Origin: Dehalococcoidia bacterium
Lineage (GTDB): Bacteria > Chloroflexota > Dehalococcoidia > Lucifugimonadales > UBA2985
Assembly (NCBI GenBank): GCA_034421015.1
Contig: DAOUKT010000024.1
Location: 16,404 to 80,403 of the forward strand
Length of the DNA stretch: 64,000 bases
Reading direction: 5' to 3'
Below, one piece after another: positions 1 to 64,000 of this stretch. Numbering within the stretch: the first letter of the stretch is position 1; the number at the start of each line of letters is the position of its first letter. The notes beneath the pieces were generated by a model that worked only from the letters and a program-made list of their open reading frames with translations, made no database searches and was not told the DNA's origin. A program made the position numbers and the translations under genes.

Positions 1-1
1 G

Positions 2-1195
2 TTCACCATGCTGGAGTCCGGGGCCGTGCGCACCAAGAACGCCTCCATGATATGCCTCAAGAACATCGGCATATACTCAATTGCTGGCCTGGCCTACTTC
101 TTCGTTGGCTACAACCTCATGTACGTCGACGTTGTGGAAGTAATCGGCTCCTTCAAATTCCTTTACGGGCCTACGGCCGACGAAATCGCCCTTGTAGGCG
201 GAGACGCCGGCGCCGCGGCCAGCGTGATTGAGAGCGGCTACTCCACAATGTCCGACTGGTTCTTCCAGATGGTCTTTGTGGCGACTGCCGCGTCGGTCGT
301 GTCCGGCGCCATCGCAGAGCGCATCAAGATATGGTCGTTCCTGCTGTTCACCCTTCTCCTTACGGCCATCATCTACCCCGTCGTGGGAGCGTGGACGTGG
401 GGCGGCGGATGGCTCAGCGAGTTGGGTTTCCAGGACTTTGCCGGTTCCACCATAGTGCACAGCACCGGCGGCTGGGCAGCCCTGGCGGGAGTGTGGCTGG
501 TGGGCCCGCGGCTGGGCAAGTACCGCGGCGACGGCAGCGTCAGGCCAACCCCTCCCTCCAATGTGCTGGTGGTGACCTTGGGCGTCTTCATCCTCTGGCT
601 TGGCTGGTTCGGCTTCAACGGCGGCTCGCAGCTGGCCCTTGGTAGCGCAATGGACGTGGTGGCGATGAGCCACGTGCTGGTCAACACCAACCTTGCAGCG
701 GCGGCCGGGGTGGTGGCTGCACTGGTGGTGTCGCGGCCCATTCTGGGTCGCATGGACCTGTTCGCAGGCCTGAACGGTGCGATTGCCGGGCTGGTCTCCA
801 TCACGGCAGGGCCTGCCATCACCGACCACTACTGGGCCGTCATCGTGGGGGCAATTGGCGGGATAATCTGCACGGCCGGTCTGAAGCTGCTGGAAAGAGT
901 CAAACTGGACGACGTAGTCGGAGCGATACCCGCCCACCTGATGGCTGGTATTTGGGGCACCCTCGCCGTTTCCTTCACGTCCGGCGGCCAGTTCCACGTA
1001 CAGCTGCTGGGCGTGGTTTCCGTTGGAGCATTCGTGTTCGCGACGGCCTGGCTGGTGTGGAAGGCTATGGCCCTGACGATTGGCCTCCGGGTGTCACAAC
1101 AGGTGGAGCGGCTGGGCCAGGACGTGGGAGAGCTGGGCATAGAGGCGTACCCTGAGTTTGTGCTCATGCCGGATGACCTGGAGGACGACGACTAG
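2..1195 (+). CDS. amtB: Ammonium transporter (Amt/MEP family), 5'-partial at window edge
   Basis: ORF 8..1195, with the frame open to the window start. It is polytopic and carries Amt-like motifs FFQMVFVATAASVVSGAIAERIK and VHSTGGWAALAG. The expected N-terminal helices are missing. Confidence 0.9.
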   Translation, partial: FTMLESGAVRTKNASMICLKNIGIYSIAGLAYFFVGYNLMYVDVVEVIGSFKFLYGPTADEIALVGGDAGAAASVIESGYSTMSDWFFQMVFVATAASVVSGAIAERIKIWSFLLFTLLLTAIIYPVVGAWTWGGGWLSELGFQDFAGSTIVHSTGGWAALAGVWLVGPRLGKYRGDGSVRPTPPSNVLVVTLGVFILWLGWFGFNGGSQLALGSAMDVVAMSHVLVNTNLAAAAGVVAALVVSRPILGRMDLFAGLNGAIAGLVSITAGPAITDHYWAVIVGAIGGIICTAGLKLLERVKLDDVVGAIPAHLMAGIWGTLAVSFTSGGQFHVQLLGVVSVGAFVFATAWLVWKAMALTIGLRVSQQVERLGQDVGELGIEAYPEFVLMPDDLEDDD

Positions 1196-1309
1196 CGATC
1201 GGGCGCTGCCCGCCTCCGATCTCAGGAACCTTTGCAGTTATGCGAAGGAGCTTATCGTTACACCCGCGAAAACAGACCTTCGCGTAACTCCAATTGGCGC
1301 GCGCCCTCT

Positions 1310-1455
1310 TCGTCACTCCTGCGGAAGGAGACCTTTGCGCAACTATGGCAGCATATTGGAGGCAATACGTTTATCGTCATTCCCGCGAAAGCGGGAATCT
1401 ATTTCCTTCTATATCAGACACCCTGGATTCCGGCTTCCGCCGGAATGACGCGGCA
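1310..1455 (-). repeat. Family A dispersed palindromic repeat (double hairpin), inverted relative to the other copies
   Basis: Contains gtcattcccgcgaaagcgggaatc and ggattccggcttccgccggaatgac hairpins. The flank ggagacctttgcgcaactatggcagcatattggaggcaatacgtttatcgtcat is the reverse complement of 35981-36034. Confidence 0.8.
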
Positions 1456-1469
1456 GATGTCCCAGTCTC

Positions 1470-2879
1470 TTACGGAAGGATTATGGAGTCGTACATGACC
1501 TTCCCAAGCTCCGGGTACTCCAGCCCCCTCTTCCCTGCCCTCTTCTGTATCGTGTTCCTGATAATCTGGCTGATCTCTCCAAGCTCGCCGTCAGGGGTGA
1601 CCGATTCAATGTAGGCGAATATCTCGTCACCAGGCGTGTTGACGAACTTCAGGAACACCTCGTACAGCGAGCTTCCCGACAGGCGGCCGTTGGCCTCAAA
1701 CTCCTCCCTGAGATGGGAGAAGTCCGGGTCCATGAAGACTGCCGTCCACACCAGCAGCCTTCCTCTGGAGTAGGCTTCCGGCCCGTACAGTTCGGAACCC
1801 TGCAGCGTCACAACGGAGTTGAGGATAGAGTCTATCTGGGAGTCCGGTACATGCCAACCTTCCGGCAGGGCTGAGGTCTCAACGCCGGTATGCTCCGCCA
1901 GGACCCTGAAGTTGGCGGCCTCAAACGCCATCGCAGTTGCTTCCGCAAAGGCCCTCCACGTCAGAATCTCATCGGGGTATTCGTTGACCTCAAGCCACTC
2001 TCTCCACTGGTCAGGGTTGAGGACGTCATTCAGGCCGTGCCCCACCTCGTGAAACATTGTACCCAGTGCGCTCGGAAGGAGTTTATCGGCATTGACGAAC
2101 ATGTGTATTCCGTCTTCCTTATGCCGGCAGCACCAACCCAGGGCTGCTTTGCCTCCCGGAAATCCCTCTTCGTCAGAAACCCGCCAGTAGTCCTCCGTTG
2201 AGAGAATTCGTATCACATATCCATCCTGGGACGGAGACCGCCCGGTCAGGTGGTAGTAGGTGTTGTCAAAGAGCTCGAGCAGAAGGCCGGAGTTGTCGGC
2301 CCTTACCACCGTCCCATCGGAGCTGTAGGTTGTTGAGAACGTCTGGCGCACAGGTCTCACCGTCATGTCCAGCAGGTCCTTAAGCTCAGCCGACGATAGG
2401 GGTTCAAATGGTATGGGCGTCGGCGTTGGTGTTGGCGTAGGGGTCGGCACAGGAGTAGGCGTTGCCGTAGCGGTGGCAGTGGGAACGGGGGTAGGCGTAT
2501 GGGTCGGCAGCGGAGTTGGGACTTGGGTGGCCGTAGGCACAGGTGAAGGTGTCGGCGTGGGCGTAGGAACCGACGTTGGGACAGGCGTAGAGGTAGGAAG
2601 AGGAGTCCACGTGGGTTCAGGCGTCCAGGTGGGTTCAGGTGTCCAAGTTGGCTCAAGAGTGGACGTGGGCATGGGCGCCGGGACGAGCGTTGGAACAACA
2701 GTCGCAGTTGGCAACGCGGCTCTGGTCGGTGGGGATGTGGGCGTTTCGGCGGTACACCCGGCAACAACCAGGCAGGCAATGACTCCGGCAAGCGCCAAGA
2801 GTGTCTTCACCGGTTGCTCCCGATTTGACTGCGCCAATACCTCACCCCAAGAGAACTCCGACAGGTCATACGCCACCAT
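1470..2879 (-). CDS. Secreted lipoprotein with Thr/Pro-rich linker and HExxH zinc-metalloprotease motif
   Basis: ORF 1470..2960. I prefer the internal ATG at 2879 (MVAYD...), which precedes the lipobox-like LLALAGVIACLVVAGC. A long TP-rich linker follows, then FHEVGHGL (HExxH). Confidence 0.6.
   Translation of the reverse strand: MVAYDLSEFSWGEVLAQSNREQPVKTLLALAGVIACLVVAGCTAETPTSPPTRAALPTATVVPTLVPAPMPTSTLEPTWTPEPTWTPEPTWTPLPTSTPVPTSVPTPTPTPSPVPTATQVPTPLPTHTPTPVPTATATATPTPVPTPTPTPTPTPIPFEPLSSAELKDLLDMTVRPVRQTFSTTYSSDGTVVRADNSGLLLELFDNTYYHLTGRSPSQDGYVIRILSTEDYWRVSDEEGFPGGKAALGWCCRHKEDGIHMFVNADKLLPSALGTMFHEVGHGLNDVLNPDQWREWLEVNEYPDEILTWRAFAEATAMAFEAANFRVLAEHTGVETSALPEGWHVPDSQIDSILNSVVTLQGSELYGPEAYSRGRLLVWTAVFMDPDFSHLREEFEANGRLSGSSLYEVFLKFVNTPGDEIFAYIESVTPDGELGEISQIIRNTIQKRAGKRGLEYPELGKVMYDSIILP
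2605..2658. repeat. Tandem 18-bp repeat x3 inside the CDS (encodes EPTWTP x3)
   Basis: gtccacgtgggttcaggc / gtccaggtgggttcaggt / gtccaagttggctcaaga. The translation shows PTWTPEPTWTPEPTWTP. Confidence 0.8.
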
Positions 2880-2983
2880 ATTAGTCCAGGCCGCGCAGTG
2901 GAGTCCAGAACTCAGGCATACGGCGACATCGCGCTCTCCCAGGCCTTGACACTCTCTCAATCGCTACTTAGTATTACGACACA

Positions 2984-4957
2984 GTGTATGGAACGTTCGG
3001 AAATACGGCGCGTCTGCCGGCCCTAGGGCGCGGCCTCTTCGCTATAGCGGTCCTTTCCATGCTCCTGCTGGCGGCCTGCACCGAAGAGGCAGAACCCACG
3101 CCAACCGAGCGGCCCACTGCAACTGCCGCCCCCACCGCCACTACACCACCCGCGCCGGTGGAGCAACCCACATCTGCTCCACAGCCCACGCCTACCGAGC
3201 GGCCCACTGCGACGCCTCAACCGTCTCCCACGTCCACCCCTCCACCCGAGCCGGGCATGGTGGAAAGACTCAGGCAGAACGCTGAGAGCTTCCAGTACAC
3301 CGTGGGCAAGAGGGGCGGAAGCCTGACCTTCGCCACTATCTCGGAGCCCCTTACCCTCAATCTCGCCATCTCAAACGACGCCGGGTCGTCCGGTGTTCTG
3401 GGATACCTCTTTGAAGGGCTGACCGAGACCTCGTGGTTGAATGACCAGGTTGAGCCGGCCCTGGCGGAATCCTGGGAAACCTCGGACGACGGCCTGACGT
3501 GGACTTTTCGCATCCGCCCGGACGTGACCTGGCACGACGGGGAGCCCTTCACGGCCCAAGACGTGGACTTCACCTTCAACCGCATCATCTACAACCAGGA
3601 CATTCCGGCCAGCAGCCGTGCGGCGTTCACCTTCCGCTACCTGAACGAGGAGACAGGCACGTGGCAGGAGTCGCCCATGACGGTAACGGCACTGGACGAC
3701 TACACCGTCCAGTGTGTGCTGCCCGTGCCCTTTGCCCCGTTTCTCCGCTCAATGGGCACCTCTATCTACCCGAAGCATATCCTGGAAGCCAGCGTTGACG
3801 ACGGCACATTCACCTCCACCTGGGACATAGACACGGACCCGTCGGAGGTGATTGGCACCGGGCCGTTCACCATCGGGAGCTACGTGCCGGGCGAGCGCGT
3901 GGTGCTGCAGCGCAACCCCAACTACTGGCTCCAGGACGCCCTTGGCAACTCCCTGCCCTACCTGGAGCAGATAGTCCGCATCATTGTCCCCGACTTCGAA
4001 GCCGATCTCGCCAGTTTCCTGGACGGCGAGTCGGACACCTACGGCGTGCTGGGAGAGGACCTCCCTCAGCTGGAGCCGCTTCAGGAGGACGGGAACTTTA
4101 CCATATACAGGCGGGGGCCCGCTTTCGGGACGACGTTCCTGGGCTTCAACATGAACCCCGGCGAGATCGGCCCTACGGCGCCCTTCGTCGCCCCTGAGAA
4201 GCTGGAGTGGTTCCGCAACACCCGGTTCCGCCAGGCTGTCGCCCACAGCATCGACAAGGACGCCATCATCAACGATGTCCACTTCGGTGAGGCTTATCCC
4301 CAGTGGTCCTCCGTAAGCCCGGCGGCCGGCGACTTCCACAACCCGAACGTTCGGAGGTATGAGTACGACTTGGACAAAGCCAACGAAATCCTGGATGGCC
4401 TGGGCTGGGTGGACACCAACGGGGACGGGGTGCGGGAGGACGCCGACGGCAACGAGATCAGGTTTACTTTGATTACAAACACGGGCAACAGCGTGCGGGA
4501 GAGGGTGGGTGAAATTGTCAGCCGGAGGATGGCGGACATAGGCCTGGGTGTGGACTACCAGCTGGTTGAGTTTGGAGACCTGGTCTTCAGTCTGACCGTC
4601 TCCTACGACTGGGAGGCCATGATAGTGGGCTTCACCGGAGGGCCGGACCCGTACAGCGGCATCAGCTTCTGGCACAGCAGTGAAGGTCTGCACCTGTGGT
4701 ACCCGTACCAGACGGAGCCCGCGACGGAGTGGGAAGCCGAAATAGACGATCTGTACGTCAAGGCCAGCCAGGAGCTTGACCACGAAAAGCGCGTGAGCTA
4801 CTACCACCGCGCCCAGGAGATCGCCGCGGAGAACGTGCCGGTCATTTACACAACCCTATCCGAGAGACTTTCCGCAACGCGCAACGTCTTCGGCAATTTG
4901 ACGCCCACCCTCTACGGACTGTGGGACATCCGCTACCTGTTCCGCACTGACATCTAG
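2984..4957 (+). CDS. ABC transporter substrate-binding lipoprotein, family 5 (peptide/nickel, DppA/OppA-like)
   Basis: 657 aa. Signal plus lipobox LLLAACTEE, a TP-rich linker, then a typical SBP_bac_5-like body (LAESWETSDDGLTWTFRIRPDVTWHDGEPFTAQDV). Confidence 0.85.
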   Translation: MYGTFGNTARLPALGRGLFAIAVLSMLLLAACTEEAEPTPTERPTATAAPTATTPPAPVEQPTSAPQPTPTERPTATPQPSPTSTPPPEPGMVERLRQNAESFQYTVGKRGGSLTFATISEPLTLNLAISNDAGSSGVLGYLFEGLTETSWLNDQVEPALAESWETSDDGLTWTFRIRPDVTWHDGEPFTAQDVDFTFNRIIYNQDIPASSRAAFTFRYLNEETGTWQESPMTVTALDDYTVQCVLPVPFAPFLRSMGTSIYPKHILEASVDDGTFTSTWDIDTDPSEVIGTGPFTIGSYVPGERVVLQRNPNYWLQDALGNSLPYLEQIVRIIVPDFEADLASFLDGESDTYGVLGEDLPQLEPLQEDGNFTIYRRGPAFGTTFLGFNMNPGEIGPTAPFVAPEKLEWFRNTRFRQAVAHSIDKDAIINDVHFGEAYPQWSSVSPAAGDFHNPNVRRYEYDLDKANEILDGLGWVDTNGDGVREDADGNEIRFTLITNTGNSVRERVGEIVSRRMADIGLGVDYQLVEFGDLVFSLTVSYDWEAMIVGFTGGPDPYSGISFWHSSEGLHLWYPYQTEPATEWEAEIDDLYVKASQELDHEKRVSYYHRAQEIAAENVPVIYTTLSERLSATRNVFGNLTPTLYGLWDIRYLFRTDI

Positions 4958-5152
4958 TCCTGAGACAAGCTCAGGCGTCAGTGATTTCAGTCACTATTGA
5001 CACGCACTATCGGTTTAGCTAGTCTTTGAACAGTTAGCGTTGTCGCAGTTCCGCACGGCGTTCGCGCTCGAACGGCAGAAACCGCCAACAAGCGAATTGG
5101 CGACCACATACGGCGGCTTGCCACAGAGCGGACCAGGTTAGGAGCGTGTCAC

Positions 5153-5875
5153 TTGAGCAGTTCCAATCAATCGCGGCCGGAAGAAGAGGAAGAGCAGGAG
5201 AAGAAACCCAACATCCTCGCCCGCTTCGACCGCCACATGCAGGGTAGGACTATGGCGGGATTGCTCGGACTCCTGCCCCTCCTTGCAACAGTCGTCGTCA
5301 TCCTCTTCTTCGTAGGTCACGCAGACAGCCTGGTCAGACCCCTGCCCTTTGTATCCGGGCAACCCTGGGACTTCCCGGGCATCGGAATCATCGCCCTGTT
5401 CTTCCTGTTCTATTTTGTGGGGCTCATTGTACTCATCCCGCCGGGACGCAAGCTGATCGACGCACTGGACTTTGTCCTTGCCCGGATGCCAATAGTGAAG
5501 ACCATTTTTGGCGTCTCCAAGCAGGCGACCACAGCCCTGACGTCTCAGTACAACTTCAGCAGGGTTGTTTTTGTGGAGTGGCCCAGAGAGGGCATGGTGG
5601 CGATGGGCTTTGTTACCGGCCGCGTCTTCTCCCACGACGGGGAATCCTCCGTAGCAGTGGTGTACATTCCCACCGTGCCCAACCCCACGTCCGGCAACAT
5701 GGCCTTTGTGCCGGAGGACGACGTCATAGAAACGGATCTGGGAGTTGAAGCGGCAATGAAGCTGATATTCTCCGGCGGAATAGTCCTGCCGGACTCCATA
5801 AGCATGGCCAGGGTGCCCAGAGAACCGGAGGACGCACAGCAGGGTCTGACCGGCCGGTTCCACGTGGAACGCTAG
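5153..5875 (+). CDS. DUF502-family membrane protein
   Basis: 240 aa with two N-terminal TM helices. Motifs PIVKTIFGVSKQ and YIPTVPNPTSGNMAFV resemble DUF502 as I recall it. Confidence 0.7.
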   Translation: MSSSNQSRPEEEEEQEKKPNILARFDRHMQGRTMAGLLGLLPLLATVVVILFFVGHADSLVRPLPFVSGQPWDFPGIGIIALFFLFYFVGLIVLIPPGRKLIDALDFVLARMPIVKTIFGVSKQATTALTSQYNFSRVVFVEWPREGMVAMGFVTGRVFSHDGESSVAVVYIPTVPNPTSGNMAFVPEDDVIETDLGVEAAMKLIFSGGIVLPDSISMARVPREPEDAQQGLTGRFHVER

Positions 5876-5944
5876 AACAGCCAGCGATTTCCGGGCTGGT
5901 CAGCGTATAGGAAATTGGACTACCAGTCGGAGCGTACCAGGGGA

Positions 5945-8173
5945 CTAGTCCTGAACTGCCTCCGGTTCCGGTTCCGGTTCCGCCTGATTCTCGGACTCCT
6001 GCTCCTGCCCGTCACCAACGCCGCCATCCTCCATTGGGCCTCCAGTCAGCACCAGCGGCAGTCGGATTATCATCTCCGTAAACTCGCCCTTCGATGAAGT
6101 GGCGCTGATTGCCCCGCCGTGCTGCCGGATAATGTCGCTGGAGATGGCAAGTCCAAGCCCGGTGCCCTGGTCTGTGGGTTTGGTGGTGAAGAACGGGTTG
6201 AATATCTTGTCGATAACGTCGTCGGGTATCCCGTCACCATTGTCACGTATCGTGACCTCAACCTGGTCCCCCTTGAGCCGCGTAGTCAGCCAGACTGTTG
6301 GGTAGTACACCTCTGCGCCATTCCCGGCCTCCACCCTTGCCATCCGCTTCTCATGGGTGGCATAGCATGAGTTGCTGACCATGTTCAGGAAGACGCGTCC
6401 AAGGTCCTGAGGGACCACCTCCAAATCGCCCACGTCAGAGTCAAGGTCCATCTGAAGGTCAAGCTGGAACTCAGGGTTCGTGGCTCTTGCGCTGTGATAG
6501 GCCAGCTTTGAGTATTCATCCACCAACCCGTTGATGTTGGCTGCCCGGCGCTCTCCCGAGCCTCTGCCCATCATCAGCATATCGTTTACGATGCGGTTGG
6601 CTCTGCCCCCGTGGCTTCTGATGCGCTCCAGGTTGCTGCTGAGGTCCTGGGAAATATCCTGGATGAGGCCCCTTTGCTCTGAGTCTATGCTCTCACCGCT
6701 CTCATCCAGGATCTCGTTCAGCTCCGTGAGTAGCTCCTCAGAGACCTCCGAGAAGTTGTTGACGAAGTTCAGAGGATTCCTGATCTCGTGGGCCACGCCG
6801 GCTGTCAGCTCACCAAGGGCGGCCAGCTTCTCTCGCATTACAATCTGGTCCTGGGCCCTTTGCAGGTCGGCCAGGACGCTCTCCAGTTCGTCGTTCTTGG
6901 ACTGCAGCTCCTGGGCCAGCTGCTCCACCAGGTTCAATCGCTGCACCTCCAGGGCGTGCTGGCGGAATATCTCCAGTGCGGCGGCCATGTCCGCCACCTC
7001 GTCCCTCCCTCCAATCTGGACCTGGGACTCCAGGTCTCCCCTGGCCATACGCCGCATCCATTCGGACAGCAATCCCAGCCGGCGAAGGAGGACTCGCCCA
7101 ACGAACTGCCAGGCAATCAGCAGAGCGCCGGCCACGCTGCTTGCGCTGATGGCGAGCAGCAGGGTACGGCCCGTCAGAATGGCCTGGGTAGACGCCTCCG
7201 TGGCTCCCTGGACGCTGATGTTGGCCGCGCTGACCAGGCCGTCCACCTCGTTCACCAGGTCCACGGCTATTCTGTTGTTCGCATCAAGCAGGGTCCGCTG
7301 TCTATCAAGAATCGCCAGTTCCTGGGCGCGCAGGTCAAACCCGTTCCCCTCGCCCATGCCAAGATTGAACAGCCACGTGAAGATGGGAGCAAACACTGCG
7401 CGCACCTGGTTGTCCTGGAGTACCGCCACCCTGCGGTCGATCTGCCCCGCAATGGCCTCAAAGCGCTCGCGAAGCGGCTCTATGAGAGGGGCCTCAGTAA
7501 CGCTGAAGGCGCTGACAAGCAGCTGGGTGGCAACGTTGGCATCCGCCTGGATCTCAGCAAGGTTGCGATAGAGGCTCACCTCGTCCGCCGAGAAATAGAA
7601 ATCCGGATTGGCAGGTGGCTCGTCCTGACTTCTGTAGCCGGTCATAGTGTAGAAATACTGGTTGTCCACCGCCGGGACCACCGTGGCGTCAAGCCTGGTG
7701 TTGACGGTGTTGAGCTGCTCTCTTACGTCCTCTCTACTTTCCGCTACCACGAACAGCTCGTTCATGGACTCAGTCAGGAGGTCTATGTTGAGGACAACCG
7801 AGTTTGCGTAGTCACGGATCATCTGGACTCGCTCTTCCTCAGTGCCCCTGGACGCCAGGGATTCAATCTCGGCCTCAAGGGCCGTATGAGACTCCGTAAT
7901 GAGCTCAGCGGCCTCCTCAAGATCTTCGGAGTTGGTTGCCGTTGTAAGCCGCGGGGCGGCCGTCACAAGCGTGTTGCTGAGCTGTGCAATGCTGAACGCC
8001 TGCACAAGGTCCGGCACGCTCCCCTCGTTCACCCTGCTCTGCACTTCGCCAACTCGGTTGAAGGAGAACCAGCCAACGAGACTGGCTGCCACCGTCAGGG
8101 CAACCGCGGCTCCAATTACCACGTACAGCTGGGTGGAAATGCGGAACCGTAGAGCAAAGAACCGGCCAATCAT
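5945..8173 (-). CDS. Sensor histidine kinase (large periplasmic domain, HAMP, HisKA, HATPase_c)
   Basis: 742 aa with an N-terminal TM, a roughly 300-aa extracytoplasmic region and a second TM. H-box GVAHEIRNPLNF, then DNGDGIP and GTGLGLAIS. Its ATG overlaps the upstream gene's stop (ATGA at 8170-8173). Confidence 0.9.
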   Translation of the reverse strand: MIGRFFALRFRISTQLYVVIGAAVALTVAASLVGWFSFNRVGEVQSRVNEGSVPDLVQAFSIAQLSNTLVTAAPRLTTATNSEDLEEAAELITESHTALEAEIESLASRGTEEERVQMIRDYANSVVLNIDLLTESMNELFVVAESREDVREQLNTVNTRLDATVVPAVDNQYFYTMTGYRSQDEPPANPDFYFSADEVSLYRNLAEIQADANVATQLLVSAFSVTEAPLIEPLRERFEAIAGQIDRRVAVLQDNQVRAVFAPIFTWLFNLGMGEGNGFDLRAQELAILDRQRTLLDANNRIAVDLVNEVDGLVSAANISVQGATEASTQAILTGRTLLLAISASSVAGALLIAWQFVGRVLLRRLGLLSEWMRRMARGDLESQVQIGGRDEVADMAAALEIFRQHALEVQRLNLVEQLAQELQSKNDELESVLADLQRAQDQIVMREKLAALGELTAGVAHEIRNPLNFVNNFSEVSEELLTELNEILDESGESIDSEQRGLIQDISQDLSSNLERIRSHGGRANRIVNDMLMMGRGSGERRAANINGLVDEYSKLAYHSARATNPEFQLDLQMDLDSDVGDLEVVPQDLGRVFLNMVSNSCYATHEKRMARVEAGNGAEVYYPTVWLTTRLKGDQVEVTIRDNGDGIPDDVIDKIFNPFFTTKPTDQGTGLGLAISSDIIRQHGGAISATSSKGEFTEMIIRLPLVLTGGPMEDGGVGDGQEQESENQAEPEPEPEAVQD

Positions 8174-9462
8174 GCCCCGGTATCCTCCAATTCGTCATCC
8201 TCTTCGTTGGCCTCCCTGAGGGAGGTTACCGGATTGAAGCTGGCGTCCGGCCCGATAACCGTCATAAATACGCTGTCTGATCCCTGGTTATCGCCCCTCC
8301 CGTAGCGTAGCTGGAAACCGTCGATGTCAATAACGGAGGCGCCCCGCAGACTCTCCAGAAAACACTCTCGAGTGAGGTCGGCGCCGCACTCCTGCAGGCC
8401 CGCTATGGCGAGGCGACCTGCAATATAGCCCTCCAGAGAGCCATAAGAAGGAACGCCCGCCGGCGCAAAGTCGACGAGAGCGCGCATATAGGAAGCCACG
8501 ACGGGTATGGAGTCGTCATTGGGAGACGGCACAACCTGGGCCACAAACACCCCGATGCCATCGGAGCCCAGTTCCTCGGCCAGTGCGCTGCTTCCAACGA
8601 AGGAGAGAGTCATAAAGACGGGGTCCATTCCAAGCTGCAACGCCCATGATATCACACTGGCAACGGGTTCGTACGCCCCTATCAGGACGACGGCCTCCGG
8701 CTCGCCGTCTCTCAGGTCGAGCACCGCGGTCTTCACCGCTGTAGTGTTTCGAGGGTACACGCCTATTGCCACGGGCTCCATGCCCCTCCTGTCCAGGGCA
8801 AGCTGCACGCCAAGATAGCCCGCCTGCCCAAAGGAGTCGTCCTGGTGCAGCACAGCAACCCGGGTGAAGCCAAGGTCGTCCACCAGCTGCCTGACCATCT
8901 CCTCCGTTTCCTGGAAGTAAGAGGCCCGCAGGTTCACCACGTTGGTCAGCTCCGGGACCCGGAGGAATGCCGCTCCCGTAAACGGCGCTATGTAGGGTAC
9001 GCCATCCTCCACCGTAAGGGGGGTGGCCGACCGCGAAGTCGGGGTGCCCACAGCGCCGATGAGGGCAAAGACCTTCCGCTCATTTATGAGCTCCAGGGTG
9101 TTTGCTATCGCCATTTCCGGCTCATAGGCGTCGTCAAGGGACACCAGCTCCAGCTCGCGCCCATAGACGCCGCCGTTCTTGTTGGCCTCGTGGAAGGCGA
9201 CCCTGATACCCAGCCGCATCTCGGTTCCCAGCTCCTGGGCCGGGCCGCTGAACGCGGCGGACTGCCCGAAGAGGACGTGATTGTCAGATACCCCGGGCTC
9301 GGTCGGGTCTACGGTGGGGGTTGGAGATGGTATCGCGGTTGGGGGAGTCTCTGTGACATCCACTTCCTCGAAGAGAGTGCAACCAGCCAGAAGCGCCGGC
9401 GCGGCCAGCGCAAGCGCAACCCAGGCCAATCCTCGACGCAGCGAGGCTGCCACCGGGCCCAT
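8170..9462 (-). CDS. Periplasmic substrate-binding lipoprotein, LivJ/Peripla_BP_6-like
   Basis: 430 aa with lipobox LLAGCTLF and a short TP linker. The body resembles branched-chain amino acid binding proteins (FGQSAAFSGPAQELG, IGAVGTPTS). Its start abuts the stop of the preceding gene (TAA-ATG). Confidence 0.8.
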   Translation of the reverse strand: MGPVAASLRRGLAWVALALAAPALLAGCTLFEEVDVTETPPTAIPSPTPTVDPTEPGVSDNHVLFGQSAAFSGPAQELGTEMRLGIRVAFHEANKNGGVYGRELELVSLDDAYEPEMAIANTLELINERKVFALIGAVGTPTSRSATPLTVEDGVPYIAPFTGAAFLRVPELTNVVNLRASYFQETEEMVRQLVDDLGFTRVAVLHQDDSFGQAGYLGVQLALDRRGMEPVAIGVYPRNTTAVKTAVLDLRDGEPEAVVLIGAYEPVASVISWALQLGMDPVFMTLSFVGSSALAEELGSDGIGVFVAQVVPSPNDDSIPVVASYMRALVDFAPAGVPSYGSLEGYIAGRLAIAGLQECGADLTRECFLESLRGASVIDIDGFQLRYGRGDNQGSDSVFMTVIGPDASFNPVTSLREANEEDDELEDTGA

Positions 9463-9879
9463 TTAACCCCTGCGGGCGACCAGCGTCAGATGATTCTTCC
9501 CCTGCTCTCGCCTGTAGCTCATTTCGTCCATAGTGGTGCGCACTATATGGAGACCCAGACCACCAACGCGCCTGTCTTCAACAGACGACTCAATGTCAGC
9601 CTTGGGAGCATCGTTCACGGGATCAAAGGGCCTGCCGTCATCCACCACTTCAATGGTGACGGCATCTTCCTCCGAGGTTACGACTATATCGATCTCGTGG
9701 ACGCCTTCATCGTGACCGTAGTCAATGATGTTGAGTCCCAGTTCCTCAAGGACCAGGTTCACTTTGAAGACAAGGTCGAAGGGCCAATCCTCTCTAGCCC
9801 CCATATCTTCAACAAAGGTAGCGATATTCTTCAGCTCGTCGCGGCTGGTTGTTACGGTCAGGGATGCCTTCTCGCTCAC
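9463..9879 (-). CDS. RsbW/SpoIIAB-like anti-sigma-type serine kinase (HATPase_c_2)
   Basis: 138 aa. LVLEELGLNIIDYG, VDDGRPFDP and GGLGLHIV are typical of partner-switching kinases. The GTG start overlaps the upstream stop (GTGA at 9876-9879). Confidence 0.75.
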   Translation of the reverse strand: MSEKASLTVTTSRDELKNIATFVEDMGAREDWPFDLVFKVNLVLEELGLNIIDYGHDEGVHEIDIVVTSEEDAVTIEVVDDGRPFDPVNDAPKADIESSVEDRRVGGLGLHIVRTTMDEMSYRREQGKNHLTLVARRG

Positions 9880-11045
9880 TTTTCACCCCTGAGAATTATG
9901 AGGCAGGTGGCGTCATCGAATTGGGGAGTGTCGCCTGCAAAGTCATACATATCATCGAAGATCTTCTCAACGGCCTCCTTGGCGCTGCGAGCGGGCGCGC
10001 CCTCGAACACCTTCTGAAGCCGCTCCACGCCGAACTGCTCGCCTTCGGCATTCAGGGCCTCGACCACGCCGTCCGTGTACATCACAACGCACTCCCCGGG
10101 GTTGAGGGCTATTCTGTCCTCTGCGTAGTCCAGATCGGGCCACAGCGCAAGGGCAACTCCCCCTGTCAGCGGCATAAGGCTGGAGCTCCCGTCCGCCAGA
10201 ACATGAAGCGGAGGGTTGTGGCCTCCGTTGGAGTAGATGAAGATGCCCGTCTCAGGATCGTACTCCGCATAGAACACGGTGACGAACATGGCGGTCTCAT
10301 TGTCGTCAGACAGGAGGTTGTTCACCTCGTGAAGGACTTCGCCGGGGCCGGCGCTGCCGATGGCCGCGCCCTTCATCAGCGTACGGCTGGACATCATGAA
10401 CAGGGCCGCAGGGACTCCCTTGTCGGAGACGTCCGCAACGGAGACCCCTATCTTCCCGTTCTCCAAGCGGATAACGTCGAAGAAGTCCCCTCCCACGTTG
10501 CGCGCCGGGTCCATGCTGCCATAGACCTGGTACCCTTCGCCGGACGGGAACTGGTTGGGAAGAATCGACTGCTGCATCTTGCTGGCAACGTCCAGCTCGT
10601 TCTGCAGAGCCACCAGCTTGTCCCGGGACGAAAGAGCCTCGCGCCAGTCCGCAACGTGCTGCAGGGTGCGCTCTATCGTTACCTGAAGGTCCTCAAAGTC
10701 AAGGGGCTTGGTAACGAAATCGAATGCTCCCCTGTTCATGGCGGTCCGAATGTTCTTCATATCCCCGTATGCGGATATGATGACTGCCCGCAGGTTGGGG
10801 TCAACCGCCGGTATCTGCTCAAGGAGGGTGAGACCGTCCATCTGGGGCATATTGATGTCAGAGAGCACCATGTCTATGCCCTCTATCCGATTCAGTTGCT
10901 CCAGGGCCTCTATGCCGTTATGCGCAAAGAGGAACTCATAGCGTCCGGCGCGAATGCTGCGCCTCATGCGCTGCAACATCAGCGGTTCAAGGTCAGTTTC
11001 GTCGTCGACAACCAGAATCTTGTAGGGTCTATCGGATGTGGTCAA
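9876..11045 (-). CDS. Response-regulator receiver fused to PP2C/SpoIIE phosphatase (RsbU/HsbR-like)
   Basis: 389 aa. The REC domain is marked by KILVVDDE ... LSDINMPQMDG. The PP2C region is marked by GGDFFDV and TDGVVEA. Confidence 0.9.
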   Translation of the reverse strand: MTTSDRPYKILVVDDETDLEPLMLQRMRRSIRAGRYEFLFAHNGIEALEQLNRIEGIDMVLSDINMPQMDGLTLLEQIPAVDPNLRAVIISAYGDMKNIRTAMNRGAFDFVTKPLDFEDLQVTIERTLQHVADWREALSSRDKLVALQNELDVASKMQQSILPNQFPSGEGYQVYGSMDPARNVGGDFFDVIRLENGKIGVSVADVSDKGVPAALFMMSSRTLMKGAAIGSAGPGEVLHEVNNLLSDDNETAMFVTVFYAEYDPETGIFIYSNGGHNPPLHVLADGSSSLMPLTGGVALALWPDLDYAEDRIALNPGECVVMYTDGVVEALNAEGEQFGVERLQKVFEGAPARSAKEAVEKIFDDMYDFAGDTPQFDDATCLIILRGEK

Positions 11046-11140
11046 TTTAGCCCCTCAATTCCCTCAGCCACGAATTAGCATCAGTCAAGACAAACCTCCC
11101 GGTCTGCCAGTGGCCGGCCACTCGCTGAGTGCGCTGCGAT

Positions 11141-11479
11141 TCAGCCGCCGATTGCAGAGATGGCGTCGGCCTGGGAGGCGTGAATGGGGATGATCTTGTC
11201 AAACCCGCTGACCTCAAATATCTCCCGGACGGGCTCCGAGAGGGAGCAGAGCGCAAACCTTGCGTCTCTCCTCTGGAGCGATTTGGCGGTCATCAGGACA
11301 ACGCGAATGCCGGCGCTGCTGATGTACATGAGGTCTTCAAAGTTGAGGATAACCGCTCGGTCCGCGTCGTCGATTGCCGCATCCAGGTCATCCTGGAACT
11401 CCCGGGCATTGGTCCCGTCTATCCGTCCATCGGCCCTGCAGACCAGGGTCTCTCCTGCACGCTCTGATGAGATAGCCAT
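11141..11479 (-). CDS. STAS-domain anti-sigma-factor antagonist (RsbV/SpoIIAA-like)
   Basis: 112 aa. LNFEDLMYISSAGIRVVL contains the phosphorylatable Ser context. It is the first gene of the minus-strand operon. Confidence 0.85.
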   Translation of the reverse strand: MAISSERAGETLVCRADGRIDGTNAREFQDDLDAAIDDADRAVILNFEDLMYISSAGIRVVLMTAKSLQRRDARFALCSLSEPVREIFEVSGFDKIIPIHASQADAISAIGG

Positions 11480-11646
11480 TACTCTTATCTCCCAACACGC
11501 ATAGATATTTTACTAGAGCAGCCAACTAAACCAAGACTACAACAATACGTGTTGGTTAGGCAATACCCTATCTCTACCGGCAAAGCTGTACCGGAACTGC
11601 TGCAGGCGCAGGAGTCCAGACGCAACGGGTGACTTTGGGCGAAAAA

Positions 11647-12582
11647 CTAGTACGCGTCCGGGCTTCGGAACCAGTCCACCGTATTCCTCAGTCCATCCTC
11701 AAGAGAGAATCCCGGCTCCCACCCCAGGCCGCTGCGCGCCGCGGATATGTCCAGGAATATCTTGAAGACCTCCCCGGTCCTGGCAGGCCCGTAAATCGCG
11801 TCGCCGCCGTAGTCCGTCAGTCTCTTCAGCAGCCTGAAGATGTCGTTTATCGACGACCCCAGGCCTGCGCCTATGTTGAACGACTTCCCGCTTCCCTTCT
11901 CCATCGCCATGACGGCGGCCTCTGCAACGTCGTAAACGTGGACAAAGTCCCGCTCCTGCTCCCCGGCGCCGAAAATGGTAACGGGCCTGCCTTCGAGCAT
12001 CGCCTGGGAGAATATCGCCACAACCCCCGCCTCGCCCTGGGGGTCCTGCCTGGGGCCGTAGACGTTGCCCAGCCGCAGAACGGTGTAGTCCAGGCCGGCG
12101 GACTCCCCGTAGACGTACAGGTACTTCTCCACGGCGTACTTGGACACTCCGTAGTGGGACAGGGGCCGGACGGGGTGGGCCTCGTCGCAGGGCAGATACA
12201 CTGGGTCGCCGTAGATTGCGCCTCCGCTTGAGGTGTAGACCACCTTCCCAACGCCGTACTTGACGCAGTTCTGCAGCAGGTTGAGGGAGCCGCGAACGTT
12301 GGTCTCCGCATCGAGAACAGGGTCCTGCATGGACCTTTGGACGCTGATCTGCCCGGCGAAGTGGAAGACGTACTCAGGCCTCTCGTGGGCAATCACGTCA
12401 TCCAAATCCGGCGATGCAATGTCGATGTCATACAACGTTGCGCCAGCGGGAAGGTTGGCCAGCCGGCCGGAGCGAAGGTCGTCCACCACGGCAACGTGAT
12501 GACCCAGCCCCGTCAGCCTGTCGACCGCGTGTGAGCCGATAAAGCCTCCGCCGCCCGTTACAAGCGCTCTCGCGGCCGCCAT
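11647..12582 (-). CDS. NAD-dependent epimerase/dehydratase (UDP-glucose 4-epimerase-like SDR)
   Basis: 311 aa with Rossmann motif VTGGGGFIGSH and catalytic YGVSK. Confidence 0.85.
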   Translation of the reverse strand: MAAARALVTGGGGFIGSHAVDRLTGLGHHVAVVDDLRSGRLANLPAGATLYDIDIASPDLDDVIAHERPEYVFHFAGQISVQRSMQDPVLDAETNVRGSLNLLQNCVKYGVGKVVYTSSGGAIYGDPVYLPCDEAHPVRPLSHYGVSKYAVEKYLYVYGESAGLDYTVLRLGNVYGPRQDPQGEAGVVAIFSQAMLEGRPVTIFGAGEQERDFVHVYDVAEAAVMAMEKGSGKSFNIGAGLGSSINDIFRLLKRLTDYGGDAIYGPARTGEVFKIFLDISAARSGLGWEPGFSLEDGLRNTVDWFRSPDAY

Positions 12583-12723
12583 CAGGACTGCTCCCTATCG
12601 AGGTGATTCCCGTTCATGGGTGTGGAGTATATCAGAGGCGCACCGGGATAGAAAGGACGAGCGTCCCGGGCCTTTCTCCATACGGGTTGGTAACGCCAAC
12701 GTCGGTTGGAGTCTAACTCCCTT

Positions 12724-12822
12724 CCCGCTCATGTGGTTCGACTGGCTCACCATGAGCAGTAAGACTGCGGACATAGCCGACACCGCTCATTTACTTCGAC
12801 AAGCTCAGTATGAGCGGCGTCG
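12724..12822. repeat. Family D hairpins, two tandem copies (conserved loop TTCGAC..GCTCA)
   Basis: Stems are ccgctcatg(12725-12733)/catgagcag(12751-12759) and ccgctcat(12783-12790)/atgagcgg(12810-12817). The loops contain ttcgactggctca and ttcgacaagctca. Confidence 0.6.
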
Positions 12823-12901
12823 CTCGCCATTACCAACGCCTGTTGAGAACAAACCCAGGACCTGCAACGCCTCCCCGCGTCAAGGCGGAGTCACGCCCCG
12901 G

Positions 12902-13573
12902 CTAGTCGCTGCTTTGAGGCGGCTTGTTCTTCATCAGGTACATCGCCCTCTCCGTCTCGACTACGTCCTCGGCCAGCGGATTCGCTCCGCCGAGCATCGA
13001 AGACCAGACGAATATCTGGGCCGCCCTCTCGACAAGCTCGCAGACGCCAAGGGCCTGTTCGGCGGTCCCGCCCACACCCAGGAGGCCGTGGTTCCTGAGC
13101 ATCACGGCGGCGCGGTCCTCCAGGGCGATGCACGCGCTCTCCGCAAGCTCGTCGCTGCCGGGAAAGCCGTAGTCCGCCACCTTCACCGCTCCCCCAACGG
13201 CGACTACCAACTCGTCGATGATGGGGGGAAGGTCAAGCCCTGACACGGCCAGCACGGAGGCGTATACGGAATGGGTGTGGACAACTGCGCCAACGTCTGC
13301 CCTAGCCCTGTAGACTGCCGCGTGGGTCAGGGTCTCAACGGAGGGCGCAAGATCGCCCTCAACGGGGTCGCCGGAGTAGTCCACAACGACCAGGTCTTCG
13401 CTGCTCATTCTATCGTATGGCAGCTGAGAGGGCGTTATCAGCAGAAGGCCCCTATCGCCGCTGCGCTCCAGGCACATGCTGACGTTGCCGCTGGCCCCAG
13501 ACACCAGGCCCCCGGAGGCCATTCGCTGCACCACGCGCAGCAGCTCTTCCCGCTCCCCTTGCCAACTGCTCAT
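12902..13573 (-). CDS. Class II aldolase/adducin-family protein
   Basis: ORF 12902..13687. I prefer the ATG at 13573 (MSSWQGE...), preceded by a GAGGGG-like RBS. Motifs: GASGNVS and VVHTHSVYAS. Confidence 0.8.
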   Translation of the reverse strand: MSSWQGEREELLRVVQRMASGGLVSGASGNVSMCLERSGDRGLLLITPSQLPYDRMSSEDLVVVDYSGDPVEGDLAPSVETLTHAAVYRARADVGAVVHTHSVYASVLAVSGLDLPPIIDELVVAVGGAVKVADYGFPGSDELAESACIALEDRAAVMLRNHGLLGVGGTAEQALGVCELVERAAQIFVWSSMLGGANPLAEDVVETERAMYLMKNKPPQSSD

Positions 13574-13655
13574 GATCAACCCCTCTATAAGGGCATGCCC
13601 TCCATGACGGCGCGAAGCTCGTCCAGGCCAGTTGTAGCATGGGACGGCAGCGCCT

Positions 13656-15032
13656 TCACGCCTCCCCCTCGCTGTCGGCCAGCGCATGGGCGGCCATCCG
13701 TCCGCTGCGCACCGCCCCCTCCATAGTGCCCGGCCAGCCGGTGTCCACCCACTCTCCCGCCAGAAAGAGGTTAGGTATGGGCGTCGCGCTGGGAAGGCGA
13801 AGGGCCTCCGCGCCGGGGATGCAGCGGAACGTGGCGCGGGGCTGCTTCACAACCAGCAGGCGCTCCACTGAAGCCTCTCCGGCCCTTGGGAAGGCTCGCT
13901 CCATCTCGCGGATAAACATCTCGCGAATCTCCTGCTTGGGCATATCGGCGTACCGCCACGCGCCGCTCAGCGAGATGCACAGGTACTGCCCGGCATCCTC
14001 GCCGTTGCCGCTCATCCGGGTCTTGTTGAAAACCCACTGCAGGGGGCTGTCCACAAAACCGCAGAAGGTCTCCTCCATAACCGGCCTGTCGTACCAGATG
14101 TGCACGTCAACGATGGGCGAGTATGACAAGCCCTGGGCCCGGGAGAAGAAGTCACCCTCCGCCAGCGGACGGGGAAGCATCGACACAAGGTCGTAGGAGG
14201 GCAGGGCTGATATGTACCAGTCGCCTTTGACGGTCCCGCTGGACGTCTGAACGCCGCACACCCTGCCGCCTTCCACCGCGATCTCTCTGGCGGCCGCGGC
14301 CGCCATCACCTCCCCTCCCCTGTCCGACAGGTATGACCTGGCAGCCTCGGACACAAGCTCCGTCAGCCCCACTCTGGCGTACCCGATGGCCGCGCTGGCC
14401 CCGGACTTCAGCACCCCCTCCTGGAACACCATCAGCCCCATGTCGGCGCTGACCTCCGATATGTCGTCGTTGAGGGTGGGAAGTATGATGAGGTTCCAGA
14501 ACCTGTCTATGACCGAATCCGTCTGGCGATGTCGCTTCAGCCACGCTGCAAAGGTCTCTTCGCCGGCGCCCCCCTTCCCGTTTCTTCGATTGGCAAGATG
14601 GATGCGGAGACCGCCGTAGAGGACGCGGAGCTTCTCGCTCCAGGACAGGTGAGGATAGCTCAGCAGGGATGGCGCAAGATGCAGGGGCGCGGGCAGACCG
14701 GCGCTTCGCAGGAAACCGCGCTTGCCGCCATCGGCCAGCACTGGGACGTCCAGCCTTGGAGGGATGTGGGTGTTCTCCAGGACTCCCAGCTTCTTGAGGA
14801 AGTCCATGTAGGCGGTGCAGCAGCCAAGGAACACGTGCTGGCCGTTGTCCACCTCCTGGCCCGTATCCGGCTCCGGGAAGGAGAAGGCCCGGCCTCCCAG
14901 GAAGGGCCTCTTCTCCATGAGGACCACCGGGTGACCGCGGTCGGCCAGGTCGCAGGCGGCGGCCATTCCCGCGAGCCCGCCCCCGATAACTACGACCTTT
15001 CCGTGACCCTTGCCGCCAGTCCGTTCGCCCAT
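13656..15032 (-). CDS. hpnE: FAD-dependent amine-oxidase-type desaturase, hydroxysqualene dehydroxylase-like
   Basis: 458 aa with FAD motif VVVIGGGLAGMAAA. It lies directly downstream of two squalene/phytoene-synthase paralogues, which is the HpnCDE arrangement. Confidence 0.75.
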   Translation of the reverse strand: MGERTGGKGHGKVVVIGGGLAGMAAACDLADRGHPVVLMEKRPFLGGRAFSFPEPDTGQEVDNGQHVFLGCCTAYMDFLKKLGVLENTHIPPRLDVPVLADGGKRGFLRSAGLPAPLHLAPSLLSYPHLSWSEKLRVLYGGLRIHLANRRNGKGGAGEETFAAWLKRHRQTDSVIDRFWNLIILPTLNDDISEVSADMGLMVFQEGVLKSGASAAIGYARVGLTELVSEAARSYLSDRGGEVMAAAAAREIAVEGGRVCGVQTSSGTVKGDWYISALPSYDLVSMLPRPLAEGDFFSRAQGLSYSPIVDVHIWYDRPVMEETFCGFVDSPLQWVFNKTRMSGNGEDAGQYLCISLSGAWRYADMPKQEIREMFIREMERAFPRAGEASVERLLVVKQPRATFRCIPGAEALRLPSATPIPNLFLAGEWVDTGWPGTMEGAVRSGRMAAHALADSEGEA

Positions 15033-15865
15033 AACCTCGCCATTAGCAGGAGCTTCTCCCGGGTGCTGAGGCCAACCCTCCTGCCGAACACGTTGTAGCC
15101 GGACGCCTCAATCCGGTCCAGAATGCGGCTGTATGTGCCGTGAAGCACAGCCGGACACGCCCGGGACCTGGGGGACAGCAGGGGTAGAAGCTGCCTGCCC
15201 TTCTTGAAGTACTCCCTTGCCCGCTCCACCTGGAACCTCATAAGCTCCCTGAAGTTGTCGTTCACCACCCCGCGGAACAGCTCATCCTCCGTGCAGCCGA
15301 ACCGGGACAGCTCGTCCTGGGGCAGGTAAATCCTGTCGCGCTCCAGGTCCTCCTCCACGTCCCGCAGGATGTTCGTCAGCTGCATAGCCAGCCCCAGGTC
15401 GACGGCGTACTCCACCGCCCTGGTGTCATTGTATCCGAATATCTCGATGCAGATCAGGCCCACCGACGAGGCCACCCGATAGCAGTATTCCCTCAGCTCC
15501 TCGAAGGTGGCGTACCGCGTCTTGGATATGTCCATCTCGACGCCGAGGATCACGTCTTCCAGATGCTCAGCCGGAATCTTGTACGTCTGGACGGCGTCCT
15601 CCAGGGCAACGTACACCTGGCCGCGAGGGTCGCCTGAGCGGGCGCTGGCAAGCAGGTCTCTCTGCTCCGCCACCAGCCGCAGCTTCTCGTCGTCCTCAAT
15701 GAAGTCGTCCGTCGCGTCGTCGCACAGGCGGCAGAAGGCGTAGACGGCGTAGATCGCCCTGCGCTTGGCAGGAGGCAGGGTGATGAAGGCGTAGTAGAAG
15801 TTCCTGGCGCGCTCTTTGGTGAGGCTCCGGCAAAACTCGTACGCCCGGTCCAGGTCACTGGCCAT
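14990..15865 (-). CDS. hpnD: Squalene/phytoene synthase family protein, presqualene diphosphate synthase-like
   Basis: 291 aa with SRNFYYAF-type N-terminus (ARNFYYAF), Asp-rich LCDDATDD and DVEED. Confidence 0.75.
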   Translation of the reverse strand: MASDLDRAYEFCRSLTKERARNFYYAFITLPPAKRRAIYAVYAFCRLCDDATDDFIEDDEKLRLVAEQRDLLASARSGDPRGQVYVALEDAVQTYKIPAEHLEDVILGVEMDISKTRYATFEELREYCYRVASSVGLICIEIFGYNDTRAVEYAVDLGLAMQLTNILRDVEEDLERDRIYLPQDELSRFGCTEDELFRGVVNDNFRELMRFQVERAREYFKKGRQLLPLLSPRSRACPAVLHGTYSRILDRIEASGYNVFGRRVGLSTREKLLLMARLWANGLAARVTERS

Positions 15866-15891
15866 GAACGCCTCCCGGCCCTCCGGCGAGA

Positions 15892-16782
15892 TTATCGGTT
15901 GCTTCTCTTCAGCTTTAGCCTGGCCGCCGTGCTCGCGACAAGCCAGGCCCTTGAGAGCTTGGAAAGGGTTGGACGGCTACCCAGAACGTCGTAGTTGCGG
16001 CGTTCGATGGCGTTGAGAATGTGCAGACCGCCTTTGGTGAACAGGGCGATGTCCAGCCGCGCCGGCCCGTCAACCAGGTCCACCAGCCCGGCGCCCTGCC
16101 GGAAGAGGTCCCTGGCGCGGTCGACCTCAAAGCGCATCAGGGCCCTGAAGGAGTCGTCCGCCAGTCCCTTTTGCAGCTTGTCCTCGGAGTACCCGAAACG
16201 CTCCATATCCTCCTGGGGGATGTAGACGCGGCCCATGTCCCAGTCCCGGCGCACGTCCTGCCAGAAGTTGGTCAGCTGGAGCGCAGTGCAGGTGGCGTCC
16301 GCCAGCCGCTGCCTCTCAGCGTCCCTGTACCCGAACAGGTACAGGAATAGATGCCCGACGGGATTGGCGGAGTGGTCGCAGTAGAACAGCAGGTCGTCGT
16401 AGGTGGGATGGCGGCCGGCTCCCTGGTCCATGCGGTTGGCCTCCACCAGCTTGAGAAACGGCTCCCTGGGGATCTCAAAGCGATGGATAGTCTCTCGGAG
16501 GGCAATCGAGACGGGATGTGTGGGCGTGCCGTCGTAGCAGCTGCGAAGCTCCTCCTCCCACCAGTCCAGCAGGCTCAGGCGGTCTCCCGGCGACTCATCG
16601 CCAAGGTCGTCTACAAAGCGGCAGTAGGCGTAGACGGCGTAGACGTGAGGCCGCTTCTCACGGGGAAGAAACCACGAGGCTACTGTGAAGTTCTCGTAGT
16701 GAGACCTGGCGAGCTTCCGGCAGTACTCATACGACTGCTCCACGCTCCAACGGCTGCGAGCGCCCGCAATGAGGGAGTCCAT
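15892..16782 (-). CDS. hpnC: Squalene/phytoene synthase family protein, hydroxysqualene synthase-like
   Basis: 296 aa with HYENFTVAS, Asp-rich FVDDLGDE and WQDVRRD. Confidence 0.75.
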   Translation of the reverse strand: MDSLIAGARSRWSVEQSYEYCRKLARSHYENFTVASWFLPREKRPHVYAVYAYCRFVDDLGDESPGDRLSLLDWWEEELRSCYDGTPTHPVSIALRETIHRFEIPREPFLKLVEANRMDQGAGRHPTYDDLLFYCDHSANPVGHLFLYLFGYRDAERQRLADATCTALQLTNFWQDVRRDWDMGRVYIPQEDMERFGYSEDKLQKGLADDSFRALMRFEVDRARDLFRQGAGLVDLVDGPARLDIALFTKGGLHILNAIERRNYDVLGSRPTLSKLSRAWLVASTAARLKLKRSNR

Positions 16783-16794
16783 GTCCCCCTTTCG

Positions 16795-17238
16795 TCATAC
16801 GCCCAGGATCTGTACCACGACCTCCCTGGGCCGAGGCATATCCAGCTCAATGAGAAACACCCTCTGCCACCGTCCCAGCTGGAGCTGGCCGTTCACTATC
16901 GGTATGTTCTCGCTGGTGCCGAGCAGAAGATGCTGGCAATGGGCATGGCCGTTGGGACACTCGTCCTCGGTCATGTTCACCGTGCGGATGGAGAAGTCGT
17001 TGTGCTGGTAGTCGCCGTTGCGGGACGCCACCTTCTCCAGGAAGGCGGTCATGTCGTTCAGAAGCAGGGGCTCGTTTTCGTTTATCCGGATGGCGGCCGT
17101 CGTGTGCTTTGAGTAGACCACGGCAAAGCCGTTTTGCACCTCCGAATCTCTGACGTACCCGCAAACCCCGTCCGTGATATCTATGAACTCGGGCGCAGTG
17201 GTGGTGTCCATCTTGATGCAGTAGGTGCTCGCTTTCAT
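16795..17238 (-). CDS. yjbQ: YjbQ/UPF0047 family (secondary thiamine-phosphate synthase-like)
   Basis: ORF 16795..17322. I prefer the ATG at 17238 (MKAST...), preceded by a GAGAGG RBS. Motifs: SKHTTAAIRINENE and HCQHLLLG. Confidence 0.85.
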   Translation of the reverse strand: MKASTYCIKMDTTTAPEFIDITDGVCGYVRDSEVQNGFAVVYSKHTTAAIRINENEPLLLNDMTAFLEKVASRNGDYQHNDFSIRTVNMTEDECPNGHAHCQHLLLGTSENIPIVNGQLQLGRWQRVFLIELDMPRPREVVVQILGV

Positions 17239-17390
17239 TGACCTCTCTAGTCTCCTTACCATGGCTGGTCTCCCCTTACTCCAAGTTTTCAACCTATCAT
17301 AGCGATGTAATTTTTGCAACATCTCCAGGCGGATTATGCACGATTCCGCCCATACGCGCCGCCTCCGGGCACCCCGACGACGAAACTTGC

Positions 17391-18554
17391 CTACCGCTGC
17401 CGGGTCAGCAGGAAGTCCACAAGCTCCTGCATCTCCCCGCGGGCGGCCTCCGTAGTCTCAGCGCTCCGCATGGCCTGCTGCGCCAGCCCCGCCTGACGCT
17501 CTGCGAGCCTCTGGACGTAGGCCCTGACGCCCAGTTCCTCCATTACCTCCATCAAGGCGGCGACGTCCCCGTCGTCCACCTCATCTTTGGAATATGCCGA
17601 CTGAATCAGCTCTCTCTGCACGCCGTCCGCCCTCTCAAGGGCGTAGACCAGGGGCAGGGAGTTCTTCCTCCGGCGCAGGTCGCTGCCTATTGGCTTGCCG
17701 GTCTCCTCCTCGGATCCCCACACGCCCAGGTAGTCGTCCCTTATCTGGAAGGCCAGCCCCAAGTAGCTTCCGCAGTTGGACAGGGCCTGCACAGTCTCCG
17801 AGTCCCCTCCCCCGGCCAGGGAACCCATCTGCATGGAGCAGCGAATCAACGCCCCCGTCTTCTTCGCTATCATCTCCAGGTATCCGGCCGTGTCCACATC
17901 CGTCCGACCCTCGAAGTCCATGTCCATGTACTGGCCCTCTATCATCTCAAGGTAGGCCTCGCTGAGCGCACGGCTGCAGGCCGACGCCACTTCCGGCGCG
18001 AGCTTGTCGCCGGAGAGTCCCTGCACTCCCAGGTCCGCCGTGATACGCATCACGTTACCGGCGTGCAGCGCCTTGGGCTTGCCCCAGACTGCCCACACCG
18101 TTGGCCGGTGGTGGCGCAGCAGGTCGCCGTCCTGGATGTCGTCGTGGATGAGGGAGAAGTTGTGCACAAGCTCCAGCGCAGCGGCCGCCGGCAGAGCCTG
18201 CTCCAGCCTACCGCCCACGGCCTCGCATGCGAACATGCAGAGGGAGGGACGGAGTCGCTTCCCCTGGCCCAGGGCCGTTGCGGCCCCCCTCTCATCGACC
18301 CAGCCCATGTGGTACCTGAGCATAGTGGAGATGTCCGGGTCGTTGGGAGAAAGGAGAGCGCCAAGGGCCTCTTCGATTCCAGCCAGGTATCTCTGGAGGA
18401 TATCGGGAACGCCCCCGTTCAGGCGTCGCGAGCCTTGCGCGGACGGCTCTCCGCCGGCGCCCGAGGCTGTAAAGTCGATGGCCGTCTGTTGGTCTGGCAC
18501 TCTGCTACTTGCTCCACCGGGATACTTCGCATTGCGATGTACGCAGAATAGCAT
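17391..18554 (-). CDS. Polyprenyl diphosphate synthase (FPP/GGPP synthase family)
   Basis: 387 aa with first Asp-rich motif LIHDDIQD and second FQIRDDYLG. The N-terminus is long, so the true start may be internal. Confidence 0.85.
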   Translation of the reverse strand: MLFCVHRNAKYPGGASSRVPDQQTAIDFTASGAGGEPSAQGSRRLNGGVPDILQRYLAGIEEALGALLSPNDPDISTMLRYHMGWVDERGAATALGQGKRLRPSLCMFACEAVGGRLEQALPAAAALELVHNFSLIHDDIQDGDLLRHHRPTVWAVWGKPKALHAGNVMRITADLGVQGLSGDKLAPEVASACSRALSEAYLEMIEGQYMDMDFEGRTDVDTAGYLEMIAKKTGALIRCSMQMGSLAGGGDSETVQALSNCGSYLGLAFQIRDDYLGVWGSEEETGKPIGSDLRRRKNSLPLVYALERADGVQRELIQSAYSKDEVDDGDVAALMEVMEELGVRAYVQRLAERQAGLAQQAMRSAETTEAARGEMQELVDFLLTRQR

Positions 18555-18644
18555 GGGTGATACCGGGTGTCAAGGATTATCACTATTGCGAATGCGGCCA
18601 CAGGGCTGGAGCGAAATGGGCTCCGGGGGGCCCACGCCCCGCCC

Positions 18645-18806
18645 CTGGACTCCTGCCTGCGCAGGAGTGGTTGGCGCTCTCCTCACCGTCATTCCGGCGG
18701 AAGCCGGAATCCAGAGCGTCCGATATAGATGGCAATAGATTCCCGTTGTCGCGAGAATGACTAGGAGCGTATTGCCTCCGAGATGCCGCCGTAGTTACGG
18801 AAGAGT
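18645..18806 (+). repeat. Family A dispersed palindromic repeat
   Basis: gtcattccggcggaagccggaatcc, spacer agagcgtccgatatagatggcaatagat, then tcccgttgtcgcgagaatgac, plus the shared flank gcgtattgcctccgagatgccgccgtagtt. Confidence 0.8.
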
Positions 18807-18832
18807 ATCCCTACCCAGGAGTGGACGCGCGC

Positions 18833-20068
18833 CTACCCGCCCTCCGCCTCTTCCCTGATGAGGCTCTCTGCGAAGCCCATGAGAGTCTCCACCCTCTCCG
18901 CCGGGACCTTGGCCGTATCCAGGTACAGGCGCAGCGCCTCCTGGGGCGACAGCCCCTCCACCGTCGCTGCCCCCAGCCGCGTGCGACGCTCCCTGGTCAC
19001 TTCCCGGACTATGGGCGCAACGTAGTGGGCCTCCGACAGCGCGGCGCGCACGTCGTTCTCCCGCAGCTGCGCCTCCACCTCCTGGGGCATTGTGATCCGC
19101 ACCCTGACTATGGCGTCCGCGACGCGCCTGCGGCCGATGGCCCTTATCGCCTCCTGCGTCGGGTCCTCGTCCGCGTCGACCTTGACCTCGATTGTGAGGA
19201 AGCGCCTGGCCCCGACCGGCAGAAAGCGAAAGTCGGCCATGCGCTCACCCCTGGGCGCGTCCGGGTCAAGGTCGATGACGCAGAACCCCTTTTCATCGTT
19301 CTCCTCGCCAAAATCTATGCGCTCCAGGCTGCCTGTGTAGACCACGTGGGGATTGACGGAGAGCACCTGGTGCTTGTGGATGTGGCCCAGGGCAACGTAG
19401 TCCAGCTCCGGCCGGGCAAGGGCGCTCAGCATGAGGACGGGGTCATGGCCCAGGAGCATGGACTGCTCCGAGCTTGTCCTGGCGGTGTTCAGCGAGACGT
19501 GGGCGGTCAGGAGCGCGGGCACGGCGGGGTCAAGGCTCTCGATCTGCCACGCCACGAGGCTGGTAACCCGCTCCTGTAGCTGCCGGTTGATCTGGTCGAT
19601 GGTGAGGCTGCGGGTCTCCTCCCTGGCCAGGAACGCGCTGCGCCGGATCCAGGGCAGTGCGACTATCTGCACCGGGCCGGCGGCGGTCTGCACTACGTAG
19701 GTGTCCAGGCGGTCGCCGATGGTGACGTTGGGGACGGAAAGCGTAGGGAAGATGTCCAGGGCCGTTGCCCGGCTGGCGATGTGGGGAATGTCGTGGTTGC
19801 CCAGCAGCAGGAAGACGGGCAAGCCGCCCTCGGCCATGCGTGCGATGCGCCTGGCAAACTCCCGCTGGTGAGTCTGCGACGGGTCGCGGCTCTTGTAGGC
19901 GTCGCCGGCGAATAGCACGAGGTCCACGGCGTTGTCCAGGGCGTAGTCCACCACCTCATCGAAGGTGGCGAGGAAGTCCATCAGCCGGGCGCTCAGCCCC
20001 GTCGACGGGTCGGTTGTGCCGTAGCTCTCGACGCCTATGTGCACGTCCGAGAAGTGCAGAATGCGCAT
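18833..20068 (-). CDS. sbcD: SbcD/Mre11-family nuclease (metallophosphoesterase)
   Basis: ORF 18833..20086. I prefer the ATG at 20068 (MRILHFSDVHIG). Further motifs: GDAYKS, GNHD, GHIH. No sbcC follows. Confidence 0.85.
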   Translation of the reverse strand: MRILHFSDVHIGVESYGTTDPSTGLSARLMDFLATFDEVVDYALDNAVDLVLFAGDAYKSRDPSQTHQREFARRIARMAEGGLPVFLLLGNHDIPHIASRATALDIFPTLSVPNVTIGDRLDTYVVQTAAGPVQIVALPWIRRSAFLAREETRSLTIDQINRQLQERVTSLVAWQIESLDPAVPALLTAHVSLNTARTSSEQSMLLGHDPVLMLSALARPELDYVALGHIHKHQVLSVNPHVVYTGSLERIDFGEENDEKGFCVIDLDPDAPRGERMADFRFLPVGARRFLTIEVKVDADEDPTQEAIRAIGRRRVADAIVRVRITMPQEVEAQLRENDVRAALSEAHYVAPIVREVTRERRTRLGAATVEGLSPQEALRLYLDTAKVPAERVETLMGFAESLIREEAEGG

Positions 20069-20070
20069 GG

Positions 20071-20289
20071 CTACAGGGCCTCCCACTCCTCCCGGCTGAT
20101 TCCGGCCTCTCGGAGTATTAGTGCTAAGAATTCCCTACTTATGTCACCGCGGTGGGGATTGGGAAGCCACACACGCCTTTGACCTCGCTCCATAAACTGG
20201 TGGCGTCCGCCCGGAAATGGGCCTTCAAATCCTGCGCGGCGGAGGACGGCGATGAGGTCTCGCCTGGATATTGGGCCAAAGCGCGGCAA
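20071..20289 (-). CDS. hicA: HicA-family toxin (YcfA-like mRNA interferase)
   Basis: 72 aa. ISRRDLIAVLRRAGFE ... GGRHQFM is typical of HicA. It directly follows the HicB gene (20290). Confidence 0.8.
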   Translation of the reverse strand: MPRFGPISRRDLIAVLRRAGFEGPFPGGRHQFMERGQRRVWLPNPHRGDISREFLALILREAGISREEWEAL

Positions 20290-20532
20290 CTAGGCAGTTA
20301 CCTTAACATTGATATCAAAGCCGTCTACTACAGGAACGTCGAAGCCGCGGGAGATGGAGAAGAGCAGCCACTCGTCCAGAACATCTTCCAACTCAGCGCG
20401 GCACTCTTCAAGGGTATCTGCGTTGTAATAGACACCATCAAAGCCCGGTATCCTCCCGAAAAATGTGCCGTCGTCACACAGGATTTCGTATTCAGCCTTG
20501 GCCATTGCCGCGGCTATGTACTGTCGTATCAT
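20290..20532 (-). CDS. hicB: HicB-family antitoxin (UPF0150 fold)
   Basis: 80 aa. GRIPGFDGVYYNADTLEECRAELEDVLDEW is typical of the HicB N-terminal domain. Confidence 0.8.
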   Translation of the reverse strand: MIRQYIAAAMAKAEYEILCDDGTFFGRIPGFDGVYYNADTLEECRAELEDVLDEWLLFSISRGFDVPVVDGFDINVKVTA

Positions 20533-20599
20533 GGCTTTCCTCCTCAGGGCAATTCTATCTGGCGTGCGGCGGCTTTGTACAGCGAGGTTGGAGCGGCGG

Positions 20600-20857
20600 T
20601 CAGTCCTCTATGTCTTCTATGGCTTCCCCGAACTTGAGATCCATGCCGTCCAGAACCGGCACGTCAATGCCGCTGGCTACGCGGAAAAGCGTCCAATGCT
20701 CCAGAACCTCCTCCAGCGTATTGCGGCACTCCGCAAGCGTCTTGGCGCTGGCCTGTACACCCTCAAAGCCGGGAATCTCGCCGTAGTAGGAGTTGTCTTC
20801 AGGGAGGGTGTTGTACTTGGCCCTCTTCATCGCCGCGTCAAGGTATTCTCTTATCAC
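20600..20857 (-). CDS. Second HicB-like protein (paralogue, no cognate toxin of its own)
   Basis: 85 aa. It aligns by eye to 20290..20532: MIREYLDAAMKRAKY / GEIPGFEGVQASAKTLAECRNTLEEVLEHW. Confidence 0.7.
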   Translation of the reverse strand: MIREYLDAAMKRAKYNTLPEDNSYYGEIPGFEGVQASAKTLAECRNTLEEVLEHWTLFRVASGIDVPVLDGMDLKFGEAIEDIED

Positions 20858-20898
20858 GGTATCCCTCCGGGGTTCATTGTACCGCGTGCGGCTATGAG

Positions 20899-21180
20899 CT
20901 ACCAGTTGAAGTGCAGTTCTATCTCATCACCGTCCCAGGGCAGAGACTCAACCCAAGCCCAGATCTCCGAGGTTTGCTGAGGGTTGAGGTTCTCGTTTTC
21001 AGTGTACTCTTCCAGCAGCCGGCCGACTTGGGGCTTGGTGAAGTACCCCAGGCTGTTCCCCTCCCCGCTCATAGTGCCGTAGACGCTGGCCTCGTGGGCC
21101 AACTCCCACGCAAACCGATAGGTGATGCCGCGCGGGCGCTCAAAGTAGTTTATGCTCATGGTTCCGATGTCCAGTCCCAT
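20899..21180 (-). CDS. Hypothetical protein
   Basis: ORF 20899..21237. The start is either a TTG at 21237 overlapping the AIPR stop (TTGA) or the ATG at 21180 (MGLDIG...). No family recognised. Confidence 0.45.
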   Translation of the reverse strand: MGLDIGTMSINYFERPRGITYRFAWELAHEASVYGTMSGEGNSLGYFTKPQVGRLLEEYTENENLNPQQTSEIWAWVESLPWDGDEIELHFNW

Positions 21181-21233
21181 ATTCAGCCTCCGTGAAGAAA
21201 TGGACTGGACCTTATCGGACCCGGCGCGGGATG

Positions 21234-23063
21234 TCAAGATGGTAGCGAATCAAGCGGGTCTCCCCGTCCCGGCCTACGACGGATGCGTTGCAAAACATGG
21301 TCAAGGTGAGAACTTACCTTATTGCTATTCGCCGTATCTGATCTGCTTCTGTAAAAGTTTCGCTGGCTGAACGTACTTCCTTGCTTGGCAGAATCTTCTT
21401 TAACGTCCTCAACCACATCCGCGAGAGTCTCAGTTGCTACCTCAAACAAGTCTTCGAACCAATCTTCAATGCACTGTCTTAATGCTAGTGAAGTCTCTGT
21501 AGACAAGTATTCGGCAACCTGGGCACCATAGTGAGAACGCAAGACGCTACCTACCAACCACACTATGTACAATTCCCCATAATTGAACGGATCTCTTTGG
21601 GCTGAATCGAATGCCTTCAGATTCGTCAATACTTTTTGTCGAATGAGACTTGGCAATAACAGCTGCTCAGCGGAAATGCTGGATGGGTAAACATCCTCAT
21701 AGTGCCTTTTGCTGTCTTGTTCGCTATCTTTGTTTTCAAATATTGTTCTAGTGTCCTCTACCGCTTCACCAGGCTTGCCAATGAAGGCTAACGCAGCCTG
21801 AGCCACATCTTTCATTGCCAAATACCTGCGTTTCCCTGACTCATCAACATAGTCGCGTTTATCTGGGGTGTCATAATCCCACTCACCGGTCTTGACCTCG
21901 TAGAACCAAGATAATCGCTTAAACCCTTCCTTGAGTTGCCTTTGCTGGTCATCATTGGACTTAAACTGCTGGGCCTTTAAGCCCGTTTGAGTATTTGTGG
22001 CCTCTGCGATTTCTTGACCGATCTCCTCTTGGTCAGTCTGTGTTACCTTCAAGCTAACGAATACTTGGTCGTCAATCTTGTCGTAATTCCTAGATAAGAA
22101 CACGGTCGTTTGACAGCCGTTTACGATCTGGAAATTCCAGAATCCATATACGGGCCTCTCCGGATCGTTTTGTTCTGCGAGTGGTTCGTATCTGTTACAC
22201 AGAGCAGATAGACCGTTGTTTAGGAGGTGAAATCTTGCTTTCCGAGATCTATCTGCAAAGGTGTCGGCCATGCGGAGATACGGCCTAGCTCGACTGCCTA
22301 ACCAAAGTCTTGGATTCTGATCAAACAAGGAGAACTCATGTTGCCGAAATGCAGCAACTAAATCCCTGGCAGGTATCAATGCGTTGATAGTACTAATATC
22401 GCCGCTATTGAATTCATAATGTTTGATCAGTTGAAGCTCCACATATGGTTGCTGGGATCTGCGCTCTGACTTATGTCGATTATACAAGTCAGCAAATCCC
22501 GTCCTGTCAAAGACTTGAAGGCTAGCAGGCACGGGGAAGTCTCTGCCTTCAATCGGAAGATGGAGTCTCCTTTGGTTCTTGAAATCATCAACTAGGGCGT
22601 TGGCTCTAGCATCCAGATTTCCTGATGTCACGAATACCATGTTCAACCCATATGAGTCTTTGGGTAATACTTCCTTTAGTTTCCCGTGGAGGAACTTCAC
22701 CTCAGTGTTGTTGCAGGTACCTACTAGATCTGCGTTGAGTAGACGGAATGGGGCACTCAAGAATATGTCAAGCTGTTTCCTAGTAATGCGCCTTTGGTCT
22801 TTAGCTTGAAACAGCGAAACCAATCTCTCTTCCTCGTCAATAAGGAAACCATCGATTTCCAAATCATCCGGGCCATCTATGCGAGTATATTGTGAAGCCA
22901 AATCGGTGTCAGAGATGTTTTCCGACAGGGCCTCACCTCTAAAAACCTCAGCGAATGCCCAGTCTCTAAATGCCTCCCACTTCTCAACCCCACGTCGTTC
23001 CGCCGCTTCCGATATTAGCGTAGAGATCTCAAGCCAAGTGTTTTCCAGCACCCTTGTAGCCAT
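21234..23063 (-). CDS. AIPR-family abortive-infection protein with N-terminal PD-(D/E)xK-like region
   Basis: 609 aa in a visibly lower-GC stretch. The motif FQIVNGCQTT matches the AIPR NGxQT signature. The N-terminal DDLEIDGFLIDEE...LFQAKD resembles a restriction-endonuclease-like D..D/ExK core. Confidence 0.75.
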   Translation of the reverse strand: MATRVLENTWLEISTLISEAAERRGVEKWEAFRDWAFAEVFRGEALSENISDTDLASQYTRIDGPDDLEIDGFLIDEEERLVSLFQAKDQRRITRKQLDIFLSAPFRLLNADLVGTCNNTEVKFLHGKLKEVLPKDSYGLNMVFVTSGNLDARANALVDDFKNQRRLHLPIEGRDFPVPASLQVFDRTGFADLYNRHKSERRSQQPYVELQLIKHYEFNSGDISTINALIPARDLVAAFRQHEFSLFDQNPRLWLGSRARPYLRMADTFADRSRKARFHLLNNGLSALCNRYEPLAEQNDPERPVYGFWNFQIVNGCQTTVFLSRNYDKIDDQVFVSLKVTQTDQEEIGQEIAEATNTQTGLKAQQFKSNDDQQRQLKEGFKRLSWFYEVKTGEWDYDTPDKRDYVDESGKRRYLAMKDVAQAALAFIGKPGEAVEDTRTIFENKDSEQDSKRHYEDVYPSSISAEQLLLPSLIRQKVLTNLKAFDSAQRDPFNYGELYIVWLVGSVLRSHYGAQVAEYLSTETSLALRQCIEDWFEDLFEVATETLADVVEDVKEDSAKQGSTFSQRNFYRSRSDTANSNKVSSHLDHVLQRIRRRPGRGDPLDSLPS

Positions 23064-23180
23064 GGCTCAACCTCCTGCCACTATGATTCTCCGCTATCGG
23101 CCCAAGATGAATTCAGCTTGTCCTAACCTGCACCTATTGTACCATTTGCTGCTGGAAGAGCGGGAGCGCCAAGTAAAACC

Positions 23181-23208
23181 GTAGGGGCGATTCGCGAATC
23201 GCCCCTAC
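23181..23208. repeat. Family B perfect palindrome (ggggcgattcgcgaatcgcccc core)
   Basis: gtaggggcgattcgcgaatcgcccctac. The same core recurs at 33488-33515. Confidence 0.85.
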
Positions 23209-23242
23209 GTGCACACTCCAGGCGTGTGAATCAGGAGAAGCG

Positions 23243-23464
23243 TCAGGAAGGCTGCTTGACGCCCAGTTCCTCAAAGGTCGGCTTCCGGATGACGTCCAGA
23301 TCATCGAAGTGCATGCTGGCGTACAGGATCTCTATACCTACCAAGCGGCCTTCCACGTCATAATCCAAGGCTACGCCCGTCGATTCGTCGAACTCAGTTC
23401 TGAAGGTATCCTCACGCAGTCGTATGTATACGGCATCTGCTTTAGGGTCATAAGTTACGTGCAT
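23243..23464 (-). CDS. DUF2283-family small protein
   Basis: 73 aa. MHVTYDPKADAVYIRL ... GRLVGIEIL is the typical DUF2283 pattern. Confidence 0.75.
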   Translation of the reverse strand: MHVTYDPKADAVYIRLREDTFRTEFDESTGVALDYDVEGRLVGIEILYASMHFDDLDVIRKPTFEELGVKQPS

Positions 23465-23472
23465 AACGCCTC

Positions 23473-24792
23473 CTACGCTCCCAGCCGCGCCCTCAGCGTG
23501 TCCAGCAGCTCAGGGATGGGCACCCGGGTCTGCTGCATGGTGTCCCGGTCCCGGATGGTGACGGCGTTGTCCTCCTCAATGGTCTGGAAGTCCACCGTCA
23601 CGGCCAGGGGCGTGCCGATCTCGTCCTGGCGGCGGTAGCGCCGGCCAATCGACTGGGCGTCGTCGTACTGGGTGACAAAGCTCTTGCGAACCAAGTCGTA
23701 CACCTCACGGGCCTTGGGCACAAGCCTCTCGTTGCGGCTCAGGGGCAGCACGGCAACCTTCACCGGGGCGATGGCCGGATGCAGGTGGAGCACCACCCGG
23801 GTGTCGCCCTCAACCGTCTCCTCGTCGTAGGCGTCGAACAGGAACAGGAGCAGGGCGCGGTCGACGCCCAGGGCCGGCTCCACAACGTAGGGCACAATGT
23901 GCTCGCCGGTCTCGTCGTCAAAGTAGTCCAGCCGCTCGCCGCTGTGCATGGAGTGGGCCTTCAGGTCGTAGTCCGTGCGGTTGGCGATGCCCATCAGCTC
24001 CCCCCAGCCCCAGGCAAACCTGTACTCGATGTCGTAGGTGGCCTTGGAGTAGTGGGAAAGCTCCTCGTCCGTATGCTGTCGCAGCCGGAGCCTGTCCGGT
24101 CGGATGCCCAGGTCCGTGAACCAGGCCATGAAGTCGTCCATCCAATGCTGGTGCCACTCCTGGTCTGTGCCGGGCTTGACGAAGTACTCTATCTCCATCT
24201 GCTCGAACTCGCGAGTGCGAAAGGTGAAGTTGCCCGTAGTGATCTCGTTGCGGAAGGACTTGCCAATCTGCCCGATGCCGAAGGGAAGCCGCTTGCGAGT
24301 GGCGGTCAGGACGTTCTGGAAGTTGACGAAGATGCCCTGGGCGGTCTCCGGGCGCAGGTAGGCCTGGGAAGCCGAGTCCTCCACCGGCCCGATAAACGTC
24401 TTGAACATGAGGTTGAAGTTGCGAGGCTCCGTGAGGTCGCCGTCGCAGTCAGGGCATGCGTCCGCCGACTCCAGGTGGTCGGCGCGGTAGCGCTGGTTGC
24501 ACTTCCGGCACTCCACCAGGGGGTCGGTGAACGTGGCCGCGTGGCCGGAGGCTACCCACACCTGGGGGTGCATCAGGATGGCGGCGTCCAGGCCAACCAT
24601 ATCGTCCCTGTCCTGGATGAACCGCTTCCACCAGGAGTCCCGGATGTTGCGCTTCAGCTCGACTCCCAGGGGGCCGTAGTCGTACGTGGAAGCGAGTCCT
24701 CCGTATATCTCGCTGGACTGGAAGATGAAGCCCCTGCGTTTGCACAGCGACACAATTTTGTCCATTTCAACCTGGTCCAGACTCCGTTCCAC
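23473..24792 (-). CDS. glyQS: Glycine--tRNA ligase (homodimeric GlyQS type)
   Basis: 439 aa with [17 protein letters not shown], class II synthetase motifs and a C-terminal anticodon-binding region. Confidence 0.95.
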
Positions 24793-24913
24793 GGCGCGCC
24801 TCCAATGGGTTGTATAGTGCGAATGAAGTTACCAAGTTAGCCGTCGGTTGTAAAGGGAGAGACGCGCTTGGCGACTGGTCCCTTCTAGCATATCGACGTA
24901 TCTGATAGAATGG

Positions 24914-25228
24914 GTGAAAGTAGCAGTCTTGCAGTATCAAGACTCAAGAATGGATTGGCGTCACATGCTAGAAACGAATAACTCCGAAACCAAGAGGCAC
25001 ACTCCAGTTCACAACTTGGCGCCCGGGACCATGCTGGCGGATGTGGAGAGCGAGATGCGCGTGTACGAGAAGCGCTACGAGATGTCCAGTGAAAGAATGG
25101 CTGTACTCCTGGAAGCGGACGCCATCCGCCCTACCGCCGAGGTGCTCAAATGGTACGCCGCCTTTCAAGGAGCCAAATTGCTCCGCGCAAAGACCCCCAC
25201 GACTGGAACACCTGGGACCACTACCTGA
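24914..25228 (+). CDS. Hypothetical small protein (start uncertain)
   Basis: ORF with a GTG start. Internal ATGs at 24950 and 24965 are alternatives. The core VESEMRVYEKRYEMSSERMAVLL has no confident family assignment. Confidence 0.3.
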   Translation: MKVAVLQYQDSRMDWRHMLETNNSETKRHTPVHNLAPGTMLADVESEMRVYEKRYEMSSERMAVLLEADAIRPTAEVLKWYAAFQGAKLLRAKTPTTGTPGTTT

Positions 25229-25380
25229 CCATCCACGAAAGCCGCCTGAGTCAACATCCCCTCGTAGTCAACGACACCCTAATAGTCTGAGTCCCACGCC
25301 TACCTTTGCCCTTGTATACTCATATAAGCGGGCATAACGGCTGTGATAAAATACAGCAAGCAAAATTGCAAGGGGGCAAA

Positions 25381-26889
25381 ATGGCCGTTACTCTCAAACG
25401 ACAATTGACTGACGTTGAAAAGGAGCGTGTTTTGGAGCAGCACGGCCGCGTCTGTTTTGCCACAGGCCATAAGATCCCAGAAGGCGAGGCCGTACAATTC
25501 GACCACATACGCGCCTTTGCAACAGGTGGGCAAACTGAAATCAATAACATCGCTCCGATGTGCCCTCAGCACAATAGAGAAAAGGGTACGCTCCCTCTCT
25601 TTGATTTTCGAGCCAAATTGAATCTTGGAGAGTTCTTCAGTACAGGCGACAGGCTGACTCTTGGACACTTGCTGGAATACCTTCGATCAAAGGGTAGTAT
25701 CCCCCATTATGGACTCCCCGTAGCCGTAGGAGAGGATGGAGAAAATATCCGACTCGAGTCTTCTCGTGGTATACAAGAATCTCGGGCTTATCGATGTCCA
25801 ATAACGGGTTGGAAATACTTCTACGCAACGCTTTCCATAGACCTAATCGACAGCGATGATGACCAAGACGAAGCAATCGGACTACAACCGCGCTACCTCA
25901 TATTCGATAAGGTCTTTGAACTCTTCCGGCACTTTCAACGTTTTCCGGTCCTCCAACCATCTCTGGGAAGAATCGTTGGCGACAGGATCAAATTGTTCGA
26001 CGGACAACATAAGGCGGCAGCCATTATCTGGAACAACTACAAAGAACTGGAATGCAAAATCTATATGGAGCCAGATATTCGATTGCTTAACCAGACCAAT
26101 ATCTCGGCACATGATAGATTTGCCCAAACACGCTTCTTCTCATCAATAATGATCCTGAAACTAGGGACACAATTCGGAGCAGATTTTGAGACATACAAGA
26201 ACCTTGAAGACGGTCAAGTTAAGAGTGAATCCGGGTTTGTAGACTACATTCGCAGCAAAGATAATCTGACTAAAGGCGAAGTGAACCAGCGTTTCAGGAG
26301 CTTTTTGTACAATTCCGTTCTTGGAGAAGAGAATAACCAGTTGGCGCGTCTCGTAGCTGATGGCAACTATCCCACTGATGAGAAACCTCTCACCACAAAC
26401 GCATTGTCTAATTCTTTGCTTGCTTCCTTCCTTTATCGTGAGCCAGTAGATGACAACATGGCGACTGATTCCTATAAGCGTAGCATTGAAGTACAGAACG
26501 TTATCAGGCTGATGAATCTACTTGATGACCTAGCCCTGTATCAGTGGAATCCAAACGCGTCCGCAAATGACGAGGGGCAACGTAGACTGGTGCGTTTGAT
26601 CAGAGCCAGATTTATGAAAGCTTGGTCCGAATTGCTCAAAGATGCAATCTGCGCAAATGCTAGAATCTTTGACAGTGACGATAAAGCCCGTCCATTCTAC
26701 AGGGAGTTCAACGATCAGAACTGGGCAGATATCGGAGAAATTGTGACCCGTCTAATCAACTGGAAAATTTGGAGTTCACCAACCTCCAGCGACGTAGACC
26801 AGATTCGGGTCGATAACGATAAACAGTTGAGAGACTGGGTAAAAAATAAGGGACTTACGGCTGGCTATCTGTTGGGCGCGCCTGAGTAA
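25381..26889 (+). CDS. HNH endonuclease fused to a DGQHR/DndB-like (ParB-fold) domain
   Basis: ORF 25306..26889. I prefer the ATG at 25381 (MAVTLK...), after an AGGGGG RBS. HNH: CFATGH..QFDHIRAFATGG..NIAPMCPQHNREKG. Central: RYLIFDKV...IKLFDGQHKAAAI. The region is visibly lower in GC. Confidence 0.7.
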   Translation: MAVTLKRQLTDVEKERVLEQHGRVCFATGHKIPEGEAVQFDHIRAFATGGQTEINNIAPMCPQHNREKGTLPLFDFRAKLNLGEFFSTGDRLTLGHLLEYLRSKGSIPHYGLPVAVGEDGENIRLESSRGIQESRAYRCPITGWKYFYATLSIDLIDSDDDQDEAIGLQPRYLIFDKVFELFRHFQRFPVLQPSLGRIVGDRIKLFDGQHKAAAIIWNNYKELECKIYMEPDIRLLNQTNISAHDRFAQTRFFSSIMILKLGTQFGADFETYKNLEDGQVKSESGFVDYIRSKDNLTKGEVNQRFRSFLYNSVLGEENNQLARLVADGNYPTDEKPLTTNALSNSLLASFLYREPVDDNMATDSYKRSIEVQNVIRLMNLLDDLALYQWNPNASANDEGQRRLVRLIRARFMKAWSELLKDAICANARIFDSDDKARPFYREFNDQNWADIGEIVTRLINWKIWSSPTSSDVDQIRVDNDKQLRDWVKNKGLTAGYLLGAPE

Positions 26890-26923
26890 CAAGCTCGTGG
26901 ACAACAACGCATCAGCACGCCTG

Positions 26924-26952
26924 TTGACACGCGCCCGGGATTGTGATAGCGT
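26924..26952 (+). promoter_or_regulatory. Candidate sigma70-type promoter of the ilv-leu operon
   Basis: TTGACA (26924-26929), a 17-nt spacer, then an extended -10 TGATAGCGT (26944-26952). Confidence 0.4.
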
Positions 26953-26969
26953 GAACACATCTCTAAAGC

Positions 26970-27256
26970 TATGTGCTTGGAGAGACCAAAGGCTAGGACG
27001 GAGAGGAGTAAGGGGCAACCGTCCATCCAGCGAGTCTGGTACGGTGGAAGCAGACGTGGATTGGCCCCCTGAAGGTAGCTCCCGAGCCGCCAGAAGAAAG
27101 TCCCGGTGAGCCGGGCCGAGTAGAACTGACCGGGGTCGTCTCCCGTTATCAAGGACGAGGGCGTGTTGGCGCCCTGCAGAGCGCCCCGGCGTGCCGGGGA
27201 AAAAGGGTGGTACCGCGGGAAACGTTCCCGTCCCTTTGGGGCGGGATTTTATTTTG
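26970..27256 (+). promoter_or_regulatory. T-box riboswitch leader (tRNA-sensing transcription attenuator) upstream of ilvB
   Basis: T-box sequence AGGGTGGTACCGCG lies at 27204-27217. Stem I-like elements are AGGAGTA (27004-27010), AG bulge AGCGA (27029-27033) and distal hairpin gtctg/cagac with loop GTACGGTGGAAG. The specifier-like GAAGGTAG is at 27071-27078. The leader ends in an intrinsic terminator. Confidence 0.75.
27226..27255 (+). terminator. Intrinsic terminator of the T-box leader
   Basis: 9-bp GC-rich stem tcccgtccc / ggggcggga with a TTT loop, followed by TTTTATTTT. Confidence 0.8.
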
Positions 27257-27287
27257 GTTGCAATTCGCCGGACGGAGGTGAAGTGAG

Positions 27288-28979
27288 ATGAAGCTAACGG
27301 GAGGACAGATAGTCTGCGAGAGCCTGATAAAAGAGGGTGTTGACATCGTGTTCGGGATTCCGGGGGGAGCCATCCTGCCTCTGTACCAGACCATGTACTA
27401 CTACCCCCAGATCAGGCACATCCTGACGCGCCACGAAGAGGGCGCATCGATGGCGGCCGACGGCTACGCCCGGGTCACCGGCAAGGTGGGCGTGTGCATG
27501 GCCACCTCCGGCCCGGGAGCGACCAACCTGGTCACCGGCATAACGACGGCACAGATGGACTCCGTGCCAATGGTTGCCATCACCGGACAGGTGTCCAGGG
27601 CGGCCATCGGCAGGGACGCCTTCCAGGAGACCGACGTGACCGGCATCACTCTCCCAGTCACCAAGCACAACTACCTGGTGATGAACGCGAGCGAGATTGC
27701 GGAGGCTATCAAAGAGGCCTTCTACATCGCCAACACCGGCCGGCCCGGCCCCGTCCTGGTCGACATCCCCAAGGACGTGTTCACGGAGACGGCGGAGTTC
27801 CACTACCCAGACAGCGTCGACCTGCCGGGCTACAAGCCCGTGATGGACGGCCATCCGGCCCAGATCAAGAAGGCGGCGCAGCTTATCGCAGAGGCCAAGC
27901 GCCCCGTGATCCTGGCAGGCCACGGCGTCATCATCTCCCGGGGCTACGACGAGTTGAAGGAACTTGCCGAGAAGGCCCAGATTCCGGTCATCACCACCCT
28001 GCTGGGCCGCAGCGCCTTCCCCGACGACCACATGCTCTGCGTGGGTATGCCCGGGATGCACGGCGTCGCTTATGCCAGCCTGGCCATCGACGAAGCTGAC
28101 CTGGTGATCGGCCTTGGCATGCGCTTTGACGACCGCATTACGGGCAAGATCAGCGCCTTCGCTCCCAACGCCAAGGTGATCCACGTGGACATAGACCCGG
28201 CGGAGATCGACAAGAACGTTCACGCCCACGTGCCCATAGTGGGAGACCTGGCGAGGGTGCTGAGGCAGTTGAACCAGAACGTCCAGCCTGCGACCCATCC
28301 TGAGTGGCTCAAGCGCATCGACGATCTCAAACAGGACCACCCGTCCCTTCGCATCCGGGAGACTGACAAGCTGCTGCCGCAGTACGTCGTCCGTGACCTG
28401 TGCGAGGCCACCGACGGCAACGCCATCGTGGTGACCGGCGTCGGCCAGCACCAGATGTGGGCGGCCCAGCACTACGCCCACAAAGAGGCCAACTCATTCA
28501 TCACGTCCGGCGGCCTGGGGTCCATGGGATTCGAGGTGCCCGCGGCAATGGGCGCTCAGCTGGCCCGGCCAGACAAGGTGGTCTGGTCCATCTGCGGCGA
28601 CGGCGGATTCCAGATGACAATGTCTGAGCTGGCGACCATCGTGGAGAACAACATTCCGGTCAAGTTCGCCATATTCAACAACGGATACCTGGGCATGGTG
28701 CGCCAGTGGCAGGAGATCTTCTACCAGAAGGACTACTTCTCCACCCACTACACCGGAAACCCGGACTTTGTGAAGCTGGCGGACGCCTTCGGGATGCCCG
28801 GCATAAGGGTGAGCCGACGTGAGGAGTCCATTGAGGCCATACGAGAGGCGATGGCCCACCCCGGGCCCGTCCTGGTGGACTTCATGGTTGAGGACGAGGA
28901 GAACGTCTACCCCATGATTCCCCCCGGAGAGACCGTGGCAGAGCTGATGGAGGAACCCTTCGCAACGGAGTTGAGATGA
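27288..28979 (+). CDS. ilvB: Acetolactate synthase large subunit
   Basis: 563 aa with GIPGGAILPLY and the ThDP motif GGLGSMGFEVPAAMGAQ ... CGDGGFQM. Confidence 0.95.
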   Translation: MKLTGGQIVCESLIKEGVDIVFGIPGGAILPLYQTMYYYPQIRHILTRHEEGASMAADGYARVTGKVGVCMATSGPGATNLVTGITTAQMDSVPMVAITGQVSRAAIGRDAFQETDVTGITLPVTKHNYLVMNASEIAEAIKEAFYIANTGRPGPVLVDIPKDVFTETAEFHYPDSVDLPGYKPVMDGHPAQIKKAAQLIAEAKRPVILAGHGVIISRGYDELKELAEKAQIPVITTLLGRSAFPDDHMLCVGMPGMHGVAYASLAIDEADLVIGLGMRFDDRITGKISAFAPNAKVIHVDIDPAEIDKNVHAHVPIVGDLARVLRQLNQNVQPATHPEWLKRIDDLKQDHPSLRIRETDKLLPQYVVRDLCEATDGNAIVVTGVGQHQMWAAQHYAHKEANSFITSGGLGSMGFEVPAAMGAQLARPDKVVWSICGDGGFQMTMSELATIVENNIPVKFAIFNNGYLGMVRQWQEIFYQKDYFSTHYTGNPDFVKLADAFGMPGIRVSRREESIEAIREAMAHPGPVLVDFMVEDEENVYPMIPPGETVAELMEEPFATELR

Positions 28980-29539
28980 CAACACGCATGAGTGAGCACA
29001 CGATTGTAGCCCTGGTCCACGACAAGCCGGGCGTCCTAAACAGGGTCGCCAGCATGTTCCGCCGGCGCGGGTTCAACATCTCAAGCCTGGCCGTGGGCAA
29101 TAGCGAGACCAACGGCTTCTCCCGCATGACCTTCGTAGTTGACGGGGACGAGGCGACTGTCGACCAGATAACCAAGCAGCTCTACAAGCTGATAGACGTG
29201 GTCAAGGTCTCGGACATCTCCGAGGAGGACGTGGTGGTGCGCGAGCTTGCGCTGATCAAGGTACGCACCACGGCCTCGACGCGGCCTGAGATCCTGCAGC
29301 TGGCGGATATATTCCGCTCCAGCGTGGTTGACGTTTCGCCGGACTCGGTGATACTTGAGGTGACTGGGGACGAAGAGAAGGTGGACTCGCTGATTCGGAT
29401 ACTCAAGCCCTTCGGCATCCGGGAGGTCATGCGGACCGGCCGCGTGGGCCTGATGCGGGGCATGACCAAGTCCCTGGCTATGGACAATGGCAACCGGCCC
29501 GCCCGGGGCGGCAACGGCAGGACCAACGGCAGAGGTTAG
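28976..29539 (+). CDS. ilvN: Acetolactate synthase small (regulatory) subunit
   Basis: 187 aa with ACT domain HTIVALVHDKPGVLNRVASMFRRRGFNISSLAVG. The start overlaps the ilvB stop. Confidence 0.9.
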   Translation: MTTRMSEHTIVALVHDKPGVLNRVASMFRRRGFNISSLAVGNSETNGFSRMTFVVDGDEATVDQITKQLYKLIDVVKVSDISEEDVVVRELALIKVRTTASTRPEILQLADIFRSSVVDVSPDSVILEVTGDEEKVDSLIRILKPFGIREVMRTGRVGLMRGMTKSLAMDNGNRPARGGNGRTNGRG

Positions 29540-29563
29540 AGAGCTGTAAGGAGGCGCCAAGAT

Positions 29564-30562
29564 ATGGCCAATGTTTACTACGAAAATGATGCAGACCTTT
29601 CTCTGCTGGACGGCAGAACCGTTGGGGTCATCGGCTACGGGAGCCAGGGGCACGCCCACGCCCTGAGCCTCAAGGACAGCGGCGTCGACGTTGTGGTGGG
29701 ACTGTACGAGGGCAGCTCAAGCTGGCCCAGGGCCGAGGAGGCCGGCCTCAGAGTCGCCGCCGTGTCGGACGTCGCTCAGCAGGCGGACATGATGATGATG
29801 CTGGTGCCGGACCACCTCCAGTCGAGGATCTACCGGGAGTCCATCCAGCCGCATCTCGCGGAGGGCAAGACCCTCATGTTCGCCCACGGCTTCAACATAC
29901 ACTACCAGCAGATAGTCCCGCCCACGCAGGTGGACGTGTCAATGGTGGCGCCCAAGGCCCCCGGACACCGAATGCGTGAGATTTTCACACGAGGCTCAGG
30001 CGTGCCGGGCCTGCTGGCCATTCACCAGGACGCCTCCGGCAAGGCCAAGGACAACGCCCTGGCCTACGCCAAGGGGGTCGGGTGCACCCGCGCCGGAGTG
30101 CTGGACACAACCTTCAAAGAAGAGACGGAGACCGACCTCTTCGGGGAGCAGACCATCCTCTGCGGCGGCGTTGCGGCCCTGATCAAGGCCGGTTTCGAGA
30201 CCCTGGTGGAGGCCGGCTACCAGCCGGAGTCCGCCTACTTCGAGTGCCTCCACGAGCTCAAGCTCATTGTAGACCTCATCTACCAGGGCGGCCTGGGCTA
30301 CATGCGATACTCCGTCAGCGATACGGCGGAGTACGGCGACTACAGCCGCGGGCCTCGTGTCATTGACGAGCACGTCAAGGAGAATATGAAGCTCATCCTT
30401 GAGGACATCCAGAACGGCTCCTTCGCCCGCGAGTGGATCGCTGAGAACGACGAGGGCCGGCCGCGCTTCAACCGCATGCGGCAGGAGGACGCCAACCATT
30501 CCATTGAGAAGGTGGGCAAGGAACTACGCGGCCTGATGGGTTTCTTGAAGGACGCGGATTAA
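29564..30562 (+). CDS. ilvC: Ketol-acid reductoisomerase
   Basis: 332 aa with [21 protein letters not shown] and [14 protein letters not shown]. Confidence 0.95.
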
Positions 30563-30588
30563 AGTTCCATGTCATGAGGTAATTGTAA

Positions 30589-31026
30589 ATGGCGCGCGGA
30601 GAAATAGCAGACCGAATCCGTGACTACCTAAAAAATGAGGTTGAAGTTGCCCGCGGAGATGGGGGACAGTACATAAAGTTTCGCGCCGGAGACATAAGCA
30701 AGGCTCTTAAGGCTCTTGGTGTAGGGAATGCCCAAGTCTGCAATGTGCTCAAGGGCAAGCAGTTTCATTCTCAGGCAAGGGTGAAACTCCTAAAGGACAA
30801 GACAACGGGGCCCCCAAGTGGTATGGGTGGAAACGTCGTGTGCCATTACGAAATATTGGGACAGGTGGCAACGGCAGAGGATTTGGAACGGGATGCGCCT
30901 GAGCCGCTGCGCCAGCAAATTCTTGGCCTGACGCCTGCCGAGTTCCAGGAGTTGACTCGCTATTATTGGATGAACAAGGGATTCTCCAAAGCGGAAATAA
31001 ATGTTACCCTGAGTATGACAGTGTAA
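30589..31026 (+). pseudogene. Possible remnant of an Mrr-type restriction endonuclease (ends at the start of the catalytic domain)
   Basis: 145-aa ORF in a lower-GC insert. The C-terminal LTPAEFQELTRYYWMNKGF resembles the first helix of Mrr_cat domains (l.p.eFE.lv..ll...Gy), but the ORF stops 16 aa later with no catalytic D/ExK region. Confidence 0.4.
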
Positions 31027-31072
31027 ATCAGCGCCTGACCATTCGCTCAGGCCATTAGGAGCATATTCAGAA

Positions 31073-31288
31073 ATGACTACAACTCAGGAAGCGCCAGAGG
31101 GTGAGCGCCTGGCGAGGCTGGAAGCAACCACAGAGGCAGTTGTTCGTGAGGTCGGCCTCATCAGGCAAGACATTCGTGATCTCGACAACAAGGTGCGTAC
31201 CTACTTTCTCTGGACATTGGGAACCCTTGTTGGTATATTGGCCCCGTCCATTATAGGGCTGATAGTCACTCTAATCCTGAAGGCGTAG
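31073..31288 (+). CDS. Hypothetical small protein, coiled-coil plus C-terminal TM helix
   Basis: 71 aa. FLWTLGTLVGILAPSIIGLIVTLIL is a clear hydrophobic helix. No family recognised. Confidence 0.4.
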   Translation: MTTTQEAPEGERLARLEATTEAVVREVGLIRQDIRDLDNKVRTYFLWTLGTLVGILAPSIIGLIVTLILKA

Positions 31289-31523
31289 CAGAGAGATAGA
31301 GAAATGAACGGCTCGGAGGTATCTCACGTAGTCCGCCAGAAGGGACGGCTTATGGCAATGGTCGTCTCGGCGGACTGCGTTGTCCTTTAGTCTCTCCCAG
31401 ATTCCCTGGCGCATCTTTGCTCGATAGACGCGCGCGTCCCACTCAGGAACCAATCCTCAGACGCACGCGCAACCCAAATCAAGCTCCCACCCATGCTGGG
31501 AGGAGACAAAGGAGAGACCGGAA

Positions 31524-33068
31524 ATGCCCGACGATAAGGTGATCATCTTCGATACCACGCTGCGAGACGGCGAGCAGGCCGCCGGCGCAGCCATGACCCT
31601 CGATGAGAAGGTAGCAATAGCGAGAAGGCTGGAGCGCCTGCGAGTCGACGTCATAGAGGCCGGGTTCGCCGCCAGCTCACCCGGAGACTTCCTGGCAGTC
31701 CAGACCATCGCCAGAGAGGTCAGAACGCCAACCATCTGCTCCCTCTCCAGGTGCATCCCTGAAGACGTGGACAGAGCTATGGAGGCCCTGAAGGGCGCCG
31801 CCCACCCGCGCATCCACGTCTTCCTGTCCAGCTCGGACATCCAGATACTGCACCAGCTGCGGAAGAACCGGGAGGAGGTCATGGAGATGGCGGTAGCGGC
31901 GGTGGAGAGGGCCAAGACCTTCTGCGACGACGTTGAGTTCTCCCCGATGGACGCCACTCGCACACAGCCGGAGTACCTGTACCAGCTTCTGGAGGCGGCC
32001 ATCGCCGCGGGGGCCACGACTGTCAACATCCCCGACACCGTGGGCTACGCCATACCGGAGGAGTTCGCCCGTCTGCTGGTCGACATCCAGAAGAACGTCC
32101 CCAACATCGGCAAGGCGGTGCTTTCGGTGCACTGCCACAACGACCTTGGCCTCTCCGTATCCAACAGCCTGGCCGCGGTCAAGGTGGGCGCGCGGCAGGT
32201 GGAGGGCTGCATCAACGGCATCGGAGAGCGGGCTGGGAACGCCTCCCTGGAAGAGGTGATAATGAGCCTGGCCACCCGCAAGGACTACTTCGGGGTGGAG
32301 ATCGGGATAGACACCACGGAGCTGTACCCCACAAGCCGCCTGGTCAGCGACGTCACGGGCTTCGCCGTGCAGGCCAACAAGGCCATTGTGGGGCAGAACG
32401 CCTTCCGCCACGCCTCCGGCATTCACCAGGACGGCGTGCTCAAGGAGCGCACCACCTTTGAGATAATGGACCCCCAGGCCGTCGGCATTCCCAGCAACTC
32501 CCTGGTGCTTGGCAAGCTGAGCGGCCGCGCCGGGCTCAGGGCAAGGCTTGAGGAGCTGGGCTACCACCTGGACCAGGACGACCTGAACTCGGTCTTTGAG
32601 GAGTTCAAGAACCTGGCCGACAAGAAGCGAGAGGTGGACGACCGTGACCTGGAGGCGCTGATGGGCGACCACCGCCGTTCGGAGGTCGAGATCTGCAAGC
32701 TGGACCACGTCCAGGTCTCCTGCGGAGACCACGAGATCGCGACGGCCACCGTCCGCATCATCGATCCCGAAGGCCGCGTCCTCACCGACGCCGGCACGGG
32801 CACCGGCCCCGTGGACGCAGTCTGCGTCGCCATCAACCGCATCCTCCAGGTGCCCAACTCACTCCAGGAGTTCTCCATTGATTCCATCACGGAGGGCACG
32901 GACGCCATGGGCGTGGTGACCATACGAATTGCCCGGGACGGCAAGGTGTACACAGGCCGGGGGTCCTCCACGGACATCATAGTCGCCAGCGCAAAGGCCT
33001 ACGTCAACGCCCTGAACAAGCTCATGGCGATAGAGGGCATACCGGACACCATCGCGGCCATCAGGTAG
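31524..33068 (+). CDS. leuA: 2-isopropylmalate synthase
   Basis: 514 aa with [19 protein letters not shown] and a C-terminal LeuA dimerisation/regulatory domain. Confidence 0.95.
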
Positions 33069-33087
33069 CGACGGGGGTATTGAGGCT

Positions 33088-33444
33088 GTGGGCACGTTCA
33101 AGAAGACGATAACCATCGCAGGCGCCAACGGCGGACAGTCCCGGGACATAGAGGCCACGGTGGACACCGGCGCCTTCTTCACCACCGCGCCCGCTTCAAT
33201 GCTCCGGGAGTTGGGCATTGAGCCCGTGGACACCCGGACGTTCATCGTTGCAGACGGACGGCGCGTTCGCGTGGACATTGGGGAAGCGCGGGTCACCCTG
33301 GACGGCAGAAGCGCATACACTATGGTGGCCTTTGGAGAGGAGGACGCGCCGCCGCTCCTGGGAGCGCTCACGCTGGAGACGTTCATTCTGGCCGTTGACC
33401 CGGTGGGAGAGCGCCTGGTCCCTATTGAGTTCCTTACGCTCTAA
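33088..33444 (+). CDS. Retropepsin-like (clan AA) aspartyl protease family protein
   Basis: 118 aa with a GTG start. VDTGAFFT contains the D-T/S-G-A catalytic signature. Confidence 0.65.
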   Translation: MGTFKKTITIAGANGGQSRDIEATVDTGAFFTTAPASMLRELGIEPVDTRTFIVADGRRVRVDIGEARVTLDGRSAYTMVAFGEEDAPPLLGALTLETFILAVDPVGERLVPIEFLTL

Positions 33445-33487
33445 GGACGCAGGGCCCTCCCCTGCCCCGCTATAGTGAGCTTCCCAA

Positions 33488-33515
33488 GCGGGGGCGATTC
33501 GCGAATCGCCCCCGC
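33488..33515. repeat. Family B perfect palindrome; possible terminator hairpin
   Basis: gcgggggcgattcgcgaatcgcccccgc, extended by agtga/tcact outer pairing. It shares its core with 23181-23208. Confidence 0.85.
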
Positions 33516-33653
33516 TCACTTTCGCTGGACGTGCCCGCAGCGCATTCCTTACGACTTCATTACAATTTCATTACAGCTACGGATGATTGCTTCTCACGCC
33601 CGAAATATCGAGTGGAGAGCGGCGCAAAACCCCCGAAATGCTGACGGCTCTCG

Positions 33654-33683
33654 TTGACGCGCCTCGCCGAAGGCCACTATCAT
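33654..33683 (+). promoter_or_regulatory. Candidate promoter of the permease genes
   Basis: TTGACG (33654-33659), an 18-nt spacer, then TATCAT (33678-33683). A strong RBS AAGGAGGA precedes the ATG at 33726. Confidence 0.35.
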
Positions 33684-33725
33684 CCTGCTCCAAAGTAAAG
33701 CGCTCTTCCGGCAAGGAGGAACGTC

Positions 33726-34736
33726 ATGCCCAAGTACATTGCGCAACGGCTTCTGACGGGGCTGCTCACAGTCCTCATCGCCTCTGTCTTGATCTTCGCC
33801 ATACTCCGCCCTGTTTATGCTTTTGCACCCGAGAGATTCGTAGCGTGTCTGGGAGCTTGTGATTTCACCGATGAGGACCGGAGGAGGCTCAAAGAGAGCC
33901 TTGGACTGGTCGACCCCCTGCACATGCAGTACGTCAGTTGGATTTGGGGCTTCGCTTCAGGGGACTGGGGAGAGTCCATGTTCTCCAGTGAAGGGATAAG
34001 GGAGGACTGCATCGAAAAGCTGCCAGTGACCCTCCAGCTGGTCGCAATGGCCCAAGCCGTAGCCGTGCTGGTCGGCATACCAGCCGGAGCGCTCATGGCC
34101 CTGAAGAGGCGCTCATGGATAGACCTCATGGGAGGAGTAGTCTCCAGGATGTGGCTCGGATTACCTATTTTCTGGACATCCACCCTGCTCCTGGTGGGCG
34201 GACTCTACTTCCTAGAGTGGAGCCCTGAAGTCGGATACATCCCCCTCCTAGATGACCCAACAGGCAATCTGATCATGTTTGCCTGGCCCGCGTTGGTCTT
34301 GGGCGTTCCCGCTTCCGCCACAGTTGCCGTTATGGTCCGCTCAGCCATGCTCGAGGCTTTGCGCCAGGATGACGTGCAGACTATGACTGAAGCAGAGGAG
34401 AGTTACTCTGTTGCCGTCTTCATCGATACTCTGAGATATACTCTGGCGCCGGCGGTGGTTGCCTCAGGACTCATTTTCCCCGCTGTCGTTGGCGGCGCGC
34501 TGCTGATGGAACTGATCTTCGTACTGGACGGTGTGGGCGACATGTTCACAGAAGCCGCAAACCAGAGGGACCTCCCCGTCATGGAGTATCTCGCCCTCTT
34601 CTTCGCCGTATGGGTGATTGCGGTCAACACACTGGTCGACATCCTGTGCGGCTGGCTGGACCAGGAAGCCCGCTCCACAAGGAAGCCGCCCAGAGAAGAG
34701 TGGAACCATCTGGCAAACCCCGTGCGTCTGGTGTAA
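33726..34736 (+). CDS. ABC transporter permease, DppB/OppB-like, divergent (EAA loop degenerate)
   Basis: 336 aa with the N-terminus MPKYIAQRLLTGLLTVL typical of DppB. Where the paralogue has YIRTARAKGL, this copy has DVQTMTEAEES. Confidence 0.7.
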   Translation: MPKYIAQRLLTGLLTVLIASVLIFAILRPVYAFAPERFVACLGACDFTDEDRRRLKESLGLVDPLHMQYVSWIWGFASGDWGESMFSSEGIREDCIEKLPVTLQLVAMAQAVAVLVGIPAGALMALKRRSWIDLMGGVVSRMWLGLPIFWTSTLLLVGGLYFLEWSPEVGYIPLLDDPTGNLIMFAWPALVLGVPASATVAVMVRSAMLEALRQDDVQTMTEAEESYSVAVFIDTLRYTLAPAVVASGLIFPAVVGGALLMELIFVLDGVGDMFTEAANQRDLPVMEYLALFFAVWVIAVNTLVDILCGWLDQEARSTRKPPREEWNHLANPVRLV

Positions 34737-34767
34737 ACTAGCTCCCAAGTCTCAAAAGAAGGACGCC

Positions 34768-35730
34768 ATGCACAGATATATCGCACAAAGGCTATTGCAG
34801 GGGCTGCTCAGCGCGGTGCTCGTGTCACTGCTGATCTTCGTCATCCTCCGGATAGCGCCCGGAGACGTGGCAATGATGGTGTACACCCAGGGAGACGAGG
34901 GCATTGAGGACATTGACCAGGAGGCTCTGCAGCGGATCAGGGAAAACCTTGGACTGCACAGGCCCCTTCACATGCAGTACCTGGTCTGGGTGCAGGACAT
35001 GGTAACCTTCGACTGGGGCACCTCGTACTTCCACGGAGGAAACGTATTCGAGGACTTCATGCGAAAACTCCCCGTCACGGTGGAGCTGGGGGTCCTGAGC
35101 TTGGCGCTGTCCGTCGCCATCGCGTTCCCAATTGGACTGATAATGGCGTTAAAGCAGGACACATGGAGCGACTACGTCGGCAGGGTTTTCTCCCTTGGCG
35201 GCCTCTCCATACCCAATTTCTGGATTGCGACCATGCTACTGGTCGCAGGGCTATACCTCTTCGGATGGAGCCCGCGCCTGGAATACAGGCACATCTGGGA
35301 TGACCCCTTCGGAAACATCAGCCTGATGTTCTGGCCGGCCGTCATCGTGGGCTACAGCTCTACGGCGGTTAAGGCCAGGATGCTCCGCTCCTCCATGCTG
35401 GAGGTGCTGCGGCAGGACTACATCAGGACTGCCCGGGCAAAGGGGTTGAGCGGAATGGTTGTCACCTACCGCCACGCGTTGAGGAACGCAATGCTGCCCG
35501 TTGTGACCATAGTTGGTTTCTCGGTGGCAGCCATCATCGGCGGCTCAGTGATTATGGAGACCATATTCCAGATGCCCGGACTGGGCGCGTACCTGGTGGC
35601 CGGGATGAACAGCCGGGACTACAATATCGTTCAGTCCCTGGTGACATTCTTTGCTATGTGGATCATCCTGATCAACATAGCCGTGGACATCTCCTACGCA
35701 TGGCTGGACCCGCGCATCAGGTTCGATTAG
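34768..35730 (+). CDS. ABC transporter permease, DppB/OppB-like
   Basis: ORF 34618..35730. I prefer the ATG at 34768 (MHRYIAQRLLQGLL). The EAA-loop motif LRQDYIRTARAKGLS is present. Confidence 0.85.
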   Translation: MHRYIAQRLLQGLLSAVLVSLLIFVILRIAPGDVAMMVYTQGDEGIEDIDQEALQRIRENLGLHRPLHMQYLVWVQDMVTFDWGTSYFHGGNVFEDFMRKLPVTVELGVLSLALSVAIAFPIGLIMALKQDTWSDYVGRVFSLGGLSIPNFWIATMLLVAGLYLFGWSPRLEYRHIWDDPFGNISLMFWPAVIVGYSSTAVKARMLRSSMLEVLRQDYIRTARAKGLSGMVVTYRHALRNAMLPVVTIVGFSVAAIIGGSVIMETIFQMPGLGAYLVAGMNSRDYNIVQSLVTFFAMWIILINIAVDISYAWLDPRIRFD

Positions 35731-35753
35731 CGATAGCTGCCAGGCCTGCAATC

Positions 35754-35794
35754 AAGCGCCGCTCGCTCCCTTCGACACGCTCAGGGCGAGCGGC
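35754..35794. repeat. Family D hairpin (third copy)
   Basis: Stem cgccgctcgc / gcgagcggcg, with a loop containing cttcgacacgctcag. Confidence 0.6.
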
Positions 35795-35829
35795 GTTGAG
35801 TTTGGCGCTAACAGAATTGCAGCCCACCA

Positions 35830-36050
35830 GCAGGATTCCTGCCTACGGAGACCTTTGAATAACCACGGCTGAGGCGCGCTCCTCCCGACCATTCCTGCGG
35901 AAGCAGGAATCCATGTGGCCCAATATAGAAGGAAATAGATTCCCGCCCCCGTATCGGGGTACGGGGCAAGCTTCGCGGGAATGACGATAAACGTATTTCC
36001 TCCGGCATGCCGCCTTAGTTGCGCAAAGGTCTCCCTACGCAGGAATGGTT
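35830..36050 (+). repeat. Family A dispersed palindromic repeat (longest copy)
   Basis: ccattcctgcggaagcaggaatcc, then tatagaaggaaatagat, then tcccgc..cgcgggaatgac with an internal extra hairpin ccccgtatcggggtacgggg. It also has the shared flank and a 5' ggagacctttgaataac motif. Confidence 0.8.
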
Positions 36051-36067
36051 GTGTGGAGAGCAGCCGG

Positions 36068-36889
36068 CTAAGACTCTTCCTTGCTTTGCTGCCTCAGAAA
36101 CTCCTCGACGCTTCGGACGGTCTCATCGTCGGACCTGAGGATCAGGTAAGCCCCTCGCCCGCCGCCGGTGGTGGCCTGGGCTATCTCCCACCCCTGGTAC
36201 TGATGCCCAATCAGGCAGTCCGCAGGAACTCGCACGTCCTCCAACTCAATGTGGCTGTCGCTGCCCATCAGCATGTCCTGTCTGCTGACGGAAATGCCCG
36301 GCGAGTTCGCGTCTATCATGAACACGCCCAGGTTCAGCCTGGAGGGGCGGGTGACATCGGTTACGGCCAGGGTCCAGAGATAGTCGGGGTCAAACCGTGC
36401 CATGACAAAGGCCTTGCTGCCGTTGACGACCCACTCCCCGCCATCGCGGACGGCGTGGGTCTTGATGGAGGCCAGGTCGCTGCCGGTCTCCCACTCGGCA
36501 AAGAGCTGCCAGACTACGGTCTCCCCGCGGAGGGCCGGAGGGACGTACAGCTCCTTCTGCTCCGGCGTTCCCCATATAAGCAGAGGGGGAATCCAGCGCT
36601 GGCTGTTGCCAATTGACGGCAGGTTCAGGCGCCCAATCTCCTCCTGGAAAACCGTCTCAAGCCCCGGGTGCAGCCCGCCTCCACCCCACTCGATGGGCCA
36701 CGACGGGGCCAGCCAGCCCTTGGCCCCCAGCTTGCACCGGAAGTCCCTGAGGGCCTGCTGGGTCTCCTTGTCCAGTGAGGTGTTTCCGGGAGGGATTGCC
36801 AGGTCCCTGGGCGCATTGCCGTCCAGCCAGGCGCGGAGGGCCTCTCGAAACTGCTGCTGCTCGTCGGTGTAGTGGATTTCGAAGTCCAC
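36068..36889 (-). pseudogene. Acyl-CoA dehydrogenase family gene lacking most of the C-terminal helical domain
   Basis: 273 aa with an ACAD N-terminal domain (MDFEIHYTDEQQQFREALRAWL) and middle domain (ETGSDLASIKTHAVRDGGEWVVNGSKAFV). It stops about 30 aa after ...DVRVPADCLIG, immediately next to the family A repeat. Confidence 0.55.
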
Positions 36890-37210
36890 AACGCCCTCCT
36901 TTCCAAGTCGCCGCCTTCCGACTGGGCAAGCCCTTGTACGCTCCGTTTCGAAGGAGCTATCTGACCATGATGCAGCGAGTTGGGGAAACTAACCAATATT
37001 ACCACCAAACCCAGTGGTGCGACTACACCGCGCCCCTGCTGCGGGAAACCGGCTACGACGGCCATAACCAGCGTGATTACGGCGATTCTCGCGGGCGACA
37101 TCAGGATTGGGCTTCCGGAGGAGGCGCGGACAACTTCCGGAGGTCGCAAGCGGCCATTTGAAGAGACAGCGGTGGCGGGACACGTGGAATCGAGACAGCT
37201 CCAGCCCGGT

Positions 37211-37678
37211 CTAGATTCCCTGCGCTTCCTCCATGCAGTTGTAGCAGACGACGTAGAACTCGATGCGGTGTCCTACAACGGCTCCCGGAATCTCGCCGCC
37301 AATGGCCCTCACAAGCCGCTCCACGACAGCTGCACGGAACTCGCCCACCGCTCCGCACTTTACGCATACGGTGTGGTGATGGTGTTCGTTGCGGGACAGG
37401 CTGTACTTCGGAGCGCCGTCCATCAGCGCCAGCTTGCAGATGACCCCCTCTTCCAGGAGCAGCTTTATGGTCCTGTAGACCGTGGCCCTGCCCACGGAGG
37501 GAAGCTCGTCGCTGATTTCCTCTACAGTGAAACCGGACTCTTTTCCCTCCAGGTGACTTATGATTGCCTGCCTTGGAGCCGTGCACCTGTAGCCCCGGTC
37601 CTCAAGCACGGCCATCAGGTTGGGGCGGGTCGAATGCATTTCAGTTATCTTGCCGGCAACTGACTTCACGTCTTGCAT
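37211..37678 (-). CDS. fur: Fur-family metalloregulator
   Basis: 155 aa with wHTH RATVYRTIKLL and metal sites HHHHTVCVKCG and VCYNC. Confidence 0.9.
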   Translation of the reverse strand: MQDVKSVAGKITEMHSTRPNLMAVLEDRGYRCTAPRQAIISHLEGKESGFTVEEISDELPSVGRATVYRTIKLLLEEGVICKLALMDGAPKYSLSRNEHHHHTVCVKCGAVGEFRAAVVERLVRAIGGEIPGAVVGHRIEFYVVCYNCMEEAQGI

Positions 37679-37754
37679 AGTACCTATAGTCTACTACGAG
37701 GGAGATTGGGTATCAACCTTCACACATTCTTAAAAGTGCTGCCCTTATGCTAAA

Positions 37755-38360
37755 ATGTCGGGGTACGGCGCAAGGACAACGCGTCCCTCATCACACCAAG
37801 TCATGTACAATCTGCGATACAGGCGAAAATGGCGGGAGCTCCCCACTAGCAGGCCGCACGTGCGCGCCGGCGTCACCGCGGGGTCGATTGCGGCTATAAT
37901 TGCGGCGCTGGTCAACCTGCCGCTGGAGGCCCCCGCCGACACCTTTTTCAACAGCGCCTCCGTAGTCCTGGGGTCACTGGCCTTGGGCGTTGGCGCCGGC
38001 TTCCTCCAGAAGGCGCTGGAAGACCGAGAGGACACAGACACCCCATTCCTGTCCATCCTGGCCCTGGCCTTCCTGCTGGTGTGCGTCTTCGCCATTGCCA
38101 CCCAGACGCAGCTGGAGCGCTCCGTTGCGTACATTGTGCCCATTGCAGCCATCGTCTTCGTTTTGACGGGCGTGCTGACCGTTCTGCTGAACCGGGAAGA
38201 CGTCGAGCTTCCCCGGTGGGCGACAGTCGCCGCGGTGGCGCTGGCCCTTGGCATAGGGATTGCGCTGGCCGGCCAGGGCGACCAGGAGAGCGGCCGGCTG
38301 GAGCTGCCCCCCAGGTCAACAACCCAGATCACTAACGACTCTGCGCCACCGGCGCAGTAG
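37755..38360 (+). CDS. Hypothetical integral membrane protein
   Basis: 201 aa with about 4-5 hydrophobic helices. An alternative ATG lies at 37803. It sits on the same strand and just upstream of the YceI-like gene, divergent from fur. Confidence 0.5.
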   Translation: MSGYGARTTRPSSHQVMYNLRYRRKWRELPTSRPHVRAGVTAGSIAAIIAALVNLPLEAPADTFFNSASVVLGSLALGVGAGFLQKALEDREDTDTPFLSILALAFLLVCVFAIATQTQLERSVAYIVPIAAIVFVLTGVLTVLLNREDVELPRWATVAAVALALGIGIALAGQGDQESGRLELPPRSTTQITNDSAPPAQ

Positions 38361-38390
38361 GCATTCGAATAGAAAGGCACGGCCCCCAAT

Positions 38391-39167
38391 ATGCTGACTA
38401 AATCCGGGATTCTGCTCTCCGCCGTCGCTCTATCCCTTGTGCTGGCGCTGCTGGCGGGATGCGGCGAGTCCGCCGACCCGACCGCAACCCCCGCGCCGAC
38501 CTCTACGCCCGCGCCCACCAGCGCTCCGACCCAGGATACGCCCACCGCATCGCCGACGGAGACGCCCGAGACGATGGTTGAGACGCCCCAGCCGACCACC
38601 CAGCCGACGCCCACGCAGCAGGCCGAGACATCCATGAGAGCGGCCGGCGAGTATGAGGGCGTCACCTTCGTTGTCTCCGGCGGCTCGGAGGCCACGTTTA
38701 CCGTGGAGGAGCAGCTGTCGAGACTGCCTCTGCCCAACGACGCAGTTATGCGCACCACCAGCCTGTCCGGGGACGTCCGCCTGGACGGCGGTGAGTCCGT
38801 GATTCAGATAGACCTGCACACCCTCGTCAGCGACCAGGAGTACAGGGACAGGTACGTCAGGAGCCGGATGTTCGGCGAGCACCAGTTCGCCACGTTCACC
38901 GTGCCGGACGTGGGCCCGCTCCCCGAAGGCCTGGCCTCCGGCGAGGAGGTGACGACAACGGTGAGCGGCACCCTGGAAATCCGGGGCATCACGGTCCCGA
39001 TGGAGTTCGAGATTGAGGCAAGAGACGACGGCAGCGAGATGTTCATCCTCGGTCGCACGGTCTTCACCTGGCAGGAGCTGGACATACCTCCGCCCACTGC
39101 CCCCGTGGTCGTGAGCATAGAGAACGACGTGCGGGTTGAGGTGCTGCTTACCGCGGTCCCACAGTAG
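38391..39167 (+). CDS. YceI-like (polyisoprenoid-binding) lipoprotein with TP-rich linker
   Basis: 258 aa with lipobox LLAGCGES. YceI-like segments include ATFTVEEQL, LHTLVSDQEYRDRYVRS and VSGTLEIRGITVPMEFEI. Confidence 0.75.
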   Translation: MLTKSGILLSAVALSLVLALLAGCGESADPTATPAPTSTPAPTSAPTQDTPTASPTETPETMVETPQPTTQPTPTQQAETSMRAAGEYEGVTFVVSGGSEATFTVEEQLSRLPLPNDAVMRTTSLSGDVRLDGGESVIQIDLHTLVSDQEYRDRYVRSRMFGEHQFATFTVPDVGPLPEGLASGEEVTTTVSGTLEIRGITVPMEFEIEARDDGSEMFILGRTVFTWQELDIPPPTAPVVVSIENDVRVEVLLTAVPQ

Positions 39168-39188
39168 CCTCAGGCCGACCGGCAGTCG

Positions 39189-39734
39189 CTACTGCTGTAC
39201 AAACCTCCGGTACATCTCCTCCTCGGACAGGGACTCCTTGTGGTACCAGTTGGCCTCGATTACGGCGTAGACCCTCTGAAGGCCCTCCAGAATACCGGAG
39301 GTGGCCCTCAGCACGTCCTCCGTGGTCTCCAGGGGAAGCTTCACCTCGTCCATCTCCACGAGCACTGCCGAGATTGCCCTGATCAGCTCCACTGTACCCA
39401 CCTGGGTTGCGTTGTTCCGGGCGGTTGTCATGCTGTGGTAGATGGATGACGGCTCGTGGTACTTCAGCAGCATGGACAGGGAGTGGTCCGGCTCGTCAAT
39501 GTGAATGCCCCTGACACGGGCCGCGTTGACCAGGGACGCGGAGAGCGCGTGGACATCGTCCCCGTTGTCCATTGCAGCGGTTGCGAAGGTGCTTATAACC
39601 CGCGCCACGTTCTCGGCGCGCTCCAGCCACCGTCCCAGCCATATAAGGTTGTACACCCTGGAATCGGTGAGCCACCTGTCCGTGTTGAATGACCGGGCCC
39701 TTGGTTCCATCATCTCTTCCTGCTCCCCTTTCAC
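39189..39734 (-). CDS. Alpha-E domain protein (short form)
   Basis: 181 aa. NLIWLGRWLERAENVARVI is the alpha-E N-terminal signature. The protein is about half the usual family length as I recall it. Confidence 0.65.
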   Translation of the reverse strand: MKGEQEEMMEPRARSFNTDRWLTDSRVYNLIWLGRWLERAENVARVISTFATAAMDNGDDVHALSASLVNAARVRGIHIDEPDHSLSMLLKYHEPSSIYHSMTTARNNATQVGTVELIRAISAVLVEMDEVKLPLETTEDVLRATSGILEGLQRVYAVIEANWYHKESLSEEEMYRRFVQQ

Positions 39735-40636
39735 CGGTTATCGGTATCCATCAGACCCAGCGCGTCTTCGAAGGAAATCACATCTCTATCGAAGAATACT
39801 TGGGCCTTCGTAAAGTCCAGGTGTCCCGACCCTCTCGAGACAAAGGAACCTGAGACGGGCGGCACGTCCGTATAGTCCCGGCCCACTCCAAACTTCAGGT
39901 AGTCCACCCCGACGTCAACCACCACTCCCCTTGTGGGGTCGGCGGGCAGCCAGCCGGCCTCGGGATGCAGGAACTCCAGCCAGGCGTGGGTCTCTCCCGA
40001 CTGGCGCGTCAGAAGCCCGCTGACGTAGCGCACGGGAACGCCCAGGGCGCGCAGCATCCCCAGCGCCAGGTGCGTCTTGTCCTGGCACACGCCCTCCCTG
40101 GACGCCAGCACGTCCTCGGCCGTAGTGTTCACGGACGTATTGCCCCTCTGGTACTTGATCTCGTCCCTCACCCACTCCACCACTCCGTGCACAACGCCCA
40201 GGAGCGTAGAGATGCTGCCGGCGACGTATCTGGCCGCTTCGGCAACGGTCTCAGGATCTACAAGGGGGGACGACACCAGAAACTCGAAGGCGTCCAGGCC
40301 GTACTCTATGGACGACAGTGGAATGTCGATGAAGAGGGGTGACTCCGGCTCCAGGTGCACCTCCCCTATGGAGGCGATAACCAGCTCCTGGTGCGGGGAC
40401 ATGATGCGCACGCGATCGACCGCGTTGCCGAACCGGTCCGAATAGGCCACTCCCCTGCCGTCCGGTATCGTCTGGATTTCCCGGCTCTCCACCCACTGAC
40501 GGCGGTCGGCGTAGGCCGAGAGCCTGAGGAAGTTGTCGTTCTGGACCACCACGTCCGAATATGCGTACCTGGCTACGTAGGCGTAGTGGATGGGTATGGC
40601 GTTGTCGCTTACATGACGACCCAGCTCGGCTTGCAT
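39731..40636 (-). CDS. Transglutaminase-like cysteine protease family protein
   Basis: 301 aa with a Bact_transglu_N-like N-terminus, catalytic EGVCQDKTHL and a downstream HAWLEF. Confidence 0.85.
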   Translation of the reverse strand: MQAELGRHVSDNAIPIHYAYVARYAYSDVVVQNDNFLRLSAYADRRQWVESREIQTIPDGRGVAYSDRFGNAVDRVRIMSPHQELVIASIGEVHLEPESPLFIDIPLSSIEYGLDAFEFLVSSPLVDPETVAEAARYVAGSISTLLGVVHGVVEWVRDEIKYQRGNTSVNTTAEDVLASREGVCQDKTHLALGMLRALGVPVRYVSGLLTRQSGETHAWLEFLHPEAGWLPADPTRGVVVDVGVDYLKFGVGRDYTDVPPVSGSFVSRGSGHLDFTKAQVFFDRDVISFEDALGLMDTDNR

Positions 40637-42075
40637 GATCCACCTGAAGAGTTGTTGGTGACCCTGCTGGAGGCCTGGGATACCCTGGTAAGTCCTCCTG
40701 GAAATACGCTCACCTCTCCGTTGCCATTTTGAATGGCAAACACCCTCAGGTCAACATGCCGCTCCTGCAGCCGGCCGCTCTGTTCATCGAAGACCAGGTG
40801 CTTGGAGAAGTCCAGGGTCTCCTGGGCAATGAAGCTCTGGGGCTGCTCTATCACCTGCCTGGCCAGACGGCTCTTGTACATGACTCCAAGGTCAGGCATG
40901 ATGTAGACACCCAGCCCGCCGTAGCCCTGGCGAATCTTCAGAACCAGATTGTCCAGGTTATTGAGCACGTAATAGCGCTCTTCGGGAGAGCGAAGATCGT
41001 AGGAGACCGCCTGGTCAAGTATGGGTTCCTCCCCAAGGTAGCTCCTGATCATCTCGGGCGCCCACAGAAAGACCAGCTTGTCGTCACAGGCCCCGGTCCC
41101 CATTGCGTTAACCAGGACTACTTTATGGTCAAGGTAGGCCTCGGTCAATCCCGGCACGAACATGTCCAGGTCCTCAACGCGCCTGTAGACGAGATCGACC
41201 TCAAAGTCGCCGTCCATAGACCTGCACCACACCCGGCCATTGCCCCCGATGTACAGGTCAGACCCCTCAACAAGGGCTACGCCCAGAAGCTCGGACAGGT
41301 ACCTGTGCTCAAAGAAGGCCGCCCCGTACTTGCTGTCCGTGAGCAGGACGCAGGAAGGAGAGTCGTTGTCGCAGAGGGACAGGAACATGTCCTGGTACGC
41401 GGCCTTGATGTCGTAGGGGATGATGTTGTAGCCCTCCGACAGATCCGGCATGACCTGCAGTCCAATCTCCGTGGCCTTCATCTGGTAGGTAATCCCCGAC
41501 GGAATGCGGAGGTTGTCCTCCAGAATAACGTAGTTGCCGTCTCCCATGTGCACCAGGTCCACGCCGTAGATGTGCACGAAAACGTCCCTGGAAGGCCGGA
41601 AGTCCTGGAGCTCCGGGTTGTAGTAGTGGCATGAGAAGAGGACGTCTTCCGGGACTATGCTCTGCTGGCCGCAGTACAGGTCGAATAAGAACCGGTTGAT
41701 GGCCTTCAGACGCTGGGCAACGCCCTGGGAGATCCTGTCCCAGTGCTCCTTGGGGATAATCCTGGGTATCCAGTCGACCGGCACCGTGCGGAACTCCCTG
41801 GGGTCCAGGCGAAAGGTGAACGCGTCCTTGATTGAGTACTCCCTTGCCTGCTGCCAGCGTTGCTGCATCCCCTCAACGCCCAGCCTGTCCAGGTTTTCCA
41901 TCAGGCCCCGGTACACCGGCCGGACGCCGCCGTCCGTATCCAGGACCTCGTTCAATGGGTAGGCTGTTGAGAATGAATCGGTCAACATAGTAGGCTGGCT
42001 CTGCACAATGGGATCAGGAGTCTCCTCGCGTTCTCTCCGCTCATTCCCCGGAATCCCTCCTGCGAATTCCGGCAA
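40609..42075 (-). CDS. Circularly permuted ATP-grasp type 2 protein
   Basis: 488 aa, typical of the DUF404/DUF407 (CP_ATPgrasp_2) family: VRPVYRGLMENL..., NAMGTGACDDK, LVLKIRQGYGGLGV. Confidence 0.8.
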   Translation of the reverse strand: MPEFAGGIPGNERREREETPDPIVQSQPTMLTDSFSTAYPLNEVLDTDGGVRPVYRGLMENLDRLGVEGMQQRWQQAREYSIKDAFTFRLDPREFRTVPVDWIPRIIPKEHWDRISQGVAQRLKAINRFLFDLYCGQQSIVPEDVLFSCHYYNPELQDFRPSRDVFVHIYGVDLVHMGDGNYVILEDNLRIPSGITYQMKATEIGLQVMPDLSEGYNIIPYDIKAAYQDMFLSLCDNDSPSCVLLTDSKYGAAFFEHRYLSELLGVALVEGSDLYIGGNGRVWCRSMDGDFEVDLVYRRVEDLDMFVPGLTEAYLDHKVVLVNAMGTGACDDKLVFLWAPEMIRSYLGEEPILDQAVSYDLRSPEERYYVLNNLDNLVLKIRQGYGGLGVYIMPDLGVMYKSRLARQVIEQPQSFIAQETLDFSKHLVFDEQSGRLQERHVDLRVFAIQNGNGEVSVFPGGLTRVSQASSRVTNNSSGGSCKPSWVVM

Positions 42076-42224
42076 AGGAACGAGGATACCATATCATCGC
42101 TTCATTTCAAGGACGTTTCGGGAGGGTTACGGGCCGGTTACATTCCCGCGTGAGGGACGCCCAGGAGGAACGCAAATTGCCCAATGGACGCCTGGAGTTG
42201 GGGATGTCCTTAGAGAAACGTCCC

Positions 42225-43358
42225 CTACCACTGGACAAACATGGGCATCACAACGTGAACGTAGTCCTCGTTGTTGCCCACGGGCTTGACCACGCCCGGG
42301 CTGGAGGGCGTTGTGGTCTCAAGGGCCACTTCTCCCCTCTCCATTGCGCCGAGCACCTCGGTAAGGTAGCGGCTGCTGAAGGCGATCTTGGCCTCGTCGC
42401 CCTCTATCTTGGCGTCGATCTCCCCCTCGTGGTCTCCCGTCTCCTCAGCCCTGGACGAGATGACCATCTTGCCCACCGCGTCTCCGCCGGGGACCATCTG
42501 CAGGCGCACAATCCCGCCGCCGTCCCGCGCGAAAATCGACGCGGCCCGGGCGGCCCGGTTGAAGTCCTGAAGGTCCACCACAGCCCTGGTCCCAAAGCCC
42601 TGGGGCACCAGCTGCCCATAGTTGGGGAACGTGCCCTGGATGAGCTGGGAGACTATCTCCACGCCCTTCAGGTGAACCAGCAGCTGGCTCTTGGAGGGCG
42701 TAACAACCAGGTCCACGGGCTCGTCCTGGTCCGCCAGAAGACGCTGAAGCTCCGCCAGGGTCCTGGAGGGGACAATAGCGTGAGTCTCCTCCGGCACAGG
42801 CTCCAGGAGAGGCGCCTTGTACACCGCCAGCCGGAAGCCGTCGGCCCCGGCCAGGGTGAGGGTCTGCTCTGAGGCCTCCAGCTTGACTCCCGTGAGAACG
42901 GGCCTGGTGTCCTCAGTGGCCGCGGCGAAGACCACGCGGCCAATGGCCGTCCGCAGTACCTGGGGGTCGATGCGGGCCGTCATGCCGTCATCAACGGTAG
43001 GTATGGGCGGAAACTCCTCCGCGTCTGCGCCGTTGATGTGGGCCTGGGAGCGAGCGCACCTGAAGTGGACGCCCTTGGGACGCGGCGTCGACTCCATGTC
43101 TATCTTCTCGTTGGGAAGGGATGCCACGAAGTCCGACAGGAGCCTTGCGGGAACCGTGATGGCTCCCTCCTCCTCAACCATTGCCCCCACCCAGGTGGTG
43201 ATGGCAAGCTCCAGGTTCGTTGCCGACAGCTTCAGCCGGGACTGGTCGGTCTCCATCAGGACGTTCTGGGTGATTGGCAGAGTGGTGCGAGTGGCCACCG
43301 CCCGGCTGATCAGCGTCAGCCCCCGACTAAGGTTTTCCTGCAAGCACGATACCCTCAT
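42225..43358 (-). CDS. dnaN: DNA polymerase III beta sliding clamp
   Basis: 377 aa with MRVSCLQENLSRGL ... LPITQNVLMETD ... LSATNLELAI. The three-domain length is typical. Confidence 0.95.
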   Translation of the reverse strand: MRVSCLQENLSRGLTLISRAVATRTTLPITQNVLMETDQSRLKLSATNLELAITTWVGAMVEEEGAITVPARLLSDFVASLPNEKIDMESTPRPKGVHFRCARSQAHINGADAEEFPPIPTVDDGMTARIDPQVLRTAIGRVVFAAATEDTRPVLTGVKLEASEQTLTLAGADGFRLAVYKAPLLEPVPEETHAIVPSRTLAELQRLLADQDEPVDLVVTPSKSQLLVHLKGVEIVSQLIQGTFPNYGQLVPQGFGTRAVVDLQDFNRAARAASIFARDGGGIVRLQMVPGGDAVGKMVISSRAEETGDHEGEIDAKIEGDEAKIAFSSRYLTEVLGAMERGEVALETTTPSSPGVVKPVGNNEDYVHVVMPMFVQW

Positions 43359-43515
43359 TGTCCACCTTTAGAGTAGATTGAGTAAACTGCAAGTAGTATA
43401 AGTCCGACCCGTGGCATCGTCAATGAACTTTCGGGAGACTTGACGCCGGTGATAGACTTTCTACCGAAAGCCTTCAACTCCGGTCAAGTGGAGCCGCAAA
43501 TACCACGCTAGGAGG

Positions 43516-44277
43516 GTGGCTATGACCTCGACAGACTCCAGTGTGCTTCCTTCAACAAGGTCCGCAGGGATAGCCCTGATTGCCGGTCTGTTGTTGGGCT
43601 TCCTCTCATCCGCGCTCTACCCCGGGGGAGCCATAATTGATCCGGTGGAGCAGTCCGACTTTCTTGCCGTAATTGGCGTCTGGACTGACAACGCCAACCT
43701 CATCCACATTCTCACCCTGACATTCATTATCGCCATGCTGCTTGAGGCGTATGGATTCCTGGGGCTGTTTCGTCTGCTCGGCCGGCAGAGCGGATTCGCC
43801 AATGGCGCGCTTCTATTCGGGCTGCTAACGAGCCTGTTCACCTGGGGAATATTCGTCGTCGGGATGGGAATGAGACACATAGTTGTCCACATCATGAAGC
43901 ACGGATTGGGCGCGGGCCCCGCGACCCAGGCGGATATCGAAATCCTGGCTGTCACGGTATACACAGCAATGGCAGGAGTCCATTTCGCATTCCTTGCAGT
44001 CTCCCCCATTGCCACCTTGCTCACAGGAGTCGGCCTGGCCCCCCGGTTTGAGGAGATGAGCATTTACAAGCTGGCCCCCTTCGGCCTGATCCTGTCCGGA
44101 ATAGCGGGCATTGTCAACTTCCTCGTCGGCCAGATCGTCCCGAACCCCGACCTTACCCAGTTTGCGTGGACATCCGCCATACTGCTGCTGGTCAGCTCAG
44201 TGTGTCTGTTGATCATAGGTCTGGGTATGGCACAGAACCGCTACGAGTTCACCGGAGAGGACCGGTACGCCTGGTAA
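43516..44277 (+). CDS. Hypothetical integral membrane protein (about 6 TM)
   Basis: 253 aa and hydrophobic throughout. GTG start, with an alternative ATG at 43522. No confident family. Confidence 0.55.
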   Translation: MAMTSTDSSVLPSTRSAGIALIAGLLLGFLSSALYPGGAIIDPVEQSDFLAVIGVWTDNANLIHILTLTFIIAMLLEAYGFLGLFRLLGRQSGFANGALLFGLLTSLFTWGIFVVGMGMRHIVVHIMKHGLGAGPATQADIEILAVTVYTAMAGVHFAFLAVSPIATLLTGVGLAPRFEEMSIYKLAPFGLILSGIAGIVNFLVGQIVPNPDLTQFAWTSAILLLVSSVCLLIIGLGMAQNRYEFTGEDRYAW

Positions 44278-44315
44278 AGCAGGCGCACTGCCCGGAGATT
44301 ATCGCAGGCCGGGCC

Positions 44316-44550
44316 ATTCCCTGAAGGCTGTCCGGTCTCGCGTCATCCCAGGTGACCGCAGCACCCGCTATCGAGACCTTCGATAACCTCGGTTGGGACA
44401 CTTGCCTCCCCACCATTCCTGCGGAAGCAGGAATCCAGAGCGTCCGATATAGCAGGAAATAGATTCCCGCTTTCGCGGGAATGACGATAAGCGTATATTC
44501 CTGAAGGCTGTCCGGCCTCGCGTCATCCCATGTGACTGCTGCACCCGCTA
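44316..44550 (+). repeat. Family A repeat (44413-44501) bracketed by a roughly 54-bp direct repeat
   Basis: DR1 (44316-44370) and DR2 (44497-44550) are both attcc(c)tgaaggctgtccggYctcgcgtcatcccaKgtgacYgcWgcacccgcta. DR2 ends on the stop codon of the sco-like gene. Confidence 0.8.
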
Positions 44551-45192
44551 CCCCGCCAGCCTGCGGATGTCTCCGAGTACCAGGTCCATATCCCACTCCG
44601 CCGCGCCGTCGTAGTAGGCCCTCACCTGCCCTGCGCCGTCTACCAGGGCCAGCCTGTTGGTGTGGACGACGTTGTACTCATGGACGTGGACTGAGCCGTC
44701 CGCGTGAACGTGATCCAGCTTCTGCGGCACCTCCGTGTACGCCAGCTTGAAGCCGTCGGTTACGATTCCCTCCATCTCCTCCGGCGTTCCCGTCAGGAAG
44801 AGCCAGGCGTCGTGGTCGGCTCCGTAGCGCTCAGCGTACTCCAAGAGGATATCCTGAGTATCGTACTCGGGGTCTACGGAGAAGGAGAGCAGGACGACGT
44901 CCTCACCCAGGAGGCCGTCCTCCTTCAGCCTCTCCTGCACCTGGGCCATGCGAGGGGTCAGCGTGAGGCAGAACTCGGTGCAGTTGGTGAAAATGAAGTT
45001 GGCGAGGACTACCCTGCCCTCCAGGTCGTCTGAGGCCACGGTGCGGCCCATCTGGTCGGTCAGGGAGAACGGTGGAATTTCGTAGTATACGGGCAGTTCC
45101 TCGGCGGAGCAGGCCATGACCACGGGAGCCAGAAGCAGGAGTGCGCCGACGAGCCATCCCCTCGCCCCGACGATACGGGGATCAGGCCACAA
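44548..45192 (-). CDS. sco: SCO1/SenC-family copper chaperone (thioredoxin fold)
   Basis: ORF 44548..45330. The likely TTG start at 45192 gives a signal/anchor WLVGALLLLAPVVMAC. The CxxxC copper site is FTNCTEFC, with a downstream His. Confidence 0.8.
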   Translation of the reverse strand: MWPDPRIVGARGWLVGALLLLAPVVMACSAEELPVYYEIPPFSLTDQMGRTVASDDLEGRVVLANFIFTNCTEFCLTLTPRMAQVQERLKEDGLLGEDVVLLSFSVDPEYDTQDILLEYAERYGADHDAWLFLTGTPEEMEGIVTDGFKLAYTEVPQKLDHVHADGSVHVHEYNVVHTNRLALVDGAGQVRAYYDGAAEWDMDLVLGDIRRLAG

Positions 45193-46096
45193 GCGCTCTA
45201 TCCAGCACCAGGCCCAGGAACAGGGCCGCAAGGTAGAATGTGGAGTACCGAAATAGCCTGATGGCCCACACCTTCTCAAGCGTCCGATAGAGCTGTACGG
45301 AAAGGGCCACGAAGAGAACGCCCAGAACAACGGCTGTCACCAGGTACAGCGTCCCAAACAGGCCCAGGAAGGCGGGCAGCGCCGTCAGGGCCAGCAGAAA
45401 GACTGAGTACAGAAAGGTCTGTCTTGCCGTCTCCCTGTCGCCCAGCACCACCGGCAGCATGGGTATGTTCACCTTGCTGTAGTCGTCCTTGAAGACCATC
45501 ATCAGCGCATAGGCGTGGGGCGGCGTCCAGAAGAACACGATGAGAAACAGGAATATCGACGACAGGTCGATGCTGCCCGTCACCGCTACCCATCCAATCA
45601 GCGGCGGAAACGCGCCGGCCGCGCCCCCCACAACCACGTTCTGGTGGGTCCTCCGCTTCAGGTATACGCTGTAGATCAGCACGTAGTACACCCAGGCCGC
45701 CGCGCCCAGCCCTGCGACCAGTGGGCTGATCATGAGAAACAGGGGCACCGACGCCAGGCTGATGGCTATGCTGAAGACCAGTGCGTTCCTGGGCGCGACC
45801 TGGCCCAGGGGAAGCGGTCGGCGACTGGTGCGGGCCATTGCCACGTCCAGCTCCCGGTCCAGGTAGCAGTTGAACGCGCCCGCGCCGCCGGAGCACAGGT
45901 AGCCGCCCAGCAGCAGGATACCGGCCTTGCTCCAGTCCACCGCGCCCCCGTTGGCCGCCAGCATCCCGGCGGCTGTGCTGATGAGAAGCAGAACGGCAAT
46001 CCTGGGCTTGGTCAGCCGGAAATACACCCTGGCCGTTCCCAGCAGACGGGGGTAGAGGGCGGCGGCAGGCCCGGTCGACGGGAAGTAGGTCTTCAC
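45182..46096 (-). CDS. ctaB: Protoheme IX farnesyltransferase (heme O synthase)
   Basis: ORF 45182..46573, but its first 159 aa overlap ctaA. The GTG at 46096 overlaps the ctaA stop (GTGA) and yields VKTYF...YFRLTKPRIAVLLL, a typical UbiA-family start. Confidence 0.9.
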   Translation of the reverse strand: MKTYFPSTGPAAALYPRLLGTARVYFRLTKPRIAVLLLISTAAGMLAANGGAVDWSKAGILLLGGYLCSGGAGAFNCYLDRELDVAMARTSRRPLPLGQVAPRNALVFSIAISLASVPLFLMISPLVAGLGAAAWVYYVLIYSVYLKRRTHQNVVVGGAAGAFPPLIGWVAVTGSIDLSSIFLFLIVFFWTPPHAYALMMVFKDDYSKVNIPMLPVVLGDRETARQTFLYSVFLLALTALPAFLGLFGTLYLVTAVVLGVLFVALSVQLYRTLEKVWAIRLFRYSTFYLAALFLGLVLDRALVA

Positions 46097-47049
46097 GGCG
46101 CAACTCCCAGCTTGGCCCTGCCGGCGACGTAGTACGGCTCCTCCAACTCCGATTCGCCGTTCCACAATCTCCCGATGAACAGCATTGTGACTGCGAAAAA
46201 CAGGATCGCCGCGACCAGGTGCGCTGCCCTGATTTCGTTGGGGAGCTGCAGAAGGACGTTTCCCATGCCAAGGGCTATCTGCACGGTCAGCAGGGCCGCA
46301 GCCAGCGATGTCGCCTGCTTCACGCCGATATGACCCAGCCTGCGCGCCCTGACAAACGCCACCAGCATTACCACGCCAACGGTGAACGCGGCCACCCTGT
46401 GGGCCATGTGGACCCACTGCACAGGCGCATTGCCCGCCAGTGAGGTCCCACAGAACGGTATCGATGTGCAGGCCAGGGACGCCCCCTCGGTCCGGGTGAC
46501 GTAGGCGCCCGAGAGAATCACAATAAAGGCGGCGGCCGCCAGAAGTACGATGAGCCGCCGGAGGCCGTCCCACGTGCCGTCAAGTTCCATATCTATAGTC
46601 TGAGGTCTCACCGGAGACATCGTCCTGGCAACCACGACCGCAAGCACTCCAACCAGGCTTGTGGCGATTGCTGTGTGTATGAGGGCCACCAGCGGGCTTA
46701 TCTCGGACAGCACGGTGTAGGCCCCGAATCCGGCCTGGACTACAATCAGCACAGCCGAGACCACAACCAGGTGCATTGTGACGCCGCGCGTCCCGAAGCG
46801 GGCGAAGGCCGACGCCACCATGAGGACGGTGAAAAGCCCGGCTACGGCCGCCGAAAGCCTGTGGATGTACTCCAACCAGGACTCCAGCACCCACGGAGGA
46901 ATCACCTGGCCGTAGCACAGGGGCCAGTCCGGGCAGCCCAGACCGGAGCCTGTCACCCGGACAACGCCTCCCATGGTCACCGCCAGCAGCGAACTGACCA
47001 GGGTGGCCAGCGCCATCGCCGGAAACATACGCTTCAGTACCATCCCCAT
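46093..47049 (-). CDS. ctaA: Heme A synthase (COX15/CtaA)
   Basis: 318 aa and polytopic, with TGSGLGCPDWPLCYG and conserved His in TM helices. Confidence 0.85.
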   Translation of the reverse strand: MGMVLKRMFPAMALATLVSSLLAVTMGGVVRVTGSGLGCPDWPLCYGQVIPPWVLESWLEYIHRLSAAVAGLFTVLMVASAFARFGTRGVTMHLVVVSAVLIVVQAGFGAYTVLSEISPLVALIHTAIATSLVGVLAVVVARTMSPVRPQTIDMELDGTWDGLRRLIVLLAAAAFIVILSGAYVTRTEGASLACTSIPFCGTSLAGNAPVQWVHMAHRVAAFTVGVVMLVAFVRARRLGHIGVKQATSLAAALLTVQIALGMGNVLLQLPNEIRAAHLVAAILFFAVTMLFIGRLWNGESELEEPYYVAGRAKLGVAP

Positions 47050-47161
47050 TTCCAGTTTCTAGCTTCTCCCCTATCTTGCCCCGACCTCACCGGAGGCCGG
47101 TGTCCATGTTTCGCAACGGAGGGCCTCGGCAGGCCCCAGCGAAGTATCGCTCAACACCCCA

Positions 47162-48037
47162 TTAGGAGGTCGGTTGAAATTCCGGGATTTGTTCCCGCTC
47201 CTCTCTGTAGAACCACCTCAGGAAAAGGATGCAGATGGCCGGCAGGAACACCGACAGCCAGGACACCTTCATGATGATCCCGCCCATCTGCTGGTCGGCC
47301 AGCGGGGGGATGTCCCAAATCCTGGGCGTAGTCTCATAGAACGGGTAGAGCACGTCGTTGGAAAAGGTCAGAGCGGCGAATAGCGGCGTCTGTGAAATGG
47401 ACAAGGCCACCAGATAGAGAATCTGGGCCGGATACGATATGCGCGGCGCCTCCGGCAAGGGGCTCAGCACAGGCCACCAGGCGATCACCGCTGCGGACAT
47501 GAACAGCAGATGTTCGATTATGTGTACCGGATGTTCTTTCAGCGCGCCCTCGTAGAAGATGGGGAAATGCCACAGGTTCAGGACAACGTTGAAGATCAGA
47601 AACGCCGCCAGGGGCTTGGTGACGAACCTGCCCGCGCGAAGCACAAGGTTGTTCCTCACCAGCGGACGCAGCAACCAGGGCGGCGTTCCCATTAGAAGCA
47701 ACGGCGGGACCACGAGGGTGATGAGGGAGTGCTGCACCATGTGGGCACTGAACAGGTAGTTGTCGCTCAGCTCGTGGATGGGACCGGCAAGGGAGAACAG
47801 CATTACGGCAACGGCCGTTATGAACGAAGCCATCTGCCACCCGCTGGGCCCGGCCTCGTCCGGTCCGGCCAGCCGGTACCGAAGGGGGCCTGTGTACAGC
47901 AGGTACAGGCCCAGGAACAGCAACAGGCCGGAGTACAGGTCCGGGTGCCAGTGCCACTCCCACCAGGAAAAATTCTCCTGGCGTTGAACGGCCTGTGCGA
48001 CCACAAGTGATGTTGTTTCGGGAACTGCTTGCCACAT
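47162..48037 (-). CDS. ctaG: Cytochrome c oxidase assembly factor CtaG (caa3 type)
   Basis: 291 aa and polytopic, with WHWHPD, SAHMVQHSLITLVVPPLLL and IIEHLLFMSA. Confidence 0.8.
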   Translation of the reverse strand: MWQAVPETTSLVVAQAVQRQENFSWWEWHWHPDLYSGLLLFLGLYLLYTGPLRYRLAGPDEAGPSGWQMASFITAVAVMLFSLAGPIHELSDNYLFSAHMVQHSLITLVVPPLLLMGTPPWLLRPLVRNNLVLRAGRFVTKPLAAFLIFNVVLNLWHFPIFYEGALKEHPVHIIEHLLFMSAAVIAWWPVLSPLPEAPRISYPAQILYLVALSISQTPLFAALTFSNDVLYPFYETTPRIWDIPPLADQQMGGIIMKVSWLSVFLPAICILFLRWFYREEREQIPEFQPTS

Positions 48038-48122
48038 CTCAGGAACTCCGAGGTCTCCCCATATTATACGACAGCCAGCCCGCGATTGTGGGCCCGGATG
48101 GAGTCATGGAGACTAGCGCCTG

Positions 48123-48905
48123 CTAGGGTGAAACCTCGAATGTCCCGAACATGGTCAGGTTGTGACCGGGGAACGTGCAGACGAACTCGTAGTTGCCCGC
48201 GTCCGGCGCCGTAAACGTCACCTCTCCAACCTCGCCCGCATTGAGCAGGCGGACGCTGGCAATCACGTTGGGATCGTCCGGGTCCAGCCAGTTCTCCGGA
48301 TGAGTCACGCCGGCTGCGGCAACGTCGTCCTTGGTCCCGCTCTGGACCAGGACCCAGTTGTGTTGCTGGGTCACGGCGTTGTTGTTGAACCGGAGGATGA
48401 CCTCCTGACCCGCCGTAGCCGTCAGGGAGTCCATGTCAAACTGCAGGTCGTCGCTGGCGGCAGAGCCAATCTCGTGGGTGAAGTTTGCCGACAGCGCGTC
48501 GGTCATCTGCGTGTCCGTTCCGGCATCGGTTGTTGTGTCCGTTCCCGTCGCGTCAGTCCCGTGATCACCCACCGCAGTATCATCCGGCACCGCAACCACA
48601 ATCCTCTCGCCGGAGACTATGGCGAACAGGGCCATCAGCGCCAGAATCACGGAGGTTGCAAGCGCCAGCCCTCCAACGAAGAACCATGAGAAGAGCCTGC
48701 TGTCAAACTTGAGGTGCATGTAGAACATCGCCACCATCGCGAACTTGACGGCGGAGAGTATCAGGAACATGGGCACCACGACGCCCTCCAGCGCCTCAAT
48801 GTAGAAGATGACGAACTCAATGGCAGTGATTATTGCCAGGAGCGACGCCACCTTGGCGTAGGTCATCGGGGTGGGATGGCCGGTCGCGTGGGCGCTACTC
48901 TCCAT
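48123..48905 (-). CDS. Cytochrome c oxidase subunit IV-like membrane domain fused to an azurin/auracyanin-like cupredoxin
   Basis: 260 aa. The N-terminal roughly 100 aa (three TM helices, KFAMVAMFYMHLKFD) resemble prokaryotic COX4. After a D/T-rich linker, the C-terminus carries type-1 Cu ligands QQHNWVL and FVCTFPGHNLTMFG. Confidence 0.75.
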   Translation of the reverse strand: MESSAHATGHPTPMTYAKVASLLAIITAIEFVIFYIEALEGVVVPMFLILSAVKFAMVAMFYMHLKFDSRLFSWFFVGGLALATSVILALMALFAIVSGERIVVAVPDDTAVGDHGTDATGTDTTTDAGTDTQMTDALSANFTHEIGSAASDDLQFDMDSLTATAGQEVILRFNNNAVTQQHNWVLVQSGTKDDVAAAGVTHPENWLDPDDPNVIASVRLLNAGEVGEVTFTAPDAGNYEFVCTFPGHNLTMFGTFEVSP

Positions 48906-48945
48906 TAGCTCATCTCCTCAACAAGACGCCTTCCATTGGCAGATG

Positions 48946-49575
48946 TCATCCGTTGGCCGCTCCTGGCGCGTTGGCTACTCCAATCAGGTATATGGCGGTG
49001 AATATCACAATCCACACAACGTCCACAAAGTGCCAGTACAGGGCGGCTATGTCTACGCTCAAACCCTCCTGGGGTGTCAGGTCGCCCTTGAAGGAGTATC
49101 CGAACAGCGAGAGTAGCCAGACCACTCCAACCGTCACGTGCGCTCCGTGGAACCCCGTCAGCGTGAAAAACGTGCTCCCGAACAGGTTGGTCCGGGGCGT
49201 AAGGCCGTGGAAAGCGAACTCACGGAACTCAAAGAACTGGAAGCCCAGGAAGGTGGCTCCAAGGATAGCCGTGCATAGAATCCAGATCCGGAAGTTCCGT
49301 ACGTTGCCCCTGCGTATGTTGGAGTAGGCCATCACCATTGAGAAGCTGCTCATCAGCAGCACGAAGGTGCTCACGGTGGTGGTGGGGATGTCCAGGATCT
49401 GGTCGACCGTGGGGCCGGATACGCTCTGGCCGTAGTAGATCAGATAGGTAGCGATGAGGGAGCCAAAGAACATGCACTCGGAGCCAAGGAAGACCCAAAT
49501 GAGCATCTTCCGGTGGTCGATGCCGGTGGTCGTTGCGTGTTCCGGGCTATGCTCCATGGATTGAGCGTGTTCCAA
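48946..49575 (-). CDS. ctaE: Cytochrome c oxidase subunit III
   Basis: 209 aa with FLGSECMFFGSLIATY, GFHGAHVTVGV and YWHFVDVVWI. Confidence 0.9.
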   Translation of the reverse strand: MEHAQSMEHSPEHATTTGIDHRKMLIWVFLGSECMFFGSLIATYLIYYGQSVSGPTVDQILDIPTTTVSTFVLLMSSFSMVMAYSNIRRGNVRNFRIWILCTAILGATFLGFQFFEFREFAFHGLTPRTNLFGSTFFTLTGFHGAHVTVGVVWLLSLFGYSFKGDLTPQEGLSVDIAALYWHFVDVVWIVIFTAIYLIGVANAPGAANG

Positions 49576-49601
49576 CTTGCTTGTCTCCCTCCAGGTTTAT
49601 C

Positions 49602-51470
49602 TCAGTGCCCGTCCGATTTTGAAGCCGGCTCCATTGCCCAGGCATATATGCCGAACATCGTGATGACGACTCCCACAATGGCAATGGCGGCTCCCAGGAC
49701 CTGGCCGGGCTCGTGGAAGACCATGCCGTAGCCCGCCACGGCCAGGCCAATGGCGGCCACCAGAGGCAGGTACGAAGGGCTGGGCATGTGGATGTCGTGA
49801 CCCTCCTCTGAGTCGTGCTCCTGGTCATCGCTGGCGCCCTGGGGCACCGCGTGGCCGTTCGCGTATTTCTGCTCCCAGAAAGCGTCCCTGCTGTGCACCG
49901 TGGGTATGGTAGCGAAGTTGTACTCGGGAGGAGGCGACGGTATCGACCACTCCAGAGTCCTGCCGTCCCAGGGATCGTTTCCGGCCTTCTCACCCCTGCG
50001 GAGGCTCCAGAAGAAGTTGTGCAGGAAGATGAGCACTCCGAACACTATGATGATGGTTCCAACCGTGGCCACCATGTTCCACAGGTCCCAGCCCATGCTG
50101 GACTCGTATGTGGGCTGCCTGCGGGGCATCCCGTCCATGCCCAGGAAGTGCATCGGGAAGAAGGCCACGTTGAAGCCGATGAACGTCACCCAGAAGTTTA
50201 GCTGGCCCAGCTTCTCGTCCAGAAGCCGGCCGGTGGCCTTGGGGAACCAGTAGTAGATCCCCGCGAAGATGGCGAATATGCTGCCGCCGAACAGGACGTA
50301 GTGAATGTGAGCCACAATGAAGTACGTGTCCTGTTGCTGGGCGTCGGAAGGCGCGATGGAGTGCATAACGCCGCTCAGGCCCCCGACGATGAACACGAAG
50401 ATGAATCCGATCGCGTACATCATAGATGTGTTGAGCTTGACTGAGCCGCCCCACATCGTGCCAATCCAGTTGAATATCTTGATGCCTGTGGGAATGGCAA
50501 TCGCCATTGTCGTCAGGGCGAACACGGAGTTGGCGACCGGCCCCAGTCCCACGGTGAACATGTGGTGGCTCCAGACCGCCCATCCCATGAAGCCGATGGT
50601 GATGCCGGAGAGGACCACAATCGGATACCCGAAAAGGGGCTTGCGGGAGAAGGTGGGCAGGACCTCGGAGATAATGCCCATTGCCGGGAGAATCAGGATG
50701 TAGACCTCCGGGTGACCAAAGACCCAGAAGAGGTGCTGCCACAGCACCACGTCTGCGCCAGCCTCCGTGTTGAAGAAGTTCATACCGAACTCGCGGTCGA
50801 AGTAGAGCTCAACCAGGCCGACCGTGATGACCGGAAACGCAGTTATCAGAAGGAACGACGTGACAAGGGTCATCCAGATGAAGACGGGCATTCGCATCAG
50901 GGTCATGCCGGGCGCCCTCATGTTGATGATGGTGACGATGAAGTTGAGGGCCGCGGCCACCGAGGACACTCCCAACACGCCCAAGCCCAGCAGGTAGAAG
51001 TCCATCCCAGGGCCGGTGTTGACGCCGGGCCCGGTCAGCGGGGCGTAGGCGAACCATCCCGCGTTGGGCGAGCCGCCTACTATCCATCCGGACTGCAGCA
51101 GGATGGCCCCGAACAGGAACACCCAGTAGCTGAAGGCGTTGAGCCGCGGGAACGCCACGTCCCTTGCGCCGATCATCAGGGGAACCACAAGGTTGAAGAA
51201 GGCCGCGCTCAGAGGCATGACGGCCAGGAAAATCATCGTGAGGGCGTGCATGGTGAACAGCTGGGTGAAGACCTCGGGGCTGACCAGCCCGTGCTCCGGC
51301 CTTGCCAGCTGCAGACGCATGATGGTGGCTTCGATGCCGCCTATCAGGAAGAATATGAAGGCGGTCACCCCGTACAGGGCGCCAATCCTCTTGTGATCGA
51401 CAGTTGTGATCCAACTCCACAGCCCGGTGCTGCTGGCTGGTTTCTGTTGAACTCCTAGCGTCGCTGCCAT
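49602..51470 (-). CDS. ctaD: Cytochrome c oxidase subunit I
   Basis: 622 aa with WFFGHPEVY-type LFWVFGHPEVYILILP, HHMFTVG and the heme/CuB His ligands. Confidence 0.95.
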   Translation of the reverse strand: MAATLGVQQKPASSTGLWSWITTVDHKRIGALYGVTAFIFFLIGGIEATIMRLQLARPEHGLVSPEVFTQLFTMHALTMIFLAVMPLSAAFFNLVVPLMIGARDVAFPRLNAFSYWVFLFGAILLQSGWIVGGSPNAGWFAYAPLTGPGVNTGPGMDFYLLGLGVLGVSSVAAALNFIVTIINMRAPGMTLMRMPVFIWMTLVTSFLLITAFPVITVGLVELYFDREFGMNFFNTEAGADVVLWQHLFWVFGHPEVYILILPAMGIISEVLPTFSRKPLFGYPIVVLSGITIGFMGWAVWSHHMFTVGLGPVANSVFALTTMAIAIPTGIKIFNWIGTMWGGSVKLNTSMMYAIGFIFVFIVGGLSGVMHSIAPSDAQQQDTYFIVAHIHYVLFGGSIFAIFAGIYYWFPKATGRLLDEKLGQLNFWVTFIGFNVAFFPMHFLGMDGMPRRQPTYESSMGWDLWNMVATVGTIIIVFGVLIFLHNFFWSLRRGEKAGNDPWDGRTLEWSIPSPPPEYNFATIPTVHSRDAFWEQKYANGHAVPQGASDDQEHDSEEGHDIHMPSPSYLPLVAAIGLAVAGYGMVFHEPGQVLGAAIAIVGVVITMFGIYAWAMEPASKSDGH

Positions 51471-51546
51471 CTCAGGCCTCCGCCGTGATTGATTACGGGC
51501 GTCGCCCGTACTTTCAGAGCATTATACATCAAGTGCGCCTTCCGCT

Positions 51547-52662
51547 TCACTCCAGGCTCAGGAGATACGCCACCAGTTCCGTGATCTCGGAGTCTGTAAG
51601 GGCCAGGTCCGGGTCGTTGTAGGCGGCCGCGTGCCTGGACATCAGGTTGCCCGGCTTCACCTGCTCGGGGTCCTCAAGCCACTCGCGCAGGCTCTCCGCA
51701 TTGAGGTCTCGGATACCGGCGGCCATGGTCGAGCGGCTGGCAAGGTGCGCCAGGTTGGGGCCCTCAACGTAGAGCACTTCGCCCGGCTCATAGTCCTTGC
51801 TGTACGCCCTGTCCGTGATGTTCGCATACGTCGCAGGAATTATGCCGGAGTGGCAAAGGGTGCAGCCCTTCTGGGCAAATACGTTGAAGCCCGCCCTGGG
51901 CAGGATATCGGCGGCCGTGTCGCCGGGAGCGGCCGCGGCGGCCAGCTGCGACTCGGTCCACGCATCGAATTCCTCCTGGGTTTGCACGAAGACGCGGAAC
52001 CTCATCCAGGCGTGGGATTCGCCGCAGTGCTCGGCGCACTGCCCGAAATACTCGCCCGGGGTTTCCCCTTCAAACCACATTGTAAGGTTCTTTCCGGGTA
52101 TGATGTCCAGCTTGCCGGCCAGCTTGGGGATCCAGAAGCTGTGGAGAACGTCGCTTGAAGTCAGGTTGACCTCAATCACCGTATCCTCCGGCACGTGAAT
52201 CTCATTGGCCGTGTGGACGCCGGAGTCGGGGTACTCAATCTCCCACCACCACTGGTGGGCCGTCACGTTGACCTCCATGACATCCCCGGACGGGGTGTCG
52301 GAGATATAGAATTGCGTTGCCACGGTGGGAACCGCCACAATGGCCAGAACAACCGCCGGGGCGATGGTCCAGGCCACCTCCAGCTTGGTGTTGCCGTGGG
52401 TCTGCTCCGGGATCCGGTCGTCCTTGCGCCGGAAGCGGAACACCGTGTACAGGAGGGCGCCGCCGACCACAACCATAACGAACAGCGCGGCGTAGAAGAT
52501 AATCCAGAAGAGCTGCATCTGCCGCTCGGCGACGGGGCCTTGAGGGTCGAAGGTGGACTGGGGATGGCCGGGGGAAGTGAACTGGCATCCCGCCAGAAGG
52601 ACGATACCAAGAAGTGCGACTAAGGAAGCGAATAATACAGCCGATCTACGTTGAGAAGTCAC
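51547..52662 (-). CDS. ctaC: Cytochrome c oxidase subunit II with C-terminal cytochrome c domain (caa3 type)
   Basis: 371 aa with lipobox LLAGCQF, CuA site HSFWIP...CAEHCGESHAWM and a C-terminal heme c site CTLCHSG. Confidence 0.9.
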   Translation of the reverse strand: MTSQRRSAVLFASLVALLGIVLLAGCQFTSPGHPQSTFDPQGPVAERQMQLFWIIFYAALFVMVVVGGALLYTVFRFRRKDDRIPEQTHGNTKLEVAWTIAPAVVLAIVAVPTVATQFYISDTPSGDVMEVNVTAHQWWWEIEYPDSGVHTANEIHVPEDTVIEVNLTSSDVLHSFWIPKLAGKLDIIPGKNLTMWFEGETPGEYFGQCAEHCGESHAWMRFRVFVQTQEEFDAWTESQLAAAAAPGDTAADILPRAGFNVFAQKGCTLCHSGIIPATYANITDRAYSKDYEPGEVLYVEGPNLAHLASRSTMAAGIRDLNAESLREWLEDPEQVKPGNLMSRHAAAYNDPDLALTDSEITELVAYLLSLE

Positions 52663-52914
52663 TCTTTCGTTCCCCTAAAGTTATCGGCCATTTCAAATCT
52701 GCTCACCCGTACCTGCGCCGTAGGGACAAGCCGCTTGTGTCAAGGTTCACATACTCTAGCACAGCGTATTCGCGTTTTCAAGGGGTTTCAGAGGGGAGTC
52801 TACCGCTCATTTTCCAAGTGACGTTCAAGTAACGCTCAAGGCGGCGCTCATCAAACGACTCCGCCCCTGCTTAGCGGAGGCGGAGTCGTTCTTCATCTCG
52901 ACTGTGGCTTGCTG

Positions 52915-53760
52915 CTAGTCACCTACTCCAAGAAAGCCGCGAGTCACCTGGATGAACTCCTCCGGCCTGTCCACGGGCACAACGTGGCCGGCGTCCTCCA
53001 CATCCACGTTGACAAAGAGGGGGTTGGCCTTGCACATGCGGTCAATGATATCGTCGGAGAGCAGCGGGCTGCCCAGGCCGCGCACCTCCATGATGGGGCA
53101 GCGAATGGCCTCAAGGCTCCGCCAGTAGCGGTCGATGGATTCCTGGCTCTCCATGTCGTTCAGGGGCACGGTCAGGAGCAATGGGTCGGCCTTCCACGTC
53201 CACTTGCCGTCGTCCCGCTGCTTCAACCGGTCATCCAGGTCCCTCCGCAGCCTGGCGTCCGTGGCCCAGGGGTTGCCGGCCCGGGAGAATTCCACAGCCG
53301 CGTCGAAGCTGTCGAACTCCAGGGGCGTCGGCGGGCGGGTGCCTCGCAACCGGCGTGACTCCTCGCTGGACTCGGGGCCGATATCGACAATGACGACCCT
53401 CTCCACCTTGTCCGGGTGCTGGGGAGTGTACAGCAGGCTATTCCAGCCGCCCATTGACAGGCCGACCAGGGTCACCTTCTCAAAGCCGAACGCGTCAACG
53501 AATGCGGCCAGGTCGGCAACAAAATTGTCCCTCTCGTAGCCCTCGGTTGTCCACTGGCTTCCGCCGTGGCCCCGCTGGTCCAGAGCGTAGACGTGATAGT
53601 GGTCCGACATGAACTCTGCGAACTCGTCCCAGATGTGGGCCTGGCCTGTGTGGCCGTGCATGCAGATCATGGTCGGCTTGCCCTCTGTCCCCCAGTCCAG
53701 ATACCGGAGCTGGACGTTGTTGACTGTTATGAATTTCTCCTGCGCCTTAACGGTTGTCAT
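52915..53760 (-). CDS. Alpha/beta-fold hydrolase
   Basis: 281 aa with HGHTGQAHIW and nucleophile elbow LVGLSMGG. A C-terminal His lies in DAGHVV. Confidence 0.85.
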   Translation of the reverse strand: MTTVKAQEKFITVNNVQLRYLDWGTEGKPTMICMHGHTGQAHIWDEFAEFMSDHYHVYALDQRGHGGSQWTTEGYERDNFVADLAAFVDAFGFEKVTLVGLSMGGWNSLLYTPQHPDKVERVVIVDIGPESSEESRRLRGTRPPTPLEFDSFDAAVEFSRAGNPWATDARLRRDLDDRLKQRDDGKWTWKADPLLLTVPLNDMESQESIDRYWRSLEAIRCPIMEVRGLGSPLLSDDIIDRMCKANPLFVNVDVEDAGHVVPVDRPEEFIQVTRGFLGVGD

Positions 53761-53963
53761 GTGTACCCCCTACTGCTCGTATGTCTGTGGCGTCGCCCCG
53801 ATCCTGCCTGAACACCGGGGCAAGGCCATTGTATCAGCCCGCAGGTTCCGCCGCCAGACCTGGATTCGTTAACGGGCGAATGCGCCTTTGTGATAGAATT
53901 CCATAAGTTCCAGTTCACGCGCATTTTATCGCCACGCAGACACCGGGCACAGACGGAGGTCAA

Positions 53964-54752
53964 ATGCAGCGCACAGAACCCAAGGTCTCAACACGCACCC
54001 TGATCGGACAGCTCGGCTCCGACGTATCGGACTACACCCGGGGCTGCGCCGCCCTGTCCCTGGGCCAGGCAAAGGAGAAGCGGGCCGTCGACCCGCTGAT
54101 GACTGCGCTGTCAGACGAGTCGCCCTGGGTGCGCGGATGGGCGGCCTACGCTCTGGGCGAGATCCAGGAGCCTCGCACGCTGACCGCCCTGTGCGGCCTG
54201 CTGGGCGACGACGACTACTGGGTGCGGCAGCAGGCCGCCGACGCCGTGGTGCGCTTCGACGGCAAGCTGACCAACAGCGCGCTGCGCAACATCCTGAAGA
54301 GCGACAACCCTATGGCAAAGGCGTGGTCGCTTCACGTAATGGCCCAGAAGGGCGACCCGGAGTCGGCCCTGGACGTTATCCCCGTGCTGGAGGACGGGAG
54401 CCGTGCGGTGCGGCTCAGCGCAGTGCGGACGCTCTATCGCCTGGGGCAGGTCACTGCAGTCGCGCCTGTGCGAATGTTCATGCGCGACCCGGACGAGCAC
54501 CTGCGAGGCGCCGCCGCCTTTGCCCTTGGCGCGCTGGGAGACCACGAGAGCGCCTCCGCCCTGTGCCTTGCCCTCACCGACCCTACGCCCTGGGTCAGGC
54601 GGAACGCCGCCTGGTCACTGCTGGAGCTTGGGGAGTCGCTGCGTCTGGTCGCGTCCATGACGGAGGACCCGGACGCCGGCGTCCGCTGCTTTGCGAACAA
54701 CGCCCTGGACAGGCTGCGACAGGCGGAGAGAGACGGCGGCTCGGCAGACTGA
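53964..54752 (+). CDS. HEAT-repeat (PBS-lyase type) protein
   Basis: 262 aa with repeated D..PWVR..AA.ALGE units, for example SDESPWVRGWAAYALGEI and TDPTPWVRRNAAWSLLEL. Confidence 0.8.
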   Translation: MQRTEPKVSTRTLIGQLGSDVSDYTRGCAALSLGQAKEKRAVDPLMTALSDESPWVRGWAAYALGEIQEPRTLTALCGLLGDDDYWVRQQAADAVVRFDGKLTNSALRNILKSDNPMAKAWSLHVMAQKGDPESALDVIPVLEDGSRAVRLSAVRTLYRLGQVTAVAPVRMFMRDPDEHLRGAAAFALGALGDHESASALCLALTDPTPWVRRNAAWSLLELGESLRLVASMTEDPDAGVRCFANNALDRLRQAERDGGSAD

Positions 54753-54815
54753 GAATTTACCCACCCCTCTAACTCTCCCCTTCCAGGAGACCTTTGAATT
54801 TGGAGGCGGGATGAA

Positions 54816-55238
54816 ATGGAACATAATTTTGAGGCTTTTAGGGTAGCTGCAAGGAACCAGGCTACAGAGACGTTGGTCCGTATGTTGGAAGTGAATGACG
54901 ACGTAAACGGCCTCATAGCCAGACAAGGAATAAACTGGGAGTATGTCAATGAGTACGACCATCTTTATATCGGACTGGGACAGCCGAGAGAGGGGATGGC
55001 GCTCTTTGTAGGAAATCTGATTGCGATTTGCGACCCCGAAACCTTAGAGCTGTTGGGTGTTGAAGTGCCCAATTTTCGGAAGGGAATTGCAGCCGGTACA
55101 CTACAGGCGTTCACACAGGTAGCACAGATCCTGGAATCTCATCCAATCATACGCGTCCTTCCAACGGAGTATGAATTGTCGCCCGCTATACCAGATGTAT
55201 TCGCAGAGGCTATTGGGCGAGAGCTGGTTCCCGCTTAG
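54816..55238 (+). CDS. Hypothetical protein in a low-GC islet
   Basis: 140 aa. The segment DHLYIGLGQP...ETLELLGVEV is loosely DUF2283-like. No confident family. Confidence 0.4.
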   Translation: MEHNFEAFRVAARNQATETLVRMLEVNDDVNGLIARQGINWEYVNEYDHLYIGLGQPREGMALFVGNLIAICDPETLELLGVEVPNFRKGIAAGTLQAFTQVAQILESHPIIRVLPTEYELSPAIPDVFAEAIGRELVPA

Positions 55239-55276
55239 TATCATCTTTGCAACAAAGTCAGCAAGGAGAAGAGAGG

Positions 55277-55316
55277 AATCCCCTTGGTCGGATTGGCTGA
55301 GGGGATTTTTCATTTC
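55277..55316 (+). terminator. Possible intrinsic terminator after 54816..55238
   Basis: Stem aatcccc / ggggatt followed by a T-rich tract (tttcattt). The loop is long (17 nt), so the call is weak. Confidence 0.4.
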
Positions 55317-55459
55317 GGAGTATAAGGGTTACTCAAATGTCGACGGAAATGGCGCTTGGATTCCCGCTTCTGCAAAGGCGACCTCTTCCATCTGCTCCCT
55401 GCATCGTGACGCCATTACAAACATTACGAATCTCTTAATTCTCACTGCGGTTTGCTTCA

Positions 55460-55487
55460 TTGACTGGCGCAGGCAGAGTGATAGAAT
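55460..55487 (+). promoter_or_regulatory. Candidate promoter of valS
   Basis: TTGACT (55460-55465), a 16-nt spacer, then an extended -10 TGATAGAAT (55479-55487). Confidence 0.5.
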
Positions 55488-55536
55488 AGAGGCGTAATCC
55501 GGCAACCATCTCAGAGTAGAGGCAATCTCTTCAAGT

Positions 55537-58347
55537 ATGACACAAGCAGAGCGGGACGCCGCCGAGATACCAAGGGCATACGACCCGTCAACCGTGGAGC
55601 AGCGCCTCTACAAGTTCTGGAAGGACGGCGGCTATTTCACGCCCGAGATAGACCCCTCCAAAGAGCCTTTCGTCATCATCATGCCTCCGCCCAACGTCAC
55701 TGGGGAGCTGCACCTGGGGCACGCCCTGGTGGGCACCCTGGAGGACATCATGACCAGGTGGCACAGGATGAAGGGGGAACCAACCCTTTGGCTGCCCGGA
55801 GCCGACCACGCAGGCATAGCAACGCAGATGGTCGTGGAGCGATCCCTGGAGCAGGAGGGCCTCACCAGGCAGTCGCTTGGAAGGGAGAAGTTCCTGGAGC
55901 GGGTGTGGCAGTGGGTCGATCTGTACGGGCACACCATAGACCGTCAGCAGGAGCGGCTGGGCGCGTCATGCGACTGGAGCCGCCGCCGTTTCACCCTGGA
56001 CGAAGGCCCCAGCAAGGCGGTGCGCACCACCTTCGCCAACCTCTTCGACAAGGGACTGATTTACCGGGGCGAGCGGATTACAAACTGGTGCCCACGCTGC
56101 TCAACGGCCCTGTCCGACCTGGAGGTGCAGCACGTGGAGGAGCAGTCCTTCCTGTACCACATCCGCTACCTCCTGGAGGAGGGAATGGGCCACGTGACGG
56201 TCGCCACCACCCGCCCGGAGACGCTGCTTGGCGACACAGGCGTCGCCGTGAACCCGGATGACGAGAGGTACAGCCACGTCAAGGGGAAGCGAGTCATGCT
56301 CCCGGTGCTGGAGCGCTACCTGCCCGTTGTCGGGGACGAGGCCGTCGACCCCTCCTTTGGCACGGGCGCGCTCAAGATTACCCCCGGTCACGATCCTGTG
56401 GACTTCGAGGTGGGCCAGCGGCACAACCTGCCCATCATCACTGCAATCAACCTGGATGGCACAATGAACCGGGAGGCCGGGCCCTACGAGGGCATGGACC
56501 GCTTCGAGTGCCGTGAAGCCATCCTCCGTGACCTGGAGAGCGACGGGCTGCTGGAGGCCATTGAGCCGTACACCCACTCCGTCGGCCGCTGCGACCGCTG
56601 CTCCGTTGTGGTGGAGCCTCTGGTGAGCAAGCAGTGGTTCGTGAGTATGGAGAGCCTGGCAAAGCCTGCTATGGACGTGGTGCTGGACGGTCGCATCAGG
56701 ATCATCCCAGACAGGTTTGCCAGGGTGTACCTCAACTGGATGGAGAACATCCGCGACTGGTGCATCAGCCGCCAGCTGTGGTGGGGGCATCGCATCCCGG
56801 CCTGGTACTGCCTCGACTGCGCAGGCGACAGCATCCAGGTGATTATGCCTGAGGCCGGAGGGGCAATCACCGGCTCCTACAACGATCTCAAGGAGCGCGG
56901 CCTCTCCTGGCAGGAGATGGAGGCCAGGGCCAGCAGCATATTCGTCGAGCTGGACGCCAGTCCCATCGTAGGCGTGGAAGCGCCGGAGTCCTGCTCGTCC
57001 TGCGACAGCGGCGTCTTTGTGCAGGACCCGGACGTGCTGGACACCTGGTTTTCGTCGGCGCTGTGGCCCCACTCCACCCTGGGCTGGCCGGATGACACCG
57101 AGGACATGCGCTACTTCCACCCCACAGCCGTGATGGAGACGGGCTACGACATCCTCTTCTTCTGGGTGGCCCGGATGATAATGATGGGGCTGGAGAACAC
57201 CGGGGACGTGCCCTTCCGGTACGTGTACCTTAATGGCATTGTCAGGGACGAGCACGGGGCCAAGATGAGCAAGACCCGGGGCAACGTCTCGGACCCCATT
57301 GACGCCCTGGAGGAGTACGGGACCGACGCCCTCCGTCTCACCCTGACCACCGGCAGCACTCCCGGCAACGACATGCGAATCAGCGCCGGCAAGCTGGGGG
57401 CCAGCAGGAACTTTGTGAACAAGGTGTGGAACGCCGCAAGGTACGTTCTCACGATAGTAGACGAGTCGCCTGCGACCCACGGCTGGCAGTCTCCCGCCCC
57501 AGAACACAGGCATGACAGGTGGATCGTCAGCCGTCTGAACCGGGTTACTTCCAGAGTGGAGCGGCACATGGAGGAGTTCCAGTTCGGCGAGGCCCAGCGA
57601 GAGGTCCACGACTTCTTCTGGAGCGAGTTCTGCGACTGGTACATCGAGATGGCGAAGCTGCGCCTGCGGGCCGGCGAGGAGCCCTCTCCCCTGCCCGTCC
57701 TGGTCCACGTCCTGGAGAAGAGCCTGCGCCTGATGCACCCCTTCATCCCCTTTGTGACGGAGGAGCTATGGCAGACCCTGAAGGAGCGGCTGCCGGAGAA
57801 GGACTCGCTGCCGGAGGCCGTCATCATCGCTCCTTACCCCGAGCCGGACGCCGCCGCGCTGGACCAGGAGTCGGAGGACGAGATCGACCTGCTGACCGGC
57901 ATCGTCAGGGCGATTCGCAACGTCAGGGCTGAGTTCAAGATACAGCCCAGCCAGCCGCTGCAGACCGTGGTCGAGCTTTCAGCGTCCAGCGCCGGCCTGG
58001 CCGAGGAGGCCCCGGCCATCAGAAGCCTTGCCAGGGCGGAGCCCCTTCTCTTCCAGGAGGAGGGCTCGCCAAGGCCGCCTGCGGACAAGACCGTATCGGC
58101 AATCCTCCAGGGAGCGACTGTCCTGGTGCCCCTGGAGGGCCTGGTGGACACCGCCGCGGAGCGGAGCCGCCTGGAGCAGGAGCTTGAGGAGTGCCTGGAG
58201 CACCTCCAGCGGCTGTCCCAGAGGTTGAACAACCCCGAGTTCACCGGCAAGGCGCCCGCGGACGTGGTGGAACGGGAGCGGGGCCGGATGGAGGGGCTGG
58301 AGGAGCGCAGGGACCGGATCCGGGAGTTCCTGGCGCAGCTGGGATAG
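55537..58347 (+). CDS. valS: Valine--tRNA ligase
   Basis: 936 aa with HIGH motif PPPNVTGELHLGH, KMSKS motif KMSKTRGN and a C-terminal coiled coil. Confidence 0.95.
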   Translation: MTQAERDAAEIPRAYDPSTVEQRLYKFWKDGGYFTPEIDPSKEPFVIIMPPPNVTGELHLGHALVGTLEDIMTRWHRMKGEPTLWLPGADHAGIATQMVVERSLEQEGLTRQSLGREKFLERVWQWVDLYGHTIDRQQERLGASCDWSRRRFTLDEGPSKAVRTTFANLFDKGLIYRGERITNWCPRCSTALSDLEVQHVEEQSFLYHIRYLLEEGMGHVTVATTRPETLLGDTGVAVNPDDERYSHVKGKRVMLPVLERYLPVVGDEAVDPSFGTGALKITPGHDPVDFEVGQRHNLPIITAINLDGTMNREAGPYEGMDRFECREAILRDLESDGLLEAIEPYTHSVGRCDRCSVVVEPLVSKQWFVSMESLAKPAMDVVLDGRIRIIPDRFARVYLNWMENIRDWCISRQLWWGHRIPAWYCLDCAGDSIQVIMPEAGGAITGSYNDLKERGLSWQEMEARASSIFVELDASPIVGVEAPESCSSCDSGVFVQDPDVLDTWFSSALWPHSTLGWPDDTEDMRYFHPTAVMETGYDILFFWVARMIMMGLENTGDVPFRYVYLNGIVRDEHGAKMSKTRGNVSDPIDALEEYGTDALRLTLTTGSTPGNDMRISAGKLGASRNFVNKVWNAARYVLTIVDESPATHGWQSPAPEHRHDRWIVSRLNRVTSRVERHMEEFQFGEAQREVHDFFWSEFCDWYIEMAKLRLRAGEEPSPLPVLVHVLEKSLRLMHPFIPFVTEELWQTLKERLPEKDSLPEAVIIAPYPEPDAAALDQESEDEIDLLTGIVRAIRNVRAEFKIQPSQPLQTVVELSASSAGLAEEAPAIRSLARAEPLLFQEEGSPRPPADKTVSAILQGATVLVPLEGLVDTAAERSRLEQELEECLEHLQRLSQRLNNPEFTGKAPADVVERERGRMEGLEERRDRIREFLAQLG

Positions 58348-58350
58348 CCC

Positions 58351-59049
58351 CTACCGGGCCATGCCCTCCTGCCGCTTCTTCTCCAGGAAGAGAATCCCCT
58401 TGCGCGTATCGCTGGCCACCCTGGCCCCCTCGCTGTGCTCCAGGCGGTATTTGAACAGCCAGTAGGTGAACTCCTTGAACTCCGTCGTGTCTATGGTCTC
58501 GCTCGGCGGATAGCCCTTCTCCTTGCGAAACATGCCCAGCAGCTCCAGCCGGCCCTGGCCGTAGACTCGACGGTATGCTATGTCGGCTACGCCTATGGGC
58601 GATTGAACGCCGCCGCTGTTCTGCCGCTTCCACTCCTCCTCCTCGACGCACTGCACAACAGCCCCTTCCACAACGACGCCGTACCAGTAGTTCAGATACG
58701 CGCTGTATTTGCTTGGCCCCAGCAGGTCCTTGAACTCGTCGCCGGTGACGGAGCCGGACACGTCGCCCGTGGCCAGCAGCCGCCTCCTGTCGTCCTCCGG
58801 CACCAGGCCGTCCACCTCCGTCAGCAGCCGATCCGCCAGCAGCAGCCAGTCGAAGGCCTCCCCCTCTAGCAGGTACTTGTTGCGCCGCTCCCTGAAGGTC
58901 TCCTCCGGTGAAGTCCAGTACGAAATCGACTCCACCAGCGCCCGGACCCAGTCCTTGCCCTCCGTAATTGACCTCTTCAGGTGGTGTATGGCCTGGGGGT
59001 CGCCCAGGATTTCCTGCCCCCTGGCGTGGCCGTCCATTGCGCCGCTCAT
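58351..59049 (-). CDS. Hypothetical protein translationally coupled to polX
   Basis: ORF 58351..59124. The ATG at 59049 overlaps the polX stop (ATGA at 59046-59049). About 232 aa, no family recognised. Confidence 0.55.
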   Translation of the reverse strand: MSGAMDGHARGQEILGDPQAIHHLKRSITEGKDWVRALVESISYWTSPEETFRERRNKYLLEGEAFDWLLLADRLLTEVDGLVPEDDRRRLLATGDVSGSVTGDEFKDLLGPSKYSAYLNYWYGVVVEGAVVQCVEEEEWKRQNSGGVQSPIGVADIAYRRVYGQGRLELLGMFRKEKGYPPSETIDTTEFKEFTYWLFKYRLEHSEGARVASDTRKGILFLEKKRQEGMAR

Positions 59050-60776
59050 CGGGTCTTCCCCCCCAGAAACCGGAGGAACTCGGACAGGGGCCTGGTGTTC
59101 ACAACGTCCCCGGCCCGGCACCACCCCCTGCGTGCCACCGCCACGCCGAACCGCATGTTGTCCATGTGCTCAAGGGCGTGGGAGTCGGTGCTGATGGCGA
59201 GGGACGCGCCAAGCTCCCTGGCCCTCAGGACGTGGGTGTCCTTCAGATCGAGCCTCTCTGGAGAGGCGTTGATCTCCAGGGCCGTGCCCGTCTCCGCGGC
59301 GGCCCGAAAGACCGCCTCCACGTCTATGTCTATAGGCTCCCTTTCTCCTATGAGGCGGGTTGTCAGGTGGCCGATGACGTTGACGTGGGGGCTGCGCATT
59401 GCCTTGATGACCCTCTCGGTCATCCTCTCGCGCTCCTGGCCCATAGCCGAGTGCACCGAGGCCACCACCACGTCCAACTCCGCCAGAATATCGTCCGGGT
59501 AGTCCAGGGAGCCGTCCGCCCGGATGTCCACCTCCGAGCCGGTCAGGACGCGGATGTCCGGCAGGCGGGCGTCCAGCGCCCGGATGCTTGCGATGTGGTT
59601 CCGCAGACGCTCCTCGCTGAGGCCGTTGGCTATGCCCCGGCCCGCAGAGTGGTCCGTAATGGCGACGTACTCGTAGCCGCGCCTTCTGGCGTCTTCGACC
59701 ATCACCTCCAGGGGCTCCCGGCCATCGCTTTCGTTGGTGTGGCAGTGGAGGTCGCCCCTTATGTCCTGCACTGTGACCAGCGCGGGCAGCGTCCCCTGAG
59801 CCGCCAAGTCCACCTCCCAGAGCCCCTCGCGGAGCTCCGGCGGCACGGGCTGCAGGCCCAGGCGGGCGTAGAAGGAGTCCTCGTCCGGGAACTGCTCCAT
59901 CTCCCCGGTCTCAATGCTGGTTATTCCGTATTCGTTCAGCGACAGTCCCATCTTCCGGGCGTAGTCCCGGAGGCGTATGTTGTGCTGCTGGCTGCCGGTG
60001 AAGTACTGGATAAGGGCGCCATAGCTCGCGTTGTCCACCATGCGAAGGTCCACCTGGAGGCCGCCGTGGACCACCACGCTGGCCTTGGTGGAGCCGTGGA
60101 CCAGGACGTCCTGAACCATTGGAAGCTCAACAAACGCGTTCAGGACCTCCTCCGGCCTCTCCGATGTGCCCATGATGTCTATGTCGCCGATGGTCTCCTG
60201 CCACCGCCTGAGGCTGCCCGCGACGCCAATCTGCTGGATGCCCGGGCACCGCTCCTTCAGGGCGCTGATCACGGCCTCGGACACCGGCAGGGCGCGGCCC
60301 AGGGGCACGCGGCTGTCCTTGGTGCGGAGGGAGCTGATGTGCCGGGCGATGTTGTCGGCAGTCTTCTTGCCAAGCCGGGGCAGGGCCGCCAGGCTGCCGT
60401 CCTCGATGGTCTGCTCCAGGGCATCGACGGTGGACACGCCAAGCTCAAGGCTTATGCGGAGCGCCGTCTTGGGGCCAATGCCGGGCACGTCCATGAGGGT
60501 CAGAATGCCCTCCGGGAACTCACCCTTCAGCCCCTCGTAGTACTCCAGGTTGCCGGTCTTGACCAGCTCCCGGATCTTCTGTGAAATCGCCTCGCCGATC
60601 CCCGGTATCTCCCGCAGGTTCTCCCCGTCCTGCACCATGCGGCTCAGCTCCACCGGCAGGTGGTCGATGGTGCGGGCGGCCCTCTGGTAAGCGCGGACGG
60701 TGAACACCGACTCCTCCTTCAGCTGGAGGAGGGCGGCTATCTTCTCGAAGACCTGGGCTATTTCGGCGTTGTTCAT
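59046..60776 (-). CDS. polX: Family X DNA polymerase with C-terminal PHP domain (PolX)
   Basis: 576 aa. The N-terminal HhH/8-kDa region is MNNAEIAQVFEKIAALL ... GIGPKTA. The PHP motif GDLHCHTNESDG follows. Confidence 0.9.
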   Translation of the reverse strand: MNNAEIAQVFEKIAALLQLKEESVFTVRAYQRAARTIDHLPVELSRMVQDGENLREIPGIGEAISQKIRELVKTGNLEYYEGLKGEFPEGILTLMDVPGIGPKTALRISLELGVSTVDALEQTIEDGSLAALPRLGKKTADNIARHISSLRTKDSRVPLGRALPVSEAVISALKERCPGIQQIGVAGSLRRWQETIGDIDIMGTSERPEEVLNAFVELPMVQDVLVHGSTKASVVVHGGLQVDLRMVDNASYGALIQYFTGSQQHNIRLRDYARKMGLSLNEYGITSIETGEMEQFPDEDSFYARLGLQPVPPELREGLWEVDLAAQGTLPALVTVQDIRGDLHCHTNESDGREPLEVMVEDARRRGYEYVAITDHSAGRGIANGLSEERLRNHIASIRALDARLPDIRVLTGSEVDIRADGSLDYPDDILAELDVVVASVHSAMGQERERMTERVIKAMRSPHVNVIGHLTTRLIGEREPIDIDVEAVFRAAAETGTALEINASPERLDLKDTHVLRARELGASLAISTDSHALEHMDNMRFGVAVARRGWCRAGDVVNTRPLSEFLRFLGGKTR

Positions 60777-60867
60777 CCGGGCTGTTCCTTAAGGAGCTCC
60801 AAACGTCGTCCCTGCGTGACCTGACGTCTTCATAATTCCGGTGTTGTCCCAAAAAGAAACGCCCCAT

Positions 60868-61030
60868 CTGTCATTCTGAGCCGAAGGCGAAGAATCCAAA
60901 GGGCTAATTGAAGACTTCGCAGCTTTGCGGGCAAAGGCTTTGGATTCTTCACTCCGCTGCGCTCCGTTCAGAATGACAGTTGTAACGCTTATTTCGGGCA
61001 CAATTCCCCGGTTATTCAAAGGTCTCCTTT
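60868..61030. repeat. Family C long imperfect palindrome (gtcattctgag...cagaatgac) with terminal ggagacctttgaataac motif
   Basis: Arms are ctgtcattctgagccgaaggcgaagaatcc (60868-60897) and ggattcttcactccgctgcgctccgttcagaatgacag (60941-60979). 61011-61030 is the reverse complement of aaaggagacctttgaataac. Confidence 0.75.
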
Positions 61031-61041
61031 AGGGCAAGTGG

Positions 61042-61416
61042 CTATTCCACCCTGAGCCGAACCGGCGTCAGGCCTCCCCTGCTGTAGAACCTGTCCATAA
61101 TGTCCTGTCCAAACTTGGCGAGGAACAGCTCCCTGATAGCAGCCCTCTCGAATTCAGAATCTTCGACCGGCTCCATAGCGACGGAGAGGGTCAGGTCGCC
61201 TATCTCCACGCTAGCTGAAGGGTTGGACTGGAGATTCCTGTACCAGTTGTTGGGCCGTCCGTCCTCAGTCGAACCGGCCAGAAGGCAGATGCAGCCGTCG
61301 CTGTACGCAAACCAAAGCTCCACCCGGCGCGGCAGCCCGGAGGTGCGGCCCGTGGTAGTGAGGTGCAGGTTGTTGGAGGTAAACAGAGGAGATTGGGTGT
61401 CGATGTGGGATGCCAT
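61042..61416 (-). CDS. Deazaflavin-dependent nitroreductase-like (DDN/PNPOx split-barrel) protein
   Basis: ORF 61042..61617, but its N-terminus overlaps secA. The ATG at 61416 gives 124 aa, with TTTGRTSGLPRRVELWF and NNWYRNLQSNP resembling the DDN family. Confidence 0.65.
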   Translation of the reverse strand: MASHIDTQSPLFTSNNLHLTTTGRTSGLPRRVELWFAYSDGCICLLAGSTEDGRPNNWYRNLQSNPSASVEIGDLTLSVAMEPVEDSEFERAAIRELFLAKFGQDIMDRFYSRGGLTPVRLRVE

Positions 61417-61432
61417 GAGAGACCCGCCCCTG

Positions 61433-64000
<2,568 letters not shown>

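Follow-up and report, generated by a model that had tools for sequence, protein, structure and literature searches.

The window analysed here is a stretch of 64,000 nucleotides from a Dehalococcoidia bacterium (contig DAOUKT010000024.1), and contains a protein-coding gene located between glyQS and the ilvB/ilvN/ilvC genes, for which product we use the working name X (Table 1). The longest open reading frame, counted from the earliest possible start, covers positions 25306-26889 (+), and the ATG at position 25381 gives a protein of 502 aa; this startcodon is preceded by a Shine-Dalgarno-like sequence, and in sequence comparisons the N-terminus MA.TL.RQL is common to the homologues. A simple scan gave no σ70-like promoter for X. 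The GC content of X (0.43-0.49) is approximately 15 points below that of its housekeeping neighbours glyQS and ilvB (0.60-0.66), with GC3 values of 0.49 for X versus 0.86-0.89 for these neighbours, and this contrast confirms the low-GC gene between glyQS and ilv described in the first-pass annotation. The glyQS orthologue at one of the related loci (L081) carries PF00587/PF03129. Pfam searches of the large ORFs within approximately 10 kb of X found no dnd, ssp or methylase genes, in agreement with the earlier statement that modification genes are lacking nearby, and of the hallmarks of mobile elements the window has no tRNA, no meaningful flanking repeats and no Rfam element. Two genes near X were considered as partners and rejected: an AIPR/AbiU-type gene located 2.3 kb from X has no homologue in 80 loci from relatives and was otherwise only found in a relative from the same lineage, and a 104-aa ORF upstream of X is missing from the nearest relative.

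Table 1. Location of X and its predicted domains and motifs in the window
Feature	Residues	Position	Strand	Basis
CDS of X, 502 aa (HNH, beta-rich linker, ParB/Srx-like domain, helical C-terminal domain, in this order)		25381..26889	+	ORF list
Shine-Dalgarno-like AAGGGGG, 4 nt before the ATG of X		25370..25376	+	Read directly from sequence
HNH (His-Me finger) nuclease domain	1-86	25381..25638	+	PF01844, invariant columns, profile versus PDB
Helical linker and five-strand beta region	87-159	25639..25857	+	DSSP on model, conservation
ParB/sulfiredoxin-like putative nucleotide-binding core	~160-253	25858..26139	+	Foldseek PDB and BFVD matches
LQPR motif	168-171	25882-25893	+	
FDGQHK motif	206-211	25996-26013	+	
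LLNQTN motif	235-240	26083-26100	+	
All-helical C-terminal domain	254-502	26140..26886	+	Modelled alone, Foldseek, conservation

X is not a chance ORF, since its homologues, which match over the whole protein with 56-86% identity, make up at least 889 clusters and form a family without a name; none of eight members with NCBI records carries one either. All strings quoted for X in the first-pass annotation were found in the protein, i.e. CFATGH (residues 25-30), FDHIRAFATGG (40-50), NIAPMCPQHNREKG (56-69), PRYLIFDKV...FPVLQP and IKLFDGQHKAAAI, and the AlphaFold2 model of X has a mean pLDDT of 85.8.

The N-terminal HNH domain proposed earlier is real: PF01844 matches residues 25-69 with 24.1 bits, above the cutoff of 21.4, and a family profile (A5) matches solved HNH domains in the PDB, with the group II intron maturase En domain (2e-13) and the Gme HNH nickase (1e-9) followed by Cas9/IscB HNH domains and McrA (7.5e-5). 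The HNH motif of X was also in register with that of the Gme HNH nickase in a sequence search of the PDB. The invariant residues of the domain are C25, H30, D41, H42, N56, C61, H64 and N65, with D41, H42, N56, H64 and N65 identical across 75 sequences of close relatives, and H42 and N56 kept in at least 90% of the distant relatives (18-35% identity), of which 52/58 match PF01844 at E<=0.05; the catalytic His (general base), the structural Asn and the metal-liganding His/Asn are thus all kept. These profile matches and invariant columns identify the HNH of X as belonging to the Cas9/IscB/McrA/group-II-intron type, with an intact catalytic set (D41-H42, N56, H64-N65).

With regard to the central part of X, the linker and beta region contains the invariant residues W144, Y146 and S158-D159-D160, and probably extends the ParB-like domain on its N-terminal side. 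The top 24 Foldseek matches in the PDB are all of the ParB/Srx type (ParB, Noc, PadC, KorB, pNOB8 ParB and sulfiredoxin), mostly with a probability of ~1.0, the best being ParB 7bnk (E 3.9e-4, probability 1.0). For the ParB, Noc, PadC, KorB and Srx matches the E-values range from 4e-4 to 1e-2 and the TM-scores normalised to the target from 0.3 to 0.72, and ParB/Srx proteins in BFVD match X by fold as well. These matches do not come from residues 254-502, as that domain modelled alone gives none. The model thus shows a ParB/sulfiredoxin fold for the central domain, and this part of the earlier description stands; the similarity to ParB is at the level of the fold only, with the sequence profiles of the X family not reaching ParB, and sequence searches of the PDB with X and two family profiles giving HNH domains only.

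The motifs of the central domain are nearly invariant, even in the 58 distant relatives at 18-35% identity. In the model, FDGQHK is located at the junction of a strand (202-207) and a helix (209-217), and hhalign placed FDGQHKAAA opposite LDGSRRRAS of P1 ParB, albeit with a weak and non-significant score (E 0.024); the loop at residues 239-252 is conserved and has low model confidence. The pentapeptide had been given as DGQHR, and is actually DGQHK, with the Lys nearly invariant (≥90% of family members have K211). At the positions which bind NTP in ParB-family proteins, X has the QPR motif, the beta-strand–Gly-x-x-[R/K]–helix element (FDGQHK) and an Asn-rich segment some 26-30 residues further on. 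As ParB, DndB and DUF262 have a phosphate-binding Arg where X has Lys, binding of an NTP by X is nevertheless an assumption.

Canonical ParB, Noc, KorB and PadC are the best structural matches of X, with the QPR and Gly-x-x-basic motifs in register (weakly so in the P1 ParB alignment), but unlike canonical ParB, X has no parS-binding domain or ParA partner, no HTH domain was detected in X or in the 58 distant relatives, and the Pfam ParBc model does not match X at E<=1. As Pfam ParBc misses X, surveys of ParB-fold proteins based on Pfam have probably overlooked it. DUF6551 (PF20188) is a ParB-fold family for which binding of CTP or ATP has been reported in fusions from phages, and it is the sole non-HNH Pfam family matching the central region in more than one distant relative (6/58, best E 8e-5); the score listed for one of these relatives (P0183, 16.6 bits) is under the Pfam gathering cut-off of 26.8, and DUF6551 does not match X itself at E<=1.

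Membership of the DndB/DGQHR (PF14072, TIGR03187) and DUF262 (PF03235) families, which the first-pass annotation had suggested, could not be upheld. Searches of X against Pfam, NCBIfam and PADLOC gave no match to either at E<=1, at E<=0.05 the DndB, DUF262 and ParBc HMMs matched 0/58 of the distant relatives, the best 50 PDB fold matches of X name no DUF262-family entry, and X has Lys where both families have Arg. In PADLOC-DB v2.0.0 there was no match of X to GmrSD, SspE or BrxU, the sole match being NsnC at chance level (E 0.047). DndB/DGQHR proteins and X do have in common the ParB-superfamily fold and four out of five residues of the DGQHR signature, and X has a Q..R pair upstream and an xxxN motif downstream of this signature, as described for DGQHR domains (PMC4619093). 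Unlike DndB, X lacks an HMM match and a dndCDE neighbourhood, carries the Lys for Arg replacement, is fused to an HNH domain and has a different C-terminal domain.

The C-terminal helical region was earlier noted as having no recognised motif, and at the level of structure it has no recognisable relative: modelled alone it gives a pLDDT of 92.8 and a pTM of 0.90, and Foldseek found no fold relative in the PDB (best E 4.3, probability 0.05). Residues E283, R367, E370 and W464 are conserved family-wide. The C-terminus of DndB has been proposed to be a HEPN domain (PMC3632139); for X this reading is not supported, with no PDB fold relative and no invariant His or RxxxxH motif.

We searched for X in a collection with one genome per species (185,579 species genomes), and confirmed the family in 414 stretches from many bacterial phyla and one archaeon. 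Family members are nearly always ~502 aa, and identities of 50-70% were found across Chloroflexota, Planctomycetota, Acidobacteriota, Verrucomicrobiota, Bacteroidota, Spirochaetota, Proteobacteria and one Thermoplasmata archaeon. Two relatives which seemed to lack the HNH domain (P0209 and P0269) were considered as a separate ParB-plus-helical module, which was rejected as each has an HNH-bearing ORF directly upstream; they are split or frameshifted copies of X. For analysis of the neighbourhood we used 80 retained loci, each on a different contig. The GC content of X is below that of its flanks at 69/70 loci, with a mean difference of 8 points, and together with the GC and GC3 contrast in the window this is consistent with the earlier claim of horizontal acquisition: by its composition, X looks like an acquired gene. 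In the nearest relative X is present at the same chromosomal site with 86% identity and synteny is kept, hence X is a stably inherited resident in the lineage of the window and not a recent arrival.

These data bear on two other readings of X. A selfish homing-type HNH gene, cutting empty sites and using the ParB-like and helical domains for target recognition, would fit with the group II intron maturase En domain being the closest HNH, with X being a single gene between housekeeping genes with a sharp drop in GC in many lineages, and with its recurrence in CoxL/CoxM-type clusters in two phyla. However, X has no flanking direct or inverted repeats and no intron, intein or RT context, the 80 retained loci are each on a different contig, the insertion sites vary between lineages, and the synteny with the nearest relative points to vertical maintenance under purifying selection. 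Homing HNH genes abound in phages and plasmids, whereas tblastn searches found no homologue of X in PLSDB plasmids or INPHARED phages, and IMG/VR contained only one distant relative (24% identity). We therefore regard a homing gene as very unlikely. The stable synteny beside glyQS and ilv, and the presence of both regulators (DndB, KorB) and segregation proteins among ParB-fold proteins, could also suggest a housekeeping or regulatory role on DNA, with X acting in transcriptional regulation in a DndB-like way, or in repair or segregation. Such a role is highly improbable given the patchy spread of the family, the atypical composition at nearly all loci, the conservation of an intact HNH catalytic site, the absence of dnd genes nearby and the lack of a detectable HTH.

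Clustering of neighbours using BLAST and phmmer found no conserved partner gene or small upstream ORF at the 80 loci, and no neighbour family was common to more than 10/80 loci, which supports the earlier view of a self-contained gene. The share of restriction-modification (R-M)-like ORFs around X was 12.6% within 1 kb and 8.0% at 1-3 kb, and subsequently dropped to 2.0%, 1.1% and 0% (7.5-10 kb), with 0-1% at distances over 5 kb. This comparison was made by distance bins, with seeds drawn from the neighbours of X, which somewhat biases the count. An R-M-like gene was present within 3 kb of X at 19/80 loci and at none of the other 61, and in four phyla there were operon-like hsdR–X–hsdM–hsdS arrangements with gaps of 0-61 bp. 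Other neighbours were type III Mod/Res, MmeI-like IIG, PD-T4-6-like kinase, MkoA/DpdJ-like and TmtA-like proteins, HEPN_Toprim_N, an NsnB-like ATPase, zeta toxin and Dcm/EcoRII/Vsr, and there were no dndCDE/phosphorothioation genes among the recurrent neighbours in the 80 loci. At approximately three quarters of the loci, including the window, the nearest ORFs do not include an adjacent defence gene. The proximity to defence genes expected from the first-pass annotation was thus recovered among the homologues, and by the operational definition X is a defence-island gene, with the R-M seed set drawn from its neighbours.

The association with R-M loci could also mean that X is a non-autonomous accessory or back-up effector of R-M systems, above all of type I, which may cleave DNA that a stalled HsdR passes on, or may guard the R-M system. 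PrrC/RloC-type genes are embedded in type I R-M loci, and for X the tight arrangement with hsdR, hsdM and hsdS recurs in several phyla, with MTase, HsdS and HsdR being the sole recurrent neighbour families. We consider this unlikely, as just the minority of loci given above have an R-M-like gene within 3 kb, there is no R-M system nearby in either the window or the nearest relative, and the R-M types are varied (I, IIG, III and EcoRII-like), which fits better with co-location in islands than with a specific partnership. The AIPR/AbiU gene in the window, the zeta toxin and other toxin genes adjoining X at some loci and the absence of a self-protecting methylase are compatible with an abortive-infection or toxin-like effector, which would degrade host DNA, or deplete nucleotides via the ParB-like domain, without discriminating foreign DNA; there are ParB/Srx proteins such as Osa with NTPase and DNase activities, according to a citation in PMC10853773. 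Set against this, an antitoxin or immunity partner is not conserved, and the sequence of X fits direct restriction equally. We consider an effector of this kind quite unlikely.

At one locus (L026), the gene starting 5 bp after X encodes an ABC ATPase which resembles NsnB/PDC-M55A/HEC-03B and carries DUF3696, and the next gene encodes a protein of unknown function. In the Menshen system, NsnA consists of a ParB-DUF262 domain and a ParBDB sensor, and is followed by NsnB and NsnC. X therefore occupies the position of NsnA in a Menshen-like order, but this was seen at only 1/80 loci, and unlike NsnA, X has its own nuclease domain and no match to the NsnA models of PADLOC; the X orthologue at L026 had no PADLOC match either.

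The closest comparison is with GmrSD, SspE, DndI and BrxU, which combine a DUF262 ParB-like NTPase with a DUF1524 HNH domain, occur stand-alone or in R-M, BREX and PT islands, and like X have spread horizontally (PMC4619093, PMC11662687, PMC12839542). Like these enzymes, X is a single polypeptide in which a ParB/Srx-superfamily domain and a helical region accompany a nuclease of the His-Me finger type. The differences are in the parts used: the HNH is N-terminal in X (by both the Pfam match and the model) and C-terminal in GmrSD-type enzymes, which agrees with the reversed domain order noted earlier; it is of the PF01844, Cas9/McrA type and not DUF1524; the motif is DGQHK instead of the DGQQR of DUF262 enzymes; the best fold matches are canonical ParB, Noc and KorB, with no DUF262-family entry named in the top 50; and the C-terminal domain without solved relative sets X apart from all four. 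In DndI (DUF262 and DUF1524), defence depends both on the Arg of DGQQR, which ATPase activity also requires, and on the HNH Asn, which is also needed for nicking (PMC11662687). The best reading of this comparison is that X would work in the manner of the DUF262–DUF1524 enzymes, with its domains taken from other families and arranged in reverse.

Taken together, the HNH domain, the ParB-type fold, horizontal acquisition and proximity to defence genes in the earlier interpretation stand, and DndB/DUF262 membership does not. On balance, we favour X being a self-contained, horizontally mobile candidate DNA-targeting nuclease of the defence-island gene pool, predicted to be nucleotide-gated. In such a nuclease the ParB-like domain would bind an NTP and serve as a dimerisation gate or switch, recognition of the target (a DNA feature or phage component) and/or oligomerisation would fall to the C-terminal domain, and both together would license the HNH to nick or cut invading DNA. 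As in the type IV class, X is a nuclease-type gene without a cognate methyltransferase, with no methylase within approximately 10 kb in the window and no R-M-like gene within 3 kb at 61/80 loci, and since there is no such methyltransferase at approximately three quarters of the loci, discrimination between self and non-self would be intrinsic to X. It would most likely depend on DNA modification or DNA structure in a type IV-like manner, as with GmrSD, SspE, DndI and BrxU, or on activation only during infection. A more far-reaching version, which we put forward tentatively and consider less than probable, is that X founds an unrecognised multi-phylum single-gene restriction system that is a convergent, order-reversed counterpart of GmrSD/SspE and not a relative. 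In this restriction system a ParB-type clamp or switch (DGQHK, nearer to ParB/Noc/KorB than to DUF262) may gate the N-terminal HNH, and the C-terminal fold may sense DNA modification, DNA structure or a phage protein not known as a target.

With regard to novelty, the architecture of X was not named in any paper found. The general theme, in which HNH is fused to a domain of the ParB superfamily and the fusion is associated with type I R-M loci, had been outlined already (PMC3632139; bioRxiv 10.1101/2025.10.10.680097), and this makes X less novel than the earlier description as 'undescribed' implies. The latter study also notes HNH fusions, and many fusions whose ParB-fold domain binds CTP, ATP or GTP.

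If X is a defence nuclease, the catalogue would gain a small system of 1.5 kb that needs no partner, escapes detection by PADLOC and is frequent in environmental phyla with poor sampling (Chloroflexota, Planctomycetota, Acidobacteriota and Verrucomicrobiota), and X would be a second, independently assembled design combining a ParB-fold NTP switch with HNH. X would also be useful for asking whether the ParB-domain in such enzymes is a sensor, clamp or timer, with its invariant Lys, compared with the Arg essential in DndI, providing a direct handle on this role. The C-terminal domain, which has a confident model but matches no solved fold, is a candidate for a new type of sensor module. Modification-dependent HNH enzymes are, moreover, useful reagents for mapping of DNA modifications.

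Translation of X, the 502-aa coding sequence under study, is taken to start at an ATG with AAGGGGG 4 nt upstream (read from the sequence), and the N-terminus beginning there is common to its homologues; all sequence strings quoted in the first-pass annotation were found in their places. As that annotation had noted, the GC content of X lies well below that of its neighbours (0.43-0.49 vs 0.60-0.66; GC3 0.49 vs 0.86-0.89 in glyQS and ilvB), X sits between glyQS and the ilv genes, both identified via their orthologues in L081 (the locus of the nearest relative, from the same lineage), and no dnd, ssp or methylase genes are seen within ~10 kb in the window. Beyond glyQS and ilv lie carotenoid and isoprenoid genes, leuA and ABC-transporter permeases. 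The L081 orthologue of X is 86% identical and occupies the same glyQS/ilvB site, its housekeeping neighbours being 92-95% identical, and X is a stable resident in the window's own lineage.

Features discussed, in the window and in loci carrying homologues of X
Feature	Locus	Position	Strand	Remarks
AIPR/AbiU-type gene, 609 aa	window	21234-23063	−	PF10592 1.8e-41; PADLOC AbiU 2e-30; GC ~0.46
DUF2283 protein, 73 aa	window	23243-23464	−	PF10049 4.6e-16
glyQS	window	23473-24792	−	92-95% identical Pfam-annotated orthologue in L081
104-aa ORF	window	24914-25228	+	GTG start; between glyQS and X
X, 502 aa	window	25381-26889	+	ATG at 25381, stop at 26889
Loop of X, residues 239-252	window	26095-26136		pLDDT ~37
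GC-rich hairpin and T-run	window	27226-27255	+	~30-40 nt 5' of ilvB start codon (27288)
ilvB/ilvN/ilvC	window	27288 onward	+	92-95% identical Pfam-annotated orthologues in L081
Third lower-GC islet	window	30589-31288	+	GC ~0.52-0.54; between ilvC and leuA; 145-aa and 71-aa ORFs
Split relative of X	L090	141-1705		
Split relative of X	L091	4104-5634		adjoins Dcm, EcoRII-C, Vsr genes
hsdR–X–kinase–hsdM	L007	7460-14612		gaps either side of X 4-22 bp
X–ABC ATPase–334-aa protein	L026	10001-14553		Phycisphaerales MAG
X and Cox cluster	L001, L017, L018	~6500-12600		L001 Chloroflexota; L017 and L018 Acidobacteriota
X and Cox cluster	L087	2011-4542		unclassified metagenome contig

Across glyQS from X, the AIPR/AbiU-type abortive-infection gene occupies a separate second low-GC islet; its L081 copy is in fragments, and none of the other 80 loci kept for neighbour counts has an AIPR homologue near X. 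The DUF2283 protein between this gene and glyQS, for which no partner gene was identified, is 64% identical to its L081 counterpart, vs 92-95% in housekeeping neighbours. The 104-aa ORF has neither a Pfam, PADLOC or NCBIfam match nor a homologue in the 80 loci, L081 has only a 184-bp spacer at its position, and it may be another small insertion, or not a gene. With the small third islet, the host genome seems to gather small foreign inserts between housekeeping genes. The hairpin upstream of ilvB matches no Rfam family and could either terminate X or act as an ilv leader/attenuator.

The proposed N-terminal HNH domain is borne out by PF01844 (24.1 bits vs a gathering cutoff of 21.4, residues 25-69). 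Among solved HNH structures, a profile built from 58 distant relatives matched the group II intron maturase En domain (2e-13), the Gme HNH nickase (1e-9), EcoKMcrA (7.5e-5) and many Cas9 and IscB HNH domains. All 75 aligned sequences share D41, H42, N56, H64 and N65, H42 and N56 are still conserved at identities as low as 18%, and the domain is intact.

For the centre of the protein, which had been called DndB/ParB-like, the ParB fold was recovered while the DndB assignment was not. In an AlphaFold2 model from a 75-sequence alignment (mean pLDDT 85.8), the best Foldseek PDB matches were all ParB-fold proteins, with Cas9 HNH domains ranking after them: M. xanthus ParB with CDP or CTPγS came first (E 3.9e-4, probability 1.0), further matches included Noc, PadC, pNOB8 ParB, C. 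crescentus ParB, KorB and also sulfiredoxin (TM normalised to target up to 0.72), and a BFVD structure search agreed. Since no ParB match is obtained with the C-terminal domain on its own and the HNH takes residues 1-86, the ParB-like part must fall within residues ~87-253, which upholds the reversed domain order previously noted relative to GmrSD. The model places FDGQHK between a strand (202-207) and a helix (209-217), presumably at the GxxR box position of ParB and Srx; an hhalign comparison of P1 ParB with the family profile gave a single, non-significant alignment (E 0.024, probability 2%) with FDGQHKAAA opposite LDGSRRRAS. LQPR (168-171) appears to resemble the ParB 'QPR' motif, and LLNQTN (235-240) would sit at the place of the ENxxR box. 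Family-wide, the most conserved non-HNH positions are P170, R171, F206, D207, G208, Q209, H210, K211 and A214, and the conserved motifs of the domain look like those of a nucleotide site. Model confidence is lowest in the loop of residues 239-252, in which N240, I241, A243, Q249, R251 and F252 are invariant and H244 nearly so; it may become ordered only upon nucleotide or DNA binding, and is therefore a candidate functional loop.

Models of DndB (PF14072, TIGR03187), DUF262 (PF03235) and ParBc from Pfam or NCBIfam gave no match to X at E<=1, PADLOC models gave none beyond a chance-level NsnC hit (E 0.047), and 0/58 distant relatives matched at E<=0.05; none of the 50 best PDB fold matches is named as a DUF262-family entry. 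The pentapeptide first given as DGQHR is DGQHK, with a conserved Lys, and together with the HMM searches this does not support DndB/DGQHR or DUF262 membership; the nuclease DndI depends on the Arg of its DGQQR for both ATPase activity and defence (PMC11662687). DUF6551 was the only non-HNH family to match two or more relatives in their central region (6/58, best E 8e-5), the one listed score being 16.6 bits, under the 26.8-bit cut-off. The C-terminal helical region, in which the first-pass annotation had recognised no motif, has no recognisable relative among solved structures: modelled alone, residues 254-502 reach pLDDT 92.8 and pTM 0.90, and the best PDB fold match has E 4.3 and probability 0.05. 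E283, R367, E370 and W464 are conserved there family-wide.

Fusion of a ParB-superfamily domain to an HNH beside type I R-M loci is already a known theme. Such a fusion, linked to these loci, has been described for COG1479/DUF262 (PMC3632139); in GmrSD, the S part proved ParB/Srx-like and the D part an HNH (PMC4619093); and HNH is among the fused domains listed in a survey of the ParB-CTPase fold from 2025 (bioRxiv 10.1101/2025.10.10.680097). The label 'undescribed' is thus too strong; none of the papers searched names the HNH–ParB-like–helical architecture. Compared with COG1479/DUF262 and GmrSD, X has the reversed domain order and an HNH from a different family; its ParB-like domain lacks a Pfam, NCBIfam or PADLOC HMM match and is structurally nearer canonical ParB, its signature is DGQHK instead of the DGQQR of DndI, and its C-terminal domain has no solved relative.

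Among 5.8 billion proteins we found >889 clusters of the X family, the best 120 of which are 56-86% identical and nearly all 500-505 aa; the few relatives named in their sources are called 'hypothetical protein' only. An exhaustive search of representatives (50% identity clusters) gave 697 clusters with E<=1e-3, of which 100 reach E<=1e-30, and distant full-length relatives (480-630 aa) keep the HNH at the N-terminus. The two seemingly HNH-less distant relatives (L090, L091) are not a separate architecture but split genes, with a short HNH-motif ORF directly 5' of, or overlapping, the ParB-like/helical ORF; they are frameshifts or pseudogenes, and therefore the three-part architecture seems obligatory. 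Relatives occur in 414 stretches of one-genome-per-species GTDB contigs, with hosts that include Chloroflexota/Dehalococcoidia, Planctomycetota, Acidobacteriota, Verrucomicrobiota, Bacteroidota, Spirochaetota, Proteobacteria, Ignavibacteriota, Omnitrophota and one Thermoplasmata archaeon. Identity is just slightly higher within phyla (60-70%) than between them (50-59%), and X is below flank GC in 69/70 loci (mean 8 points) while following host GC (r=0.91); together these findings suggest that X has repeatedly been transferred horizontally and has partly ameliorated. The suggested horizontal acquisition is thus supported family-wide, although in the window's lineage the copy is a stable resident. 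X was found neither among PLSDB plasmids nor among INPHARED phages, and IMG/VR contains a single relative (24% identity).

Every neighbour family is confined to at most 10/80 loci, and no conserved small upstream ORF was seen. Only R-M genes recur beside X, with ResIII (7 loci) and EcoEI_R_C (5) upstream, and N6_Mtase (8), Methylase_S (5) and HsdM_N (4) downstream, where PADLOC assigned MTase_I to 11/141 and REase_MTase_IIG to 13/141 ORFs. Several loci (Verrucomicrobiota, Acidobacteriota, Obscuribacterales, Chloroflexota, and 18 contigs of a single, taxonomically unassigned JGI metagenome population) have an operon-like hsdR–X–hsdM–hsdS order with gaps of 0-61 bp. R-M-like ORFs become scarcer further away from X (12.6% of ORFs at <1 kb, then 8.0%, 2.0%, 1.1%, and 0% at 7.5-10 kb), a gradient somewhat inflated because count seeds were drawn from neighbours. 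Among the other adjoining genes are those for type III Mod and Res, an MmeI-like IIG enzyme, an SNF2 helicase, MkoA/DpdJ-like, TmtA-like and HEPN_Toprim_N proteins, a PD-T4-6-like kinase, zeta toxin, Dcm/EcoRII-C/Vsr, IS elements and integrases. The survey supports the expected defence association: 19/80 loci have an R-M-like gene <=3 kb from X. Many loci, the window included, have housekeeping neighbours only.

Three arrangements stand apart. In L007, X and a PD-T4-6-like Ser/Thr kinase (1e-64) lie between hsdR and hsdM, all four co-directional, with two unrelated defence-type genes nested within one type I R-M operon. In L026, downstream of a type I S subunit, X is followed after 5 bp by an ABC ATPase with DUF3696 (PDC-M55A 1e-42, NsnB 8e-38, HEC-03B) and then a 334-aa protein, a trio that looks Menshen-like with X at the position of NsnA (the ParB sensor), in 1/80 loci only. 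Within or beside CoxL/CoxM-type molybdopterin dehydrogenase clusters (MoCoBD, FAD_binding_5/CO_deh_flav_C, MobA-like), X is found in L001 (Chloroflexota), L017, L018 (both Acidobacteriota) and L087, the last with CoxM-type and MobA-like genes and the MoCoBD gene not in view; this may reflect joint transfer, a site favoured for insertion, or chance.

Overall, we lean slightly towards reading X as a defence nuclease. NTP binding at the ParB-like domain would gate the HNH, possibly via dimerisation as in ParB clamps, or alternatively via NTP-dependent state changes as in the nucleases BrxU, SspE and DndI, and the C-terminal domain would supply target recognition. As most loci lack a methylase, self/non-self discrimination is probably intrinsic, and could be modification- or structure-dependent (type IV-like) or infection-triggered; modification-dependent action is much less certain than a role as defence nuclease. 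At the gene level X is autonomous, and it is horizontally mobile and associated with defence islands.
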